Positions 1 to 64,000 of a DNA stretch of 64,000 nucleotides are shown in pieces (within the stretch, counting starts at the first letter, position 1; each line of letters opens with the position of its first letter). The notes under the pieces were generated by a model, which did not search any database, was not told the origin of the DNA, and saw only the letters and a program-made list of their open reading frames with translations. Both the position numbers and the translations under genes were made by a program. This DNA comes from Patescibacteria group bacterium (GTDB taxonomy: Bacteria > Patescibacteriota > Minisyncoccia > UBA6257 > UBA9933), in NCBI GenBank assembly GCA_038065955.1, contig JBBTPY010000001.1, forward strand, positions 1,890-65,889, written 5' to 3'.

Positions 1-1
1 A

Positions 2-250
2 AAGGCGAAAACTATCGCCACGGGCAAAGGCGCCAAGCCGGAAGGAATAAACGGGATAAACGGAATGAACGGGGTAAAATGGCTCGGCGAAACGCTCAAC
101 GAGCCGGCCTGCGTATTTATTTATGCTAATAAAATAGCGCTGGTATCGGCGGACAAAGAAGGCAGCCCGACTAGCGTCCTAATTGAAAACCCGGCCCTTG
201 CCGCCGTCCAAAAAACGGCATTTGAAAAACTTTGGGAGATGATTAAATAA
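2..250 (+). CDS. hypothetical protein (C-terminal part; ORF runs in from before the window)
   Basis: Open frame 2 from base 2 with no upstream stop; stop at 248-250; strong terminator follows. Confidence 0.35.
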   Translation, partial: KAKTIATGKGAKPEGINGINGMNGVKWLGETLNEPACVFIYANKIALVSADKEGSPTSVLIENPALAAVQKTAFEKLWEMIK

Positions 251-257
251 ACAATAA

Positions 258-294
258 AAAAAGGCGGTTTGTTTTATTAAAACCGCCTTTTACG
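258..294. terminator. rho-independent terminator, probably bidirectional
   Basis: 12-bp stem aaaggcggtttt / aaaaccgccttt with A-run on the left and T-run on the right, between convergent genes. Confidence 0.55.
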
Positions 295-300
295 CGTTTT

Positions 301-522
301 CTATCTTCTCCAGCGGTTTTTGATACTTTGCAAAGCAAAAATTTCTTGTTTGACCTCCTTTTGCTTTCCAAAATTCAGCAGAAAGTTTTTTGTTTGCAGT
401 AATAATAATTTTAGCTTCTTTAAAACAAATATTATTATTACCGCTACCAATGAAATCGTTAAAATCACTATCCAACCAGAAATTAACGTCGCAAAATATC
501 CAGTAAATATCAGCCCGTTCAT
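301..522 (-). CDS. small membrane protein (73 aa)
   Basis: Hydrophobic segment WIVILTISLVAVIIIFVL; near-perfect Shine-Dalgarno AAGGAGGTG 5 nt before the ATG on the minus strand. Confidence 0.55.
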   Translation of the reverse strand: MNGLIFTGYFATLISGWIVILTISLVAVIIIFVLKKLKLLLLQTKNFLLNFGKQKEVKQEIFALQSIKNRWRR

Positions 523-638
523 ATCACACCTCCTTTTATTAAGGTTAATATGACACTTCTTTATTCATTTATTAAATAGCTATTTTAAATATATTAATAT
601 ATTAATCAATTTTTATTAAAAAGTCAATAGCAATATCT

Positions 639-693
639 GTCCTCAATTCTTCCACATATGTGGACATTTTGAGGACAACCACAAATATTGACA
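639..693 (+). promoter_or_regulatory. palindromic operator-like site plus -35-like TTGACA upstream of gene 774
   Basis: gtcctcaa..TCCACATATGTGGA..ttgaggac (14-bp perfect inner palindrome 651-664, 8-bp outer arms) followed by TTGACA at 688-693. Confidence 0.4.
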
Positions 694-773
694 ATTTTTA
701 TAAAAGATATAAACTAACAACTGGTTTTTAATAATTTAATAAGAACGAAAAAATAGAAAAGGAGGGTATTGAA

Positions 774-1562
774 ATGAAAAAAAGGTGGATTTTTACGATT
801 TTGTTGTTTGTTTTGTCAATGTTGTCATTATTAATTTCCGAAGCTTTTTCCAAGGAGAAAGCAGAAAAGAAGGAGGATATTTTTCCGGTTATATCAGTTA
901 TATCAGTGGAAGTTAAAAAAGACGTGTCTGTTAAAGAATTTTACGACACAAACTCGCTGATTCGCTCGCGGATGTTTTATGAGGATTTTTTAAAGCGATT
1001 TGCCAAAGTCAATAATATGGCTGAAGGTGGGCTTGACGTCTTGCCGGTCGGAATATATTTTATTCCGATTGACGGTGTCTTTTTCAAAAACACTAAAACC
1101 GGCATTTATCCGGTGATGACAATTAACGCCGAACCCGGGATGACGCTTGACGAATTTTATAGGACAAATTCTCTTATTAACAGAAAGCTTTCATGGAATT
1201 TTTTCCTTGAACGCTTTGCCGAATTTCAGGAAATTCCGAATAAAGAAACGGAGTTCCGCAAACTTAAACCGGGCGCCTGGTTTGTTCCCATTCCGATGGT
1301 TCAATACTGGACTCAGGAAGGGATAAAATCAGCGGCTGAATTGGGATTTACTCAGGCAAAAGGAGGATTGTATAAAGCGAAGACGAAAATCATAGCGTTG
1401 AAAGAAGCTGTTGGAAAGGTTGAGCCTGTTAAGGAAAAAAGAATAAATCTTGCGACCGCGATAGGGTTAGTAGTGTTGATATTCAGCGTATCTTTTTTAC
1501 TATTCAGAAGTTTTTTCATTAATATTAAAAAGGAAAGAAAATACAATAAGGAGCCTAAATAG
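774..1562 (+). CDS. secreted or membrane-anchored protein with an internally duplicated domain
   Basis: RBS aaaggaggg; N-terminal signal peptide; two copies of EFY(D/R)TNSLI(R/N)...F..F(L)(K/E)RFA; C-terminal TM helix. Confidence 0.6.
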   Translation: MKKRWIFTILLFVLSMLSLLISEAFSKEKAEKKEDIFPVISVISVEVKKDVSVKEFYDTNSLIRSRMFYEDFLKRFAKVNNMAEGGLDVLPVGIYFIPIDGVFFKNTKTGIYPVMTINAEPGMTLDEFYRTNSLINRKLSWNFFLERFAEFQEIPNKETEFRKLKPGAWFVPIPMVQYWTQEGIKSAAELGFTQAKGGLYKAKTKIIALKEAVGKVEPVKEKRINLATAIGLVVLIFSVSFLLFRSFFINIKKERKYNKEPK

Positions 1563-1615
1563 AAAGAAATTTCCAGAAAAAACAAAACTTCGTATATCTG
1601 AAAAGGAGGAATAAA

Positions 1616-2722
1616 ATGAAGAAATTTTTAACAGTATTGATAGTAATAATGATATTTGCGACTAATGCCGTTTTTGCCGGAGGTTTCGGCGAAAACGAAC
1701 ATAAAAAACATGGAAAACAGGAACAAGAGCAGAAACAAGAACAGAATCAGAATCAGAAACAACAACAAAGCGTTGAGGTAATAACCGGAGACGTAAGCGC
1801 TACCGGTGGAAACGCCACTATTGAAAGCGGCGCGGCATCCTCAAATTCTTCCTCTTCAATCGGCGACATTTCTTCGAGCCAATCAGTAAATATTGAATCG
1901 CCGACGGGCGTTCCCTTGATTAATCCTTCGTCCCCGCCCGAAGTTCAACTTTATCAATTATCGGCAACGGCCGTTGAAAAAGGCGTTGATATAACGCTTT
2001 TTTACAACGAAGCATGTAAGCCGGTAAATTCAAAAGAATTTCCGCTTGAAAGCAGAGAAGAAAAAATCAAAAAGATTCAAATTGTATTCACTCCCCATCA
2101 AGATTACTTGATGGAAGAATCAAAAGGCAAAAAATCAGAGGTGAAAGAAGTCAGGACGGAATTGCCGGAAGAAAAAGTGAAATGCCTCGGGGTGTTAAAC
2201 ATTGAGTCAGTCGCCAAAAAGAATATTCCTCTCAGTCAAATTAACGCCGAAGCCGGAAATTACGTTATTTTAAATCTCGGCGGATTTGAAAAGATATATT
2301 TGGTTGATATGAAAAACGCGGTGGCGGCGGCAAGAGGAGTCAATAATTCCGGATTCGGAGCTTTTTTGGCTCCGGGACAATCGTGGCTTCTCGGCTCGGC
2401 GACAGGAGCGATTGGCGGCGGTTTGTCTTACGGCAAAGGGAACGCTTTTAACGCAACCCGGCTGGGAACGACTTTTATCGTATTAGGAAGTGATTCCGAC
2501 GGAATGATTTTTAAACTGCCGGAACCGTCTAAACAAACGAAAGAACCGGAAAAAGCCATTGAAAAACCCTTATCTGAAGAAAAACGCGTTGTTATTGAAA
2601 TAATAACGCCTCAACTTCAACCGGCGCCGCAACCGCAAGTAATATCAGAACCAGAAAAAAAGAAAGAAAAACCGAAAAAGAAAGATATTAGCAGACATTA
2701 TATTATTCCTAATTGGGAATAA
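1616..2722 (+). CDS. secreted low-complexity protein (Q/E/N-rich, G/S-rich)
   Basis: RBS aaaaggagga; signal peptide MKKFLTVLIVIMIFATNAVFA; QEQEQKQEQNQNQKQQQ tract. Confidence 0.55.
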   Translation: MKKFLTVLIVIMIFATNAVFAGGFGENEHKKHGKQEQEQKQEQNQNQKQQQSVEVITGDVSATGGNATIESGAASSNSSSSIGDISSSQSVNIESPTGVPLINPSSPPEVQLYQLSATAVEKGVDITLFYNEACKPVNSKEFPLESREEKIKKIQIVFTPHQDYLMEESKGKKSEVKEVRTELPEEKVKCLGVLNIESVAKKNIPLSQINAEAGNYVILNLGGFEKIYLVDMKNAVAAARGVNNSGFGAFLAPGQSWLLGSATGAIGGGLSYGKGNAFNATRLGTTFIVLGSDSDGMIFKLPEPSKQTKEPEKAIEKPLSEEKRVVIEIITPQLQPAPQPQVISEPEKKKEKPKKKDISRHYIIPNWE

Positions 2723-2754
2723 TATATAAAATTATTTTACAACCCTTGTTCGAT

Positions 2755-3285
2755 TTATCGGACAAGGGATTTTTTTATCATTTCTCCGAATTTTTCCGCC
2801 GCTTTCGGCCCGTTGGCGGTGATTATGTTATTGTCTTTAACAACACTTTCATCAACAAATTCCGCTTTATTGTTTCTTAAAATTTCAACCGCGCTTTTAT
2901 CTGAAACGGAATGCCAGACTGTTGCCTTGCGGTTTTCCAAAACTCCGGCTTTCGCCAAGATTGCCGGCGCGATACAAATCGCCGCCAATAATTTTTTCTT
3001 GGCCGAAACTTCACGCGCCAAACGATAACTTTTTTCGTTGTCCAGATTTTCCAAAGCGCCGGGACCGCCGACAAAAACAACGGCGTCAAAATTTTCAACA
3101 TCAACGTCAATAATATCAATGTCTATTTTAACTTCTCTTCCGTCCGCGCCGAAAGCAGATTCGCCGACTTTTCCGTTGCTCGCGGTCTTTATTTTATGGC
3201 CGGCTTTTTCCAGAATTTCTTTCGGCGCAAAATATTCAACATCCCGAAAATCTTTTTTTGCGATTACAAACAAAACCTTTGCCAT
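2755..3285 (-). CDS. DJ-1/PfpI family protein
   Basis: VVFVGGPGA and nucleophile-elbow-like AAICIAPAILA motifs typical of the DJ-1/PfpI fold. Confidence 0.7.
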   Translation of the reverse strand: MAKVLFVIAKKDFRDVEYFAPKEILEKAGHKIKTASNGKVGESAFGADGREVKIDIDIIDVDVENFDAVVFVGGPGALENLDNEKSYRLAREVSAKKKLLAAICIAPAILAKAGVLENRKATVWHSVSDKSAVEILRNNKAEFVDESVVKDNNIITANGPKAAEKFGEMIKKSLVR

Positions 3286-3298
3286 TGGATTTAAATCC

Positions 3299-3383
3299 TA
3301 TCAATTTCGGTTATTTCAACGATAGTTGAAATAACCGAAATTGACTGAAACATTATGAAACATTAAATATTCTTCTATAAAAT
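3299..3383 (+). repeat. intergenic palindromic repeat element, copy A
   Basis: 42-bp palindrome caatttcggttatttcaacgatAgttgaaataaccgaaattg (one centre mismatch) plus conserved tail TTGACTgaaacatta..aaatattcttcTATAAAATT; between divergent DJ-1 and MBL genes. Confidence 0.8.
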
Positions 3384-3404
3384 TATATAATAATATGTGA
3401 AAAC

Positions 3405-4031
3405 ATGAAAATTGAAATTTTACAACTTGGACAATTACAAACAAATTGTTATATCGCCCATTGCGGCGGCGAGGCGATTATTATTGACCCGGCCGATGAA
3501 GCGGAATTTATCGCGGAAAAAATCCAGCGGCTCAATCTCAAACCGTCGGCGATTCTGGCGACCCACGGCCATTTTGACCACATTCTGGCGGCCGGCGAAC
3601 TACAAATGCTCTTAAATATCCCTTTTTATATTCATCCGGCCGACGAATTTCTGCTTAAAGAAATGAACTCTTCGGCGAGTTTTTGGCTGAAAAATAAATT
3701 TAATTATCCCCTGCCGCGAGCTATTGAATTTATTAAAAAAGAATTTTCTATAAAATTCGGGGGTTGCCGATTAAAAGTTATAGAAACTCCCGGACACACG
3801 CCGGGGTCAGTGTGTTTTTTAAGCGAAGACGTTATTTTCAGCGGCGACACTTTATTTAAAAACGGCGTCGGCAGAACCGATTTTTCTTATTCCGACAAAA
3901 CTCAACTCGAAAAATCATTGGAAAAAATTTTCCGCCTGCCTGCCGGTAGGCACGGCCTACCGGCGGAAACTATTATCTACTCCGGCCACGGCGAAGAAAC
4001 CACGATTAAAGACGAAAAAATTCATAAATAA
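3405..4031 (+). CDS. MBL-fold metallo-hydrolase (glyoxalase II-like)
   Basis: THGHFDH metal-binding motif, GHTPGS, overall beta-lactamase fold pattern. Confidence 0.75.
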   Translation: MKIEILQLGQLQTNCYIAHCGGEAIIIDPADEAEFIAEKIQRLNLKPSAILATHGHFDHILAAGELQMLLNIPFYIHPADEFLLKEMNSSASFWLKNKFNYPLPRAIEFIKKEFSIKFGGCRLKVIETPGHTPGSVCFLSEDVIFSGDTLFKNGVGRTDFSYSDKTQLEKSLEKIFRLPAGRHGLPAETIIYSGHGEETTIKDEKIHK

Positions 4032-4510
4032 AATCTCAATTTACGGCGGGACCAATAAGAGCCGGCGTAATCCACTCCAATTCTTTTGGCAGATTTTATT
4101 TTAGATAGTTTTATTTTCACTCCCCTGTCTTCAATCCAAAGACCGGTTTTTTTATTGGCCGATTTTCCGTTGAATTTTCCGTCAATTTTAAGATATTTTG
4201 TAATCCGAGCCGGACCGCTAATTTTATCCGTTCCCCTGATTAAAACAGCGGCCGGATAATTTTCCGGCCCGACTACGAGATTGAGCATCCAATGCATTCC
4301 GTAAGTGAAATAAACATACCAATTCCCTGCTTTATCGAACATTATTTTATTTTTTTCAGTTATGCCCCGAGAAGCATGCGAGGCCTTATCGGAAAATCCG
4401 TCATAAACTTCAACTTCGGCAATCATTAAGGCAATTTCTTTTTCCCCGATTCGTCGAACTAAAAACTTACCCAATAAATTTTTGGCAATATCAACAGCGC
4501 GCTTTTTCAT
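4022..4510 (-). CDS. DNA-3-methyladenine glycosylase (MPG/AAG family)
   Basis: YFTYGMHWMLN and AAVLIRG motifs characteristic of the AAG/Mpg family; ATGA overlap with the upstream gene. Confidence 0.7.
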   Translation of the reverse strand: MKKRAVDIAKNLLGKFLVRRIGEKEIALMIAEVEVYDGFSDKASHASRGITEKNKIMFDKAGNWYVYFTYGMHWMLNLVVGPENYPAAVLIRGTDKISGPARITKYLKIDGKFNGKSANKKTGLWIEDRGVKIKLSKIKSAKRIGVDYAGSYWSRRKLRFYL

Positions 4511-5265
4511 GCCTCAAGTTCTTTCGCGGCGTTTCTGTAAGAACAAAAATCGCATTCCAAAGAAGATTCCGGCAAAGCGTCTTGCGCCAAGCAATTATAA
4601 GCGTCTGTTATCGCCTGTTCCACCCAGGTATTATTTCCTTCATAAGGCAATATCTTTATATTAAATTCCAATTTCCCGTCAAAAGCCTCTTTATCCGCGT
4701 CGCCGTTGCAATAAACGAAATATCCGACATTGTTTACCTTAAACCCGTTTTTTCGAAAAAGCCATTGATAAATTTCCATCTGCCTTTTATATCCTATCTG
4801 CCAGTCGGCATCCAAACTGACTTCTTCGCTTTTTGAAGTCGCCTTATAATCAACAATACTTAATTCTCCGTCTGCGGGATTAACCCAAACATCGTCAATT
4901 CCTCCTGTAATAAGCAAATTGGTTTTCGGATGTAGATATTGAATGCCGCCGCCGAGCGCGTCGCGCCACTCGTTAATTTTTTCATGCTGAAAAGGAATCA
5001 AATCCAAACCGTACGCTTTCATTAAAGGATGAGCCGTTTTGCCGGAGCGATGAATGTCAAATTCTTTTTTCAATAATTTATCAACGGCGGAATTAAGACT
5101 GAAAGGATATCCCGGCGGCTGGGAAACGCCAAGCCGCCTGTCCAGATAAAAACAACGAGGGCAATTTAAAAATAAATCGATTTTACTCCGGCTCAACCTA
5201 TATGGGATTTTTGAATCCGGCTCAAAAAGATTTCGTTTTCTTTGTGGATTATAAAATTTGGACAT
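4507..5265 (-). CDS. PD-(D/E)XK nuclease superfamily protein (Cas4/RecB-like)
   Basis: N-terminal LNCPRCFYL, central IVDYKAT, C-terminal CDFCSYR cysteines. Pattern matches Cas4/AddB-type nuclease domains. Confidence 0.55.
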   Translation of the reverse strand: MSKFYNPQRKRNLFEPDSKIPYRLSRSKIDLFLNCPRCFYLDRRLGVSQPPGYPFSLNSAVDKLLKKEFDIHRSGKTAHPLMKAYGLDLIPFQHEKINEWRDALGGGIQYLHPKTNLLITGGIDDVWVNPADGELSIVDYKATSKSEEVSLDADWQIGYKRQMEIYQWLFRKNGFKVNNVGYFVYCNGDADKEAFDGKLEFNIKILPYEGNNTWVEQAITDAYNCLAQDALPESSLECDFCSYRNAAKELEA

Positions 5266-5267
5266 TT

Positions 5268-5720
5268 TTAATTTATTTGTAAGAGCTCAACTTCAAAAAT
5301 CAGAGTCGCTTTCGGAGGAATGGCTCCGGGGATGCCGTTTTCTCCATAGGCCAAATTATAAGGAATCGTCAGTTTTCTTTTCTCGCCGATTTTCATTCCC
5401 AAGACGCCTAAATCCCATCCTTTAATCACTTGTCCCGAACCAAGAATAAATTCAAATGGCTGGCCGCGGTCAACGCTGGAATCAAACTTTTTACCATCTT
5501 CAAGCCAGCCGGTGTAATGAACCGAAACCTTATCACCCGCTTTCGCCTCATTCCCTTCTCCTGTTTTCAAAATTTCAATAATCGATTGATTGTCTTGATT
5601 TTGAACGGCTTGATTTTCATTTTTTGAAACGTCAGACATATTAAAATAATTCTGCCCGTAATAAGCGGCTACTAAAACAACTGCCACGGCAAAAATTGCT
5701 AATAAAATATTTTTATCCAT
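5268..5720 (-). CDS. FKBP-type peptidyl-prolyl cis-trans isomerase with N-terminal membrane anchor
   Basis: [54 protein letters not shown]. Confidence 0.85.
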
Positions 5721-5770
5721 AATTAAAATAATATCATTTTCTTATAATACCTCAAATACTTTCTGTACGG

Positions 5771-6421
5771 TTAATCGCGTTCTAATTTAATTTTGTGAAA
5801 CGCGTAAAACATAATCGCGAGAATCATAAAACCAAGAAGTGCTAAGCCGGAAAAAAGCAAAATGTCCCGCGTTATAAACGCCTCGCTGGCATACACGACG
5901 ATAATGACAAACGGCAACTCCGTCGCCAGGCTGGCGAAAAAATATTTCCAAAAATCATAACGGATAATTCCCAAAACATAACCGGGAATTTCGGCGGGCA
6001 TTGCCATTCTGAAAAGCAAAATAAACCAAAACTCCGATTTTTTTGAAATGCGACTTTTATAATAATCAATTTTATCAAACGGCAAAAATTGTTTGGCTAC
6101 CGGATAACCGGCGTAATAGCCGATAAAATAAGTAATGACATATCCGATTAACCAGCCGATAAGAAGAAAAACGGAGGTTAAAGCGATTCCCCAGACCATA
6201 ATCGCTGCCGGCACGAGCGGAACGCTGGAAAAAGGCGAAAACATCGCCGAAACGGCCGCTAAACTGATAAAAATCGCCATTCCCCATAATGGATGCTCTT
6301 CAATATATCCGATAATTAAGAACGAAAAATCGTAAAAAATTTCCTGTAAAAAATCCGAATACCAAAATAAGCCGGTAATTGCCGCCACTAAAAACAAAAT
6401 GTATAAATATTTTGTATTCAA
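5771..6421 (-). CDS. DedA/VTT-family membrane protein
   Basis: Polytopic membrane protein with a VTT-like core (PAEIPGYVLGIIRY). Confidence 0.5.
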   Translation of the reverse strand: MNTKYLYILFLVAAITGLFWYSDFLQEIFYDFSFLIIGYIEEHPLWGMAIFISLAAVSAMFSPFSSVPLVPAAIMVWGIALTSVFLLIGWLIGYVITYFIGYYAGYPVAKQFLPFDKIDYYKSRISKKSEFWFILLFRMAMPAEIPGYVLGIIRYDFWKYFFASLATELPFVIIVVYASEAFITRDILLFSGLALLGFMILAIMFYAFHKIKLERD

Positions 6422-6427
6422 TTTATC

Positions 6428-6901
6428 TTATTTTAATCCGTGTTCGTTGAAAAATTTCGTGTATTTTTTATCCACTTCAAGTATATGATGAGAAAGCCAG
6501 TTGCCGGAATAAGAAGCGATTTCTTCAACTAATTTTTTAACGTCGGCTTCTTCGTTTCTGGCGCTGTTAAGATATTTTTTAATCATTTCCCGATATTTAT
6601 TGTGGTTGTCAATATGAAGAACGGCGTCCGGATATTTAAATGCGTCAAAATATTCTTCTTCGGTTCCAAGATGATACATGGCGTAATTTCCGAGTTCATT
6701 GACAAGGGAGAATAATTCTTCTTTTGTTGATTTTTCTTTATCCGCGAGAGCGAATATTTTATTGACGATTTCAAAAAAATGCCTGTGTTGTTCATCAATT
6801 ATTTGTATTCCCACGCCATATTCATCCGTCCAAATAAATTTATTGTTCATATAAAAATAATTTAGCATCTCCGACCTTTTTATTTTATTTAATTTTAACA
6901 A
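6428..6901 (-). CDS. hemerythrin-like metal-binding protein (bacteriohemerythrin)
   Basis: IDEQHRHFF, H..G.EEEYF, H.D.H.KY, H and H motifs in the correct order. The true start may be the internal Met at MNNKFIW. Confidence 0.7.
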   Translation of the reverse strand: MLKLNKIKRSEMLNYFYMNNKFIWTDEYGVGIQIIDEQHRHFFEIVNKIFALADKEKSTKEELFSLVNELGNYAMYHLGTEEEYFDAFKYPDAVLHIDNHNKYREMIKKYLNSARNEEADVKKLVEEIASYSGNWLSHHILEVDKKYTKFFNEHGLK

Positions 6902-6963
6902 ATCCAGCGGTTTCTTACAATTTTAGATATTTCTTCATTTTTATTATATCAGTAAAATTAAAA

Positions 6964-6999
6964 ACAAAAAAACCGCCCTTGATAAAAGGACGGTTTTTA
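6964..6999 (-). terminator. rho-independent terminator of csp
   Basis: Hairpin aaccgccctt..aaggacggtt followed by a U-run on the minus transcript. Confidence 0.6.
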
Positions 7000-7010
7000 T
7001 TTCGCAACGC

Positions 7011-7208
7011 TTACGCGAGCGATACATTTGTGGCGGCCTGGCCTTTTTCGCCATTAACGACTTCAAAAACGACGGCATCGCCAACTTTTAATTCGTCAAA
7101 TGTCACGCCGCTTAATTCTTTAGAATGAAAGAAAATGTCTTTTGTTTCGCCTTCGCGAGAAATAAATCCAAATCCTCTATCCGTAAGAGTTTTAATTGTT
7201 CCGTTCAT
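7011..7208 (-). CDS. cspA: cold-shock protein (CspA family)
   Basis: GTIKTLTDRGFGFI (RNP1) and VFFH (RNP2) motifs; 65 aa. Confidence 0.9.
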   Translation of the reverse strand: MNGTIKTLTDRGFGFISREGETKDIFFHSKELSGVTFDELKVGDAVVFEVVNGEKGQAATNVSLA

Positions 7209-7300
7209 GTGATTATTTTAAAATTATTTTTTCCAGAAACTCGACAGCGTCTCTTGGTATGATTATATTTTTCTATCATATCATAAAAATAATATCTTTG

Positions 7301-8428
7301 TCAAATTAAATATTTTTTGTTTATTAATTTTTCCGGCAAGAAATTGTCTTTGGAATATTTTTCATATCCTTTGCCATAATTTAATTCTTTCATCAGTTTA
7401 GTTTCGGGATTCCGCAATTTCAAAGGAATTGGCAGATTTCCGAATTTTTTAACGTCTTCCATTGCCTTTATGTAAGCTTCGTAAGCTCCTCTGTCTTTTT
7501 TGCATTGAGAAAGATAAGCTACGCCATGAGCCAGATTGATAGCGGCCTCAGGCAACCCTACCGTTTCCACTGCCCTAAAAACATCATTTGCCACCATAAG
7601 GGCCGCCGGTTGCGCCAGACCGATATCTTCACTGGCAAAAATAACCATTCTTCTGGCTATAAATTTTGGGTCTTCGCCGGCGTCAACCATCCGAGCTAAA
7701 TAATACAAAGCGGCGTCCGGCTGGCTCGTCCGCATACTCTTGATAAAAGCCGAGATAACGTTGTAATGCTCCCCTCCTTTTTTATCATAACGTAAAAATT
7801 TTGACTGGAGAGTATTTTTTAATGTTTCAACTGTAATCTTCCCGTAAAGATTTTGAGCATTTTCAAGAACCGTAATCGCCTGCCTCGCGTCGCCGTTAGC
7901 CATGTTAACAAGCCAATCCTCCGCCTCTTTGTCCATTTTCAATCCGGTTCTTTTAATGATGGCCTTTATCTCGTTTTCCGAAAGCTCGTTTAAAACGAAA
8001 ACGCGGCATCGCGAAAGAAGAGGCGAAATAACCTCAAAGCTGGGGTTTTCCGTGGTGGCTCCGATTAAAATTATTTCCCCTTTTTCAACGTAAGGAAGCA
8101 GAAAATCCTGTTGAGCTTTGTTAAAGCGATGAATCTCGTCCAAAAATAAAACCTTGGGAACTCTTTCCGAATCTTCTTCTAATATCTTTTTAATATCCGC
8201 TTTTCCGGCCGAAACCGCGGACAATTCATAAATTTTCGCGTTCAGGCTGTTGGCATATATTTTAGCCAAGGTCGTTTTACCGCTTCCCGGCGGCCCCCAC
8301 AAAATAAACGAAAACATATGTTTTTGTTTAATGGCGATATTTAAAGGTTTCTCATCGCCAACTAAGTGTTCTTGACCGATAAAGTCTTTTAAATCCCGCG
8401 GTCTGATTTTAGAAGCAAGCGGTTCCAT
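7301..8428 (-). CDS. rarA: replication-associated recombination protein A (AAA+ ATPase RarA/MgsA)
   Basis: Walker A GPPGSGKTT, LFLDEIHR, conserved C-terminal MgsA region. Start moved to the internal Met (MEPLASKIRP) to avoid overlap with the upstream gene. Confidence 0.8.
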   Translation of the reverse strand: MEPLASKIRPRDLKDFIGQEHLVGDEKPLNIAIKQKHMFSFILWGPPGSGKTTLAKIYANSLNAKIYELSAVSAGKADIKKILEEDSERVPKVLFLDEIHRFNKAQQDFLLPYVEKGEIILIGATTENPSFEVISPLLSRCRVFVLNELSENEIKAIIKRTGLKMDKEAEDWLVNMANGDARQAITVLENAQNLYGKITVETLKNTLQSKFLRYDKKGGEHYNVISAFIKSMRTSQPDAALYYLARMVDAGEDPKFIARRMVIFASEDIGLAQPAALMVANDVFRAVETVGLPEAAINLAHGVAYLSQCKKDRGAYEAYIKAMEDVKKFGNLPIPLKLRNPETKLMKELNYGKGYEKYSKDNFLPEKLINKKYLI

Positions 8429-8438
8429 ATAAAAACAA

Positions 8439-9932
8439 TTAATTTCCTCGCTGTTCGGGCTGGCCGCCGCGGATTTCCCGATATTTATTTTTATATTTTT
8501 CAATTATTTCTTCAACTTCTTTATTTGAAATTTCCACTCGTAAAAGGTCAATGGCATTTATAGTGTCGTAAATATCAAGTTTGTTTTCAAGCTTATAAAT
8601 GGCATCGCGCCAAAGAATCGCTTTTTCATATTCGCCTTTTAAAGTCGCTTCCTTTTCTAATCGCTTCATCATATTAATAAAAGCCCAATAAACTCCTTCT
8701 TCGGCGCCCCCGCGGCCGATAGTTCTGTCCTTAAAAGGAATGCGAATAATGGATTTTTGTTCCTTCATCATCTGTCTGATTTTCCCGGTTCGCTGCCAAT
8801 TAAAAGCGGTAGTTATTATTTTTTCATAATAGTTGCGCGCTTCTTCAAAATTTTTTTTAGAAACATCGGGAATATGTCTCATTGTATCAAGCAACCGATA
8901 CGCGCCCGCTTCAATCATTTCAAGACTCCACCACGGCTTAGCCGAAGCCCACCAAAAATGGTCGCTTGACAGCGCCAAATCAGTTTTTTCTCTAACAAGA
9001 ACGTATCGCGGATTATTTTTATCCATCGCGTAAACTTCTTTAAGAATAAGTTCCGTAAATTCTCTTTGCCACTTATGAATTATATTTCCGGAATCAGCCC
9101 ATGAAAGAAATTGATTGTTTTCTTCAATGTCTTTTCGGCTTGAAGCCCAAGTTGATTTTACCGGCAAAACTTCTTTAATCTCGCCATAATAAGAAAGAAT
9201 GTCGGAAATTTTAATTAATTCAAATTCCGGCGCGTCAAAAACGTCAAAAATCATTTTTTCCAAACCGGGGCGATGATGGCCGAATGTTTCACCGTCCATC
9301 GCCGTCAAAACATAACGGCCGCTTTTCAAGTCTTGAGCCATCGCTTCAAAAAGCGATTCGCGAGAACGGACAACGGCGCTCATGATAAGATTGCTCAAAC
9401 GCCGCTCGCGGAAAAAAACCTTAAGATTGCCGCCGGCAATTTTATAAATTTTTTTATAATCAACGCGTTCAATATAACCGTCATACGCGATTTCGTCCAA
9501 AATAATCCATTCAAAACCCAGTGAAGAAATAATAGCGGGCAGATTTTCGCTATAAGCCATTTCCGGCGGGAAAAATCCCCGCGGTTTGTAAGCGCCGCCT
9601 AAAAAAAACTTATTGGTTTCATCGTTGATTTTTACCTGCCTGATAATTTCATCCTCGCTTAAAAACGGCAAAAGCGCGTGATATTTTGTGGAAGAAGTAA
9701 ACTCAATTCTATTTTCTTTTCCTAAATCGCGCAAAATATCAATAAGGTCTTTATATCCGTATTTGTCGAAAAGCTCGAAAAGAGCGCCGCTTATATTTAA
9801 AGTAAGGTTTACGCGTTTGTGTTTTTTTAATCCTTCAAGAAGAGGACGATAACTTTGGGCGACAATAGCTTCAAGAACATCCGGTTGTTGTTCCGCCGGC
9901 TGATAAATATGTAAAAAATTCGCCCAATACAT
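8439..9932 (-). CDS. glycoside hydrolase family 57 protein (alpha-glucan processing)
   Basis: N-terminal WANFLHIYQP (HxHQP-type GH57 signature), EWIILDE region; adjacent to glgA. Confidence 0.65.
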   Translation of the reverse strand: MYWANFLHIYQPAEQQPDVLEAIVAQSYRPLLEGLKKHKRVNLTLNISGALFELFDKYGYKDLIDILRDLGKENRIEFTSSTKYHALLPFLSEDEIIRQVKINDETNKFFLGGAYKPRGFFPPEMAYSENLPAIISSLGFEWIILDEIAYDGYIERVDYKKIYKIAGGNLKVFFRERRLSNLIMSAVVRSRESLFEAMAQDLKSGRYVLTAMDGETFGHHRPGLEKMIFDVFDAPEFELIKISDILSYYGEIKEVLPVKSTWASSRKDIEENNQFLSWADSGNIIHKWQREFTELILKEVYAMDKNNPRYVLVREKTDLALSSDHFWWASAKPWWSLEMIEAGAYRLLDTMRHIPDVSKKNFEEARNYYEKIITTAFNWQRTGKIRQMMKEQKSIIRIPFKDRTIGRGGAEEGVYWAFINMMKRLEKEATLKGEYEKAILWRDAIYKLENKLDIYDTINAIDLLRVEISNKEVEEIIEKYKNKYREIRGGQPEQRGN

Positions 9933-9938
9933 TTAAAG

Positions 9939-11435
9939 TTAGCCGTTCGGCTGTTGATGATATTCAATAGCCTTTTTGAATAAATTAACGTATTCGTAAG
10001 CCGATTTAACCCATGAAAAATCGGTTTTCATTGCCCGCTTTTGAATATTGCGCCAGAATTTCGGATATTGATAAGTTTCAATCGCCCTTACCATTGCGCC
10101 ATAAAAAGCGCGGTTATCAAATTTTTCAAAAATAAAACCTGTGCCTTCTTGCGTCCGAGGATTATAATTTATTACGCTATCGGCCAACCCTCCGGTTTTT
10201 CTGACAATCGGAACGGCGCCATAACGCATCGCCTCCATTTGCGCTAAACCGCAAGGTTCAAAACGCGAAGGAATGATAATCGCGTCGGAACCCGCATAAA
10301 CCATGTGAGATAAAACCTCGTCATAATTTAAATCAATACCGACTTTTTTAGGATATTTCTTAGCGAGTTCCTGAAAAAAATTCATAAAATAGCCGTCTCC
10401 AGAACCGCTAACTACCAACTGAATGTCAAAATTTTCAAGTAATGATTCGCTGGCATCAATAAACAAACCTATTCCTTTTTGGTCGGTCAGCCGCGAAACA
10501 ATGCCGAAAAGAATAGTATTTTCGGAAACCGGCAAATTAAATTTACGCTGAAGAACGGCTTTATTTTTTAATTTTAAATCAAGATTTTTCTGACCGTAAT
10601 GAAATTCAATATGAGAATCTGTTTCGGGATTATAAATGTCGGCGTCAATGCCGTTTAAAATTCCGAAAAGTCTTGAACGCCTTTCGCTTAAAAGATCATT
10701 TAATCCTTCTCCATATTCGGGAGTGGTAATTTCTTGAGCGTAAGTCGGAGAAACGGTATTAACAATATCCGCATGCATAATGCCTCTCCTCATAAAATTA
10801 AGTTTTAAAAGTCTCGGGTCGTTAAAAGCCGGTATTGCTTCTCTTCCGGAATCATAATCCATTTCAGACACAAAATGATAGTCAAACATCGATTGAAAAA
10901 AAAGATTATGAATAGAAAAAGCAATGGCAACGGAAGAAAGTTTAGGGTCCCCTTTATAAATAGTGTGAAAATAATTAGGAATAAGACCGGATTGCCAATC
11001 GGCGGCGATAATCACATCCGGCCGCCAAGATGAATGTCTTAAAAATTCAAGAACCGCCCTCGAAAGAAGCGCCCATCTTATCGCATCATCGGCGTAACCG
11101 TAAACATTCGCCCGCTTTTCGTAATACTCAAGATTTTCAAGAAAATACGCTATTGTTTCGCCGGAATCATTGTCATATTTTAAAACATTGGAAACAAAAA
11201 GACCGTGAGGGTCTTCTTCTTCGGAAGACGCCGGCTTTAAACCTTCAAGTTCTAAACGCAAAGGATATTTTTCAGTATCAATAATAGCGTATTTAGGAAG
11301 AAAAATACGGGCATCGTGGCCTAATACCCGAAGAGCGCTTGGCAAAGAACGCATTACTTCTCCCAATCCGCCGACTTTAATAAACGGCGCCGCTTCAGAA
11401 GCGACAAAAAGAAGCTTAAGTTTTGATTCTTTCAT
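9939..11435 (-). CDS. glgA: glycogen/starch synthase (GT5)
   Basis: KVGGLGEV ADP-glucose binding motif near the N-terminus; FEPCGL near the C-terminus. Confidence 0.85.
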   Translation of the reverse strand: MKESKLKLLFVASEAAPFIKVGGLGEVMRSLPSALRVLGHDARIFLPKYAIIDTEKYPLRLELEGLKPASSEEEDPHGLFVSNVLKYDNDSGETIAYFLENLEYYEKRANVYGYADDAIRWALLSRAVLEFLRHSSWRPDVIIAADWQSGLIPNYFHTIYKGDPKLSSVAIAFSIHNLFFQSMFDYHFVSEMDYDSGREAIPAFNDPRLLKLNFMRRGIMHADIVNTVSPTYAQEITTPEYGEGLNDLLSERRSRLFGILNGIDADIYNPETDSHIEFHYGQKNLDLKLKNKAVLQRKFNLPVSENTILFGIVSRLTDQKGIGLFIDASESLLENFDIQLVVSGSGDGYFMNFFQELAKKYPKKVGIDLNYDEVLSHMVYAGSDAIIIPSRFEPCGLAQMEAMRYGAVPIVRKTGGLADSVINYNPRTQEGTGFIFEKFDNRAFYGAMVRAIETYQYPKFWRNIQKRAMKTDFSWVKSAYEYVNLFKKAIEYHQQPNG

Positions 11436-11556
11436 AAATGTATTATTAAAATTATAATCTATTTTAGAGCTTTTTCAAATATCACTTCAATATTTTTTCC
11501 GTTCCCTTAGCTAAAATTTTTGCCTTTAACTAATAATCTAATATGGCGGTTTTATT

Positions 11557-12330
11557 TTATATCATCAATAAAAAGAAAAATAAAACGGCGAGAATAATTC
11601 TATAAACGCCAAAACCGGCAAAAGATTTTTTTCCGATATAATTGAGCAGAAATTTTATTCCCAACATCGCAAAAATAAAAGACGCCAAAAATCCGACCAT
11701 TAATGTATCAAATTGATTTGTAGAAAATTCCGAAAAGTTTTTTAAAAAATCATAACCGGCCGCCGCCGCCATTGTCGGCGCCGCCAATAAAAACGAAAAT
11801 TCCACTATAGTTTTTCTTTCTATTCCTAAAAGCAAACCGCCTATAATCGTAGCCGCCGCCCGCGAAACGCCGGGAATAACCGCCAAAGATTGCGCCAGAC
11901 CGATTAAAAAAGCTTTTTTATAAGAAATTATTTCCGAGGCGTTTTTTGACATCGGACTTTTTTTATAAAAAACTTCAAAAACAATTAAAAATGCGCCGCC
12001 GATAAAAAGAGAAGCCAATATCAGTGGAATATATACGAGAAAAAATCCCTTGATTATTTTATAAAGCCCGAAGCCGATAATCGCGGTCGGGATAAAAGCG
12101 ACAATAATTCGCTTGACCGTCTCCCAATCTTTTAAAAATGTTCGCCAATATAACGCAACCACCGCCAAAATTGCCCCAAATTGAATGACAATAGTAAAAG
12201 TCTTTAAAAATTCCGATTCGGCCAATCCCAATATTCTGGAAGTTAAAATAATATGAGCGGTTGAAGAAATAGGCAAAAATTCGGTAAACCCCTCAACTGC
12301 GCCCAATATGATTGAATGTAAAAAATTCAT
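11557..12330 (-). CDS. uppP: undecaprenyl-diphosphatase
   Basis: N-terminal GAVEGFTEFLPISSTAHI and C-terminal SRSAATIIGGL BacA/UppP motifs. Confidence 0.85.
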   Translation of the reverse strand: MNFLHSIILGAVEGFTEFLPISSTAHIILTSRILGLAESEFLKTFTIVIQFGAILAVVALYWRTFLKDWETVKRIIVAFIPTAIIGFGLYKIIKGFFLVYIPLILASLFIGGAFLIVFEVFYKKSPMSKNASEIISYKKAFLIGLAQSLAVIPGVSRAAATIIGGLLLGIERKTIVEFSFLLAAPTMAAAAGYDFLKNFSEFSTNQFDTLMVGFLASFIFAMLGIKFLLNYIGKKSFAGFGVYRIILAVLFFFLLMI

Positions 12331-12418
12331 TATTTATATTGTAATCCGGATATTAATAAAATACTAACGGCTTCTTTATTAATTTTAAATTATGGCTTAA
12401 TTATGGCTGTTTTTCAAA

Positions 12419-12449
12419 CAAAAAAACAGAGGTTTTGTCTCTGTTTTTT
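12419..12449 (-). terminator. rho-independent terminator of the Cys-rich protein gene
   Basis: cagag-gttttgt-ctctg hairpin flanked by an A-run and a T-run. Confidence 0.6.
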
Positions 12450-12526
12450 GTTGGCTCGCCCTGAGCTTGTCGAATGGGCTCCGCGCGCTTTTAATGAGTT
12501 CTTTGGCGTGAGGGTAAACTTTAACT

Positions 12527-14194
12527 TTAAAAATTAAATAATATATTTAAGATTAAACCGAACAACAATTCCGGACTAATGAGAGTACTGGGAGGCGGCA
12601 TTACGCCTTCCGGCGGCATCATACCATTAGGGGCTGTTCCTTCCGGAAATTCTTGACCTTCAATTGAACTGGGAATCTGCGGACCCATTGGGATTGTCGG
12701 CGCCGAATAAAAACGCTGGCATTCTTCAAGATGAAACTGGCAATAAGATTGGCATTCTTCTTTTGTTAAACAACCGCCCGGCCCTTCGGGCATCCTTTCT
12801 GGTATTCCTATAGACGCGTCTCCTCTCATATCCCTGGTTGGAACTTGAAAATTTTTACATTCTTCCGGATTCGTTTCGCAATATGTTTTACATTCTTCCG
12901 AAGTTTTACAACCGCCGGGCCCGGTCATTTCCATCGGCATTTGGCCATTGGATTTAATCGGAGGGCCTATAAATTTCGGACCACCGGCCGGACCCATATT
13001 TTTTTCAAAACACTCTCTCATTTTATCGCCGATTTCCCGTCCCGGCATAACAGCTCCGCTTTGAAATTTTTCCATTTGTTCCGCCCCCATCGCGGCGCCA
13101 AGACATTCTTTCACTTCCGGCGGCGCTTGATTTAACGATTCTTGAAATTTCTGTCTGCCTTCTTCCATTTGGCGCAAATCCGCTTCCGGAATTAAACCAT
13201 GCTCTTTGCCGAAATTAAAACAAGTTTCCTGATTATCCGGATTATTGCAAAATGCCTCGCATTCGTTTCTACCTTTGCATCCGCTCGGACCTTTTCCGCC
13301 GGTTTTTCTCGCCATCGCCGCTTCTTCGGCGCTCATAAAACCGGCCGCCTCGGCAAATTTCATACATTCTTCAAGATGACTTTCTTCTGAACAATAAACA
13401 TCGCATTCTTCTCTGCCCCTGCAAGGCGGCGGTTTAACGCCTTTTTTAAGGGCCTGCAGCATTTTTTGACCATCCTCTTTTTCCCGCTCGTCCATAAAAC
13501 CCGCTTCAATGGCAAAATTTATACACGCTTCCATATTATCGGGATTGCCGCAGTATTCATCGCAATCTTTTTTGCCACTGCACGGAGGAGGTCTTATTCC
13601 TCTTTTAATTGCCATCAACATTTTTTGAGCGTCTTCAAATTCTTTGCCCTGAATAAAGCCTGCTTCCATACCGAAAGCTATACATTCTTCCATGTGATCC
13701 GGCTCGCCGCAATAAACATCGCATTGTTTTTTATTGCCGCAAGGAGGCGGTTTAACTCCTCTTTTAATGGCGGCCTGAACTTTTTTGGCTTCGGCCAATT
13801 CATCCGGCGGTATTAAATTATTTTTCTCGGCGAAAGAAATACATTCATCTATATGAGATATGTTATTGCAATATTCTTCGCAATTATCTTTACCCGTACA
13901 GCCGCCCGGTCCCTTGGCTCCGGCCGCTATAAATTTTTTCGCCCGCTCAATTTCTTCTTCGTCCATTAAATTATTCTTTTCGGCAAAATTTATACAGGCC
14001 TTAATATTCTCCGACTTGTCGCAATAAGCCCGACAATCGGCTTCATTCCGACAATTACCCAATTCTTTGACCGGATATTGAATATCCGGCTCCGTTTGAG
14101 CCGATATTTGAGCCAATGTCTGGCCAATTAAAACGCCAAAAATCGCGATTCCAAAACTTAAAACAATAAAACTAAGAAAATATTTTGTGTTCAT
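12527..14194 (-). CDS. secreted cysteine-rich repeat protein (about 9 four-Cys modules, Pro-rich C-terminus)
   Basis: Signal peptide; reiterated module C-x4-C-x3-C-x8-C-x2-F(A/G)..(A/E)G(F/L); KPPPC linkers; PEGVMPPP tail. Confidence 0.6.
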   Translation of the reverse strand: MNTKYFLSFIVLSFGIAIFGVLIGQTLAQISAQTEPDIQYPVKELGNCRNEADCRAYCDKSENIKACINFAEKNNLMDEEEIERAKKFIAAGAKGPGGCTGKDNCEEYCNNISHIDECISFAEKNNLIPPDELAEAKKVQAAIKRGVKPPPCGNKKQCDVYCGEPDHMEECIAFGMEAGFIQGKEFEDAQKMLMAIKRGIRPPPCSGKKDCDEYCGNPDNMEACINFAIEAGFMDEREKEDGQKMLQALKKGVKPPPCRGREECDVYCSEESHLEECMKFAEAAGFMSAEEAAMARKTGGKGPSGCKGRNECEAFCNNPDNQETCFNFGKEHGLIPEADLRQMEEGRQKFQESLNQAPPEVKECLGAAMGAEQMEKFQSGAVMPGREIGDKMRECFEKNMGPAGGPKFIGPPIKSNGQMPMEMTGPGGCKTSEECKTYCETNPEECKNFQVPTRDMRGDASIGIPERMPEGPGGCLTKEECQSYCQFHLEECQRFYSAPTIPMGPQIPSSIEGQEFPEGTAPNGMMPPEGVMPPPSTLISPELLFGLILNILFNF

Positions 14195-14201
14195 TTTGTT
14201 T

Positions 14202-14486
14202 TTATTTAAATGGATTGGTTTTAATATCCTTAAAAGGATTAGCTTGGCTGGCAGGATTAATGTCCGGCGCTTCTTCTAAAGGATTTTTATTAATATCCAA
14301 AGACGGCAAAGCGCTTTTGGCGGCGCTTTCGGTTATTTTCTCGGCCGCTTCGCCGGCTTCTCCAATCGCCTGCTCTTCGGGCGTTAATTTCGGCGCTTTG
14401 AATTTTTGCCAGTAAAAATAACCGGCTATGCTTAATACAATCAACGCAACAATCGCTATTGTTATAATAAGTATTTTTTTATTCAT
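14202..14486 (-). CDS. small single-pass membrane protein
   Basis: N-terminal TM helix ILIITIAIVALIVLSIAGYFY; acidic tail. Confidence 0.45.
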   Translation of the reverse strand: MNKKILIITIAIVALIVLSIAGYFYWQKFKAPKLTPEEQAIGEAGEAAEKITESAAKSALPSLDINKNPLEEAPDINPASQANPFKDIKTNPFK

Positions 14487-14701
14487 CTTTAATTTTTATT
14501 ATATCAAATTAATCAATAAATAAATACTTCACCTGTGGATAACTTTTCAAAAGTTAAAATATGGCGGTTTTATTTATTTAAAAAACTGCGGTATACTTTT
14601 AACAGCAAATTGACGCTTTTAGTTCTTTAACAAAAGGGGCTTTGATAATCATTGCCTTAATAATAATGATTTAAAGGTCGAAAGTAAGCTTATTATTGAT
14701 T

Positions 14702-15433
14702 ATGAAAAACATTATTATTCTCTTTGTGTTTGTAATGAGTTTTAGTTTCGCGATTTTACCGGCTTTTGCCGACGTGGCGGAAACACTCACCGCTATCAGT
14801 CCCGAAAAAACAAAAATACTCAATGAAAAACTGAATGTTTTGAAAAATACCCTGGTTGAAATGCAAAAACAGGCGGCGGCCAAAGCGGCTTCGGAGGCGC
14901 CGGCGCCTATAGTAATTGAGATATCAACCGGCAAAGAAATAAAACCGCTTAGCGCTCAAGAAATTGAAGCTCTTGGAAAAACTCTTCAAGTTCTTCAATT
15001 AACGCTTATTGATTTGCAATCGCGCTTGAAAATCTCGGAAAATTCCGTGGATAAAACCGCGGTTGTTTCCAGTTTGAAAAAAATCACCGAAAACCTTGCC
15101 GTTGTCAGTCAAACCATTGGAACGCGCCTGCCTCAAACTCTGGCTGCTTTTAATAAAACCAAAACCGCGCCGCGAATTTCGGCCGCGACGGTAGAAAAAG
15201 AAATTTCGGAAGAAACCGCTGTCGTGAAAAGCGATGATTCTTCGGAAATTTTTACCGCAGAAACAGCCGCTTCGCCGACGTCAAATAAATCGGCGACGCT
15301 GGTTTCAACCGTAAAAAACATTCCCTGGCAGCTTATCGTATTTTTTATGGCAGTAGTCGCGATTGCTTCAATACCGATGTTTAAAAAATATATCTGGAAA
15401 GAAAACGACAAATCCTCTTTAGTAAAGCAATAA
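14702..15433 (+). CDS. secreted coiled-coil protein with C-terminal membrane anchor
   Basis: ATG at 14702 (the ORF track begins at an upstream TTG); signal peptide with AFA cleavage-like site; heptad-rich middle; C-terminal TM. Confidence 0.5.
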   Translation: MKNIIILFVFVMSFSFAILPAFADVAETLTAISPEKTKILNEKLNVLKNTLVEMQKQAAAKAASEAPAPIVIEISTGKEIKPLSAQEIEALGKTLQVLQLTLIDLQSRLKISENSVDKTAVVSSLKKITENLAVVSQTIGTRLPQTLAAFNKTKTAPRISAATVEKEISEETAVVKSDDSSEIFTAETAASPTSNKSATLVSTVKNIPWQLIVFFMAVVAIASIPMFKKYIWKENDKSSLVKQ

Positions 15434-15482
15434 ATCAGGCGAAACAATAAAAAGAAAATCCGCTCAAAAGAGCGGATTTTCT

Positions 15483-15878
15483 TTACGTGATTTTGCCGTC
15501 AAAGTGTTCGTCGTCCGCCATCGCCTGCTCTTTAGTTTGGTGAATCACGCCGTCGCGATGATGCGGAGGAGAATAAATAGTATAGAGTTTAAGCGCTTCG
15601 GTTTCTGAAGTGTTAATGCAGTTATGTTTGGCGCCGGCCGGCACAACCACCGCGAAGCCGTCGGAAACATCGTATTCATTGTCGTCAATTACGATTTTCC
15701 CCGTCCCCTTTTCAAATCTAAAAAACTGGTCATTATCTTCGTGAACCTCTTCGCCGATTTCTTCTTTCGGTTTCAAAGACATTAAAACCAGCTGGTTGTT
15801 TTTGGCGGTATACAAAACTTTTCGGAAATTTTCATTTTCCTCGGTTTCTTTTTCAATATTTATAACGTACCCTTTCAT
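15483..15878 (-). CDS. cupin-domain protein
   Basis: G..H.H...E.F.....G and P.G..H..N two-motif cupin pattern (EEVHEDNDQFFRFEKGTG, VVVPAGAKHNCIN). Confidence 0.55.
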   Translation of the reverse strand: MKGYVINIEKETEENENFRKVLYTAKNNQLVLMSLKPKEEIGEEVHEDNDQFFRFEKGTGKIVIDDNEYDVSDGFAVVVPAGAKHNCINTSETEALKLYTIYSPPHHRDGVIHQTKEQAMADDEHFDGKIT

Positions 15879-15911
15879 AATTTTATAATCTTAAATATCC
15901 CCCGACCTTTC

Positions 15912-16148
15912 TTATATTATACGGCCGCGAAAATTTATTTCAATTATTTTGTTTTTGCCGTTTTTGCCGGAAATAAAGAGAATTTGCGACTTGGAAACGC
16001 CAAAATGTTTCGCCAAAACTCGCGCAATTGCCGCGTTCGCTTTTCCGTCTTTCGACGGCTCTTTTATGAACACCGCAAAACGCGAATCACTGGTTTGCTC
16101 AATTCTTTCCTCTTTTGCGTTTGGCTTGGCTTTCACGAATATTTTCAT
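15912..16148 (-). CDS. DUF167/YggU-family protein
   Basis: KAKPNAKEERIE..DGKANAAIARVLAKHFGVSKSQI..SGKNGKNKIIEI matches the UPF0235 pattern. Confidence 0.6.
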   Translation of the reverse strand: MKIFVKAKPNAKEERIEQTSDSRFAVFIKEPSKDGKANAAIARVLAKHFGVSKSQILFISGKNGKNKIIEINFRGRII

Positions 16149-16679
16149 GAATTTATTTTATTTTTTCTTTTTGTCGCGGAATTTATGATTGACATTTGTT
16201 ATATAATTTGTTTTTTTTATAAAATCGAAAAGATAGTTTTTGACTGAATAACGTTTTTTGCAACTTAATAAATAAAAGGGGTGATAAAATGGATAGTTTT
16301 TATGAATTATTAAAGATTCTTAATAAAAAAGAAGGGAAGCTGAAGAAGAAATATCGGCATTGGACAAAAGAATAGAAAAAATAAAACAGGCGGGTTTTTG
16401 GAAAAGATTATATTTTAATCTTAATTATCTAAAAAAAGAAAAGAGACGGGTTAGAAATATGGCACTCGCTTGTTGTCCATTTAGCGTCGGTAATAGCAAA
16501 GAAGACAAAATAAACACTTCCTATCCGCGGTTAATTCTTAAGGGTTATATGATAAAACATAAACTTACGTTATCATACAACCCTTTTATTTTTTAAAAAA
16601 AATCTAAAATCAATATCCGAACGCATTTCCGACAAGCCCCCGACAAATGCCGCCCCGCCGTTGGCTGACGGATTGATTT

Positions 16680-16787
16680 TTACATAAACGCCATTCCCTT
16701 AAGCGCTTCTTTAAAAAGACCTTTCAAATCGCCGGCTTTTACCAACATCCTAATATCGGCCGTATATTTTAAAAATTCAAAAGACAT
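16680..16787 (-). pseudogene. possible archease N-terminal remnant (35 codons, then stop)
   Basis: MSFEFLKYTADIRMLVKAGDLKGLFKEALKGMAF resembles the conserved archease N-terminus (F/YE.L.HTAD...G.....F..A); the frame is truncated after 35 aa, directly beside repeat copy B. Confidence 0.25.
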
Positions 16788-16825
16788 TTCGTAATTCAAT
16801 ATAATTATATTCAAAAATAATTATA

Positions 16826-16945
16826 TCATATCAATTTCGGTTATTTCAACGATCGTTGAAATAACCGAAATTGACTGAAACATTAATTGACTAAAACATT
16901 AAAAACATTAAATGTTCTTCTGTAAAATTGTCTGTAAAATTAATA
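16826..16945 (+). repeat. intergenic palindromic repeat element, copy B (longest, with internal tail duplication)
   Basis: Perfect 42-bp palindrome caatttcggttatttcaacgatcgttgaaataaccgaaattg at 16832-16873 plus duplicated gactgaaacattaa tail and ..ctgtaaaattaataaatga. Confidence 0.85.
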
Positions 16946-17136
16946 AATGATTGTACTGTTTTAAAAACCGAATCTTACAAAACCGCTCTCTTGAATTTTT
17001 AACAATTTTGAATATCCCCTTACGAGTCCGCTTTTTATTTAATTTACTCAATCAACTTTTTTCACCGCCGTAAAAAAGATTGGAAGCGTCAATAAAAGCG
17101 AATGTTTTCATAAATTTATTTTATCGCTATCTAAAT

Positions 17137-17172
17137 TAAAAACAAAAAGCGCCGTTTTTGACGACGCTTTTC
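17137..17172 (-). terminator. rho-independent terminator of gene 17210..18358
   Basis: gcgccg/cgacgc hairpin with U-run on the minus transcript. Confidence 0.45.
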
Positions 17173-17209
17173 TTATTTAGGCTCGAAATTATGGACAATG
17201 TTAAAACTA

Positions 17210-18358
17210 TTAATATCTCTCCTCTTCCGCTTCCTTCTGTTCTTCTTGCGATTTCTCTAATATCTCTTTCTCTATTTGAATGTCTTGCTCAAGAAATTTT
17301 TTCTTTATCTCATACTCTTCCTTACTCGAGCTGTTTTTTAATTGTTCAATGTCTTTCTTCGTCTGTTCGGCCTTATTTTCAAAATCTTCATTTTCTATTT
17401 GAAGTAAGTTTTCAAGTTGTTTCTTTTCATATTTATCATATTTATCCATGTCTTCATCATCTTCCTCAAATTTATTCATGTCTTCATCATCTTCCTCAAA
17501 TTCCTCTATGACATCTTCAATTTTTTCAATGGCATCTTCTGCCTGTTCGGCAAAACGCTCTGCTTCCTGATAGTTGCCTGCTTGATACACGCTTTCGGCT
17601 TTAGCGAGAAGTTGGTCAAATGCGGTAAAGACGTTTGCGGGAAGCGCTACTCCTTCCCCTGTGGCTTCCTCAATTATTTCTGCCTTTTCTTCTTTGGCTT
17701 CTCGTATATCTTCCTCAGCTTCTTCATGGACGTCCATCTCATCCTCTAATTTTTCTTCTTCATCATCCAAATCGTCTTCCAGTTCTTCTTTTTTGAGTTC
17801 AAGAAGATCCAGTTGCGCTTTTACCTGTCCGAGTTCTTGGGCGAGAGCTTCCGCTTTAGCAGTATCGCCAGCGCGGTAAGCGGCTTTCATCTGATCTTTA
17901 AGTTTATCTTCTTTCGCTTCTAATGCCTTTTTCTGGGCCTTGAAACTATCAACAAGGGTGGATTTCGGTTTTTCAAAGTCATCGTTTAGCTCTTTAGCGA
18001 GCTGAGAGACATCTTTACCTTTGCCCTTTTGTTTGACAACGATTTCCGCCGCGTCGCCGATATGTTCTCGCAATCGCGCTTCGGCAACTTCCAGTCCTTT
18101 TGCGTCTACGCCTTTTGTTTCCAAGATAATTTTAATTTCAGCAACCCGCTCTGCGGCAAAGACAACTTGAAGGCGAGCTTTGCCTTCTGGACTAAAAGTA
18201 AAGAACTCTCGCAATGCCTCGCCCAATTTATCAAAAAAATAAAAGGGGCTTTCGGGCGTAAGGCCTGCGTTGGGCAATGTCGTTCCATTTTGAGCGTAGA
18301 CAACGCCGCCACCGAAAAGCATCACTGCAACCGCTAAATAAAAAAATGTGTTTTTCAT
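17210..18358 (-). CDS. secreted acidic coiled-coil protein
   Basis: Signal peptide MKNTFFYLAVAVMLFGGGVVYA; long E/D/K-rich heptad regions; contains an in-frame 30-bp tandem duplication. Confidence 0.6.
   Translation of the reverse strand: MKNTFFYLAVAVMLFGGGVVYAQNGTTLPNAGLTPESPFYFFDKLGEALREFFTFSPEGKARLQVVFAAERVAEIKIILETKGVDAKGLEVAEARLREHIGDAAEIVVKQKGKGKDVSQLAKELNDDFEKPKSTLVDSFKAQKKALEAKEDKLKDQMKAAYRAGDTAKAEALAQELGQVKAQLDLLELKKEELEDDLDDEEEKLEDEMDVHEEAEEDIREAKEEKAEIIEEATGEGVALPANVFTAFDQLLAKAESVYQAGNYQEAERFAEQAEDAIEKIEDVIEEFEEDDEDMNKFEEDDEDMDKYDKYEKKQLENLLQIENEDFENKAEQTKKDIEQLKNSSSKEEYEIKKKFLEQDIQIEKEILEKSQEEQKEAEEERY
17445..17504 (-). repeat. in-frame 2 x 30 bp tandem repeat inside the coiled-coil gene
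   Basis: tcatgtcttcatcatcttcctcaaatttat / tcatgtcttcatcatcttcctcaaattcct, encoding (E)DDEDM(N/D)KF(E) twice. Confidence 0.8.
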
Positions 18359-18517
18359 ATTTTAATTATATTTATTATAGATTACTATTTTGAAAAAATA
18401 AAGCTTTCTTTGATTTTCATAAATTTATTTTAGTATAATCGCAAGTTTTAAAAAAGAAAAGTTCTTTGATGTTGTCGCAGGACTTTTATTTTGGATAAAA
18501 TATCAATATCAATATAT

Positions 18518-18874
18518 TTATCCAATCTTTTCTTTTAGAACATTGAGAAATTTTTCAAGTACGGCCTTGGCGAGTTCCCTGTCTTTGCCGACATTCGCTT
18601 CTTGCTCAACCCAATAACATTCTTCTTGTAATTCCGGCGTAAGGCCATCGTAATCATATTCATAAAGACTCTCAAGAAGTTTTTCAATGTCCGCGTCAAT
18701 TTCTTTGACTTTCTCGGGGGTGATATCGCCACTTTCCTCAAGGCCATACTCCTTTCTCCTCTGCCGCGTCATTTCCGCGGCTTTCTCGGGAGTTGTCGCT
18801 TTACGCTCATTTTCTTCCATAATTTCCTCCTTTGATTGTTTGGGCAATTCGCCCATTTGTTCCGGTGATTTCAT
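18518..18874 (-). CDS. hypothetical acidic protein
   Basis: 118-aa ORF; no recognisable domain. Confidence 0.4.
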   Translation of the reverse strand: MKSPEQMGELPKQSKEEIMEENERKATTPEKAAEMTRQRRKEYGLEESGDITPEKVKEIDADIEKLLESLYEYDYDGLTPELQEECYWVEQEANVGKDRELAKAVLEKFLNVLKEKIG

Positions 18875-19095
18875 AAAAAACTAATTGTAAATTAACATAA
18901 AAATTTTATTTTGTAAATAAGACGTTTAAAAAATATCGTTGATTTTTGTAAATTTATTTCTCAATTATTTCTTCGACCTTTAATTTCGCTTTCTCTAATA
19001 ATTGTTTCGCTTTTTTGCTTTATGCTTTTAAAAATGCGGCTATTGATCGAAACTTCTTTAGAGTTCCAAAATTGTTTAGAAAATATTGCCTCGCT

Positions 19096-19533
19096 TCATC
19101 TTTTTTGTTCATTTTTTAAATTAAAAATCTTGGAATATTCTACACCATCAACGTTTTGACCACTCACATGAACTTCTACGTTGCCGTTATCGGAGTATAG
19201 AGGACATTCACAAGCTTTTTTTGTTTCGCCCTTTTTCAACGAGCCGGGCATATGAGATTTATCTCGAAGAGGATCATCTGTGGCATTTAGAAATTTAGTC
19301 AATGTTCTCGGCTCTTCTTTTCCGTCCCGCAACCATTTTATCGCTATTACAAGACGTAAAAGATCGCCGCCGTGATTCGTTATTTCAAAGAGATTAAATC
19401 GCTCTTGAAACGGGCCAATAGATACTATTGGTTTCTTATCGTCCTTGCGAAACTTTCGCGGTAAATATATGCCGGCAATAAATCCAATAATCAAGGAGGT
19501 GAGAGAAAATATAATTGTAATCAAAATATCCAT
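19096..19533 (-). CDS. hypothetical membrane-anchored protein
   Basis: N-terminal TM ILITIIFSLTSLIIGFIAGIYL. Confidence 0.4.
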   Translation of the reverse strand: MDILITIIFSLTSLIIGFIAGIYLPRKFRKDDKKPIVSIGPFQERFNLFEITNHGGDLLRLVIAIKWLRDGKEEPRTLTKFLNATDDPLRDKSHMPGSLKKGETKKACECPLYSDNGNVEVHVSGQNVDGVEYSKIFNLKNEQKR

Positions 19534-19539
19534 AAAAAT

Positions 19540-19758
19540 TTAATCGTTTACTTTTTTATCGTATATTTGTTTCATTTCTTCAATATATTTTTTCCTGGTA
19601 TATAAAAATCCAATAATAAAACCTACTCCCCCGGAAAATATTCTAAGTTTTGATAATCCTAATAGAGCAAGAAAGATGCCTGATATTATTCCTATTGTCG
19701 TCCAAAGCAAAAGAAATCTTCCCAATGCTTTCAAATATATTTTATTCTTCGCTTTCAT
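19540..19758 (-). CDS. small membrane protein
   Basis: ATG at 19758 (the ORF track starts at an upstream TTG); two hydrophobic segments. Confidence 0.4.
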   Translation of the reverse strand: MKAKNKIYLKALGRFLLLWTTIGIISGIFLALLGLSKLRIFSGGVGFIIGFLYTRKKYIEEMKQIYDKKVND

Positions 19759-19762
19759 AATT

Positions 19763-20284
19763 TTATTTCTCAATTATTTTTTTCGATTTTTTGTTTGGCT
19801 TGTTTAATAAATATTGTATTCGTTTATCATAATGAATGGCAAATAATATTGCGCGAAGTAGCGGATAATTTTCAGGAATCGTATTCGTAAAAGGATGATA
19901 TTGAGAAAGATAATCTGTTACTTTTTCAATAAATTGAGGGATAGATTGAACCGGAGCCACTTTCCCAAAAAAATCTTTTCTAGGCGGATTAGAACCAACA
20001 ATTACCATCCATTCTACTTTTTTAATGTCAAATTTAAATAATTTATTATAATATTTATTCGCTGTATCAAATTTTCTTTTAAATTTAATCATGCGTTTAT
20101 CCCACGAATCGGCATCCATTGATGTTTCTATATGTAAAAGCGTCAAACTCTGGGGGTGATAAGCAATTACATCCATCTCGCCTTCATATCCTCCACGCGT
20201 TCGCCTACCATACTTAATATTGGTTCTGACAAAATACCCCATATGAGAATACCATTCGGCTGTAAGTTGTTCTAAAAAATTCAT
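19763..20284 (-). CDS. hypothetical protein (weak restriction-endonuclease-like D..E pattern)
   Basis: 173-aa ORF; GEMDVIAY...LLHIETS is vaguely PD-(D/E)XK-like but the lysine is missing. Confidence 0.4.
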   Translation of the reverse strand: MNFLEQLTAEWYSHMGYFVRTNIKYGRRTRGGYEGEMDVIAYHPQSLTLLHIETSMDADSWDKRMIKFKRKFDTANKYYNKLFKFDIKKVEWMVIVGSNPPRKDFFGKVAPVQSIPQFIEKVTDYLSQYHPFTNTIPENYPLLRAILFAIHYDKRIQYLLNKPNKKSKKIIEK

Positions 20285-20550
20285 AAATTTATTTTATCAT
20301 TTTCTTATAATTTTTTGTTGTCCGAGATATAAAAATAAACGCAACAGGCAATTATTCTCTGAAAGATTTGCGTAAGTTGATAACTTCCGCCGGATTATTG
20401 AGCCGCAAAGGAAATATGCTTTCCGTCTCCAATATTCAAATACTTTCCACGTTTTGCGCTCGCAAGCGATTTGTTTTGAACCAAAAAAGTCGTGGAGAAT
20501 TCTTGCCGATTTGCCCGCCGAGGGGCGAAGCCCCGAGGCGGTGAACTCGT

Positions 20551-21010
20551 ATCATACTATCTGGCTCCCCGGGTAGGATGGTTCGACAAGCTCACCATTT
20601 TTACCTACCCTAAAGACATATCGCCAATCTCACGGCTTTTACTCAGCTTTTTCAATAATTCCTTATCGCTGTTAATTAAAGCTTTCTTTTTTGCGATGGA
20701 CCACTTTTTAATTTGCTTTTCTCGTTTTTCAGCAACTATTCTTTTTTGATATTCCTCTTTATATACAAGCTTTATATCAGAAAACTTTTTAGTGTAAAAA
20801 GATTCTCTTCGTTTATGTTGAGTTAATCGTCTTTCAATATTATCGGTAACACCGACATAAAAAGTTTTCTGGTCGCAAAAAAGAATATACACAGCCCAGG
20901 ACATATCATAATTATATTGTAAAAGCCCTGAGCTTGTCGAAGGGCTCCCCGGGTAGGATGGTTCGACAAGCTCACCATTTTTACCTACCCCAAAGACATA
21001 TCGCCAATCT
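20551..21010 (-). mobile_element. GIY-YIG nuclease cassette flanked by 69-bp direct repeats derived from the tRNA-Asn 3' end
   Basis: ggctccccgggtaggatggttcgacaagctcaccatttttacctaccc(t/c)aaagacatatcgccaatctc occurs at 20551-20619 and 20941-21009 (one mismatch). Both copy the acceptor and T-stem strand of the adjacent tRNA-Asn with an insertion in the T-loop. Confidence 0.6.
20605..20904 (-). CDS. GIY-YIG domain nuclease (UPF0213-like, 99 aa)
   Basis: MSWAVYILFCDQKTFYVGVTDNIERRLTQHK matches the GIY-x10-YIG...R...H motif. Start set at the internal Met; the longer ORF in the track reads through the repeat. Confidence 0.7.
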   Translation of the reverse strand: MSWAVYILFCDQKTFYVGVTDNIERRLTQHKRRESFYTKKFSDIKLVYKEEYQKRIVAEKREKQIKKWSIAKKKALINSDKELLKKLSKSREIGDMSLG

Positions 21011-21059
21011 CTTTTTCTATTCATAATTATATTGTAAAAGCCCTGAGCTTGTCGAAGGG

Positions 21060-21131
21060 CTCCCCGGGTAGGATTCGAACCTACGACCAAGTGCTTAACA
21101 GGCACCTGCGCTACCACTGCGCTACCGGGGA
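21060..21131 (-). tRNA. tRNA-Asn (anticodon GTT)
   Basis: Manual fold: acceptor TCCCCGG/CCGGGGA, D-arm GCGC-AGTGGTA-GCGC, anticodon loop CTGTTAA, T-arm GTAGG-TTCGAAT-CCTAC, discriminator G, then CC. Confidence 0.85.
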
Positions 21132-21233
21132 ATGCTTGCCCCGCATAAAGCTTCGCTTTTGTGCGGAGTTTAATTGTCAATATTCTATCGCTGACAAAAA
21201 TCAGTTTAGCAAAAATCAAAAAAATATGCAATA

Positions 21234-21300
21234 AAATCAATTTCGGTTATTTCAACGATCGTTGAAATAACCGAAATTGATAGCGAAAATTTCTTCTGCC
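21234..21300 (+). repeat. intergenic palindromic repeat element, copy C (tail truncated)
   Basis: Perfect 42-bp palindrome at 21238-21279, immediately upstream (on the minus strand) of tRNA-Asn. Confidence 0.8.
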
Positions 21301-21407
21301 GAACGAAGACCGCAGCGTGTTTCTCTCTTTACCCCGTTAGAAGCAGAATGCCCCGTGGCTTGCCGCGGGAATAAATGCTCTTCTGTTGTTTTAGCTTCTA
21401 ACGGGAT

Positions 21408-22142
21408 TTATTTAAATAACCCCGTTAAAAACCAAACCGCGGCCAAACCAATCACTATCGCGATATAATGAGTGAATTCCGAACCGCGAATTTTATGGCG
21501 AAGCTCCGGAATTAAATCGGCAACGGCGATATAAATAAACATTCCGGCCGCAAAAGCGATAAATTGCGGCAAAATCGCCGAAGTAAAAGGCAAAAAGAAA
21601 TAACCAATAATTGCGCCTAGAGGCGTAGTCAAGGCGGTAAAAATATTATATAAAATAATTTTATTTTTTTTGTAACCGGCGTGAAGAAGCACTCCAAAAT
21701 CGCCGATTTCCTGCGGCACTTCGTGAAGAAAAACCGCCAATGTGGAAATTATTCCAACTTGAACATTAACGGCAAAACTGAAAGAGATAATCAATCCGTC
21801 AATAAAATTATGAATCACGTCGCCAAAGATTACGCTTTTTGACAAAATTGGAAAATCGCAAACCTCGCGGTCGTGGCAATGATGCCATTTCAAAACTTTT
21901 TCAAACATTAGAAGCGTGAAAATTCCTAAAATGGCAAAGGGAAGAATTTGGTCGTGATTTTTTATTTCCAGCGCCTCCGGCAAAAGGTCAAAAAAGGCCG
22001 CTCCCAAAAGAGCGCCGGCGGCGAAACCGACTAAAATCAAACTGATTTTTTTCGCCAGCTGTTCTTTAAACAATAAAATTATCCCGCCGATTAAAGCGAA
22101 AACGCTGCCTATTAAACTGGCAATGAGAATATAAAAAAACAT
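21408..22142 (-). CDS. ZIP-family metal cation transporter (ZupT-like)
   Basis: HNFIDGLII and HEVPQEIGDFGVLLHAG signature motifs; about 8 TM segments. Confidence 0.8.
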   Translation of the reverse strand: MFFYILIASLIGSVFALIGGIILLFKEQLAKKISLILVGFAAGALLGAAFFDLLPEALEIKNHDQILPFAILGIFTLLMFEKVLKWHHCHDREVCDFPILSKSVIFGDVIHNFIDGLIISFSFAVNVQVGIISTLAVFLHEVPQEIGDFGVLLHAGYKKNKIILYNIFTALTTPLGAIIGYFFLPFTSAILPQFIAFAAGMFIYIAVADLIPELRHKIRGSEFTHYIAIVIGLAAVWFLTGLFK

Positions 22143-22148
22143 TTTAAT

Positions 22149-23927
22149 TTATCCGATAGAGGCGCGGACGCGGCGAATTCCGGAAGACACCGCCTCTTCT
22201 TTTAAAATTTTAAATCCGCCGATTTCCGAAGTCCGTTCTACATGCGGGCCGCCGCAAAATTCAACGCTTACGGGAGCTTGTTCTGAGTCTGTCGAAGAAC
22301 CGATAAAATACACTTTTACCGCTTCAGGATATTTTGCCTTAAAAAACGCCAAAGCGCCAATTTTTTCCGCCTCGATTTTATTCATTTCTTTACAATAAAC
22401 CGGCAGATTTTCGTTTATTTTCTGATTGACTAAATCCTCGGTTTTTTTTATTTCTTCCGGTGTCATTTTGCGGCTTAAAGAAAAATCAAAGCGCAATCTT
22501 TCTGGATTAATATCCGAACCGGTTTGCCGAACTTCCTTCCCTAAAACTTCACGCAAAGCCCATTGAAGCAAATGAGTGGCAGTATGTAAGCGAATGACTT
22601 TTTTCGCTTCTTCTTCGCTTCCCGCTTTCAATTCGCTGGTGTTTAAAACCAATCCGTGTCCGCCGAATTTTTTCTCCGCTCCGGCGCGAGAAATTTCCTG
22701 ATGTTTTTCAAATTCTTTTTCTAATCCTTCTTTTGTAATCCCTTCAGTTATATTTTTAGGGGCCAGTTCTTTTATTAATTCTGTCGGAAGACCAAAAGTT
22801 TCATAAATCTGAAAAGCTCTTGTTGAATCAATTGAGCCACCAACACGGACAATATTATCAATTTCTTTAATTCCCCTGCCTATCGCTTCCTGAAATTTTT
22901 GGGCTTCATTTTCTAGAACTTCAAGAATTATTTTGGCATTTTTTAATTCCGGATAAATTTCCCCGAATTTTTCTTTAATAATTTCAACGCTTTCCGGAAA
23001 CAAATCCGCGTGGATGTCATATTTAATCCGATAAGCCATAATTCTGCGAAGCAAACGCCTTAAAATATAACCGGCTTCTTTATTTGACGGCCGGACACCG
23101 TCGGCGATTAAAAACGCCGAAGCGCGCAAATGGTCCGCCAAAATTTTTATAATTCTTTTATCCAAAGCCGGCGCTAATTCGCTTATTTTAAAAACCAAAG
23201 GCTTGAATAAATCGGTTTCAAAAACATCGTCCGTTCCCTGAATAATGGAGCATAATCTTTCAAGCCCCATTCCCGTATCAACGCCGGGATTTTCAACTTT
23301 TCTGAACTTTCCGTTTTTTTCTTTATAATATTCGTTAAAAACCAAATTCCAAATCTCCACTCCGTCAACATAAATTTCCGCGCACGGCCCGCACGGTCCT
23401 TCATCGCCGGTCGGCCCCCAGAAATTATCTTCCCTGCCGTTTAAAATAATTTTATCTTTTGAAATACCGATTTCTTCATTCCAGATTTTATAGGATTCTT
23501 CATCCAAAGGAATAGCTTGTCCTGAGCCTGCCGAAGGATCACCTCTGAAAACCGAAACCGTTATTCTTTCGGAGCTGATTCCCAGAATATCAACGATAAA
23601 TTCATAAGCCCAAAAAATCGCCTCTCGCTTGAAATAATCGCCGAAAGAAAAATTGCCGAGCATTTCAAAAAAAGTCAGATGAGTTTTATCGCCTATTTCC
23701 TCAATATCGCTGGTTCGGAAGCATTTTTGAATGGAAACGGTTTTCCGCGAGCCGAAATCTTTCAAGGCGTCAAGTTCGCCGGTGAAATATCTTTTGAATT
23801 GCTGCATGCCGGCCGTCGTCAAAAGCACCGACGGGTCATCGGGAATCAAAGACGAAGAAGAAACGATTTCATGCCCCTTCTTTTCAAAAAAATCTAAAAA
23901 TGATTGGCGAATTTTCTCGGAAGACAT
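22149..23927 (-). CDS. alaS: alanine--tRNA ligase, short form lacking the C-terminal DHHA1 region
   Basis: N-terminal class II catalytic core (FLDFFEKKGH, TTAGMQQFK, FRTSDIEEIGD) and editing-domain HTATHLL..CGGPHV; only 592 aa. Confidence 0.85.
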   Translation of the reverse strand: MSSEKIRQSFLDFFEKKGHEIVSSSSLIPDDPSVLLTTAGMQQFKRYFTGELDALKDFGSRKTVSIQKCFRTSDIEEIGDKTHLTFFEMLGNFSFGDYFKREAIFWAYEFIVDILGISSERITVSVFRGDPSAGSGQAIPLDEESYKIWNEEIGISKDKIILNGREDNFWGPTGDEGPCGPCAEIYVDGVEIWNLVFNEYYKEKNGKFRKVENPGVDTGMGLERLCSIIQGTDDVFETDLFKPLVFKISELAPALDKRIIKILADHLRASAFLIADGVRPSNKEAGYILRRLLRRIMAYRIKYDIHADLFPESVEIIKEKFGEIYPELKNAKIILEVLENEAQKFQEAIGRGIKEIDNIVRVGGSIDSTRAFQIYETFGLPTELIKELAPKNITEGITKEGLEKEFEKHQEISRAGAEKKFGGHGLVLNTSELKAGSEEEAKKVIRLHTATHLLQWALREVLGKEVRQTGSDINPERLRFDFSLSRKMTPEEIKKTEDLVNQKINENLPVYCKEMNKIEAEKIGALAFFKAKYPEAVKVYFIGSSTDSEQAPVSVEFCGGPHVERTSEIGGFKILKEEAVSSGIRRVRASIG

Positions 23928-23942
23928 TTTTTTAAATATTCT

Positions 23943-25094
23943 TTATCTTATTACCGCTCCCAGTTCTTCCTTGGTTTTTTCTATAATCTTTTCTTGAATT
24001 TTATTAACTTCTTCATTGGTTAAAGTTCTTTCCGGAGAACGATAAACTATTCTAAACGTATAACTTATTTTATCGCCGCCGAATTTTTTCTCATCAACAT
24101 ATTTATCAAGCAATTCAACCTGTTCCACCAGATTTCCCGCGCAATCCCTGACTATTTCGTAATAATTATTCAAACTTGCGCTTTGAACGACAATAAAAGA
24201 AATATCTCGATAAGTCATGGGGAACCTGCTGACTTCCTCATATTGGCTGTCTATATTTTTAAATTGGCCGGTAATTCTTGAATCGTCGGACCAAAAAATT
24301 CTGATGTCAGGGATATTCATTTTGGCCATAGCGATTCTTTCCATGCCGAATCCGAAAGCCCACCCGTTATAAACAGAAGGGTTTATGCCAAGATTGGAAA
24401 GCACTTGAGCGTGAACCACTCCCGCCCCCACTATCTCCAGCCACTTATCTTCTCTTTGTATCTCTATTTGAGTGCTTGGTTCCGTAAAAGGAAAAGTGTC
24501 TTCCAAAAAACGAAACACCACGGAATCTCCATAAATAGCTTTGGTAATAGCCGTTAATATTTCCTGAAGTTCCAAGATGCCGATAATTTTTTTCTCTTTT
24601 TTACAAATATAAAGGCCGTCTATTTGATGAAAAACGGGAAAATGGTTTCTGTCTATTTCATCTTTGCGAAAAACTTTTCCATAACACAGAAGTCCTATTT
24701 CTCCTTCTTTTTCCAATTTTTTTATTTCTTCTTCTTTTTGAAGATAAAAAGGCCACATCACCGTGGTTTGGGTCCTTAAAATATAATCTTTATCAAGGTA
24801 ATAAGTGTCCGTTTCCTTGCGGCTGGGATGGTCCAAGGGAGCGTTCAATAAATCAAAATTATTTCTAACGCTTACAATTTCAGGAACCTCAATAACATCG
24901 AAATCTTTAAACATTTCCATCGCCAAAATTTTATCCACGATAAATTTAAGAGGAGAATTTTCTTTCCGCGTTAAATCAGGAAGAGCCAAAAGTTTTTTTA
25001 TTCTTTGAGCGGTTATGTCGTCTTTTTGCCTTAATCTTTCCAATAATTGTTCACTTACCGCGTCTTTGACAGTTAAGTAATTTCTTTTATTCAT
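23943..25094 (-). CDS. pheS: phenylalanine--tRNA ligase alpha subunit-like class II synthetase; no pheT adjacent
   Basis: Motif 2 FRKDEIDRNHFPVFHQIDG and motif 3 GWAFGFGMERIAMAKMNIPDIR. Confidence 0.75.
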   Translation of the reverse strand: MNKRNYLTVKDAVSEQLLERLRQKDDITAQRIKKLLALPDLTRKENSPLKFIVDKILAMEMFKDFDVIEVPEIVSVRNNFDLLNAPLDHPSRKETDTYYLDKDYILRTQTTVMWPFYLQKEEEIKKLEKEGEIGLLCYGKVFRKDEIDRNHFPVFHQIDGLYICKKEKKIIGILELQEILTAITKAIYGDSVVFRFLEDTFPFTEPSTQIEIQREDKWLEIVGAGVVHAQVLSNLGINPSVYNGWAFGFGMERIAMAKMNIPDIRIFWSDDSRITGQFKNIDSQYEEVSRFPMTYRDISFIVVQSASLNNYYEIVRDCAGNLVEQVELLDKYVDEKKFGGDKISYTFRIVYRSPERTLTNEEVNKIQEKIIEKTKEELGAVIR

Positions 25095-25111
25095 AAAAAT
25101 AAAATCATTAA

Positions 25112-26296
25112 TTAGTATTCCTCCAGCGCTTGTGATTTTTCATGTTTCTTGATTTTTTCCAGCGCCTTAGCTTCAATCTGGCGGATGCGTTCCCGCGTAA
25201 CATTGAATTTCTTCCCCACCTCTTCAAGGGTATGAGTAATGCCGTCCGTCAAACCGAATCTTAACCTCAAAATTTCCTGTTCACGGGGAGTTAAATCAAT
25301 CATAATTTCCCCGAGTTTTTCTTTTAATAAAACCTGAGCGACCAGTTGCGAAGAATTAAGACTTTTATCGTCCCGAATAAATTCCGACAGCGTTGATTCT
25401 TCATCATCATTGCCGAGCGGCGTCTCCAATGAAAGCACATCTTGAGAAATTTTTTGAATATGGTGAATTTTATCAACTGTTGTTCCGATTTCAATGGCTA
25501 TCTCATTGGCCAATGGTTCGCGCCCAAGTTCCTGAAACAACCGCTTCTTAACTTGGCTGTATTTGGAAATAGTTTCAATCATATGAACTGGAATTCTGAT
25601 AGTTCGACCTTGGTCCGCCAAAGCCCGAGTTACCGCCTGCCTAATCCACCAAGTAGCGTAAGTTGAAAATTTAAATCCCTTGCGATAATCAAATTTTTCC
25701 ACCGCTTTGGAAAGACCGATGTTCCCTTCCTGAATTAAATCAAGAATGCTTAAATTGGGACTGCGATAAACATAACGTTTGGCAATAGAGACTACTAAGC
25801 GCAAATTGGCAAGCATTAATTGCTGTCTGGCCTCTTCATCTCCTTTTTCCGATCGCTTAGCCAGCTCTTTTTCTCTGTCGCCCGTTAAAAGCGAAGTTTT
25901 CCCGATAGTTTTAAGATACATTTGAACGGCATCCGGAAATTCCGGTTCCATTTTAACGGATTCCCGCAATTCGCGTTCGCTTACTTCGCTTTTCTCCGGC
26001 AATTCTATTAAATGAGAGGTTTCAATAACTTTAATATTGGCATCTTCTAAATTTTTATAAATTCTTTCCAAAAAAACAATGTCTTCCTCAATATTTGGAA
26101 AATAATGTAAAATCTCCGCGTCGGTGACAAAACCGCGCGGCCTTCCTTTTTTTATAAGTTCGTCTATCAGTAATTCGTCAAATTTCGACTTTTTGCTTCG
26201 TTTGATTTTTTTTACCGACTTTTTAATTTTACGAATTTTCGCTTTCTTTCCGGCGGCTTTTTTAAATTTTTTATTATTTTTAATTTTCTTTTTCAT
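25112..26296 (-). CDS. rpoD: RNA polymerase sigma-70 factor
   Basis: Region 2 [37 protein letters not shown] and region 4 [24 protein letters not shown]; lies downstream of dnaG in the classic operon order. Confidence 0.9.
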
Positions 26297-26490
26297 TTTT
26301 TAAATTTTAATTAACAATCACTACAAAAATAATCATTATTTTGATGTTTATTTCCGCATAAACGACAAATTAATTTATAATTAATATATGACGATGCGGC
26401 AGATGAAGAATAATAAATATTTGAATTTATATTTATTGGACAATTTTTATTAAAAGCATTTTTTCTATCTTTATTCCAGTTTCGTCAATG

Positions 26491-28260
26491 TTAATTTTTA
26501 GAATTATGCATTAATTTTGATATTTCGTCAAACTCTTTTAAAATAGAAGCTGTTTTTTCTTCACTGCCTTCGGCCTCGGAGATTTTTATTTCTCTGGCCA
26601 ATTTTTCTTTTTTCTCTTTAAAATATTCTTCTTTTAATCTGTGTAGGAGTTCATTAAATTCGCCGATAATCATTTCCGGTTCTTTATTTTCCGCGCCAAG
26701 CGAAAATTTCAGCGAAATTTGAAATAATAAATCCGCCAAACGCTTATCTTCCAATTTTATTCCGTCAATCAAACTGCGGGCGATTTTCAAATAATTATCA
26801 GGCAAATAATCAAAATAATCCGCGAGCGCGTTTTGTAAATTTTTTTGCGTTGAAGCCAAAGCTAAAATTCTTTGGCAAATTAACTCACGCTTATTTAGCG
26901 GTTGATTAATTGATAAATTAAACGATTTAAATTGAGCGGCCGTAATGGAACGCTGTTCATTAACCGATTTCAACTGCGCCATCTCCTCCACCAAAATATC
27001 TTCTTTAACGCCGGTGATTTCGGAAAGCTTTTTTAACCAGTGAAATTTTTCCACCGCGCTGGTTAAAATTTTAATTTTTGCCAAAACTAATCTAAGATTA
27101 TTTTTTAGTTCGTTAATTTTATTATTTTCCGTTGATTGTTGATTATTTATTAAATTATATCTGTAAAAATAAAACTCCATCGCTTGTTTGGCTTCGCCGA
27201 CTAATTTTCCAATCAAACCCGGCTCTTTCTGAACCGCTTCGGCCGGATCTTTGTATTTATTAATCACTAATACTTTAACGCTGAAATCTTCATTGTGCGC
27301 CAAATCAATGCTTCTTTCCGCGGCTTTTAACCCCGCCTCGTCATTGTCAAAACAAAAAGTTAAAGCGTCCGTCTGCCTGCGCAAAACTTTTAAATGGTCA
27401 TGCGTTAAGGCCGTTCCCGAAGTCGCCGCCGCGTTTTTTACGCCGTCTTGCCAGCAAAGCAAAAAATCCATCTGCCCTTCCACTAAAACGGCGGATTTTA
27501 ATTCGCGAATTGAATTTTTAGTCTTATGAAAACCGTATAAAACTTTTGATTTATTAAATATCAGCGTTTCCGGGCTGTTGACATATTTGCCGGTCTCGCC
27601 GACGTCAAATTCCGGAAGAATCCGGCCGCTAAAGCCGATTGTTTTGCCGAAATGATTATAGAGCGGGAACATTATTCTATTGCGAAATCTATCAATATAG
27701 CCGCCTTTCTCAGTTTTAAAATTCAAACCCGCCCTTTCAATGTCTTTAATGTTATAACCTGATTTTATCAAATAAACGGTTAAATTATCGTAGCCGTTCG
27801 GCGCTAAACCGATTTCAAATTCTTCAATAGTTTCTTTTTTTAAGCCCCGTTCTTTTAAATAATTCAGCGCTTTTTGGTTAACGCTTTCCGTTAGTTGGCG
27901 AATAAAAAAATTTTTAGCCAACTCATTGATTTCATATAAAACGCCGAATTGCTTTTGTTCTTGAAAGCCGACACTCTTTAATTCTATTCCAACTTTCTCG
28001 GCTAAAATTTTTAAGGCTTCGTGAAATTCCAGATTCTCGTATTTCATTAAAAACTTAAAAATATCGCCGCCTTCGGAACACGCCCCAAAACAATGCCAAG
28101 TTTGCCGTTCCGGCGAAACGATAAAAGAAGGCGTTTTTTCCTTGTGAAACGGACAATTTGCCTTGAAATTCTTGCCGGCCGGCAAAAGCGTGATATAGGA
28201 GCGAATAAAATCAACAATATCAATTTTTTCCTTAATTTGTTCAACAGGAGAAGAAACCAT
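26491..28260 (-). CDS. dnaG: DNA primase
   Basis: Zinc ribbon CPFHKEKTPSF..WHCFGAC, TOPRIM EGQMD..DND. Confidence 0.9.
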   Translation of the reverse strand: MVSSPVEQIKEKIDIVDFIRSYITLLPAGKNFKANCPFHKEKTPSFIVSPERQTWHCFGACSEGGDIFKFLMKYENLEFHEALKILAEKVGIELKSVGFQEQKQFGVLYEINELAKNFFIRQLTESVNQKALNYLKERGLKKETIEEFEIGLAPNGYDNLTVYLIKSGYNIKDIERAGLNFKTEKGGYIDRFRNRIMFPLYNHFGKTIGFSGRILPEFDVGETGKYVNSPETLIFNKSKVLYGFHKTKNSIRELKSAVLVEGQMDFLLCWQDGVKNAAATSGTALTHDHLKVLRRQTDALTFCFDNDEAGLKAAERSIDLAHNEDFSVKVLVINKYKDPAEAVQKEPGLIGKLVGEAKQAMEFYFYRYNLINNQQSTENNKINELKNNLRLVLAKIKILTSAVEKFHWLKKLSEITGVKEDILVEEMAQLKSVNEQRSITAAQFKSFNLSINQPLNKRELICQRILALASTQKNLQNALADYFDYLPDNYLKIARSLIDGIKLEDKRLADLLFQISLKFSLGAENKEPEMIIGEFNELLHRLKEEYFKEKKEKLAREIKISEAEGSEEKTASILKEFDEISKLMHNSKN

Positions 28261-28368
28261 GGCTTAATTATATAACTTTTTATCAATTTGCCAATAATTT
28301 TTATTTTGGTAAAAGGGCGATGTTTTTATAATCGCTTTATTTTTAAAATTATCGCGATTTATGCTAAA

Positions 28369-29676
28369 ATGTATCGCATGCGCAACAATATCGTTCATAG
28401 CGGGGCGGGAGAGCTTACTTACGAAATAAGAGAAATCGTCAGCATTGCCGAAAAATTTGAAAAACTGGACGTTGAAATTTTCTGGGAAAACATCGGCGAT
28501 CCGGTGGCCAAGGGAGAAAAAATACCTTTATGGATAAAAGAAATAGTCAAAAAAGAAATAGATTCCGACAAAAGTTTCGCTTATTGTCCGACCAAAGGTC
28601 TGCTTGAAACACGCGAATTTCTGGCCAAAAAATGTAATTCCAACGGCGGCGCGAAAATTACGGCCGATGACATTATTTTTTTCAATGGCCTGGGAGACGC
28701 CATTTCCAAAATTTACACTTATTTAAACGCCGAATCGCGAATCATTGGCCCTTCGCCGGCTTATTCCACCCATTCATCCGCCGAAGCGGCCCACGCCGGC
28801 TCGCCACACATCACTTACAATCTCCTGCCCGAAATGAATTGGCTGCCGGACATCAACGATTTAAGAAATAAAGTCCATTACAATCCGGCAATCAGCGGAA
28901 TTTTAATTATCAATCCCGACAACCCGACCGGCATGATTTATCCCCGGCGGGTGCTTCAAGAAATCGTCAAAATCGCCGAAGAACACGATTTATTCATTAT
29001 TTCCGACGAAATTTACGCCAACATCATTTACGGAAGCGAAAAAACCGCCCGGCTTTCTAATATTATCAACGGCGTTCCAGCAATTGCCATGAAAGGCATT
29101 TCCAAAGAACTGCCCTGGCCCGGTAGCCGGTGCGGCTGGATTGAAATTTACAATAAAGACAAAGACGCCGTTTTCGCGCGTTATATTAAAACCCTTCTTG
29201 ACGCCAAAATGCTTGAAGTCTGCTCAACCACTCTTCCCCAATCGGTTATTCCAGAAATTATGTCCGACCCCAGATATGAAAAACATCTCAAAGAAAGAAA
29301 CGACGAATATCGCCGGCGCGCGGAAACCGCTTATAAAATTTTCCAGAGCGTTGACGGCGTTGAAGCGCCAAAGCCTTCGGGGGCTTTTTATATATCGGCT
29401 GTTTTCAAAAACAACGCGCTGAACAACGGCCAAAAACTGAAAATAGAAAATGAAAAAGCGCGGGAATTCGTTGAAAAAATAACGCCCGGTATCCCGCCCG
29501 ACAAACGCTTCGCTTATTATTTGATGGCGGCGAGCGGCATCTGCGTCGTGCCGCTTTCCGGTTTTAATTCCGACCTTTACGGTTTTAGAATGACCCTTCT
29601 TGAACCGGACGAAAAAAAATTCAAATTCATTTTTGAAACCGTGGCGGAAAAAATCAAAGAATACTTAAAAAGCTAA
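28369..29676 (+). CDS. PLP-dependent class I aminotransferase (AlaT/AspC-like)
   Basis: SKELPWPGSRCGW lysine-loop motif and DEIY; ATG at 28369 chosen over the track's upstream start. Confidence 0.7.
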   Translation: MYRMRNNIVHSGAGELTYEIREIVSIAEKFEKLDVEIFWENIGDPVAKGEKIPLWIKEIVKKEIDSDKSFAYCPTKGLLETREFLAKKCNSNGGAKITADDIIFFNGLGDAISKIYTYLNAESRIIGPSPAYSTHSSAEAAHAGSPHITYNLLPEMNWLPDINDLRNKVHYNPAISGILIINPDNPTGMIYPRRVLQEIVKIAEEHDLFIISDEIYANIIYGSEKTARLSNIINGVPAIAMKGISKELPWPGSRCGWIEIYNKDKDAVFARYIKTLLDAKMLEVCSTTLPQSVIPEIMSDPRYEKHLKERNDEYRRRAETAYKIFQSVDGVEAPKPSGAFYISAVFKNNALNNGQKLKIENEKAREFVEKITPGIPPDKRFAYYLMAASGICVVPLSGFNSDLYGFRMTLLEPDEKKFKFIFETVAEKIKEYLKS

Positions 29677-29688
29677 CATTATGAATAT

Positions 29689-30933
29689 ATGACATTTCAA
29701 AAGATAAAAATTTCAATTTTCCTGCTATTCATCTTGTTGGCGCCATTAGGTCTGTTTTTAAGCGCCGAAAATTCATTAGCCGAAGCCGATAAAATGATTA
29801 TTTATTTTTTCGGCAGAGACGACTGTAAATATTGCCTGGCGGAAAAAGCTTTTTTTGAAAATCTTAAAGCGGAAAGAAGCGATTTTGAAGTCGTTTATTA
29901 CGACGTCGCGGCAAAAGAAAACAGGGAAAAATTTTACGAGCTCGCAATCGCGAAAAGCCTTCCGAAAATCACTCCGCTTACTCTCGTCAGCGGTGTTTTA
30001 ATTCAAGGTTTTGACTCGTCTGAAACAACCGGGGCGAGAATTATAAAAATTTTAGATTCCAACGCCGGCAAAAAAAGCCCAAGCCTTGAAGAATTTTTAG
30101 CTTCCGACTCCAATGAAATTTTAAAAACTGGCAGCGGCTGCGAAGAAGACAGCTTAATCCCCTGCGAAATCAACGGCCAAAAAGAGTTTATGTTTAAGCT
30201 CCCATTTCTTGGCGTCGTCAATCTTTCCGATTATTCGCTTTTCGCTTTGGCGGCGATTTTGGGTTTCGTTGACGGCTTTAATCCTTGCGCGATGTGGGTG
30301 CTTTTGGTTTTTCTCTTAATACTCCTTCAAATCGGCGACCGTAAAAAAATGTGGCAAATCGCCGGACTTTTTATTTTAGCTGAAGCGGCGATGTATTATT
30401 TGATTTTAAATGTCTGGTATAAAACTTGGGATTTTGTCGGCCTTGATTATATTGTAACTCCGCTTATAGGAATCTTGGCGAGCGGAGCCGGAATTTATTT
30501 TCTTTACAAATATTTTACGGTAAAAACTTTGGTTTGCGATGCTTCCGACGCCAAACAAAAACAAAAAATAGAAGGGAAAATTATGCGCTTGGCGCATTCG
30601 CCGCTGACGATTATCACCGCTCTGGGCGTAATCGGCGTGGCTTTTTCAGTCAATATTATAGAATTCGCCTGTTCAATTGGCATTCCGCAAGCGTTCACGA
30701 AAATTCTGGAAATAAACAACCTCGGATTTATATCCGTCCAGTTTTACACTTTCGTTTATATTCTTCTTTATATGATTGACGATTTAATCGTTTTCGGCCT
30801 GGCTTTGTACGGCTTTAATAAACTTCAAACCGCCAGCTATAAATATTCGCGGCTTTCAAGTTTAATCGGCGGAATTCTAATGCTGATTTTGGGGCTGCTC
30901 TTGATTTTTTATCCGGAACTGCTGGTTTTTTAA
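29689..30933 (+). CDS. thioredoxin-fold (CxxC) domain fused to a CcdA/DsbD-like membrane thiol-disulfide transporter
   Basis: Signal/TM, then FGRDDCKYC; polytopic domain with GFVDGFNPCAMW (first DsbD-family Cys) and EFACSIGIP (second). Confidence 0.6.
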   Translation: MTFQKIKISIFLLFILLAPLGLFLSAENSLAEADKMIIYFFGRDDCKYCLAEKAFFENLKAERSDFEVVYYDVAAKENREKFYELAIAKSLPKITPLTLVSGVLIQGFDSSETTGARIIKILDSNAGKKSPSLEEFLASDSNEILKTGSGCEEDSLIPCEINGQKEFMFKLPFLGVVNLSDYSLFALAAILGFVDGFNPCAMWVLLVFLLILLQIGDRKKMWQIAGLFILAEAAMYYLILNVWYKTWDFVGLDYIVTPLIGILASGAGIYFLYKYFTVKTLVCDASDAKQKQKIEGKIMRLAHSPLTIITALGVIGVAFSVNIIEFACSIGIPQAFTKILEINNLGFISVQFYTFVYILLYMIDDLIVFGLALYGFNKLQTASYKYSRLSSLIGGILMLILGLLLIFYPELLVF

Positions 30934-30935
30934 AA

Positions 30936-30967
30936 AAATATCGCTATCTTATAAGATAGCGATATTT
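30936..30967. terminator. bidirectional terminator between convergent redox genes
   Basis: Perfect palindrome aaatatcgctatcttataagatagcgatattt flanked by A and T runs. Confidence 0.6.
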
Positions 30968-30973
30968 AAAAAA

Positions 30974-31633
30974 TTAACTATTGATTTTGCTTTCCATTAT
31001 TTGCTTAAACTCTTCATAACTTCTCGACTGGATTTTTTCGCCGTTCAGGAAAAACGTCGGCGTGGAATTGACGCCGGCCGATTGCCCGCCTCTTAAATCG
31101 GACGCGACTTTATTTTTCAATTCTTTTGATTTTAAGTCATTTTTAAATTGTTCAACGTTCAATTCAATTTTTTCGGCGTATTTTATAAAAATTTCCTCTG
31201 CATTGCCGGCTTTTTCCCATTCTTCCTGATTTTCAAAAATTGCGTCATGCATCTGCCAGAATTTATTTTGCCGGCCGCCGGCCTCCGAAGCCAAAGCCGC
31301 CAGTTCGGCGTTTTTATGCTGAGGCAAAGGAAAATGGCGATAAACAAACGCCATTTTGTCATTAAATTCTTCAACTATTTTTTTTGTTATTGGCGCGTAA
31401 ACGGCGCAAGCCGGACATTGAAAATCGCTGTATTCAATTAAAATTGTTTTGGCTTCGCGGCTTCCTTTGATTTGGTCCGTTGAAACTACCGCGTTAACCG
31501 GTAAAGCCGCGGAATTTGAAGAATCACCTTTTAATTTTACAGCGGCAAAAATAAAACCGCCGACAACGGCCAAAATCGCCATTCCAAAAATAATTTTTTC
31601 AATCATTATTCTTTTTTCGCTTATTAAGGGCAT
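30974..31633 (-). CDS. membrane-anchored DsbA-family thiol:disulfide oxidoreductase
   Basis: N-terminal TM; DFQCPACAVY active site within a thioredoxin fold. Confidence 0.8.
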   Translation of the reverse strand: MPLISEKRIMIEKIIFGMAILAVVGGFIFAAVKLKGDSSNSAALPVNAVVSTDQIKGSREAKTILIEYSDFQCPACAVYAPITKKIVEEFNDKMAFVYRHFPLPQHKNAELAALASEAGGRQNKFWQMHDAIFENQEEWEKAGNAEEIFIKYAEKIELNVEQFKNDLKSKELKNKVASDLRGGQSAGVNSTPTFFLNGEKIQSRSYEEFKQIMESKINS

Positions 31634-31776
31634 AAACTTTAATATATCTTGTTTCCTATTGTAATTTTTAAAACATCGGTTATAATACCATCATTACTTG
31701 TAATAACTCCTTTAGCTTATTAATTAGCGTAAGGTTCGGTCGAGTACAAGAATATTATAAAAAATTAAAAAAGTAA

Positions 31777-32121
31777 ATGGCTAAAAAATTATTTATTGGA
31801 AGTCTTTCTTTTGGAACTACCGACGAGCAGTTGAAAGATTTCTTCAGTCAAGCCGGCGCAGTTGATTCAGCCGTGGTAATCACCGATAAATTCTCGGGAA
31901 GAAGCCGCGGATTCGGATTCGTTGAAATGCCGAATGACGAAGAAGCCCAGAAAGCGATTGAAACGCTTAATGGCAAAGAATTAGACGGAAGAACGATTGT
32001 CGTCAACGAAGCCAAACCGCGCGAAGACAGAAAAGGCGGTTTTGACAGAGGACGCGGCGGATTTGATCGCGGCGGACGCGGCGGCGGACGAGACGATTTC
32101 AGAAGAAGAGATAATTTCTAA
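31777..32121 (+). CDS. RRM-type RNA-binding protein with RGG/RGD tail
   Basis: RNP2 LFIGSL, RNP1 RGFGFVEM; C-terminal GGFDRGRGGFDRGGRGG. Confidence 0.85.
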   Translation: MAKKLFIGSLSFGTTDEQLKDFFSQAGAVDSAVVITDKFSGRSRGFGFVEMPNDEEAQKAIETLNGKELDGRTIVVNEAKPREDRKGGFDRGRGGFDRGGRGGGRDDFRRRDNF

Positions 32122-32132
32122 TTAAACTTAGA

Positions 32133-32169
32133 ATAAAAAAACAGGCGCCTTAAAGCGCCTGTTTTTTTA
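32133..32169 (+). terminator. rho-independent terminator
   Basis: caggcgcc-ttaaa-ggcgcctg hairpin plus T7 run. Confidence 0.7.
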
Positions 32170-32205
32170 TTTGCCAATTATATTTTTCTTCGTTATTATT
32201 AAAAT

Positions 32206-32508
32206 ATGAACAAATTTGAAAATATCAAAACTCAACCAGAAAATGGAATGGAACGGCGGCAAAGAATTAAAAATGAAATTATTATTAAAGTGGCGGCAAA
32301 ACTTGCCGAAGAAGACGCTGAAAAAAGATGGGAAGGCAGACCGATTAAAGAAGAACTCCAAAGCCATTACGACGCCGACAGAGTAAAAAAATCCGAAGAA
32401 ATAAAAGAAATTTTGGAGCGCGTTTACGAAGAATACGGCGATATGATACTTTCCGCGTCGAATCCCCAGGAAGCGCTGGAAAAACTTTATTTTAAGGAAA
32501 ATGAATAA
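32206..32508 (+). CDS. hypothetical acidic protein
   Basis: 100-aa ORF, no domain recognised; 3' end overlaps the convergent patatin gene. Confidence 0.35.
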   Translation: MNKFENIKTQPENGMERRQRIKNEIIIKVAAKLAEEDAEKRWEGRPIKEELQSHYDADRVKKSEEIKEILERVYEEYGDMILSASNPQEALEKLYFKENE

Positions 32509-33475
32509 ATTTATCCGGTTCTCCGAAATGCGCCAATGTTTTTTTCGCCGACGCTTCCGCTAAGGCGCGGAGTTTTAAAGAATTTCTTGTCAAAGAATGA
32601 GCGTTATTATTCGGCGCCCATAAAATTCCAAAATTAAGATTATATTGAGATTTAAGATAATCAAGAGTCTCTTGATGATAAAAATGTCTATTCAAAAAAG
32701 GTTGCCTTAGATGTTTAGGAACATTTCGCAACGCAAAACGCTCAAAAGCGCTTTTTAAAATTGATTGACCGCTTTTTTTATAATCATAAGCCGGCCGATT
32801 GGCAATAATAAGTAAATCTGTGGGGTTAAAATCATTAATTATTTTTTTAATCGGAAAAGAGTCTCCAACCATTCCGTCTATATACGCGCGTCCATTAATA
32901 TACACCTCTTTATTGTATAATCCAATTATGGCCGTTGACGCCTTTATCGCGGTTATCATATCGGGGACTGTTTTAGCGTTTAATAAAACGCCTTCTCCTT
33001 TTTGAGCGTCGGTTGCGGCAACAAAAAATTTGGAACGATGAGAATGAATCGCGTCAATATCAAGTTTTTTTGAACCAATTCTAAAAATTGACTCTAAAAA
33101 GTCGATATCCGCTATCGGTGTCCGGCTATATTTAATAAATCGCGGCGGCAAATCTTGATAATAAATTGACGTTCCAATCGCCGACTGTTCAGGCCCGGCC
33201 AAATAATACGCGCCTATCGGAGCGCCGGTAGAAACCCCTATTACAACATCAAACACATCATTAAGACCGAGAGAATGAAAGGCATTGACAACTCCTCCTC
33301 CGGATACCCCTCTCATCCCGCCGCCAAGTATAAGCAACGCGGTTTTAATATTTTTATGCCGCTCATCGTTCTTTAAAAGAAAATCGCGTTTTTTATATAA
33401 ATTTTGAATAAGTTTTAAAGAAGGCGAAAAATCGTCTTCTCTTAAAAAGTTTTTCCGCTTATTAAAATTTTGCAT
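32492..33475 (-). CDS. patatin-like phospholipase
   Basis: GGGMRG oxyanion motif, GVSTGA (GxSxG) nucleophile elbow, later DGG/DG catalytic Asp region. Confidence 0.8.
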   Translation of the reverse strand: MQNFNKRKNFLREDDFSPSLKLIQNLYKKRDFLLKNDERHKNIKTALLILGGGMRGVSGGGVVNAFHSLGLNDVFDVVIGVSTGAPIGAYYLAGPEQSAIGTSIYYQDLPPRFIKYSRTPIADIDFLESIFRIGSKKLDIDAIHSHRSKFFVAATDAQKGEGVLLNAKTVPDMITAIKASTAIIGLYNKEVYINGRAYIDGMVGDSFPIKKIINDFNPTDLLIIANRPAYDYKKSGQSILKSAFERFALRNVPKHLRQPFLNRHFYHQETLDYLKSQYNLNFGILWAPNNNAHSLTRNSLKLRALAEASAKKTLAHFGEPDKFIHFP

Positions 33476-33499
33476 GTTTAATTTCCCTCAATTTGCGGT

Positions 33500-33696
33500 G
33501 TCTGTTTGAAAATATCCCTGCCTGCCTGCCGGCAGGCAGGTCCCCCCGAACCCTTGCCTGCCCGACGAATAGGCGGGAACCGGAGCGGAAAGCATGCCCC
33601 GTAGTGAACGCGGAGCGTTCTACTACTGGGAGACGATTTTCCGCCAGAGGCGGATCTGCCTCAGACATGACAAGTTTTTCTTTAGCGGCAAATTCT
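33500..33696. other. GC-rich noncoding islet (about 60% GC in a roughly one-third-GC genome) with a 24-bp palindrome
   Basis: No credible ORF (only R/P/A-rich overlapping frames). Contains (CCTG)3CCGG(CAGG)2 at 33517-33540 and a motif gacgatttc..aagtttttctttRgcggcaaattctt repeated at about 34395. Confidence 0.5.
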
Positions 33697-33743
33697 TCAA
33701 AAAGAAAGGGGCACTACCTTTCTTTTTGAAAATTAGTGCCCCT
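33697..33743 (-). terminator. rho-independent terminator of the NUDIX gene
   Basis: 9-bp stem ggggcacta/tagtgcccc followed by UUUCUUUUU on the minus transcript. Confidence 0.6.
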
Positions 33744-33748
33744 ACTTG

Positions 33749-34267
33749 CTAACCGTGACGATATCGCTTGATATTTAAGAAACGCTTTACAATTTCCGAT
33801 TCATCAAAATCTGTTCGCTTCATACGTCTTCCTTGTTTCTTCATTTGTGTAATAAGCCATCGCGCCAGTTTCCACTCGAGAGTGCTTCCTTTTCCAAAAT
33901 GTCCCGTCCGCGTCTCGGCAGAGATAATCCATTTCGGATCCTGTGCGATTGGAGTACAGAGAAAATAGAGAGTGGCTTTCTGAAGCATCGCACCTTCCCA
34001 ATTCCGAAACGAGCTTTCAAGAGAACCGAGATATGCGATAACGCGAGCTTTCATTCCGAATTCTTCTTTGAGGCCGCGTGCGAGTGCCCCCTCAAGTGAT
34101 TCGTATGGTTTCAAGGTTTTCCGCATAAGAAGCACAAATTCAGGGTTAGTGTTGCCTTTCGGAAAATGATGGCAATAAATCTCTCCTTTCCGATTGACTA
34201 CTATCGCGCCAACCGAAAGATGATATGGCGAACGCCTTGTGCCGATGAAATAGTGTAATTTTTTCAT
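33749..34267 (-). CDS. NUDIX hydrolase
   Basis: NUDIX box GALARGLKEEFGM (Gx5Ex7REuxEExGu pattern); GC content visibly above the genome average. Confidence 0.7.
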   Translation of the reverse strand: MKKLHYFIGTRRSPYHLSVGAIVVNRKGEIYCHHFPKGNTNPEFVLLMRKTLKPYESLEGALARGLKEEFGMKARVIAYLGSLESSFRNWEGAMLQKATLYFLCTPIAQDPKWIISAETRTGHFGKGSTLEWKLARWLITQMKKQGRRMKRTDFDESEIVKRFLNIKRYRHG

Positions 34268-34438
34268 GCGTTTTACTCCTTTCTTTTTCTTTGTTAAGTT
34301 GCGACCTTTATTATATATGAAAATTTTCTTTTACCAAAATGTGGTTCGAGCCGATATTTTTAACTAGCTCTTTGGCAGTTTTTGCCTCGCACAGCGAGAC
34401 GACGATTTCAAGTTTTTCTTTGGCGGCAAATTCTTATA

Positions 34439-34978
34439 TTATTCTATTCCTTTGGCTAAATTTTTCAAACCATTTGTTCCTTCGTAAAAATCTTTAGCCC
34501 AAAGTATTCGGTCAAAATCTCGTAGCGAAAAATTATATTTACGAGCCAATCTTTTACATTTTCCCAAATATTCAAAATATGTAGAGATTTTTGCGGTTGG
34601 GTTTCCGGCTATTTCCTCACCAAAGTTTTTCAGGGACGCACAAGCCCGATAATCTGCAACCGTAAATTCATCAGGATAGCATACGGTCAAAATCGCGGAG
34701 GCCATGGGTATACCGATACTAGGGATTGAAGTAAGAATATTGATTTTCTCTTCGAGCGATTTGGCTCGAAACACTTCTGATGTAATTGCCAAAATAGTTT
34801 TTCTGCTTTTCTCAATTCCTCTACTGACATTCGTTTTCGCTCGGTTGGATTTCCAAATTATAATTGCAAAAAATTCTTCGGGAGTTAGATAACCTCGTTT
34901 CTGAAAATTTTGGCTCACATCGTTAAATAGATAATTTTCTAAGAAATAGTATTTTAAAAATTTTTCTAAATCATTCAT
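34439..34978 (-). CDS. hypothetical protein with helix-hairpin-helix (HhH-GPD-like) motif
   Basis: LTSIPSIGIPMASAILTVCYPDEFTVADYRA aligns with the EndoIII-type L..LPGIG..TA..IL....P.D.H..R pattern; only 179 aa. Confidence 0.35.
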   Translation of the reverse strand: MNDLEKFLKYYFLENYLFNDVSQNFQKRGYLTPEEFFAIIIWKSNRAKTNVSRGIEKSRKTILAITSEVFRAKSLEEKINILTSIPSIGIPMASAILTVCYPDEFTVADYRACASLKNFGEEIAGNPTAKISTYFEYLGKCKRLARKYNFSLRDFDRILWAKDFYEGTNGLKNLAKGIE

Positions 34979-34982
34979 ATTT

Positions 34983-35600
34983 TTATTTCTTTGCTATTAC
35001 TACGAATTTATTAAAACCAAACTCTTCTTTGCTTTCTGCTCGCCTAGAAAACTCGACCAAAATGGAAAATCCTATTTTATTGAGAATTTCTTTGATTTCC
35101 TTAGATGACATAATATTAAGAAAAATTTTTTCGTCCGGCTTTAGCGGTTCGGCTAGAAGTACTTCTTGCGAGTCTCCTTCTTGGATTCCAATATAAATAA
35201 CTCCTTTGGGTTTTAGCAATTTATAAAAATTACCAACCGTTTTATCAATATCTTTTTTGGGAATATGAATAAGCGAAAAAGAAGCAATAATGCCGTCAAA
35301 AGTATTTGGCTTAAAATTTAATTTACGTATGTCAGCTTTTTTGAAATGTACTTTCGGATTTTTCTTTCTTGCTATTTCAAGAATTCTTTCAGAAATATCA
35401 ACCCCGATTACGTCAAAATCTTTTGAGATAATATAAGCAACATCCACTCCTGGCCCACAGCCTGCATCTAAAATTTTTCCTCCTTTCTTAATCAACTTTA
35501 GAAAATCATCTATGTTATCAGAAGGTTCATTAAATTTGTCAGCATAAGAAACACTTATCTCGTCATATACACTTGCAGTTAATTTGGTTTTATCTTTCAT
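34983..35600 (-). CDS. class I SAM-dependent methyltransferase (small-molecule/protein type, not a DNA MTase)
   Basis: Motif I ILDAGCGPGVD, motif II DVIGVD; no DPPY/NPPY. Confidence 0.7.
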   Translation of the reverse strand: MKDKTKLTASVYDEISVSYADKFNEPSDNIDDFLKLIKKGGKILDAGCGPGVDVAYIISKDFDVIGVDISERILEIARKKNPKVHFKKADIRKLNFKPNTFDGIIASFSLIHIPKKDIDKTVGNFYKLLKPKGVIYIGIQEGDSQEVLLAEPLKPDEKIFLNIMSSKEIKEILNKIGFSILVEFSRRAESKEEFGFNKFVVIAKK

Positions 35601-35604
35601 GGGA

Positions 35605-35817
35605 TTATTTCATTAAATCATCAATTGAAACGCCCAGTCCTCTTGCGATTTTTGCCATAGTTTCAATTGTAGGGTTAGGCGTTGCGCCAGATTCAATTTT
35701 AATAATCACATTGTAAGCAATATCAGCCAGCTTTGAGAGCTTATCCTGTGAAATGCCTTGTTTCTGCCTGTATTTCTTAATGTTCTTTGCAATTGTTGGT
35801 AATTCTTTTGACTTCAT
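35605..35817 (-). CDS. XRE-family HTH transcriptional regulator
   Basis: IKKYRQKQGISQDKLSKLADIAYNVIIKIESG is a Cro/C1-type HTH; 70 aa. Confidence 0.8.
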   Translation of the reverse strand: MKSKELPTIAKNIKKYRQKQGISQDKLSKLADIAYNVIIKIESGATPNPTIETMAKIARGLGVSIDDLMK

Positions 35818-35837
35818 AGTATAATTATACTAGTATA
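35818..35837. promoter_or_regulatory. candidate autoregulatory operator of the XRE gene
   Basis: Overlapping perfect palindromes agtataattatact (35818-35831) and tatactagtata (35826-35837) abut the start codon. Confidence 0.4.
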
Positions 35838-36101
35838 GATAGCGAGATAAGTTTTACTACTATAACTTTACCAAAAATTATGAATTTAATCAATAAGAAT
35901 TCAAAAAGCCCGCTTCTGGCGTTCCGCTTTGCGGAACAAAGGCAAAAAATTTGATTTTGAACCGAAAATCGGCTGGCGAGCCCGCGTAGCGGGCGAGCCA
36001 ATGACTGCATTTCCTAACTGGCGGTATGTATTTGACAAAGTTCGAATGTATTTCGGACAAAAAATACCGCCAATAGAAACTTCACGATTTGAAAGGGTTG
36101 C

Positions 36102-37442
36102 TCAATGGCTCCGCTTGTTTTGCGCCCCCGCAACAGTAGAATCTGACTGCGCGCGGAATTCGGCATCTTTTATTAATACATCCGGATGCACCCGGAAAGT
36201 ACGCTCGTTCCAGCCGAAAAGATACAAACCCGAAAGCCGCCTGACGCGTGAAAGCGCGACATAGCCCTGCCCAAATTCAAATACATTACTTAAATCCATA
36301 GCCGCCTCGTCCAAACTCATGCCCTGACTCTTATGTACCGTGATTGCCCAAGCGAGACGAAGCGGCAATTGAGAAATTCGCGCGCGGATATTGCCGTCCT
36401 CTTCCATCGACCAATCCATCGACTCAACCTTAATCCATCTTCCATTCCGCGTCTTAACAGTTGGATAGCCGCTGTGTTTATCAAATTCTTCAACCACGCC
36501 GAGCGTGCCATTTACGAAACTTCCTTTCTGATTATTCTTTGTGAACATCACCGCCGCGCCAACTTTGAGATAAAGCATCTCCGGCGAAAGACACCCTCTC
36601 TTAAGCGCGGAAACAAGCGCGTCCGGGCCTTGCGAAGACATAGTGAATACTCGCGGTTTGCCGGAAAGTTTAGAGAGCACCTCGTTATTTACGCGATCCA
36701 CATCGGCATTATGCGAAAATAGTTTCGGTACGCCGTCCGGCGCGGCATGAGGATCAATTTTTCTTGTTTCAATGCGGCTCAAGTGATCGCTGTCAAAAAT
36801 ATTATTCCGAATCGCCGAGAGCAGAACGAGAAAATTACTGTCATCCTGCCGGTACTGTTCGGTGAGATAACAGACGGTTGGGTTTGCGCGTTTCCACGCG
36901 GGAGAGTCATAAGCAAAACGAGCCGGCGGTTCTTCTCGGCCCAAGGCTGATCCGCCTTCGGCGGAAATGAGCGCCGTTTGCGCATCGTCTCCAATTTCTG
37001 TTTTTACAATCGGCGGCAATTGGAAAAAGTCGCCGACTAAAACAATTTGAACGCCGCCGAACGGCTCCGAACTCTGTTTTATTTCGCGACATACGGCATC
37101 AACCATGGATAGTGTTTCGGGAGAAAGCATGGAAACTTCGTCTATAATAAGTATTTTGGAGCGCTGGACGCGTTTTGCGATGCGTCTATTTGACGCGATT
37201 TTATTAAGACCATATTTGTCCAATTTTGTTTTAATTCCTATACCGCTCCAAGAGTGGATTGTCATCCCACCTATATGCGTCGCGGCAATGCCGGTTGAGG
37301 CCGTAATCGCCGGCTCAATGCCATGCGCGCGCGAATATGCCGCATATTCATTGATAGTATGCGTCTTGCCGGATCCGGGCTCGCCTGTTAAAAAAACATT
37401 TGCGCCGGTCTTCAATATTGACAGCGCTTGGGATTGGGTCAT
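36102..37442 (-). CDS. Pif1/RecD-like SF1B DNA helicase
   Basis: Walker A GEPGSGKT, DEVSM (Walker B), VGDFFQLPP, C-terminal AITVHKSQGMSLD..GQGYVALSRVR; about 50% GC; start overlaps the upstream stop (TAATG). Confidence 0.8.
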   Translation of the reverse strand: MTQSQALSILKTGANVFLTGEPGSGKTHTINEYAAYSRAHGIEPAITASTGIAATHIGGMTIHSWSGIGIKTKLDKYGLNKIASNRRIAKRVQRSKILIIDEVSMLSPETLSMVDAVCREIKQSSEPFGGVQIVLVGDFFQLPPIVKTEIGDDAQTALISAEGGSALGREEPPARFAYDSPAWKRANPTVCYLTEQYRQDDSNFLVLLSAIRNNIFDSDHLSRIETRKIDPHAAPDGVPKLFSHNADVDRVNNEVLSKLSGKPRVFTMSSQGPDALVSALKRGCLSPEMLYLKVGAAVMFTKNNQKGSFVNGTLGVVEEFDKHSGYPTVKTRNGRWIKVESMDWSMEEDGNIRARISQLPLRLAWAITVHKSQGMSLDEAAMDLSNVFEFGQGYVALSRVRRLSGLYLFGWNERTFRVHPDVLIKDAEFRAQSDSTVAGAQNKRSH

Positions 37443-38296
37443 TAAATTTCTAAATTATAAAAATAGATATCTTGTCCGTAACCTCCAACGCCGAGATACT
37501 CCGCTTGTCCTTTTAAAATGGCCTCAAATGGTTTGCACGCAAAGCAACCCCCGTCCCCGCGAGGACAATTAAATGCTTTTTTCTCTCGCGCAACTTTCAC
37601 TTGCATCGCAATTTCAAGAACTTTTTTTCTGGCTTCATCGATATCGGGTAAAATCATATCAACGGGTTTGTCGTCTCTATCAAGATACCAATACGCCGCG
37701 CCGGAAATTTTACGCTTTTGCAAGGCATTCAAAAGTAAAAGATAAATTGGAAGCTGAAGAGAATCTCCGCCTTCATTATGTTTGCCCGTTTTAAAATCAA
37801 TAACGCGAATGCTATCATCTTGCTCAATATATTCCAACCAGTCAATGCGTCCGTTTAAAATTATATTTTCTTCTTCGGAAAGAAAAAAATTTGGCGCCAT
37901 GCCGTTATGGCCTTCTTTGAGGCGTATTATTTTTCGAACGATTGGCCCCGGATTTTTTATAACCCGTTCTATCATCGCTTTGCCACGAGCTTTTATTTCA
38001 GATTCCTCAGTATCATTCTTAAAGCCCCCTTTTTTTCCCGATACATCGTTCCATGCCTTTTCAAAGTCCGCCAAAAGATCGCGCTTGGTTCTTTTATTAA
38101 AAGGAATGTTTTTTAAAGGCTCAAGAGTAGAATGAACCGCCTGGCCAAGCGAAAGCGTCGGATTCACAATATTTATTTTTCGTCCCGTTTTGGGATCTTT
38201 ATAAACATTGCGCAAATAGTACGCCCGCGGGCACTTTAAAAAATCCCCCATGGAAGAATGCGATACCCATATTGCCGTGTATTTATCTTGAGACAT
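37442..38296 (-). CDS. Cas4-like PD-(D/E)XK nuclease with Fe-S cysteine cluster
   Basis: N-terminal Cys (FLKCPRAYYL), central IDFKTGK, C-terminal CPRGDGGCFACKP (C-x5-C-x2-C), the Cas4/AddB nuclease-domain arrangement. Confidence 0.65.
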   Translation of the reverse strand: MSQDKYTAIWVSHSSMGDFLKCPRAYYLRNVYKDPKTGRKINIVNPTLSLGQAVHSTLEPLKNIPFNKRTKRDLLADFEKAWNDVSGKKGGFKNDTEESEIKARGKAMIERVIKNPGPIVRKIIRLKEGHNGMAPNFFLSEEENIILNGRIDWLEYIEQDDSIRVIDFKTGKHNEGGDSLQLPIYLLLLNALQKRKISGAAYWYLDRDDKPVDMILPDIDEARKKVLEIAMQVKVAREKKAFNCPRGDGGCFACKPFEAILKGQAEYLGVGGYGQDIYFYNLEI

Positions 38297-38306
38297 TTTT
38301 ACTCGC

Positions 38307-39797
38307 TTAAATTAAATTTTTTAAAGTTTTCCAAATTGCGTACATGGCATAGGTGTCAAGCCCGCAGTAAATCTTTAAGTCATTAATGGCCTTCTCCTTT
38401 TCTACCGCGTCAAAAGAGCCGTTTGTAATTTTATTCCAAGTCTCCGCCGCATTTCCTCCTTCCTGTATTTCAAGTTCTTTATATGATAATTCGGGGGCAA
38501 GAACAGGCAAAATGTTTTTGATAGAGGTTTTTCCCTTAAAATCAGGATGTATAAAATGTTGTTCAGTAAAAATATCCCTAATATCAATAATTCTATTATT
38601 TAAATCCTCTAAAAAAATTTTGTATTCAGGATTGCGCTCCGCAAGTTCTTTGTTTCTCCCCTTTTCAAAAGGCTTGTACCACACTACAACAGCCCCATTA
38701 CTTGGGAGATTTTTCCGTAAGGCTTCAATAATCGCTTCATCGGGGTTTTTATTCTCTGTAAAAATAAACTCTGAATGGGTTGGTTCTATTTCATCCTGTT
38801 TAAAAATATGAAGTGAAAATTGAAATGGTATTTGATTAAACGGGCCATATCCGGTAAATCTCGGGATGGCCGCCGGAAAAGTTTCATAATCCAAAAAAGA
38901 AACCTGGTTGGAAATAACACTTAAAAAATTATCAATCTCCTGTTTATCAATAAAAGTCTTCCCTGATTGTGCGGCGTCAACTTGATTTCGTTGTTTGTCG
39001 CTTAATTTGAATTCTTTAGGAATATCTTGTACTGAAAAAATACCACTGTCAATAAGTTCCCTAAGTTTCTTTTTTGACTGGCCAATGCGAGAAATATCGT
39101 GGACGCTATATTCTGGGACTTCTGGATTGGCGTGCTGAAAAGTTGAGCAATGGTTTGATCTGCCTTTATAGATACACGGACAAGAACCTTTCGGCTCTGA
39201 ATCCTGCGAGATATATTTTAATGCTTCTGCCGCCTCTGTATTAACGCTGGCGGCAATACTTTCCACTTCAGCGCTCACGTCAACAATCTTAAAAAGTCCT
39301 TCTATATTCAACTCGCCGGAACGAATATATTCTGAATTAAGATGAATAAGGTGCGCTTTATTTATTTTCAGGCCACACTTCCTAAGTAAATTTACCTGAA
39401 AAGCCAAATCGTGATAATGCGCTTTTTCATCAATACTACGCGTTGATTTCACTTCGTATATCGAATATCCCTGCGCCACTGATTCAAACTTTAAAATATC
39501 AACGGCGGCCAAATAGTTGTCTTTAATAAAAATTGGCTGAAATAGTATTTCTTGTTTTTTTGAGATGAAATCTTTTGTAATTTTTTGTGATTCCTCGCCT
39601 CTTCCTTCAATTAAAATTCCGGCTGGAAATAATTTTCTCGCTTCCAATTCAACTTCATTGCCCGTTTCTATAATTGATTTCTCAAACCCCGACAGTTCCG
39701 ATTGAAAATATATGTCCGGCTTACGGATTTTGTACCAAACGTTTTTCGGACATTCACGAAATAAAACATAGTCCGTTTTGGATAATATGACTTTCAT
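38307..39797 (-). CDS. DUF2779-family protein (N-terminal Cas4-like nuclease fused to C-terminal RNase H-like exonuclease)
   Basis: Start LSKTDYVLFRECPKNVWYK typical of DUF2779, central SCPCIYKGRSNHC, C-terminal FLDYETF; 10-nt gap to the next gene. Confidence 0.55.
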   Translation of the reverse strand: MKVILSKTDYVLFRECPKNVWYKIRKPDIYFQSELSGFEKSIIETGNEVELEARKLFPAGILIEGRGEESQKITKDFISKKQEILFQPIFIKDNYLAAVDILKFESVAQGYSIYEVKSTRSIDEKAHYHDLAFQVNLLRKCGLKINKAHLIHLNSEYIRSGELNIEGLFKIVDVSAEVESIAASVNTEAAEALKYISQDSEPKGSCPCIYKGRSNHCSTFQHANPEVPEYSVHDISRIGQSKKKLRELIDSGIFSVQDIPKEFKLSDKQRNQVDAAQSGKTFIDKQEIDNFLSVISNQVSFLDYETFPAAIPRFTGYGPFNQIPFQFSLHIFKQDEIEPTHSEFIFTENKNPDEAIIEALRKNLPSNGAVVVWYKPFEKGRNKELAERNPEYKIFLEDLNNRIIDIRDIFTEQHFIHPDFKGKTSIKNILPVLAPELSYKELEIQEGGNAAETWNKITNGSFDAVEKEKAINDLKIYCGLDTYAMYAIWKTLKNLI

Positions 39798-40100
39798 AAA
39801 TGTTGGCTAAGTTATCCAACTACTGACTCCCACGCTTCAAATATAGATACTAAATTCATACACGCATTATATCTCAACGACCGCCCCTCATCAAATTGCT
39901 CTCTGGAAAAATCGCCTGAAAATCCCTACCGCGTCCTTCCGAAGCGCTTACAGAAGCTGGCGCGAAGGAGGATAATCCTTATTGCCGAGCGGACGCTTTC
40001 GTTCCCCATCAAAAATGCTTGGATTCTCGCGGGGAAATACCATGCCGAGGCGCGAAGCGCCGAGGCAACATCCTCCCCAAAATGGGATTTAGATAAAATG

Positions 40101-40185
40101 CGGAGGGTACAGGATTTGAACCTGTGATGCCTTTCGGCATACTCGCTTTCCAAGCGAGCGCACTAGACCACTATGCGAACCCTCC
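40101..40185 (-). tRNA. tRNA-Ser (anticodon GGA), class II with long variable arm
   Basis: Manual fold: acceptor GGAGGGT/ACCCTCC, anticodon loop TTGGAAA, variable hairpin ATGCC-GAAA-GGCAT, T-arm ACAGG-TTCAAAT-CCTGT. Confidence 0.8.
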
Positions 40186-40481
40186 ATATTTCCTCTTTAA
40201 TTCTTCTCGTTTATAACCATTTTTATATTCTAACTCAAGTTTAATGGATTTCTCTTCTGAAAAAGTCGCTATTTTTTCTAGAAGAATAAATGGTTTTCTG
40301 GACTTCGTAGATCTAACCTTGCCAGAATTATGTTCATTGAATCTTCTTTTAAAATCCTTTGTCCTGCCAATGTATAGATTATTATCTTTCAAACTTTTCA
40401 GAATGTAGACGAAATACATAATTTATAAACGCACTAGACCCCTGCCTGCCTGCCGGCAGGCAGGACTATGCGAACCCTCCA
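40157..40481 (-). mobile_element. GIY-YIG cassette inserted at the 5' end of tRNA-Ser with duplication of tRNA nucleotides 1-27
   Basis: cgcactagacc + actatgcgaaccctcc (tRNA 5' part) recurs at 40430-40480, interrupted by the 24-bp palindrome cctgcctgcctgccggcaggcagg; the GIY-YIG ORF lies between the copies and ends inside the tRNA. Confidence 0.6.
40171..40419 (-). CDS. GIY-YIG domain nuclease (82 aa)
   Basis: MYFVYILKSLKDNNLYIGRTKDFKRRFNEHN matches GIY-YIG; last 15 nt are tRNA-Ser nucleotides 1-15 (GGAGGGTTCGCATAG encodes GGFA-stop). Confidence 0.7.
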   Translation of the reverse strand: MYFVYILKSLKDNNLYIGRTKDFKRRFNEHNSGKVRSTKSRKPFILLEKIATFSEEKSIKLELEYKNGYKREELKRKYGGFA

Positions 40482-40500
40482 TAAACTTTTACATCTTATC

Positions 40501-41091
40501 TTATTTATAAACAATTACCAAGCCATTGCCTTTGTTTTTTTTCGCTTTATACATATTTTTATCGGCTTTTTCTATAAGCAAACGAATATTGGAAACAACT
40601 TTTTTTCCGCTTTTTGCCGAAACTGCGCCGAAACTGGCGCTCGGCTTGAACGAGCGAGGCGCGCCGTAAATTTTTACCGCCGATAATTTTTTCCGCAATT
40701 TTTCGGCTACTTTCACGGAATTGCCCAAATCGACATTGACAAGCCCTATCACGAATTCATCGCCGCCCCATCTGCCGACAATGTCCAAATCCCTGAGATT
40801 TTTCGTAAAAACTTTGGCGGCTAATTTTATAAAACTGTCGCCGGCTTTATGGCCGTATTTATCGTTTAATTTTTTCAAATTGTCCAAATCAACGAATATT
40901 ATTGAAAAATCAAAAACGACAAAACGGCTCCCCTCTTTTATTTCAACTCCGCCGCGCCTGATTGTTTCAAGAAACTTTTCCGCCTGCCGGACAAATCCTT
41001 CGCGATTGTAAACGCCCGTTAAAAAATCGCGTTCCGCCAAAATTTTCAATCTTCTGACTTCTTTTTCCAGTTCCCTGATTTTTTTATTCAT
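40501..41091 (-). CDS. GGDEF-domain diguanylate cyclase with N-terminal coiled coil
   Basis: RWGGDEFVIGL active-site motif, FIFVDLDNLKKLND; ATG at 41091 (the track starts at an upstream TTG). Confidence 0.8.
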   Translation of the reverse strand: MNKKIRELEKEVRRLKILAERDFLTGVYNREGFVRQAEKFLETIRRGGVEIKEGSRFVVFDFSIIFVDLDNLKKLNDKYGHKAGDSFIKLAAKVFTKNLRDLDIVGRWGGDEFVIGLVNVDLGNSVKVAEKLRKKLSAVKIYGAPRSFKPSASFGAVSAKSGKKVVSNIRLLIEKADKNMYKAKKNKGNGLVIVYK

Positions 41092-41103
41092 AATAACCAA
41101 CGG

Positions 41104-42021
41104 TTAAACGCGCATTCCGCGCAATGCGGCAATTCTTTCTTCTACCGGCGGATGGGTCATAAATAATCTGTGCAGCCAATTAACTTTTTTCCCTTCGCCG
41201 ATGCCATGAGTAAAAGGGTCGTCAAACCAAAGATGAGATGTTGTGTTTCTGGCGACCGGCAAAGGCGTCGGGTCGCTTGCGATTTTTTCCAGCGCGCTTG
41301 CCAATCCGTCGGGGTATCTCGTAAGTAAAGACCCTGAAGCGTCTGCAAGAAATTCCCTTTTACGGGAAATCGCCAGTTGAATAAGCATGGCGCTAATCGG
41401 CGCCAAAATCGCCAAAATAATTCCAATCAACATTAAAACCGTTTGCGCTTGGCCGCCGCCTCCTCTGTCTCGCCGACGGCCGAAACCAAAAAAACTGGAA
41501 CGCAAAAACATATCGGAAAGAATAGAAATAAATCCGACAAGCACTACGACAACCGTTGACAACAACATGTCGCGGTTCCCGATATGCGACAATTCATGAG
41601 CAATCACGCCTTCCAATTCGTTCCGATTAAGTTTTTTTAATAAACCTTCCGTTACCGCCACAACGGCGCGCTTCGGATTTCGGCCGGTGGCGAAAGCGTT
41701 CGGCTGATTTTCATTGACAATATAAATTTTCGGCAGAGGCAGCCCGGCGGTAATCGCTAAATTTTCCACGATATTATAAAGTTCCGGAGCGTCTTTTTTT
41801 TCAATTGGCTTAGCTCCGGCCATTTTTAAAACAATTTTATCGCTAAACCAATAAGCGATAACATTCATTAAAACGCTGAAAATAACGGCAAAATATAAAA
41901 TTGAAGAGTCTCTATAAGTCTGGCTAAAAAACCAGCCGACACCGATTACAATAATTAAGAATAAGCCGAAAAGCAGCCAAGTCTTTCTAATATTGGAATC
42001 TTTGTGAGTATATAAAGTCAT
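41104..42021 (-). CDS. htpX: zinc metalloprotease HtpX (M48)
   Basis: HELSH zinc motif between TM segments; overall HtpX topology. Confidence 0.8.
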   Translation of the reverse strand: MTLYTHKDSNIRKTWLLFGLFLIIVIGVGWFFSQTYRDSSILYFAVIFSVLMNVIAYWFSDKIVLKMAGAKPIEKKDAPELYNIVENLAITAGLPLPKIYIVNENQPNAFATGRNPKRAVVAVTEGLLKKLNRNELEGVIAHELSHIGNRDMLLSTVVVVLVGFISILSDMFLRSSFFGFGRRRDRGGGGQAQTVLMLIGIILAILAPISAMLIQLAISRKREFLADASGSLLTRYPDGLASALEKIASDPTPLPVARNTTSHLWFDDPFTHGIGEGKKVNWLHRLFMTHPPVEERIAALRGMRV

Positions 42022-42030
42022 TACTAAAAA

Positions 42031-43074
42031 TTATAATTTAATAATATCTTTTATCGTAATCACAAGCATTAAAAATATTAAAAGACTGAAACCGATGGCA
42101 TTGATTATTTTTTCAAATTTTTGATTAACCGGCGAACCCTTGATTTTTTCAATTGCCAGAAAAATCAAGCGGCCGCCGTCAAGCGCCGGAAAAGGCAAGA
42201 TATTGATTACCGCCAAATTTAAAGAAATTAAAGCCAAAAGCTGAAGCAGGTAAACAAAACCGAGTGTGCCGGCCTGAGACGTGATTTTGACGATGCCGAT
42301 AGGCCCGGTTACTTGTTCAAAAGACGCTTTCCCGACAAAAGCCTTGGTAATCAACCCGAAAATTGAAACGGTGATTGTTTTAATAAGCTCAATAGATGTT
42401 TTAAACCCTTCCCAAAAACTTATCAAAATATTTTTTTTCGGCAGGCCGGCATCAACTAAGCCGATTCCCAAAGCTCCTTGGCCGAGCGGCGGATTGATTC
42501 GCGGCACAGCGTTAAATTTAAGAGTTTCGCCGTTCCTTTGAATTTCCAAATTCACTTCTTTACCGCGCCGCTCATCAATAAATTTAATAAAACTTCCGAC
42601 TTTTAGCGCCTCTCCTTCAAGATAATTTGAATCCGCTCCGGCCGAAATTATTTTATCGCCGGCTTTTAATCCTATTTCCATCGCCGGAGTATTTTCCCGA
42701 ACTTCGGTGATTACCACGGCCGGCGGCAAACCAATGGAAAAAACAACGGAAATTACCAGCCAGCCGAACAAAAAATTCATCAACACTCCGGCGGCAATGA
42801 TTATTGCCCGCCTGCCGAGAGACAATGACGGAAAACTCCGCGTTCCGGCGGCTTCGCCGTCTTCGCCGAATATTTTCACAAATCCGCCGAAAGGCAAAGC
42901 GTTAAGGCTATAAACCGTCTCCCCTATTTTTTTGCTCCAGATTTTCGGCGGCAAGCCAAAGCCGAATTCCTCAACCAGAAGCCCGAATTTTTTCGCCGCC
43001 CAAAAATGCCCCAACTCGTGGATTAAAATCAAAATTGAAAGAAAAATTATTACCGCGATTATTCCTATTAACAT
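42031..43074 (-). CDS. rseP: RIP site-2 metalloprotease RseP with PDZ domain
   Basis: HELGHFWAAKKFG in TM1; PDZ-like middle; C-terminal LDGG motif. Confidence 0.85.
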   Translation of the reverse strand: MLIGIIAVIIFLSILILIHELGHFWAAKKFGLLVEEFGFGLPPKIWSKKIGETVYSLNALPFGGFVKIFGEDGEAAGTRSFPSLSLGRRAIIIAAGVLMNFLFGWLVISVVFSIGLPPAVVITEVRENTPAMEIGLKAGDKIISAGADSNYLEGEALKVGSFIKFIDERRGKEVNLEIQRNGETLKFNAVPRINPPLGQGALGIGLVDAGLPKKNILISFWEGFKTSIELIKTITVSIFGLITKAFVGKASFEQVTGPIGIVKITSQAGTLGFVYLLQLLALISLNLAVINILPFPALDGGRLIFLAIEKIKGSPVNQKFEKIINAIGFSLLIFLMLVITIKDIIKL

Positions 43075-43075
43075 T

Positions 43076-43621
43076 TTATTCGTTAATTTCTTTTATTTTA
43101 TTTTCTAATATTTGCTCTATTTCGCCATTCACTTCGTCAATCGCTTTTTGCGTATCTTCTTTTAATCTGAATTTTTGGTCTTCGCTGATTTCTTTATTTT
43201 CCTCCCGTTGGCTGTTTTTTTTATTCTGCTCATCACGCGAATGGCGAATTTTTATCCGCGCTTCTTCGGCTTCTTTTTTAACCAATTTAACAAGTTCTTG
43301 TCTTCGTTCTTCGGAAAGCGCCGGCAGATTAATTCTGATTAAATTGCCGTCAATATTGGCGGCAACGTTTAAACCGGAAGATTCTATCGTTTTGGCAACC
43401 GAATTAATCACTTGATTATCCCAGATTGAAATTTGAATTTCACGGGGCGGGATAACGCTTATTGAACCGAGTTGTTTAATCGGCAATTTCTGCCCAAAAT
43501 AATCAACCAAAATATCTTCAACGAGTTTTGCCGACGGCCTGTTGCTTCTGATACCGGCCATTTGTTCCTTAAAAAATTTTAAAATTCCGCTTATTTTTTC
43601 GTCAAATTCGCTTGTATTCAT
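43076..43621 (-). CDS. frr: ribosome recycling factor
   Basis: 181 aa; FKEQMAGIRSNRPSAKLVE..IRINLPALSEERRQELVK..EEARIKIRHSR. Confidence 0.9.
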   Translation of the reverse strand: MNTSEFDEKISGILKFFKEQMAGIRSNRPSAKLVEDILVDYFGQKLPIKQLGSISVIPPREIQISIWDNQVINSVAKTIESSGLNVAANIDGNLIRINLPALSEERRQELVKLVKKEAEEARIKIRHSRDEQNKKNSQREENKEISEDQKFRLKEDTQKAIDEVNGEIEQILENKIKEINE

Positions 43622-43824
43622 AAATTAAATAACGTTTGACATCTGATATCTGACATACGACATATGATATTTTACCATAAAAAATGAATAATAGAACCTA
43701 AAAGAGTGTCCGAAGAAGACATTGAATTCAGCGCATACAAAATCTCCTTCAGATGCGACTGAAGAAGCATAAGAAATCCTCCCCAAATTATTGCCAAAAC
43801 TATTACTCCCATATTACTTTCAAA

Positions 43825-44646
43825 TTATTTAATCGCGCGGGACAAAGCGCGCAATTGCAGTTTTTTATTAACATTAAACATTTTCATTAAAGCCAATCTT
43901 TTCAGCGCTTCTTTGAGAGCGTCTAAATTTTTATCAGCGTCTTTAATTAAATCGGCGATTAAAAATTCAAAAAATTGAGCCAATTTATCGTTATTGTCTA
44001 AAATTTCTTCCGGCAATTCGCCGCGAAAATTTTTAACCGCTTTTTTTATTTCTTCAAACTCTTTATTCGTCAATAAATCAATCGCCCGACCGGGCCGGCC
44101 AAATGATTCCAGGGCCGCTGATTTTATTTTTTCTTCCGCGAATTTTTCACCGTAAGCCGAAATTAAAAATTTTTCAATCTCATTATTTGAAATTCTTGGA
44201 AAATAAATTTTCTGGAGCCGAGAAACAAGCGGTGGCAAAAGAGAATCTCTGTCCGTTGAAATAAAAATTATTAGGTTTTCCGGCGGTAATTCTTCAACGG
44301 TTTTCAAAATCGCGCTTTGGGCTTCAGGAGTCAAATTTTCCGCGTCCCTGACAATCGCAAGCCGCTTCTTGGAAAACACAGGCTTCTGATGCAGAAAATA
44401 CAGCAAAGAACGGATTTTATCAATGCCGAGCGCGCCTCCTTCTTCGGGGGCGGCGATAAAAACTTCTCTTAATAATTTCGAATTTTCAGGCGCCTGAAAA
44501 TCTTTTTTTTCCAGATAATTGGCCAGTGAAACGGCGAAAAGAAATTTTCCGACTTGCGGCTCTCCGAAAAAAAGATAAGCGTGGGACAATTTATCCTTAT
44601 CGGAAAGTTTTTTGAATAATTTTATTAAATTATCGTGACCAACCAT
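43825..44646 (-). CDS. holB: DNA polymerase III delta-prime-like subunit
   Basis: AAA+ clamp-loader pattern LSHAYLFFGEPQVGK, degenerate box VII; 273 aa. Confidence 0.65.
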   Translation of the reverse strand: MVGHDNLIKLFKKLSDKDKLSHAYLFFGEPQVGKFLFAVSLANYLEKKDFQAPENSKLLREVFIAAPEEGGALGIDKIRSLLYFLHQKPVFSKKRLAIVRDAENLTPEAQSAILKTVEELPPENLIIFISTDRDSLLPPLVSRLQKIYFPRISNNEIEKFLISAYGEKFAEEKIKSAALESFGRPGRAIDLLTNKEFEEIKKAVKNFRGELPEEILDNNDKLAQFFEFLIADLIKDADKNLDALKEALKRLALMKMFNVNKKLQLRALSRAIK

Positions 44647-44650
44647 TTTA

Positions 44651-45658
44651 TTAATTTTTATTCAGCAATGTTCTTTTATACGCGTCCAAATGATTTAAAA
44701 TCATTCCCGTGCCTTTAGCTACGCAGAAAAGCGGCTCTTCCGCCACATAAGTGTTGACGCCAAAATACCGCTTAAAAAATTCTGGTAAATTGGCGATTTG
44801 CGCTCCGCCGCCGGAAAGAATAATTCCTTTGTCCATTACATCTGCCACCAACTCCGGCGGCGTCTCATTGAAAACTTTCTGCACTGCCGCGATAATTTCC
44901 AAAAGATGAGGATTAATGGCTTCGGCGATTTCGTTGGAATTAATGATGACATCTTTTGGCAAGCCGCTGACTAAATTTCTTCCTCTTACCTGATAAGTAA
45001 TTTTGCTTTTGGTCGGCAAAGCGGAGCCGATTTCAATTTTAATCGCCTCAGCCGTCTGCTCGCCGATGGCCAGCGAATATTTCTTTTTAAGATAATCAAT
45101 AATGGCAGTGTCAAACCTGTTGCCGGCGATTCTCACGCTCGCCCAAGACACTATGCCTCCTAAAGATATAATCGCCGCTTCCATCGTGCCGCCGCCGATA
45201 TTGACGATCATATTACCGGAACGAGCGTTAATCGGAATGCCGGCGCCCAATGCCGCCAAAATCGGTTCTCTGACTATATACGCTTTTTTAGCGCCAGCTT
45301 CTTTGGCGGCATTGATTACCGCCCGCCGCTCCGTCTGCGTAATGCCGGCCGGCGCCGAAATCACCACATCTGGTTTAAAAATATTAAAAGAACCGATGGC
45401 GTGACCGATAAAATATTTCAACATCGCTTTGGTAATATAATAATCGGCAATTACTCCGTTTTTAAGCGGCCGATAAGCTTTAATATCGCTGGGAGTGCGG
45501 CCGATCATTTCTTTCGCTTCTTTACCAACCGCCAAAACCGTATTTTCCGGCGCGCTAAGCGCCACAATGGTCGGCTCAAAAATCACAAAACCCCGTTTTG
45601 GCGTAAAAACGATAGTATTGGCCGTTCCCAAATCTATGCCGATTTTGCGAGTAAACAT
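44651..45658 (-). CDS. mreB: rod-shape determining actin homolog MreB
   Basis: IGIDLGTANT phosphate-1, DIGGGT, actin-fold signatures throughout. Confidence 0.9.
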   Translation of the reverse strand: MFTRKIGIDLGTANTIVFTPKRGFVIFEPTIVALSAPENTVLAVGKEAKEMIGRTPSDIKAYRPLKNGVIADYYITKAMLKYFIGHAIGSFNIFKPDVVISAPAGITQTERRAVINAAKEAGAKKAYIVREPILAALGAGIPINARSGNMIVNIGGGTMEAAIISLGGIVSWASVRIAGNRFDTAIIDYLKKKYSLAIGEQTAEAIKIEIGSALPTKSKITYQVRGRNLVSGLPKDVIINSNEIAEAINPHLLEIIAAVQKVFNETPPELVADVMDKGIILSGGGAQIANLPEFFKRYFGVNTYVAEEPLFCVAKGTGMILNHLDAYKRTLLNKN

Positions 45659-45722
45659 AATTATAGATTCTTATTATATCCGCTTAATTGAAAAATTCAA
45701 GAAAAAAAGATATGCTAATAAA

Positions 45723-47045
45723 ATGTCTTTTAGATTTCGCCGTTTTTTATTTTATTCGTTTTTCATTATTTTTATCCCCTTAAGCGCGGGGATTATTCTT
45801 TATTCCCAAGGATGGCGATTTAATTTTAAAACTTTTTCCGCGCAAAAAACCGGCGGCATTTATATTGAAACAGAGCCAAGAGACATTACCATAAAAATAG
45901 ACGGAAAATATTTCTCCGACCGTTCGGGAATTATTCAAAACGGCACCCTGATTACCGACCTTCTGCCGAAAACCTATCAATTGACGATTCAAAAAAACGA
46001 CTATTCCCCTTATTATAAAAATCTTGAAGTGAAGCCGTCTATGGTGAGCGAACTTATCAATACTGTTTTGATTCCGGAAAAAATTGAAGAAATAGAAATA
46101 ATGCCGCAACGCCTCAAGGGAGACGAAATAACGGAATGGGACGCCGCTCGTCAAAAAATTATCGTCAAAAATTCAAAAAGCGGGATTTATTATCTTTATG
46201 AATTAAATAATGCTTCATCCGTTTTTAATATCAACATTAGCGTGAATAATTTTTCCAAAGAATCCGTTATAAAAAAAATCGCTTTCCATCCGTTTAACGA
46301 AAATAAATTGATTATTGAACTGGAATCAAAAACCAAAAGCGGACTTTATATTTTTGACGAAAATAAACTCAAATTAGAACCGCTCTTTTTAAATTCACAA
46401 AATTCTCGGATAATCGCTTGGGACATAAAAAACTCAAATATTCATCTGATAAAAAAAATAGCTGCCCCAAAAATCCGCCTCGCGCTTTTTTCATCCAACT
46501 TAACTTCAAAAACCGAAACTGAACTTGTTGAAATGCCGATTAAAGATAAAAAAACGGCGGAAAATATTAAAATTAAAATTTCTCCGTCAGGCGGCAAAAT
46601 TGGCGTTTTGGACGCTCTTGACGACCTTTATATTTTTGACATTAAAGCGCAAAGCTTGAAACAAATCGCTCATAACGCCGAAATTTTCGCCTTTTCTTAT
46701 GATGATAAAAAAATCGCTTTTGTTGACAGAGACGGAAAATTAAATATTTATTTTATAGAAGATTATTTTAAAAATATTTCCAAAAAAGCCGGCGATATCA
46801 TCGATTTTAATCTTGAAAATAAAAAACTGATTAAAAATATCTCTTGGCACAATGATTCATATCATTTATTCATTGAATACGGCGGAGAAAACGGAAAAAT
46901 AAATTTTATGGAAATTGACGACCGGCCGCCGCTAAATATTTATCTGATTATTGAAAAAGTCAAAGATTTTTATTACGCTCCCGAAACGGAATTTCTGTAT
47001 TTTATCAAAGACGAAAAACTTTATAAAGCGGATATTAATCCTTAA
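45723..47045 (+). CDS. membrane-anchored PEGA-like domain protein with beta-propeller-like C-terminal region
   Basis: ATG at 45723 chosen (the track's upstream start overlaps mreB); TM helix; IYIETEPRDITIKIDGKY resembles PEGA. Confidence 0.5.
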   Translation: MSFRFRRFLFYSFFIIFIPLSAGIILYSQGWRFNFKTFSAQKTGGIYIETEPRDITIKIDGKYFSDRSGIIQNGTLITDLLPKTYQLTIQKNDYSPYYKNLEVKPSMVSELINTVLIPEKIEEIEIMPQRLKGDEITEWDAARQKIIVKNSKSGIYYLYELNNASSVFNINISVNNFSKESVIKKIAFHPFNENKLIIELESKTKSGLYIFDENKLKLEPLFLNSQNSRIIAWDIKNSNIHLIKKIAAPKIRLALFSSNLTSKTETELVEMPIKDKKTAENIKIKISPSGGKIGVLDALDDLYIFDIKAQSLKQIAHNAEIFAFSYDDKKIAFVDRDGKLNIYFIEDYFKNISKKAGDIIDFNLENKKLIKNISWHNDSYHLFIEYGGENGKINFMEIDDRPPLNIYLIIEKVKDFYYAPETEFLYFIKDEKLYKADINP

Positions 47046-47096
47046 TAAATAAAAAAAATCTGATTGTCTATTCGCTTTTATTTATTTTATCCAAGT

Positions 47097-47161
47097 CTTC
47101 AAAATATCCACATATGTGGCTATTTTGAAGACAAAAAAAAGGTTGACCGACCGGTCAACCC
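47097..47161. terminator. 38-bp near-perfect palindrome plus a second hairpin between convergent genes
   Basis: gtcttcaaaataTCCACATATGTGGCtattttgaagac, then A8, then ggttgacc-gacc-ggtcaacc. The latter plus the U-run terminates the minus-strand gene. Confidence 0.5.
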
Positions 47162-47165
47162 AAAC

Positions 47166-47522
47166 TTATTTTATTCTGAGAATTATTATTTCAGATAATT
47201 TTAATTTATTACTCACTATTTCTGTCATATCTTTGACCGCATCGCTTTCATTTTTAACTAAATATTCCAATAAATCTTCTGCGCTCTCTAATTCAAATGG
47301 AGAATTTGAACATTCAACGCATAAATCAAGAGAAGCTTTTTTAAATTTGTCGTTATAACTCCCATACGGACACTCGCGTTTTTCAGCCCAACATCCATTA
47401 GTTCCAAGCAAATCTTTAACTATCTTAGTAAGTTTTGTTTCACATCCTGCTTCTTCGCAAACTTTAATTAATTCTTCCACGTATTTTTCTAATAAATCAG
47501 ACATAAATTTCCCTCCTTTCAT
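47166..47522 (-). CDS. hypothetical small cysteine-containing protein
   Basis: 118-aa ORF with CEEAGCE, GCWAEKRECPYGS and CVEC cysteine pairs. Confidence 0.4.
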   Translation of the reverse strand: MKGGKFMSDLLEKYVEELIKVCEEAGCETKLTKIVKDLLGTNGCWAEKRECPYGSYNDKFKKASLDLCVECSNSPFELESAEDLLEYLVKNESDAVKDMTEIVSNKLKLSEIIILRIK

Positions 47523-47617
47523 ATTTAATTTTAATATTTACTATTCAGTAAAATATCACAATCGCCAAAAATTACAAGTTGCTTTCAATTTTTTTTAAAA
47601 TTATACTTAATTGAATT

Positions 47618-50600
47618 ATGAAATTCGTTCATCTCCATACTCATTCTCATTATTCTCTTTTGGACGGCCTGGCAAAAATTAAAGACTTAATCGCCACGGC
47701 CAAAGAACTTAAGATGAATTCCTTGGCTCTTACCGACCACGGCAATCTCTACGGCGCGATTGAATTTTATAAAGAAGCGAAGGCGGCGGGAATCAAACCT
47801 ATTTTGGGAGCGGAAATTTACGTCGCGCCGAGGACCCGTTTTAACAAAGAAGCGAAAATTGACGACCAATATTTTCATCTGACGCTTTTGGCCGAAAATA
47901 ATATCGGATGGCATAATCTCATTAAATTAATAAGCTCCGCTTATTTGGAAGGTTTTTATTACAAACCGCGGGCCGACAAAGAACTTTTAGAAAAGTACCG
48001 TGAAGGAATTATCGCGCTTTCGGGATGTCTTGGAGGAGAAATCCCCCAGTTTCTCGTAAATGACAATTTTGACGAAGCAAAAAAAACGGCTGAAAAATAC
48101 CGTGAAATTTTCGGCGCGGAAAATTTTTTTCTAGAAATCGGCCATCATCAAAACATTAAAGAATCCGTCAAAGCGAACGCAGTAATGAAAAAACTTTCCG
48201 CGGAAACAGGCATTCCTTTGGTCGCCACCCAAGACATTCATTATCTGAAAAAAGAAGACGCCCAATATCACGATATTCTTTTAGCAGTTCAAACCGGCAA
48301 TAAATTAAGCGACGATGACCGGCTTACCTTAAAAATTGACGATTTTTCAATGCGTTCGCCCGAAGAAATGATTGAATTTTTCAAAGACGCGCCCGAAGCC
48401 ATTGAAAACACCGTTAAAATCGCCGAACGATGCAATGTTAATTTAACTCTCGGGAAAACTCTTCTGCCGTCTTTCCCTATTGAAGAAAATATTTCCGCTA
48501 ACCAATGTTTGGAAAAATTGATTTCAGAAAAATTTCCTAAAAGATTTCCAAATCCCGACGAAAAAATTTTAACGCGCCTGAAATACGAATTGAACGTCAT
48601 TGAAAAAACCGAGTTTGCCGATTATTTTTTAATCGTCGCCGATTTCGTCAACTGGGCGAAAAATCACGGCATTACCGTCGGTCCGGGCCGGGGTTCGGCG
48701 GCCGGCAGTTTAGTGTCTTATATTTTAGGCATTACCGACATTGACCCGCTTAAATACGGCCTGCTTTTTGAAAGATTTTTAAATCCGGACAGAATATCAA
48801 TGCCCGATATTGATTTGGATTTCGCCGATAACCGACGGGACGAAGTGGTGGCTTACGTGCGGCAAAAATATGGCGAAGACCGGGTGGCCCAAATAATCAC
48901 TTTTGGGACGATGGCGGCCCGGGCGGCGATAAGAGACGCCGGCCGGGCATTGGGACTTCCCTACAGCCTTTGCGACCAAATTGCCAAACTGATTCCATTT
49001 AATTTCAAACTGGAAGAAGCGGTTAAAAAAATAAAAGAATTGAACGATTTATATCAAAAAGACCCGGACGCCAAACGCATTATTGAATCGGCTATCCACT
49101 TAGAAGGCGTTGCCCGCCACGCTTCGGTGCACGCCTGCGGCGTGGTGATTTCCAAAGAACCGTTAACCGATTACACGCCGCTCCAATTCGCGCCCAAAGA
49201 TTCAAGCACTATTATCACTCAATTTGAAATGCACAGCATTGAAGATTTGGGACTTCTGAAAATGGATTTTTTGGGACTTAAAAACCTGACTATTATTGAA
49301 GAAACTCTCCGCCTGGTTAAAGAAATGAAAGGCGAGGAAATTGATATTTCTAAAATTCCGCTTAATGACAAAAAGACTTTTGAATTGCTTCAAAAAGCCG
49401 AAACCGTTTCGGTTTTTCAACTGGAATCGGACGGTATGCGGCGTTATTTAAAGGAATTAAAGCCAACTGAATTTGAAGACATTATCGCGATGGTATCGCT
49501 CTATCGCCCCGGACCGATGGAACTGATTCCTTCGTTTATCAACCGCAAACACGGCCGGGAAAAAGTTGAATATCTCCATCCGAAACTTGAACCGATTTTA
49601 AAAAACACTTACGGCATCGGCATTTATCAGGAACAAATGATGAGAATCGCCCAAGACCTGTCCGGCTTTACGCTGGCCGAAGCCGATATTTTAAGAAAAG
49701 CCATCGGTAAAAAAATAAAATCGCTTCTTGATTCCCAGAAAGAAAAATTAATCAAAGGAATGCTGAAAAACGGCATTGAACAAAAAACAGCCAACGCCGT
49801 CTGGGAACTTTTCCCGCCGTTCGCCAAATACGGATTTAACAAATCCCATGCCGCCTGCTACGCGCTTATCGCTTACCAGACCGCCTACTTAAAATCTCAT
49901 TATCCGATTGAATTTATGACCGCCTTATTTAACGCTAATGCCGGCGACATTGAAAGAATCGCTTTTCTGGTTGAAGAAGCAAAAAAAAATAATGTTGCCG
50001 TATTTCCGCCAGACATTAATAAAAGTTTCGTAAATTTCGCTCCTGAACAAAACAATATTCGTTTCGGACTTTTAACCGTTAAAAATGTCGGCGCCAATGT
50101 TATTGAAAGTATTATCGATGAACGGCTTAAAAACAACGATTTCAAAGATTTCTCAGATTTTTTAAACCGAACGCTTCATAAAGATTTAAATAAGAAATCG
50201 TTGGAGAGTTTAATTAAGGCCGGAGTTTTTGACAGTTTTAATATTGAAAGGGGGCTGCTTTTGGCAAATATTGAAAATATCCTGTCTTTCAGTCAAGGCG
50301 TCAAGAAATCGCGAGTATCTTCTCAAAACAATTTATTCGGCTCTGATTTCACAAATGGGTCGCTGAAATTAATTCCCGCTTCGCCGGCGACAAACAAAGA
50401 AAAACTTTCATGGGAAAAAGAACTTGTCGGCTTATACATTTCCGACCATCCGCTTAAAGAATATTCAAATAAATTAAAAGAACTGAAAGTAATGTCCATT
50501 AAAGAATTAAAAAATAAAAAAACAATCGGCGGCGCCTGCCGCGTGGCCGGAGTTATCGTCAAAATCAGAAAAATTTTGACCAAAAACAACGAACCGATGC

Positions 50601-50773
50601 TGTTCGCTAAAATTGAAGATTTGGACGACAATTTGGAAATAGTCGTTTTCCCCGGCGCTTTGGCGAAAAATCCTTCGCTCTGGCGGGAAAATAACATAAT
50701 TATTATTGAAGGCCGGCTGTCCCACAAAGACGCCGAACCGAAACTAATCTGCCAAGGAGCGATTGAATTGTAA
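47618..50773 (+). CDS. dnaE: DNA polymerase III alpha subunit
   Basis: PHP domain FVHLHTHSHYSLLDG, polymerase core GPGRGSAAGS, PDIDLDF, HHH and OB regions; 1051 aa. Confidence 0.92.
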   Translation: MKFVHLHTHSHYSLLDGLAKIKDLIATAKELKMNSLALTDHGNLYGAIEFYKEAKAAGIKPILGAEIYVAPRTRFNKEAKIDDQYFHLTLLAENNIGWHNLIKLISSAYLEGFYYKPRADKELLEKYREGIIALSGCLGGEIPQFLVNDNFDEAKKTAEKYREIFGAENFFLEIGHHQNIKESVKANAVMKKLSAETGIPLVATQDIHYLKKEDAQYHDILLAVQTGNKLSDDDRLTLKIDDFSMRSPEEMIEFFKDAPEAIENTVKIAERCNVNLTLGKTLLPSFPIEENISANQCLEKLISEKFPKRFPNPDEKILTRLKYELNVIEKTEFADYFLIVADFVNWAKNHGITVGPGRGSAAGSLVSYILGITDIDPLKYGLLFERFLNPDRISMPDIDLDFADNRRDEVVAYVRQKYGEDRVAQIITFGTMAARAAIRDAGRALGLPYSLCDQIAKLIPFNFKLEEAVKKIKELNDLYQKDPDAKRIIESAIHLEGVARHASVHACGVVISKEPLTDYTPLQFAPKDSSTIITQFEMHSIEDLGLLKMDFLGLKNLTIIEETLRLVKEMKGEEIDISKIPLNDKKTFELLQKAETVSVFQLESDGMRRYLKELKPTEFEDIIAMVSLYRPGPMELIPSFINRKHGREKVEYLHPKLEPILKNTYGIGIYQEQMMRIAQDLSGFTLAEADILRKAIGKKIKSLLDSQKEKLIKGMLKNGIEQKTANAVWELFPPFAKYGFNKSHAACYALIAYQTAYLKSHYPIEFMTALFNANAGDIERIAFLVEEAKKNNVAVFPPDINKSFVNFAPEQNNIRFGLLTVKNVGANVIESIIDERLKNNDFKDFSDFLNRTLHKDLNKKSLESLIKAGVFDSFNIERGLLLANIENILSFSQGVKKSRVSSQNNLFGSDFTNGSLKLIPASPATNKEKLSWEKELVGLYISDHPLKEYSNKLKELKVMSIKELKNKKTIGGACRVAGVIVKIRKILTKNNEPMLFAKIEDLDDNLEIVVFPGALAKNPSLWRENNIIIIEGRLSHKDAEPKLICQGAIEL

Positions 50774-50818
50774 TATCTGACATTTGACATCTAACATCTG
50801 ACAATTAACAATTAATTT

Positions 50819-52585
50819 ATGAATAATAATTTAGAAAAAATTCGCCACTCGCTTGCCCATTTATTGGCAATGGCGGTTTTGGAAAAATTTCCAAATGCCA
50901 AATTAGGAATCGGTCCGATAATTGAAAACGGATTTTATTATGATTTTGATAAAATTAAAATCAGCGACATCGACTTGCCGGAATTAGAAAAACGAATGCG
51001 AGAGCTGATTAAACAAAATTTAAAATTCAAAAAAGAAATTATCTCCCCTATCGCGGCAAAAAAACTTTTTATCAAACAACAATATAAATTAGAACTAATT
51101 AAAGAACTCCAAAAAGCAAAAAAGACGGCTTTAATTTATAAAACTGCCGAATTTACGGATTTATGCGCCGGACCTCATATTTCTTCCATGAAAGAAATTA
51201 ATCCCGATGCTTTTAAGTTAACCAAAATTGCAGGCGCTTATTGGCGCGGCGACGAAAAAAATCCGATGCTTACGCGCGTTTACGGCGTGGCGTTTGAGAA
51301 TAAAAAAGAACTTGACGAATATCTTAAAAAAATGGAACTGGCGGAAAAATGCGACCATCGCAATATCGGCGAAAAACTGGATTTATTTATGATTGACGAA
51401 GAAATAGGAAAGGGGCTTCCCTTGTGGCTTCCGAAAGGATACGCCATCCGCAAAAAACTGGAAGATTATATTTATAAAATTGAAAAACAAAACGGATATT
51501 CGCATGTTCTTACGCCGCAAATCGCCAAGGACGAACTTTATAAAAAATCGGGACATTTGGCGCATTACAAAAATGATATGTACGCGCCCATTGCGATTGA
51601 TAATGAAAAATATTATTTAAGGCCGATGAATTGTCCGCATCACCATTCCATTTACAAACACTCTAAACGAAGTTATCGCGAATTGCCATTGCGAATCGCC
51701 GAATTCGGCGCGGTTTACCGATATGAACGCTCGGGAGTTTTATCCGGTCTTATCCGCGTGCGAGGATTTACCCAAAACGACGCCCATATTTATGCCACCG
51801 AAGAAACTTTGGAAAAAGAAATTATTTCCATTTTGAATCTCCATAAAAAAGTTTTTGATGATTTTAATATAAAAGATTATTGGTATCGCCTATCCTTGCC
51901 GGATTTCAAAAATAAAGAAAAATTCGGAGATGTAAAAAATAAAAAAATGTGGGAAAACGGCGCGGCAATTCTTAAAAAATCGCTTAAAAATCTTGGCCAC
52001 AAATTTACCGAAGCCGTCGGCGAAGCGTCTTTTTACGGCCCAAAAATAGACATTCAAATGAAAGATTTATACGGCAAAGAAGACACTATCGCCACTATTC
52101 AGATTGATTATTATTCAGCCGAAAAATTCAATCTTTCTTATATTGACAAAGACGGGAAAGAAAAACCGGCAATTGTCATTCACCGCGCGATTTTCGGCTC
52201 ATTTGAAAGATTTTTCGCTTTTCTGATTGAAAAAACCTGCGGCAATTTGCCATTATGGCTCGCGCCGATTCAGGCAAAAATTCTGGCCGTAAGCGAAAAA
52301 TATGACGATTACGCCAAAAAAATCCTGAAAGAATTGGAGAATAACGATATTGCCGCAGAACTTGCCGCAAGCAATGAAACTTTGGGCAAACGCATCCGCG
52401 AAGCCGAACTCCAAAAAATTCCTTATATTTTAATCGTCGGCGACAAAGAATTTCAAAATCAAACCGTCAATATCCGGCATCGCGGGGAAGGTTTATCCGC
52501 CGAAGCCAAAGCGAAGACGGAAGAAATAAAAATTGACGGACTTATTGAAAAAATTAAAAAAGAAATTGAAAATAAAATCGCCTGA
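50819..52585 (+). CDS. thrS: threonine--tRNA ligase lacking the N-terminal TGS domain
   Basis: Editing/second-domain start HSLAHLLA, class II motifs (FRYERSG, GFTQNDAHIY) and a C-terminal anticodon-binding domain. Confidence 0.85.
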   Translation: MNNNLEKIRHSLAHLLAMAVLEKFPNAKLGIGPIIENGFYYDFDKIKISDIDLPELEKRMRELIKQNLKFKKEIISPIAAKKLFIKQQYKLELIKELQKAKKTALIYKTAEFTDLCAGPHISSMKEINPDAFKLTKIAGAYWRGDEKNPMLTRVYGVAFENKKELDEYLKKMELAEKCDHRNIGEKLDLFMIDEEIGKGLPLWLPKGYAIRKKLEDYIYKIEKQNGYSHVLTPQIAKDELYKKSGHLAHYKNDMYAPIAIDNEKYYLRPMNCPHHHSIYKHSKRSYRELPLRIAEFGAVYRYERSGVLSGLIRVRGFTQNDAHIYATEETLEKEIISILNLHKKVFDDFNIKDYWYRLSLPDFKNKEKFGDVKNKKMWENGAAILKKSLKNLGHKFTEAVGEASFYGPKIDIQMKDLYGKEDTIATIQIDYYSAEKFNLSYIDKDGKEKPAIVIHRAIFGSFERFFAFLIEKTCGNLPLWLAPIQAKILAVSEKYDDYAKKILKELENNDIAAELAASNETLGKRIREAELQKIPYILIVGDKEFQNQTVNIRHRGEGLSAEAKAKTEEIKIDGLIEKIKKEIENKIA

Positions 52586-52680
52586 AGTATATCTTGAAAA
52601 CCGATGGTTTTCAAACTTTCCTATAATATTCCTGCGGCAAGACCGCAGGAAAATCCGCTACGCGTATTTTAAATATTTAC

Positions 52681-52722
52681 TTTTTAGTCATTTACTCGCA
52701 TATACGAGTAAATGACTAAAAA
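52681..52722. terminator. 42-nt perfect palindrome (18-bp stem) after thrS; third of three consecutive hairpins
   Basis: tttttagtcatttactcg-catata-cgagtaaatgactaaaaa, preceded by gaaaacc-gat-ggttttc (52596-52612) and cctgcgg-caaga-ccgcagg (52631-52649). Confidence 0.5.
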
Positions 52723-52745
52723 TAATTATTGCCTATAATTTAGCA

Positions 52746-53339
52746 TTATATTTTTAACAAACCCCACCACGGCAAAGTTTTAAGCCAAAACTCCGTTATT
52801 AAAATAGTAAAAATCGCCGCAACCGGCCAAAAATAATACAAAGAAAGGCGCTCGCCTATTAACGACCAACGACCGACAATTAACGATAAAACAACGGCAA
52901 TCGCGAGAATAAAAACAATATAAAACAGCGTTCCGGGATAACTGGCCAAAAAAATTGAAACCCCGCCGAACCAATATTCTTCCGGATAAAAAAACCGCTC
53001 TTCGTATTTTTGGTTATACTTTTTGGCGGCAAAAATAAATAAAACCGCCGCTAAAAGCGACAGCAAATAAGGCGCGAAAAATCTGGTGCCGACATAAAAT
53101 ATAAAATAACTGATGCTTTGATGAGGGGAAAGAAAAAATTTTGAAATTTCGCCTTGCGACCAATTTTGATATTGCTGATAAGAAAGATAAATTAAATATC
53201 CAAAAATAAATATTACAGAGAAAATAAAAATTCGGCGAAAAAATAGAGATTTATTATTAATCGCCAACGAGGAGCGTCCGCTAAAAGCGGACGCTCCCAT
53301 AATAATTAAAATAATTATTAGCGAAAAGTAAAACAACAT
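52746..53339 (-). CDS. polytopic membrane protein, unknown function
   Basis: About 6 hydrophobic helices; no motif recognised. Confidence 0.45.
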   Translation of the reverse strand: MLFYFSLIIILIIMGASAFSGRSSLAINNKSLFFRRIFIFSVIFIFGYLIYLSYQQYQNWSQGEISKFFLSPHQSISYFIFYVGTRFFAPYLLSLLAAVLFIFAAKKYNQKYEERFFYPEEYWFGGVSIFLASYPGTLFYIVFILAIAVVLSLIVGRWSLIGERLSLYYFWPVAAIFTILITEFWLKTLPWWGLLKI

Positions 53340-53359
53340 CTTTTTTATCTGTTAAAAAA

Positions 53360-53974
53360 TTAAAGATCAAAACCGGGATCAGTACCAGTTTCATAAAAAC
53401 CAGTTGTAGCTGTTATCCCGCATCCTGTCAAAGGCACGGAAACCATAGGCCTGTCTCCTCCATCATCTGCCATTTTTTGCCTGTATTTAGTACTTTCCAA
53501 ACAAGCATTCAACTCAAAAGTTAAGGCTGATTGATCGCAAGCATAACGATATATCAAATCACCAGAATTCGTCGGATCAATTGGCAAAATAGCTAAAGGC
53601 GCGCCGCCAAAAACAGCTGAAATATCAACGGGCAACCAACCATTACCGTTAACTTCTCTAGTTACGTCAACAGCGTTGGTGGTTCTATTTGCAAAACTCT
53701 GTGTTGCTGGTGTTGCTGCTGCATATACGCGTCCGCCGGCGCCGGCAGCGCACTCCGAATTAGCCAACACACCACCATTCAAATCCGGCAACGTTGCGTC
53801 TGAAAGATATAATCCAATAGCAGCGCGAACAGCATCAACATCACTCAATCTTTGGCTGTCTCTCGCCTGCGCCAATAGCTGGGCCGGATTTAAAACCAAA
53901 GTAACGGCCGAGGCCAAAATCGCCAAAATACCGATAACGATCAATAATTCAAGTAAAGTAAAACCTTTTCTCAT
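53360..53974 (-). CDS. type IV pilin / pseudopilin
   Basis: Prepilin leader and N-methylation site MRKGFTLLELLIVIGILAIL. Confidence 0.8.
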   Translation of the reverse strand: MRKGFTLLELLIVIGILAILASAVTLVLNPAQLLAQARDSQRLSDVDAVRAAIGLYLSDATLPDLNGGVLANSECAAGAGGRVYAAATPATQSFANRTTNAVDVTREVNGNGWLPVDISAVFGGAPLAILPIDPTNSGDLIYRYACDQSALTFELNACLESTKYRQKMADDGGDRPMVSVPLTGCGITATTGFYETGTDPGFDL

Positions 53975-54067
53975 AAATTATTACTATATATTAAACTCTT
54001 GCGACCTTTTTATAATTATAGCAAGGATTTTTTAAAAATTAAAAGGAGGGTTGTGGATAACTTTATA

Positions 54068-54442
54068 TTAAGGTTTTTTAAGAAAAGTTTTTATTTTCCC
54101 TATCAGTTCGTCTATGGAAATTTTCGCTTTAATAAAATATTCAATCGCTCCGAGCTGTTTGCTTTTGGCGACATCTTCCGGCTGACCTAAATTAGATATG
54201 ACAATAATCGGCATTCCTTTATTAATTTGAGGGTCGGAAGCCATCTCTTCCATTACTTCAAAACCGGTTTTTTTCGGAAGAATTAAATCTAATAAAATTA
54301 AAGCCGGTGAAAATTCTCGCAAGCGGTTTAAAGCCTCCTCTCCGTCTTTAGCTAAAACCACTTCCAAATCCTCTTTCTGAAGCCGATTTTTCAACAGAGA
54401 AGATAAAAACGGGTCATCTTCAACTAAAAGAATTTTATCCAT
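54068..54442 (-). CDS. response regulator receiver domain protein (CheY-like)
   Basis: ILLVEDD, phospho-acceptor LILLDLILP, conserved K in IEYFIKAK. Confidence 0.8.
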   Translation of the reverse strand: MDKILLVEDDPFLSSLLKNRLQKEDLEVVLAKDGEEALNRLREFSPALILLDLILPKKTGFEVMEEMASDPQINKGMPIIVISNLGQPEDVAKSKQLGAIEYFIKAKISIDELIGKIKTFLKKP

Positions 54443-54487
54443 TGATAAATTTTAACGCTTTATATAAAAGAGAGCAAGGTTTAATCA

Positions 54488-54515
54488 TTGACTAAGTTTA
54501 TTTTTTGACTATATT
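54488..54515 (+). promoter_or_regulatory. sigma-70-like promoter of tRNA-Asp
   Basis: TTGACT - 16 nt - TATATT, ending about 8 nt before the tRNA 5' end. Confidence 0.45.
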
Positions 54516-54524
54516 AAATTAGAC

Positions 54525-54599
54525 GGACCCGTAGTGTAGCCCGGTTAACACGTCTCCCTGTCACGGAGAAGATCGCCGGTTCAAATCCGGTCGGGTCCG
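54525..54599 (+). tRNA. tRNA-Asp (anticodon GTC)
   Basis: Manual fold: acceptor GGACCCG/CGGGTCC, D-arm GTGT..ACAC, anticodon loop CTGTCAC, T-arm GCCGG-TTCAAAT-CCGGT. Confidence 0.85.
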
Positions 54600-54605
54600 C
54601 AAATA

Positions 54606-55103
54606 TCAATCAATCAACCCAAATTCTTGAAAAGCTTTTTTATAAATTTCAATGCACATCCAAGCCTCGCCGCGAGCAAGTTTAAAATCCGGTTCGTGAA
54701 CGATGCGGTTTCTTATTTTGTGCGCCTGCCAAATTTCGGAAATATTAGAAAGCTGAGCCGGAACGATTTGCTTCAAGCGATCGCTCATTGTTTCTCCTTT
54801 GTAACCGCTAAGTTTTAACAGTTCGTCTAAAACCTTATCGGATTCAATAATGGCCAATTTTAAATTAGAATCGTCTCCCGTATTAAATCTTTTTAAAATC
54901 TGTTTCCAAGCTTTAACTGTTCTTCTTTTGGACAGCCGATTTTTTCCCAAAATATCGAAAAAATACCGCGCCTCTTCGCCGATAAAATGAGTTTTGACAA
55001 TAATAAAAATTATCAACCAAAGAAAAATGCCGGAGATAATCAACGATGCCAATTCAAACCAAAATAAATTATTGGAAACAAATTTTAAAAATAATCTAAT
55101 CAT
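54606..55103 (-). CDS. hypothetical membrane-anchored protein
   Basis: N-terminal TM; 8-nt overlap with the gatA stop. Confidence 0.4.
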   Translation of the reverse strand: MIRLFLKFVSNNLFWFELASLIISGIFLWLIIFIIVKTHFIGEEARYFFDILGKNRLSKRRTVKAWKQILKRFNTGDDSNLKLAIIESDKVLDELLKLSGYKGETMSDRLKQIVPAQLSNISEIWQAHKIRNRIVHEPDFKLARGEAWMCIEIYKKAFQEFGLID

Positions 55104-56562
55104 TTTTTATCGCTAGTTGTTCGTAATGTTTTCCTATTCCCAAAATATCCGCTTCATGAAATGGTTTGCCGATTAATTGAAAACCAACCGGCAATTCGTC
55201 TTGATATTTTTTTACCGGTATGGAAATCGCCGGCAAGCCGGCCAAATTAACGGGAATCGTAAAAATATCTTCTAAATACATTTTAAGCGGGTCTTTTGTT
55301 TTCTCGCCGATTTTGAAAGCGGGCGTTGGCGAAACAGGAGTTAAAATCACATCAACTTCCTTAAACGCTTTATCAAAATCTTCTTTTATCAATCGCCTGA
55401 CTTTCTGAGCTTTAATATAATAAGCGTCATAATAACCCGATGAAAGAACGAATGTGCCTAAAATAATTCTTCGTTTTACTTCCTCGCCAAAACCCTCACC
55501 CCGAGTTTTTAAATATATATCTTTAAGATTTAAAATTTCAGATTTCAGATTTAAGAAGCGCGAATAACGAATACCGTCGAATCGCGCCATGTTCGCGCTC
55601 ACTTCCGCCGGCATAATAATATAATAGCAAGACAAAGCGTATTTTGTGTGAGGTAAACTGATTTCCTTAAATTCTATTTTTAGAGATTTTAGATTTTTAA
55701 TCGCTTCTTCTATTCCATTTTCCACTTCTTTGCTTAATCCACCGGCAAAATATTCCTTCGGCAACCCAATGGTAAAATTTTGTATCTTGTATTTTGTATC
55801 TTGTATTTTGTATTTATAATCAATGGATGTTGAATCAAGTTCGTCTTTGCCGGCAATCGCTTCAAATAAAATTGCCGCATCTTCAACGGTTTTGGCAATC
55901 GGCCCGATTTGGTCAAGCGAAGAAGCCATAGCAATCAAACCATAACGCGAAACGGCGCCATAAGTCGGTTTTAATCCGACAACTCCGCAAAAACCGGCCG
56001 GTTGGCGAATAGAACCGCCGGTGTCGGAACCCAAAGCCGCAACGCACATATCCGAAGCCACAGCCGCAGCCGAACCGCCGGAAGAACCGCCCGGCACCCG
56101 CTCCAAATCATTAGGATTTTTAGTAATCTTAAATGCCGAATTTTCCGTTGAAGAACCCATGGCAAACTCATCCATATTGGTTTTGCCGAGAAAAATTACT
56201 CCGGCTGATTTCAATTTCTCAATTACCGCCGCGTCATAACTTGCCCTGTAATTTCCCAAAATTTTTGAAGCGGCAGTTGCCGGCTCGCCATCAATTAAAA
56301 TATTATCTTTAATGGCTATCGGCGCTCCGGACAAAATTCCTAATTCTTTCCCTTTAGCTAATTCAATGTCAACTTTATTCGCCTGCGACAAAGCCAAATC
56401 TTTAGTCAACCTCAAATAAGCGCCGATTTCCCTATCTTTTTCTTCAATATAATCAAAAAAAACCTTTGTGACTTCAAAGGCGGAAAAATCTTTATTTGCC
56501 AATCCATTATGAAATTTTTTAATGGTTAAATTTTTTAAATCCATATTTAAAATATCATTCAA
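55096..56562 (-). CDS. gatA: Glu-tRNA(Gln)/Asp-tRNA(Asn) amidotransferase subunit A
   Basis: Amidase signature GGSSGGSAAAVA and Ser-cisSer-Lys context; 8-nt overlap with gatC. Confidence 0.9.
   Translation of the reverse strand: MNDILNMDLKNLTIKKFHNGLANKDFSAFEVTKVFFDYIEEKDREIGAYLRLTKDLALSQANKVDIELAKGKELGILSGAPIAIKDNILIDGEPATAASKILGNYRASYDAAVIEKLKSAGVIFLGKTNMDEFAMGSSTENSAFKITKNPNDLERVPGGSSGGSAAAVASDMCVAALGSDTGGSIRQPAGFCGVVGLKPTYGAVSRYGLIAMASSLDQIGPIAKTVEDAAILFEAIAGKDELDSTSIDYKYKIQDTKYKIQNFTIGLPKEYFAGGLSKEVENGIEEAIKNLKSLKIEFKEISLPHTKYALSCYYIIMPAEVSANMARFDGIRYSRFLNLKSEILNLKDIYLKTRGEGFGEEVKRRIILGTFVLSSGYYDAYYIKAQKVRRLIKEDFDKAFKEVDVILTPVSPTPAFKIGEKTKDPLKMYLEDIFTIPVNLAGLPAISIPVKKYQDELPVGFQLIGKPFHEADILGIGKHYEQLAIKND
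55779..55813 (-). repeat. (ATACAAR)5 heptanucleotide microsatellite inside the gatA coding sequence
   Basis: Plus strand YTTGTAT x5; encodes YKYKIQDTKYKIQN. Confidence 0.8.
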
Positions 56563-56842
56563 ATACCGCCGGCACTTTTAAAAATCCGTTTTCTTTTTCC
56601 GGAAAAGCGTCAATCAATTTTCTACTCGTACCCGCTCCCATAAATTCGTCTTCGCGAAAAACATTTTTTTCAATCGTTCCGCCCGACATCGACTCAATAT
56701 TTTTCGTGTCAACTTCTTTAAGTTCTTCAAAATAATCAAAAATCGCCTGAATGTCTTTAAGTAATTTGTCCTCGCTTTTTTCATTTAATTCAATTTTTGA
56801 AAGTTCAGCCAAATATTTTAAATTTTGCTTGTCGATTTTCAT
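56555..56842 (-). CDS. gatC: amidotransferase subunit C
   Basis: 95 aa, LAELSKIELNEKSEDKLLKDIQAIFDYFEEL pattern, immediately upstream of gatA. Confidence 0.8.
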   Translation of the reverse strand: MKIDKQNLKYLAELSKIELNEKSEDKLLKDIQAIFDYFEELKEVDTKNIESMSGGTIEKNVFREDEFMGAGTSRKLIDAFPEKENGFLKVPAVFE

Positions 56843-56853
56843 TTTTTATTTTT

Positions 56854-57237
56854 TTATTTACGAGATTTTAATTCTTCAAGGTCTTTATCTATATGTTCAA
56901 TTTGTAATTGAATTTCTTTAAGCGAATCTTTTTCCATTTTGATTTCTTCTTCGGTTTTTTCAATCATCTTTTTCTCTTGTTTTAATCCTGAAATAATTAC
57001 CTTATCGCCGATAAAAAAATAAACAAAAAGGCCGGTTAAAAGAAGAAGAACAACGCTTACAAAAATCGAAACGGGACCATTCATAAACGGAAACATATCA
57101 GCTGTCATCCACACCCCGCGCCAAAAAAGCACTATTCCAACAGCTCCGATAAAAGCGTATAAAATAGGCCGACGGCTCAAAATAGTTCTGATTTTATCTT
57201 CTAATTTGTCAAAAAATTTTACAATTTTATGTATCAT
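56854..57237 (-). CDS. hypothetical membrane protein with C-terminal coiled coil
   Basis: Two TM helices then a heptad-rich tail. Confidence 0.4.
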   Translation of the reverse strand: MIHKIVKFFDKLEDKIRTILSRRPILYAFIGAVGIVLFWRGVWMTADMFPFMNGPVSIFVSVVLLLLTGLFVYFFIGDKVIISGLKQEKKMIEKTEEEIKMEKDSLKEIQLQIEHIDKDLEELKSRK

Positions 57238-57290
57238 AATTAAAAATATTATACCTTTTCCATGGCCGTTTGCAATTTAATTAATATATC

Positions 57291-58292
<1,002 letters not shown>

Positions 58293-58390
58293 TTATCAAA
58301 ATTACGCTTGTTTTTCAATAAAAAAATAGGCCAAGCTTTTTAGGGCTTGACCTTAGTGAATCCTCGGCAAAAGGACTAAATTTAACGCTA

Positions 58391-59197
58391 CTACCGCGAG
58401 AACGCCGGGGTAAGAGAAATCTTATTCCCTCCAACAGCCGCAGTGAATTCTTTTAATCTCAAAAACGCGTGAGGCGCTTGTTCCTTATGGTTAAGCGCTG
58501 TTGACGTTGATGGCGACGACAAATCAATGGAAACAATGAAATCATCTCCAGTCGCAATCACCCTGTTATTCTGCACCCTGTCAAGGAACAGAATATCGCC
58601 CTTCTCTTTATAAACAATACCTGATAACTGCCAGCGATTATTAATCGCATCATTCACCTTAATCTTCATCACCCTATTTCCTTCAGTGAAAAGAAGATTG
58701 TCGCTGTCTAATATCCTAATGTTTCTTACGTTAATATCGGGAACAGTTTTAAGATAAAACATACCGAAAGAATCGGCGATGTAGCACCTTATAGGCATAA
58801 TGGGCGCCGACAAAAACGCGTAAGCCGGGAAAAATGCCGATGTCATGCTTTTTTCAAGCATAACGGAGACGATTTTTTCCGCCGCAAGTTTTACTTGCGA
58901 CGAAATATTTCCTGCCGCTCCAATGTTTCCTGCCGCCTCAATGATTGTTCTCTCAATCCTGTTCCCGTTTTTCAAAATCTGAATCGAGAACAGTCTCGCA
59001 TAATACCTTTGATTATCCACATTCGGAAGAGGTAATAAAACCTTTTCCTTCACAGAGACAATCCTTGATAATCTCATTACCTCAATATCGTCTCCGTCAA
59101 ACGGAAACGCCATAGAGATGATTCTTTTCGGGTCCTCCTTGGTAATATTGTTAATAGATACTCTTCCAACTTCCAACGACACTTTTTCCATAATCAA
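58391..59197 (-). CDS. hypothetical protein
   Basis: 268-aa ORF with slightly elevated GC; no motif recognised. Confidence 0.4.
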   Translation of the reverse strand: MIMEKVSLEVGRVSINNITKEDPKRIISMAFPFDGDDIEVMRLSRIVSVKEKVLLPLPNVDNQRYYARLFSIQILKNGNRIERTIIEAAGNIGAAGNISSQVKLAAEKIVSVMLEKSMTSAFFPAYAFLSAPIMPIRCYIADSFGMFYLKTVPDINVRNIRILDSDNLLFTEGNRVMKIKVNDAINNRWQLSGIVYKEKGDILFLDRVQNNRVIATGDDFIVSIDLSSPSTSTALNHKEQAPHAFLRLKEFTAAVGGNKISLTPAFSR

Positions 59198-59291
59198 TTT
59201 CCTCCTTATTGTTTTTCAGATTAATAAACATCCCTTTGCCGAGGATATCTGATATTTAAAAGAACAATTTTTAAATATATATTAAACAATT

Positions 59292-59780
59292 CTATTTGTC
59301 AAGAAACACGCGTTCTTCTTCGCCGTAAACGGCTTCAAAATCAAGTTTTTTATAATCAAAAAGTTCATCCGCGTTGAAAAATCGCCAAATTTCTTTTTCA
59401 GCGTTTTCAATAGAATCCGAAGCGTGAATAATATTCATCTGGGAGGAAACGGAAAAATCACCGCGGATTGTCCCCATATCGGCGTTTCTTCCGGAAGTCG
59501 CTCCGCAAACCATTCTAACGACTTTTACCGCTTCTATTCCTTCTAAAACCATTACCGTTACCGGAGACTGCTTCATATATTTTTTTAACCCTTCAAAAAA
59601 CGGCTTATCTTTATGATGAATATAATGTTCCTCTAAAAGAATATCGCTCAATTGCATCATTTTAAGACCGACTATTTTTAATCCTTTTTGTTCAAAACGC
59701 CCGATTATTTTTCCAAGAATATTTCTCTGTAAAGCGTCGGGCTTAATTATTACTAAAGTTTTTTCTTCGTATAATTTCAT
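59292..59780 (-). CDS. ndk: nucleoside-diphosphate kinase
   Basis: KTLVIIKPDA, NIIHASD (active-site His). Confidence 0.9.
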   Translation of the reverse strand: MKLYEEKTLVIIKPDALQRNILGKIIGRFEQKGLKIVGLKMMQLSDILLEEHYIHHKDKPFFEGLKKYMKQSPVTVMVLEGIEAVKVVRMVCGATSGRNADMGTIRGDFSVSSQMNIIHASDSIENAEKEIWRFFNADELFDYKKLDFEAVYGEEERVFLDK

Positions 59781-59797
59781 GATAAATATAATACCAA

Positions 59798-61189
59798 TTA
59801 TCTTTTCTTTTTTATTTCAATACTAAGTTCATTTAATTGTTCTTTTCCTACCTCGGCCGGGGCGCCCATCATTAAATCGCGGCCGTCGCCGGTTTTAGGA
59901 AACGCAATGACTTCGCGAATATTCGGTTCGTCCAATAAAATCGCCATCAACCTGTCAACCCCCAAAGCGATGCCGCCGTGAGGCGGAGCGCCAAAATTAA
60001 AAGCTTCAAGCAAATGACCGAAGCGTTCCCGATAAATTTCCTGTTTCAATCCGAGAATGCCGAAAATTTTTTCCTGTAAATCTTTTTGATAAATTCTGAT
60101 TGAACCTCCGCCTATTTCAAAGCCGTTAAGCACAATATCATAGGCTCTTGCCCGGACGTTTTTAGGATTTTTATCAAGCGTTTCCAAATCTTCCAGATGA
60201 GGCGAAGTAAAAAGATGATGCATTGAAACAAGTTTCTTTTCCGTTTCGGAATATTCAAAAAGCGGAAAATCAGTCACCCATAAAAACGCCAATTCGCCGT
60301 TATTATTTTTATCGCTCCGCACATCCGGCTTATCGGTTTTATGCTTTTCTAAAATATGACCGTAAATTTCTTGAGGAAACGGCTTTTGCCAGATTTTCTT
60401 TTCAGGAAAGAATTTTTCAATAATGGAGATTAAAAGTTCTTCTGTTAATCCGATTATTTCATTTTCATCGGTAAAACTCATTTCTAAATCCAACTGCGTA
60501 AATTCCGGTTGGCGGTCGCCACGAGTGTCTTCATCGCGGAAACATTTGGCAATTTGAAAATATCTTTCAAATCCGGCAACCATTAAAAGCTGTTTATATT
60601 GCTGAGGAGATTGCGGCAAAGCGTAAAATTTTCCCGATTCCAAACGCGAAGGCACCAAATAATCGCGCGCTCCCTCAGGAGTTGATTTTCCTAAAATCGG
60701 AGTTTCAATTTCAACGAAATCTTTTTCAATTAAAAAATCGCGGATAAATTTAATGATTTCGGCGCGCATTTTCAAATTTTTTTGGAGCCGGCTTCTTCGT
60801 AGGTCAAGATAACGGTATTTCATCCGCGCTTCTTCGCCGATTTCGCGACCGTCGGTATCAATGAAAATAGGCAATGTTTCCGAAGGATTCAAAATTTCCA
60901 ATTTTTCCGCCTGAATTTCAAATTCGCCGGTAATAATTTCCGGATTTTCCATTCCTTTGGGTCGGCGGCTGATTTTGCCGATTATTTTAATCACCCATTC
61001 GGAACGCAATTTTTGGGCGTTTTCATAAACTTCTTTATTGACCGGCAAAAACACCGTTTGAACAACGCCGCTTCGGTCGCGCAAATCAATAAAAATAAGT
61101 TTGCCGTGGTCTCTTCGTGTCGTCACCCAACCCATTAATTCCACCTGCTCTCCTTCTTTGTTAATAATTTCCCTGGTTAAAACGCGCAT
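59798..61189 (-). CDS. aspS: aspartate--tRNA ligase, compact (no GAD insertion), presumably non-discriminating
   Basis: OB anticodon-binding N-terminus, class II motifs FRDEDTRGDRQPEFTQLD and GGGSIR...GAPPHGGIALGVDR; gatCA present nearby. Confidence 0.85.
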   Translation of the reverse strand: MRVLTREIINKEGEQVELMGWVTTRRDHGKLIFIDLRDRSGVVQTVFLPVNKEVYENAQKLRSEWVIKIIGKISRRPKGMENPEIITGEFEIQAEKLEILNPSETLPIFIDTDGREIGEEARMKYRYLDLRRSRLQKNLKMRAEIIKFIRDFLIEKDFVEIETPILGKSTPEGARDYLVPSRLESGKFYALPQSPQQYKQLLMVAGFERYFQIAKCFRDEDTRGDRQPEFTQLDLEMSFTDENEIIGLTEELLISIIEKFFPEKKIWQKPFPQEIYGHILEKHKTDKPDVRSDKNNNGELAFLWVTDFPLFEYSETEKKLVSMHHLFTSPHLEDLETLDKNPKNVRARAYDIVLNGFEIGGGSIRIYQKDLQEKIFGILGLKQEIYRERFGHLLEAFNFGAPPHGGIALGVDRLMAILLDEPNIREVIAFPKTGDGRDLMMGAPAEVGKEQLNELSIEIKKKR

Positions 61190-61201
61190 TTAAAAAGTTT
61201 A

Positions 61202-62062
61202 TCATTTATTTTTAAAAATGTTAATCATTCCTCTGTCATTAATTATTAATTTAATCGTTCCATCATTGTCTGTGCGGAAAATACGCGCGCCGGCCGATGT
61301 CAGACGATTTAAAGCCGCGACCGTCGGATGGCCGTAATTATTTTTACCGACCTCAATTACCGCAATTTTTGCTCCTATTTTTTTTAAAAATTCTTCTCCC
61401 GAAGAAAATTTGGAACCATGATGGCCGACTTTCAAAATATCGGCTTTAATGTCAAAATTTTTCGCCAAATAATCCTCCACATTTTTGCCAATATCGCCGG
61501 TAAATAAAATATCCGCCGCCGAATTTAAACCGCCAAGCTTCATCACAAGAGTCGTATCATTTAATTCCGAACTTTTCAAAAAATCGGACGTGGGCGAAAG
61601 AATGTCAAACCGGCTGTCTTGATATTTTATTTTATCGTTACCGGCTAAAATAATTTCCGGAATTTTATTTTCTTTTAGAGCTTTTTTCAAATCGGCAAAG
61701 GATTTCGCCTCTCCTTCGCGGCCGTTATAAATAAAAGCGCCAACTTTGTATCTTTTTAAAACTTCAATTAAACCGGCAAAATGGTCGTATTGAGGATGAG
61801 ATAAAATCACCAAATCAATATAACGGTCGGTCGGCGCCAAAACCGAAGACAATTCATTTAAAACTTTTTTATTCGGACCGCCGTCAATTAAAACTTGAAC
61901 GCCTGACGGCAAATTCACCAGCTGGCTATCCCCTTGCCCGACATCTAAAAAATAAACTTCCAGATTTTTATTCGGCCCGCCCAAAACAATTTGAGACCAA
62001 ACAAAAAAATCAAAAATGATTAAAAAGATTCCGATTAAAATCAGCCGGTCGCGCGAAAACAT
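61202..62062 (-). CDS. ComEC-family metallo-beta-lactamase-fold protein (standalone)
   Basis: N-terminal TM, VLIDGGP, SHPQYDHFAG (HxHxDH-like), KVGHHGS. Confidence 0.7.
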   Translation of the reverse strand: MFSRDRLILIGIFLIIFDFFVWSQIVLGGPNKNLEVYFLDVGQGDSQLVNLPSGVQVLIDGGPNKKVLNELSSVLAPTDRYIDLVILSHPQYDHFAGLIEVLKRYKVGAFIYNGREGEAKSFADLKKALKENKIPEIILAGNDKIKYQDSRFDILSPTSDFLKSSELNDTTLVMKLGGLNSAADILFTGDIGKNVEDYLAKNFDIKADILKVGHHGSKFSSGEEFLKKIGAKIAVIEVGKNNYGHPTVAALNRLTSAGARIFRTDNDGTIKLIINDRGMINIFKNK

Positions 62063-62115
62063 AAAATTAGCTATTTTTATTGCTTCTGCCTTTTTTTAAT
62101 AATACAATTAAATCA

Positions 62116-62394
62116 ATGGATAACAAAGATTATTTAAAAACCCTTAAAGAACGCGCCAAAAAATCCCGCGTTTACAAAAAATACCAATTTACCGGCCTTT
62201 TAATCGCCCAACTATTGAACGACGAAAAGCACAAATCGCTTTATATTAAACTGGCGAAAAAACATTCCGGCGACCATTTATTAAGTATCGCCAAAGACGT
62301 TTCCGAAAGAAAAAAAATAGAAAATAAAGGAGCTTATTTTATGAAAGTGCTGATAAAAACGCATCCGGATATTTTGAAAGATAAAAAGAGTTAA
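62116..62394 (+). CDS. hypothetical basic protein
   Basis: ATG at 62116 (the track starts at a TTG); 92 aa. Confidence 0.35.
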   Translation: MDNKDYLKTLKERAKKSRVYKKYQFTGLLIAQLLNDEKHKSLYIKLAKKHSGDHLLSIAKDVSERKKIENKGAYFMKVLIKTHPDILKDKKS

Positions 62395-62456
62395 AAAAAT
62401 ATGGGATTATTACTAATCCCATATAATGTACTATTTTATTCTTATGCGAAATAACA

Positions 62457-62651
62457 CTATAAACCCTTAATAAAGAGTCTGATGCCTCCTATACCATCGA
62501 AAAAATATGCGCTATTTGGACTCAACAGACTCGGCAAGCGACCGTCAGAACAAAAAATCGTGGCGTGGTCTATTTTACATCTCTTCAATAATTTTTCTGC
62601 TTTTTCGCTTTCTTCTGATTGATCCCTTAATAAAATTATTTTTCCTTCCAT
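62457..62651 (-). CDS. hypothetical small protein
   Basis: 64-aa ORF; overlaps the next ORF by 16 nt. Confidence 0.3.
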   Translation of the reverse strand: MEGKIILLRDQSEESEKAEKLLKRCKIDHATIFCSDGRLPSLLSPNSAYFFDGIGGIRLFIKGL

Positions 62652-62821
62652 ATTAATCCCCCTTTCTTTATTTTTAAATCTAATCTTATTAAATAATCTT
62701 CTTCGTAATGCTCATTCAATCTATTTGGACAAGATTCATTACAACGATCGCAAGCATCACTGTCTTTAAATTTACATGATTTTTCTTCCTCATAATCGTC
62801 GTTATATCGCGTCATAAACAC
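62636..62821 (-). CDS. hypothetical small Cys-rich protein
   Basis: CKFKDSDACDRCNESCP (four Cys), suggesting a Zn-ribbon-like fold. Confidence 0.35.
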   Translation of the reverse strand: MFMTRYNDDYEEEKSCKFKDSDACDRCNESCPNRLNEHYEEDYLIRLDLKIKKGGLIWKEK

Positions 62822-62954
62822 CTCCTTTTATTGTTTTAAACAACCTAATTCTTATTTTTTATTTAAAAGAACAAAATAATAAATAACTGGTTTTATACGC
62901 AATATCTGCGGATAAAATTTGTATTTTGTATAAAAATACTGAATAATCATACTT

Positions 62955-63509
62955 ATGAAAATCTTAACTGTCAATGACAAAAAAGAGGAAAAATTTTTGC
63001 GGACTAAAACCGCGAATTTTGATTTTTCAAAGTTTACCAAAAAAGACATTGGCGAATTGATTAAAAAAATGCGCGAAGCGATGAATAAAGCCGTTGGCAT
63101 CGGTTTAAGCGCAAATCAGATAGGTTTGGATTTGAGATTGTTTGTCGCCAAAATTTCAAATAAACCGTTAAAACGAGACAAAAATAATAAAATAATCTTG
63201 CCACCGCCGGGAGAAATGAAATTTTACGCGATTTTTAATCCGGAAATTACGAAGTTTTCCGAAAAAAAAATCATAATGGAAGAAGGCTGTTTAAGCGTCC
63301 CGGGAATTTACGGCTTGGTTGAACGACCGGAAAGCGTTGTTTTAAAAGGATACAATCGCTATGCTAAACCGCTCACCGTTAAAGCCGATGGATTATTAGC
63401 CAGAGTTTTCCAGCACGAAACGGACCATCTGAACGGCATACTTTTTATTGATAAATGCGACAAGATATATACAATAAATACTAAATTCCAAAATCCAAAT
63501 TCTAAATAA
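62955..63509 (+). CDS. def: peptide deformylase
   Basis: GIGLSANQIG, EGCLSVPG, QHETDHLNG metal-binding motifs. Confidence 0.9.
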   Translation: MKILTVNDKKEEKFLRTKTANFDFSKFTKKDIGELIKKMREAMNKAVGIGLSANQIGLDLRLFVAKISNKPLKRDKNNKIILPPPGEMKFYAIFNPEITKFSEKKIIMEEGCLSVPGIYGLVERPESVVLKGYNRYAKPLTVKADGLLARVFQHETDHLNGILFIDKCDKIYTINTKFQNPNSK

Positions 63510-63536
63510 ATTACAAATTTTAAAAATTAAATCTCT

Positions 63537-63565
63537 CCGCCGAAGGCGGATCCGCCTTCGGCGGA
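63537..63565 (+). terminator. GC-rich 13-bp-stem hairpin downstream of def
   Basis: ccgccgaaggcgg-atc-ccgccttcggcgg; no clean U-run, so intrinsic termination is uncertain. Confidence 0.4.
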
Positions 63566-63775
63566 AAATCTCAAATTTACATCTTATCTTGCTGTAAAAT
63601 AAAATCTTAAAACAAATACAAAATCCTAAATTCTAAATAATATCAAAATCCAAAATTTAAAACTCAAAATACGCGAATTATTATTTTTTGAATTTTGAAT
63701 TTTAATCATTTGAATTTATTTGGGATTTATCCCCCACATAAAATTATGTGAGGGGATTTAGAATTATAAGACTTA

Positions 63776-63866
63776 TATCATATCAATTTCGGTTATTTCA
63801 ACGATCGTTGAAATAACCGAAATTGGCTGAAACATTAAATATTCTCCTGTAAAATTAATAAATGAT
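63776..63866 (+). repeat. intergenic palindromic repeat element, copy D, upstream of fmt
   Basis: Perfect 42-bp palindrome at 63784-63825 plus tail ..TTGGCTgaaacattaaatattctcctgtaaaattaataaatga. Confidence 0.85.
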
Positions 63867-63934
63867 TTTAGATTTTGAATTTAAAGCTATAGATTTAACA
63901 TTTGATTTGTGTTTTTGAGATTTTAGATTTAATT

Positions 63935-64000
63935 ATGAATTACATTTTTTTCGGTTCTCCCGATTTCGCCGCCATTATACTGGAAAAACTTATTAACGCC
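63935..64000 (+). CDS. fmt: methionyl-tRNA formyltransferase (N-terminal 22 codons; runs off the window)
   Basis: MNYIFFGSPDFAAIILEKLINA matches the Fmt N-terminus (FMGTP.FA); follows def as expected. Confidence 0.6.
   Translation, partial: MNYIFFGSPDFAAIILEKLINA

Follow-up and report, generated by a model that had tools for sequence, protein, structure and literature searches.

Several described systems come close to the element considered here. The Seg proteins of phage T4 are free-standing GIY-YIG homing endonucleases, among which SegB acts in the tRNA gene region, and I-TevI is intron-encoded. Elements and prophages that integrate into tRNA genes are kilobases long, encode an integrase of the tyrosine or serine type and in most cases duplicate the 3′ part of the tRNA. 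RAYTs are relatives of the HUH/Y1 transposases, and MITEs are moved by DDE transposases; with GIY-YIG enzymes no covalent intermediate with DNA arises. Mobile GC-rich palindromic clusters are also known from fungal mitochondria, where some of them flank tRNA genes. As for the prokaryotic Slx1-like proteins, the sections devoted to them in a 2006 survey (PMC1564403) treat them as vertically inherited housekeeping or repair genes whose role is unknown, and these sections report no link to tRNA genes, palindromes or mobility.

The window analyzed here, a 64,000-nt stretch of a Patescibacteria genome, contains an intact tRNA-Ser(GGA) gene on the minus strand (40100-40185; predicted by ARAGORN; Rfam RF00005, 58.4 bits against a cut-off of 29) and, directly 5′ of it on the same strand, an 82-aa ORF (40171-40419 in the ORF list; Pfam PF01541) that encodes a stand-alone GIY-YIG protein of the Slx1/YhbQ/UPF0213 type. 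The sequence-only reading of this locus had the ORF ending inside the tRNA gene, and base for base this agrees: its last 15 nt, GGA GGG TTC GCA TAG, are tRNA nt 1-15, with the stop codon within nt 13-15. Read along the minus strand, the order is tRNA nt 1-16, palindrome, nt 17-27, spacer, ORF and intact tRNA-Ser(GGA). The orphan copy of nt 1-16, GGAGGGTTCGCATAGT, lies at 40465-40480 on the minus strand (40465-40482 with the 2 preceding nt, an AT that is also common to tRNA and copy). It is followed by the 24-nt GC-rich palindrome CCTGCCTGCCTGCCGGCAGGCAGG (40441-40464), which forms the left end of the cassette, by the minus-strand copy of nt 17-27, GGTCTAGTGCG (40430-40440), which comprises the 3′ half of the D-loop and the 3′ strand of the D-stem, and by a 10-nt AT-rich spacer, TTTATAAATT, between this fragment and the ATG (minus strand, 40420-40429). 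The duplication of tRNA nt 1-27 upstream of the ORF, as noted earlier, is thus present as one copy in two pieces. Inspection of the spacer revealed no Shine-Dalgarno motif, and the idea that GGAGG at tRNA nt 1-5 serves this role was dropped because cassettes at tRNA-Gln, Lys and Thr lack GGAGG. The palindrome disrupts the left junction and the right one regenerates nt 1-27, the first 16 nt of the intact tRNA coming from the 3′ end of the cassette. The whole cassette measures ~330 bp, the GIY-YIG gene is the only ORF between the tRNA repeats, and besides the 82-aa catalytic domain there are ~45 nt of cis sequence. The orphan copy presumably adjoins the native tRNA promoter. A candidate promoter, TTGGTA-17 nt-TAAGAT (minus strand, 40493-40521), was picked by eye and matches 8/12 positions, below the threshold of a consensus scan that returned nothing above threshold at the expected position upstream of the orphan fragment; at an empty site in a related genome (L036), TTGATT..TAGAAT lies 9 nt before the tRNA. 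Tentatively, the candidate might drive the fragment, ORF and tRNA as one transcript.

With the T4 Seg proteins and I-TevI the cassette shares the GIY-YIG domain, the habit of a small, putatively selfish gene beside or inside a conserved gene, a patchy distribution, decayed copies and, presumably, spread by break-induced homologous repair. It differs in that its protein has only 82 aa, belongs to the Slx1/YhbQ branch, lacks the linker and C-terminal DNA-binding domain of the classical enzymes and is found in neither an intron nor a phage, and in that the cassette carries a replacement segment for its target gene together with a conserved palindrome and regenerates the target. Like tRNA-integrating elements, it is inserted in a tRNA gene, is bounded on either side by a directly repeated part of the tRNA and brings its own replacement, a layout formally equivalent to Campbell-type integration; unlike them, it has neither a tyrosine nor a serine recombinase, is 330 bp long, replaces the 5′ part of the tRNA and sits between the promoter and the tRNA. 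The earlier proposal of a homing or integrating element holds as far as an insertion carrying a replacement tRNA 5′ end is concerned; membership of either classical class is not established, since there is no integrase and no DNA-binding domain. The pairing of a single-copy nuclease gene with short GC-rich palindromes, of which there are ORF-less copies too, recalls REP/REPIN-RAYT systems, but the protein is GIY-YIG rather than HUH and the similarity lies in the palindrome association alone. A second cassette type, described below, resembles MITEs in its terminal inverted repeats, target duplication and mini derivatives. The choice of tRNA gene ends as targets sets the GIY-YIG cassettes apart from RAYT and MITE systems. 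The mitochondrial clusters of fungi are likewise short GC-rich palindromes in AT-rich genomes, often near tRNA genes and apparently mobile, but belong to another lineage, have another sequence and come without a linked nuclease ORF of this kind.

The nuclease and the recurrence of its cassette

The 82-aa protein matches the Pfam GIY-YIG profile PF01541 over residues 1-71 (E = 1.2e-15, 58 bits, cut-off 22.6) and has the Tyr, Tyr, Arg, His and Glu conserved throughout the superfamily; Y5, Y16, G18, R26, H30 and E62 are invariant among 29 aligned sequences. The ORF has more than 130 homologues; it is under purifying selection and its catalytic residues are intact. Pfam and PDB searches recognized no DNA-binding domain and no sequence beyond the catalytic domain. 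In a phmmer search of the PDB, 1zg2 (E = 9.7e-8) and 1ywl (9e-4) came closer than I-TevI (0.05-0.2) or Slx1 (0.22), and closer than UvrC. This places the protein in the Slx1/YhbQ (UPF0213) branch, with whose members (E. coli YhbQ, B. subtilis YazA, BH0048/1zg2 and EF2693/1ywl) it shares the minimal single-domain architecture and among which are its nearest relatives in sequence for which structures exist (E = 1e-7 and 9e-4). No NCBIfam or PADLOC profile was matched above its cut-off: TIGR01453 (grpIintron_endo) gave 26 bits against a cut-off of 56, over the N-terminal 61 of 215 profile positions only, and the PADLOC matches, confined to the GIY-YIG portion of PDC-S14 (E = 3e-3 to 4e-6, ~35 residues), are weak and partial and indicate no known anti-phage defense system.

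The nested layout of tRNA, palindrome and ORF occurs in ~40 independent loci. The sequence-only reading proposed a check for tRNA genes beside other copies, and such genes are present: among 31 related genome loci, 28 have the ORF immediately 5′ of a gene for tRNA-Ser, with anticodon GGA, UGA or GCT, and in 26 of the 27 loci with upstream sequence the same palindrome interrupts, in the D-loop, a copy of the 5′ end of the tRNA at that locus. Each genome yielded a single locus in the scan. The 5′-side design is also found at tRNA-Gln, Thr and Lys, and without a hairpin at tRNA-Val; spacers measure 2-16 nt in most other loci and up to 33 nt in L002 and L112. A resolvase gene beside L191 does not form part of the unit and has no counterpart at the other loci. 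Since the layout recurs in metagenome-assembled genomes from many independent studies, chance or an assembly artifact is rejected. A role as canonical terminator for the upstream GGDEF gene was also discarded; none is predicted, and the fragment is present where the upstream gene is on the other strand. The arrangement is old, conserved over many Patescibacteria lineages, and not recent in this genome.

Each fragment tracks the tRNA beside it. The orphan nt 1-16 match the locus's own tRNA at 16/16 positions in 16 of 26 loci and at 15/16 in six more. Mean identity to the own tRNA is 0.976 for nt 1-16 and 0.951 for nt 17-24, against 0.75 for the tRNAs of other loci (permutation p<1e-4, 23 loci); between loci, nt 17-24 are 72% identical, compared with 95% to the own tRNA. 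Background identity is 0.41 at third codon positions (synonymous sites) and 0.29 in the leader, and both halves of the fragment, like the palindrome, are under strong constraint. Between L005 and L007 the intergenic leader cannot be aligned, and homology restarts exactly at fragment nt 1. A simple target-site duplication is disfavored for the Ser type, as the upstream fragments of L017, L030 and L033 are of foreign type and nt 17-24 track the tRNA too. L017, in which R26 is replaced by His, and L030 hint that a fragment may drift from its tRNA after the catalytic residues are lost.

Tandem units in L190, L015 and L021, each beginning with a palindrome and in L190 containing ORF remnants, define the unit as palindrome, nt 17-2x, ORF and nt 1-16, inserted in the D-loop at 16|17. 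Insertion after nt 27 is not borne out by these arrays. The palindrome does follow nt 16, as had been stated, but it did not interrupt the duplicate later: it is a conserved, integral end of the cassette, with a mean pairwise identity of 0.974 over 23 loci (0.97 against the 0.41 of synonymous sites).

Gain and loss, stray palindromes and a 3′-side cassette type

Comparison with related genomes supports a cassette that behaves as a gained-and-lost element. The search for empty sites proposed in the earlier reading found them: at orthologous HtpX-GGDEF-tRNA-Ser(GGA) sites the cassette is missing in L036 and L038, and at HtpX-linked sites L033 has a relic with a foreign-type fragment and L037 a different GIY-YIG clade with its own D-loop hairpin. 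The nearest relatives by HtpX (67-79% identity) lack the cassette (L038, L036 and L032) or are those with the relic (L033) and the other clade (L037); more distant hosts carry it. GIY-YIG and HtpX identities are uncorrelated (rho -0.05), and in the tree GGA- and UGA-linked ORFs are interleaved though their loci are not orthologous. ORFs are truncated in L004, L024, L025, L029 and L030. Presence and absence, degenerate copies and incongruence with the host, the life-cycle marks of homing elements, are thus all seen, between genomes that differ at the level of genus or deeper. P0037, the only protein sampled widely (24 contigs), has the same context throughout, and the closest ORFs at different loci are just 79-91% identical. 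No exact match to the GGDEF protein of the window was found on record. A search of viral contigs found no Ser-type cassette, only distant GIY-YIG genes of giant viruses.

The palindrome of the window is a private 24-nt form of the 20-nt CCTGCCTGCCGGCAGGCAGG. Its recurrence within the window, recognized earlier, is exact: the identical 24-mer stands alone at 33517-33540 (0 expected in 100 shuffles), at the edge of a GC-rich islet and ~40 nt upstream of the start of a minus-strand ORF; the islet itself (33541-33670) has no credible Rfam ncRNA match even at E<=1. Exact copies in unrelated GC-rich contigs raised the suspicion of a library adaptor, which was rejected because of the lineage-specific variants, the nested copies, the genome-private 24-nt form and the fixed structural position.

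A second cassette type lies 3′ of its tRNA gene. On the minus strand of the window, tRNA-Asn(GTT), an ORF-less mini unit and a unit with a 99-aa GIY-YIG ORF (20605-20904) together span 20563-21132. Each of the two units is bounded by the inverted repeats TTCGACAAGCTC and GAGCTTGTCGAA, and after each comes a copy of the last 16-17 nt of the tRNA. The same layout is found 3′ of tRNA-Gln(CTG) in relatives, and the ORF with its inverted repeats also 3′ of tRNA-His. The terminal repeats of the Asn type, in the window and in L129, measure 12-17 nt and come with the 16-17-nt duplication of the tRNA 3′ end; L026 and L028 have 20-24-nt terminal inverted repeats and no tRNA. In the Ser type no terminal inverted repeats flank the ORF, and the palindrome is at one end only. 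Neither type contains a transposase. Three tRNAs are the only Rfam matches at the gathering threshold in the window, and cassettes of the two types together occupy two of these three genes.

How the cassette may persist, and what else could explain it

We favor, at a probability of roughly 0.55, a family of miniature (~330 bp) homing-like selfish cassettes that live inside Patescibacteria tRNA transcription units with a GIY-YIG nuclease as their sole gene. Such a family of tRNA-targeting selfish elements appears to be undescribed so far; our search of full-text literature, including the palindrome and UPF0213/YhbQ/COG2827, found no published description of these cassettes. Insertion would take place at 16|17 of tRNA-Ser, a D-loop position that immediately precedes G18G19. 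This would strand the original nt 1-16 of the host as the orphan beside the tRNA promoter, and nt 1-16 of the cassette together with host nt 17-86 would rebuild a working tRNA. ORF and tRNA would be co-transcribed from the tRNA promoter, so that silencing or imprecise deletion of the cassette would cost the tRNA. The nuclease may nick or cut the DNA of tRNA-Ser, either around the D-arm or at the hairpin, and, since it has no DNA-binding domain, would probably recognize its target by structure. Homology-dependent repair of the break could copy the cassette in from an occupied allele; integration of a circular form by a single crossover would be equivalent. In either case the fragment halves beside the palindrome would act as arms of homology, and the fragment may stay identical to the resident tRNA because elements with matching arms are selected. 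As the right junction restores the target, further insertions could follow and would yield the tandem arrays.

Several points count against these selfish cassettes. Direct evidence of recent movement is missing, the constant context of P0037, the single locus per genome and the limited identity of ORFs at different loci seeming to speak against it, and no cassette on a viral contig was found as a possible vector. The regenerated target adjoins the cassette, so an enzyme that makes sequence-specific double-strand breaks would attack the copy in its own host, which nicking or structure dependence might avoid. The long conservation of the fragment in a vertical sub-clade (L005-L007, L011) would be just as expected of a cis-acting RNA or of a host function, and the bare catalytic domain and the weak promoter assignment do not help. 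The cassettes could also represent transposable elements of a new kind, whose structure-specific GIY-YIG nuclease, a bare domain, would carry out homology- and hairpin-guided transposition into tRNA genes; we consider this doubtful. The target would then be chosen in cis by a hairpin flanked by tRNA-identical segments, split in the D-loop in the 5′ type and consisting of the last 16-17 nt, from the T-loop on, in the 3′ type; by pairing with cloverleaf-prone tDNA, or by mimicking it, the segments would lead to a nick and copy-in at a tRNA loop, with the widespread 20-nt palindrome as a non-autonomous derivative.

It is also conceivable, though in our view unlikely, that the nuclease has been domesticated for a host function in repair or in tRNA or RNA metabolism, with the leader as a functional RNA and vertical inheritance with occasional loss. 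The leader might be a tRNA-mimic decoy or antitoxin-like inhibitor of the nuclease, an mRNA 5′ stabilizer, or a sensor that links expression of the nuclease to tRNA-Ser, and the palindrome an RNA hairpin. Fragment and palindrome are indeed kept over long vertical spans in which the neighboring leader is randomized. Conservation ends at ~nt 24, that is, with a complete D-arm. The hairpin is predicted to stack on the D-stem (z -4.8), at the non-Watson-Crick positions of un-nested palindromes the sense strand has G.T in 10 copies but A.C in just 1, and hairpins differ among clades yet always lie in the D-arm region. The single locus per genome agrees with such a function, as does one Slx1-like fusion to TrmH, the tRNA G18 (D-loop) methyltransferase, reported in the survey sections cited above (PMC1564403). 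Left unexplained are the tandem units of L190 with their ORF remnants, the foreign-type relic of L033, the pseudogenized ORFs, the absence from the closest relatives and the same ORF sub-clade at non-orthologous tRNA-Ser genes, as well as the 3′-side type with its transposon-like inverted repeats and 16-17-nt target duplication. In addition, the unpaired fragment positions nt 8-9 and 13-15 are as conserved as the paired ones, which fits sequence identity rather than pairing alone.

Distinctly less probable is the superposition of two independent parasites, an ORF cassette that inserted after ~nt 27-44 and duplicated the tRNA 5′ part, and a 20-nt palindrome that landed in the orphan later, interrupted copies alone surviving because unbroken direct repeats would delete the cassette. 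The palindrome does occur on its own, at 33517 in the window, at L009:702 and at L022:3543, and 42 exact copies are spread over 35 mostly GC-rich stretches of viral contigs, some of them flanked by 7-14-nt direct repeats or placed in the variable loop of a tRNA-Met. Palindromes are nested in palindromes in L019 and L030, that of L002 is shifted to after nt 9, and the right-hand limit of the fragment lies anywhere between nt 24 and nt 44. However, the palindrome has the same position in the clades linked to GCT, GGA and UGA and recurs in the tRNA-Lys cassette, likewise within the D-loop, every tandem unit starts with a palindrome, and point mutations would break the repeat equally well, yet the fragment is 95-98% identical to the tRNA. 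Least credible of all, and very improbable, is an intron-like insertion at the RNA level, with upstream nt 1-16 joined to downstream nt 17-86 and the nuclease as processing enzyme. The cassette is formally a D-loop insertion, the D-arm of the L027 tRNA is split by a unit that contains a GIY-YIG ORF and is closed by an 8-bp helix, and rRNA-gene insertions are reportedly known for CPR bacteria. Against this, the cassette encodes no RNA ligase or known splicing endonuclease and has no Rfam match to an intron or ribozyme, and an uninterrupted tRNA is encoded directly downstream, so that splicing is not needed. A group I intron does not fit either, given an insertion in the D-loop rather than the anticodon loop, an uninterrupted tRNA and Rfam matches to tRNAs only.

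What the cassettes would mean

If the selfish-cassette reading is correct, an 82-aa domain and ~45 nt of cis sequence would, to our knowledge, make up the smallest autonomous selfish DNA unit in bacteria. For annotation, the loci are relevant to the interpretation of tRNA fragments, of ORF calls that run through the palindrome and of overlaps between ORFs and tRNAs; the cassettes would account for GC-rich palindromes, for spurious ORFs of the 'FDKL/RQAG' type in CPR assemblies and for some assembly breaks at tRNA genes. They lend themselves to testing how a tRNA gene is found by a nuclease that lacks a DNA-binding domain, and they would provide the first biological context for the uncharacterized prokaryotic Slx1/YhbQ family.

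Layout of the tRNA-Ser cassette and its insertion point

ARAGORN places a tRNA-Ser(GGA) gene at 40100-40185 on the minus strand (Rfam 58.4 bits), and an 82-aa GIY-YIG ORF on the same strand (40171-40419; Pfam PF01541, E 1.2e-15) runs into it, its final 15 nt (GGA GGG TTC GCA TAG) being tRNA nucleotides 1-15. Upstream of the ATG lie a 10-nt spacer (40420-40429), a copy of tRNA nucleotides 17-27 (40430-40440), a 24-nt palindrome (40441-40464) and a copy of nucleotides 1-16 (40465-40480), followed by two more bases also common to the tRNA locus. An identical 24-mer, for which the chance expectation is zero, occurs at 33517-33540. These features, the recurrence included, had been described in a sequence-only reading, and each was found again in place by sequence, ARAGORN, Rfam and Pfam.

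The same reading had nucleotides 1-27 duplicated and the copy interrupted after nucleotide 16. Tandem arrays at related loci correct this picture twice: the element is not inserted after nucleotide 27, and the palindrome is not a later interruption of the fragment. At L190 the order is leader, nucleotides 1-16, unit 1, unit 2 and nucleotides 17-86, where unit 1 consists of the palindrome, nucleotides 17-27, spacer and an ORF ending in nucleotides 1-16, and unit 2 of the palindrome, nucleotides 17-26, a 20-nt remnant of the ORF 3' end and nucleotides 1-16. L015 and L021 are built in the same way. Every unit thus opens with the palindrome, the left end of the element, and closes with the copy of nucleotides 1-16, and the arrays sit between tRNA nucleotides 16 and 17, in the D-loop directly 5' of G18G19. 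Such arrays would arise because the right junction regenerates the target sequence.

The closest solved relatives of the protein are the UPF0213 proteins BH0048 (1zg2, E 1e-7) and EF2693 (1ywl), with much weaker scores for I-TevI and Slx1, and sequence comparison assigns it to the prokaryotic Slx1/YhbQ branch. PMC1564403 describes this branch as a minimal stand-alone GIY-YIG domain and reports one fusion, to a TrmH-like tRNA G18 methyltransferase. Among curated NCBIfam and PADLOC families the protein reaches none. Residues Y5, Y16, R26, H30 and E62 are invariant among the homologues aligned, and the cassette ORF reads as catalytically intact.

Conservation, constraint and occupancy

More than 130 homologues of the ORF were found, nearly all in Patescibacteria (Nomura-, Vogel-, Wolfe-, Taylor-, Adler- and Sungii-bacteria and Paceibacteria), and many end in YGG(V/F)A, which corresponds to tRNA-Ser nucleotides 1-15. 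Scanning with each species represented by a single genome gave 31 loci. In 28 of the 31 the ORF lies directly 5' of a same-strand tRNA-Ser (anticodons GGA, UGA and GCT). A copy of nucleotides 1-16 precedes the ATG in 26 of the 27 loci having upstream sequence, followed by CCTGCCTGCCGGCAGGCAGG or a near variant and then by nucleotide 17 to about 24-44, with 2-33 nt (mostly 2-16 nt) between fragment and ATG. More than 12 distinct 16-mers occur among these copies, which match the tRNA of their own locus at 16/16 positions in 16 loci and at 15/16 in six others. Compared over 23 loci, nucleotides 1-16 have an identity of 0.976 and nucleotides 17-24 one of 0.951 to the tRNA of the same locus, against about 0.75 to other loci (permutation p<1e-4, also with shuffling confined to isoacceptor classes). 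The fragment tracks the tRNA of its own locus.

In the same 23 loci, mean pairwise identity is 0.974 for the palindrome, 0.69 for codon positions 1+2, 0.41 for third positions and 0.29 for the 30 nt 5' of the fragment. Between L005 and L007, whose flanking HtpX genes are 75% identical, the intergenic leader is unalignable and alignment restarts precisely at fragment nucleotide 1, continuing through nucleotide 24. This pair and the contrast in identities show that nucleotides 1-16, palindrome and nucleotides 17-24 form a functional cis element rather than a decaying relic; the ORF is under purifying selection. In the predicted RNA fold the hairpin of the palindrome stacks on the D-stem (-36.8 kcal/mol, z -4.8). 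Of the copies with non-Watson-Crick variants, 10 have G.T on the sense strand and one has A.C, an excess that hints weakly at the sense strand as the one forming the hairpin.

In the window, L002, L005, L007, L008, L011, L019, L112 and L190, a tRNA-Ser(GGA) that bears the cassette has HtpX upstream; HtpX is also upstream in L032-L038. There, with HtpX identity to the window in brackets, L038 (79%) has tRNA-Ser(GGA) with the cassette absent, L032 (74%) has neither at that position, L037 (71%) is occupied by another GIY-YIG clade (39% identity) that brings a D-loop double hairpin of its own, L033 (69%) holds a relic and L036 (67%) is empty, with promoter-like sequence directly before the tRNA. 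Thus the empty site that the sequence-only reading proposed to seek exists, in L036 and L038. What L033 retains is an orphan fragment that lacks an ORF and is foreign in type (GGAGGCG... versus GGAGGGT... in the resident tRNA). At L017, L030 and L033 alike the upstream fragment is foreign and the downstream tRNA self-consistent. ORFs are truncated or frameshifted in L004, L024, L025, L029 and L030, and pairwise identities of GIY-YIG and HtpX are uncorrelated (rho -0.05).

In a neighbour-joining tree of about 76 residues, without support values, GCT-linked ORFs form a single clade and those linked to GGA and UGA tRNAs are intermixed (the window groups with L001 and L190 with L191) across differing syntenies, HtpX-linked and RuvX/PilM-linked. 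The first 27 nt of GGA and UGA tRNA-Ser are nearly identical. The two window palindromes have in common a private 24-nt form seen nowhere else, which indicates copying within the genome.

Solo hairpins and cassettes at other tRNAs

The palindrome stands alone at window 33517, L009:702 and L022:3543, in all three cases bordering a GC-rich islet, and 42 exact copies lie in 35 mostly GC-rich contig stretches of the viral collection, some flanked by direct repeats of 7-14 nt. The palindrome thus also exists as an ORF-less entity. In viral contigs L148, L154 and L164 it stands between direct repeats of 8, 14 and 7 nt, which suggests target duplication or slippage at insertion. In GC-rich viral contigs L170 (2239-2330) and L147 (8570-8660) the same 20-nt palindrome occupies the variable loop of a tRNA-Met(CAT) gene, in one case as a long variable arm, and ARAGORN still accepts the gene as a 92-nt tRNA; in L147 the 5' half of the T-arm is absent and a TTCGACAGGCTCACC motif is next.

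The window islet abutting the solo palindrome (33541-33670, about 0.6 GC versus 0.39 for the genome) lies between the start of a 327-aa ORF and the end of a 172-aa ORF and has no Rfam match at E<=1. Another dispersed hairpin family is the 44-47-nt near-perfect AT-rich palindrome TCAATTTCGGTTATTTCAACGATCGTTGAAATAACCGAAATTGA (3298-3344, 16829-16874, 21237-21283 and 63781-63825), whose copies have common flanks, one being about 100 nt upstream of tRNA-Asn. A GC-rich double-hairpin repeat (..GGCCCAAGGCTGATCCGCCTTCGGCGGAAA; 36934-36967, 63534-63567 and 33638-33671) is similar to the one found in L037, where a double hairpin interrupts the tRNA-Ser fragment that lies upstream of an unrelated GIY-YIG gene. 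A palindrome-related nested hairpin, TTCCGCCTGCCTGCCGGTAGGCACGGCCTACCGGCGGAA, at 3930-3968 in an apparent coding region may be an in-frame insertion. Imperfect repeats at 13208-14026, spaced by 159 nt and by about 300 nt and sharing 69-78% identity, lie on the minus-strand coding side and probably encode a repeat-domain protein.

The design reappears in more distant relatives at different tRNAs and with different hairpins. L122 has tRNA-Gln(UUG) nucleotides 1-12, a 30-nt GC hairpin and nucleotides 12-27, with the ORF overlapping the tRNA; at tRNA-Thr(CGU) in L125 a 42-nt AT-rich palindrome splits the fragment; and the tRNA-Lys(UUU) cassette of L177 (480-900, an IMG/VR contig, GC 0.42) has its D-loop occupied by the same CCTGCC... 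palindrome as the tRNA-Ser cassettes. There the downstream copy of tRNA-Lys departs after nucleotide 33 into GC-rich, intron-looking sequence, and the anticodon loop of the upstream fragment is uninterrupted. In L027 (2950-3470) the ORF is 5' of tRNA-Val, within another tRNA split in the D-arm, whose halves are bracketed by an 8-bp inverted repeat (TCCCGATT / AATCGGGA).

A mirror-image cassette of a different GIY-YIG clade occupies 20563-21132 on the minus strand, 3' of tRNA-Asn(GTT) (21057-21132, minus). The tRNA is followed in tandem by an ORF-less mini unit and a unit with a 99-aa GIY-YIG ORF, each lying between inverted repeats TTCGACAAGCTC / GAGCTTGTCGAA; after each unit comes a copy of the last 16-17 nt of the tRNA, a stretch thus present three times. 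Half of this inverted repeat stands alone at 12463-12474. The cassette has more than 200 relatives: L129, 3' of tRNA-Gln(CUG), has the same inverted repeat and duplicates 16 nt from the 3' end of its tRNA, L130 lies 3' of tRNA-His with the same repeat, and L138 has inverted repeats only and no tRNA. L026 and L028, distant relatives from the tRNA-Ser scan, also lack a tRNA and are bounded by 20-24-nt inverted repeats, and an ORF-less mini copy adjoins L028. GIY-YIG cassettes thus sit at two of the three tRNA genes of the window, which holds no further GIY-YIG ORFs. At a distance of 25-35 nt downstream of both loci stands CCGAGGSGCGAAGCSCCGAGG (40045-40065 and 20518-20538), a hairpin of 5 bp and a GAA loop whose two S positions vary in a compensatory manner (G..C, C..G); about 70 nt of surroundings align, and these are the only copies in the window.

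Proposed mechanism and alternatives

Documented in the sequences compared are the architecture, the unit boundaries, the constraint on fragment and palindrome, the patchy occupancy, the relic and the decayed ORFs. We propose that the native tRNA promoter would drive orphan fragment, ORF and tRNA together; a weak candidate, TTGGTA-17-TAAGAT at 40493-40521, falls under the scan threshold. The nuclease would nick or cut tRNA-Ser DNA in the D-arm region, or the hairpin, and the cassette would be gained by homology-dependent copying from an occupied allele. An equivalent route would be single-crossover integration of a circle in which nucleotides 1-16, palindrome and nucleotides 17-2x are contiguous. 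L017, L030 and L033 agree with the crossover model: their upstream fragment is foreign and the downstream tRNA self-consistent, as selection on tRNA function would demand. Regeneration of the target next to the cassette is the chief difficulty, as it requires an enzyme that makes nicks and not full cuts, that acts on a structure, or whose activity is tightly limited. I-HmuI, which nicks intron-plus and intron-minus DNA alike, is a precedent for nicking.

A domesticated nuclease under a tRNA-mimic regulatory leader would fit conservation over long spans as well as the wobble bias of the sense strand, but we consider it unlikely, as it leaves arrays, relics and paralogue hopping unexplained. Two independent parasites, an ORF cassette and a palindrome, would account for the solo palindromes; the fixed palindrome position and the preserved identity of the fragment fit this poorly, and we give it still less credence. 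Excision of the cassette at the RNA level is very improbable, being unnecessary since an intact tRNA is encoded downstream.

In the full-text literature covered, which leaves out most subscription journals so that an earlier description is possible, no description was found of minimal GIY-YIG cassettes nested in tRNAs, of this palindrome, or of any connection between UPF0213/YhbQ proteins and tRNAs. We rate the cassette as, more probably than not, a free-standing, homing-endonuclease-like selfish gene, and there is a real possibility that targeting by hairpin plus homology would be a new mechanism.
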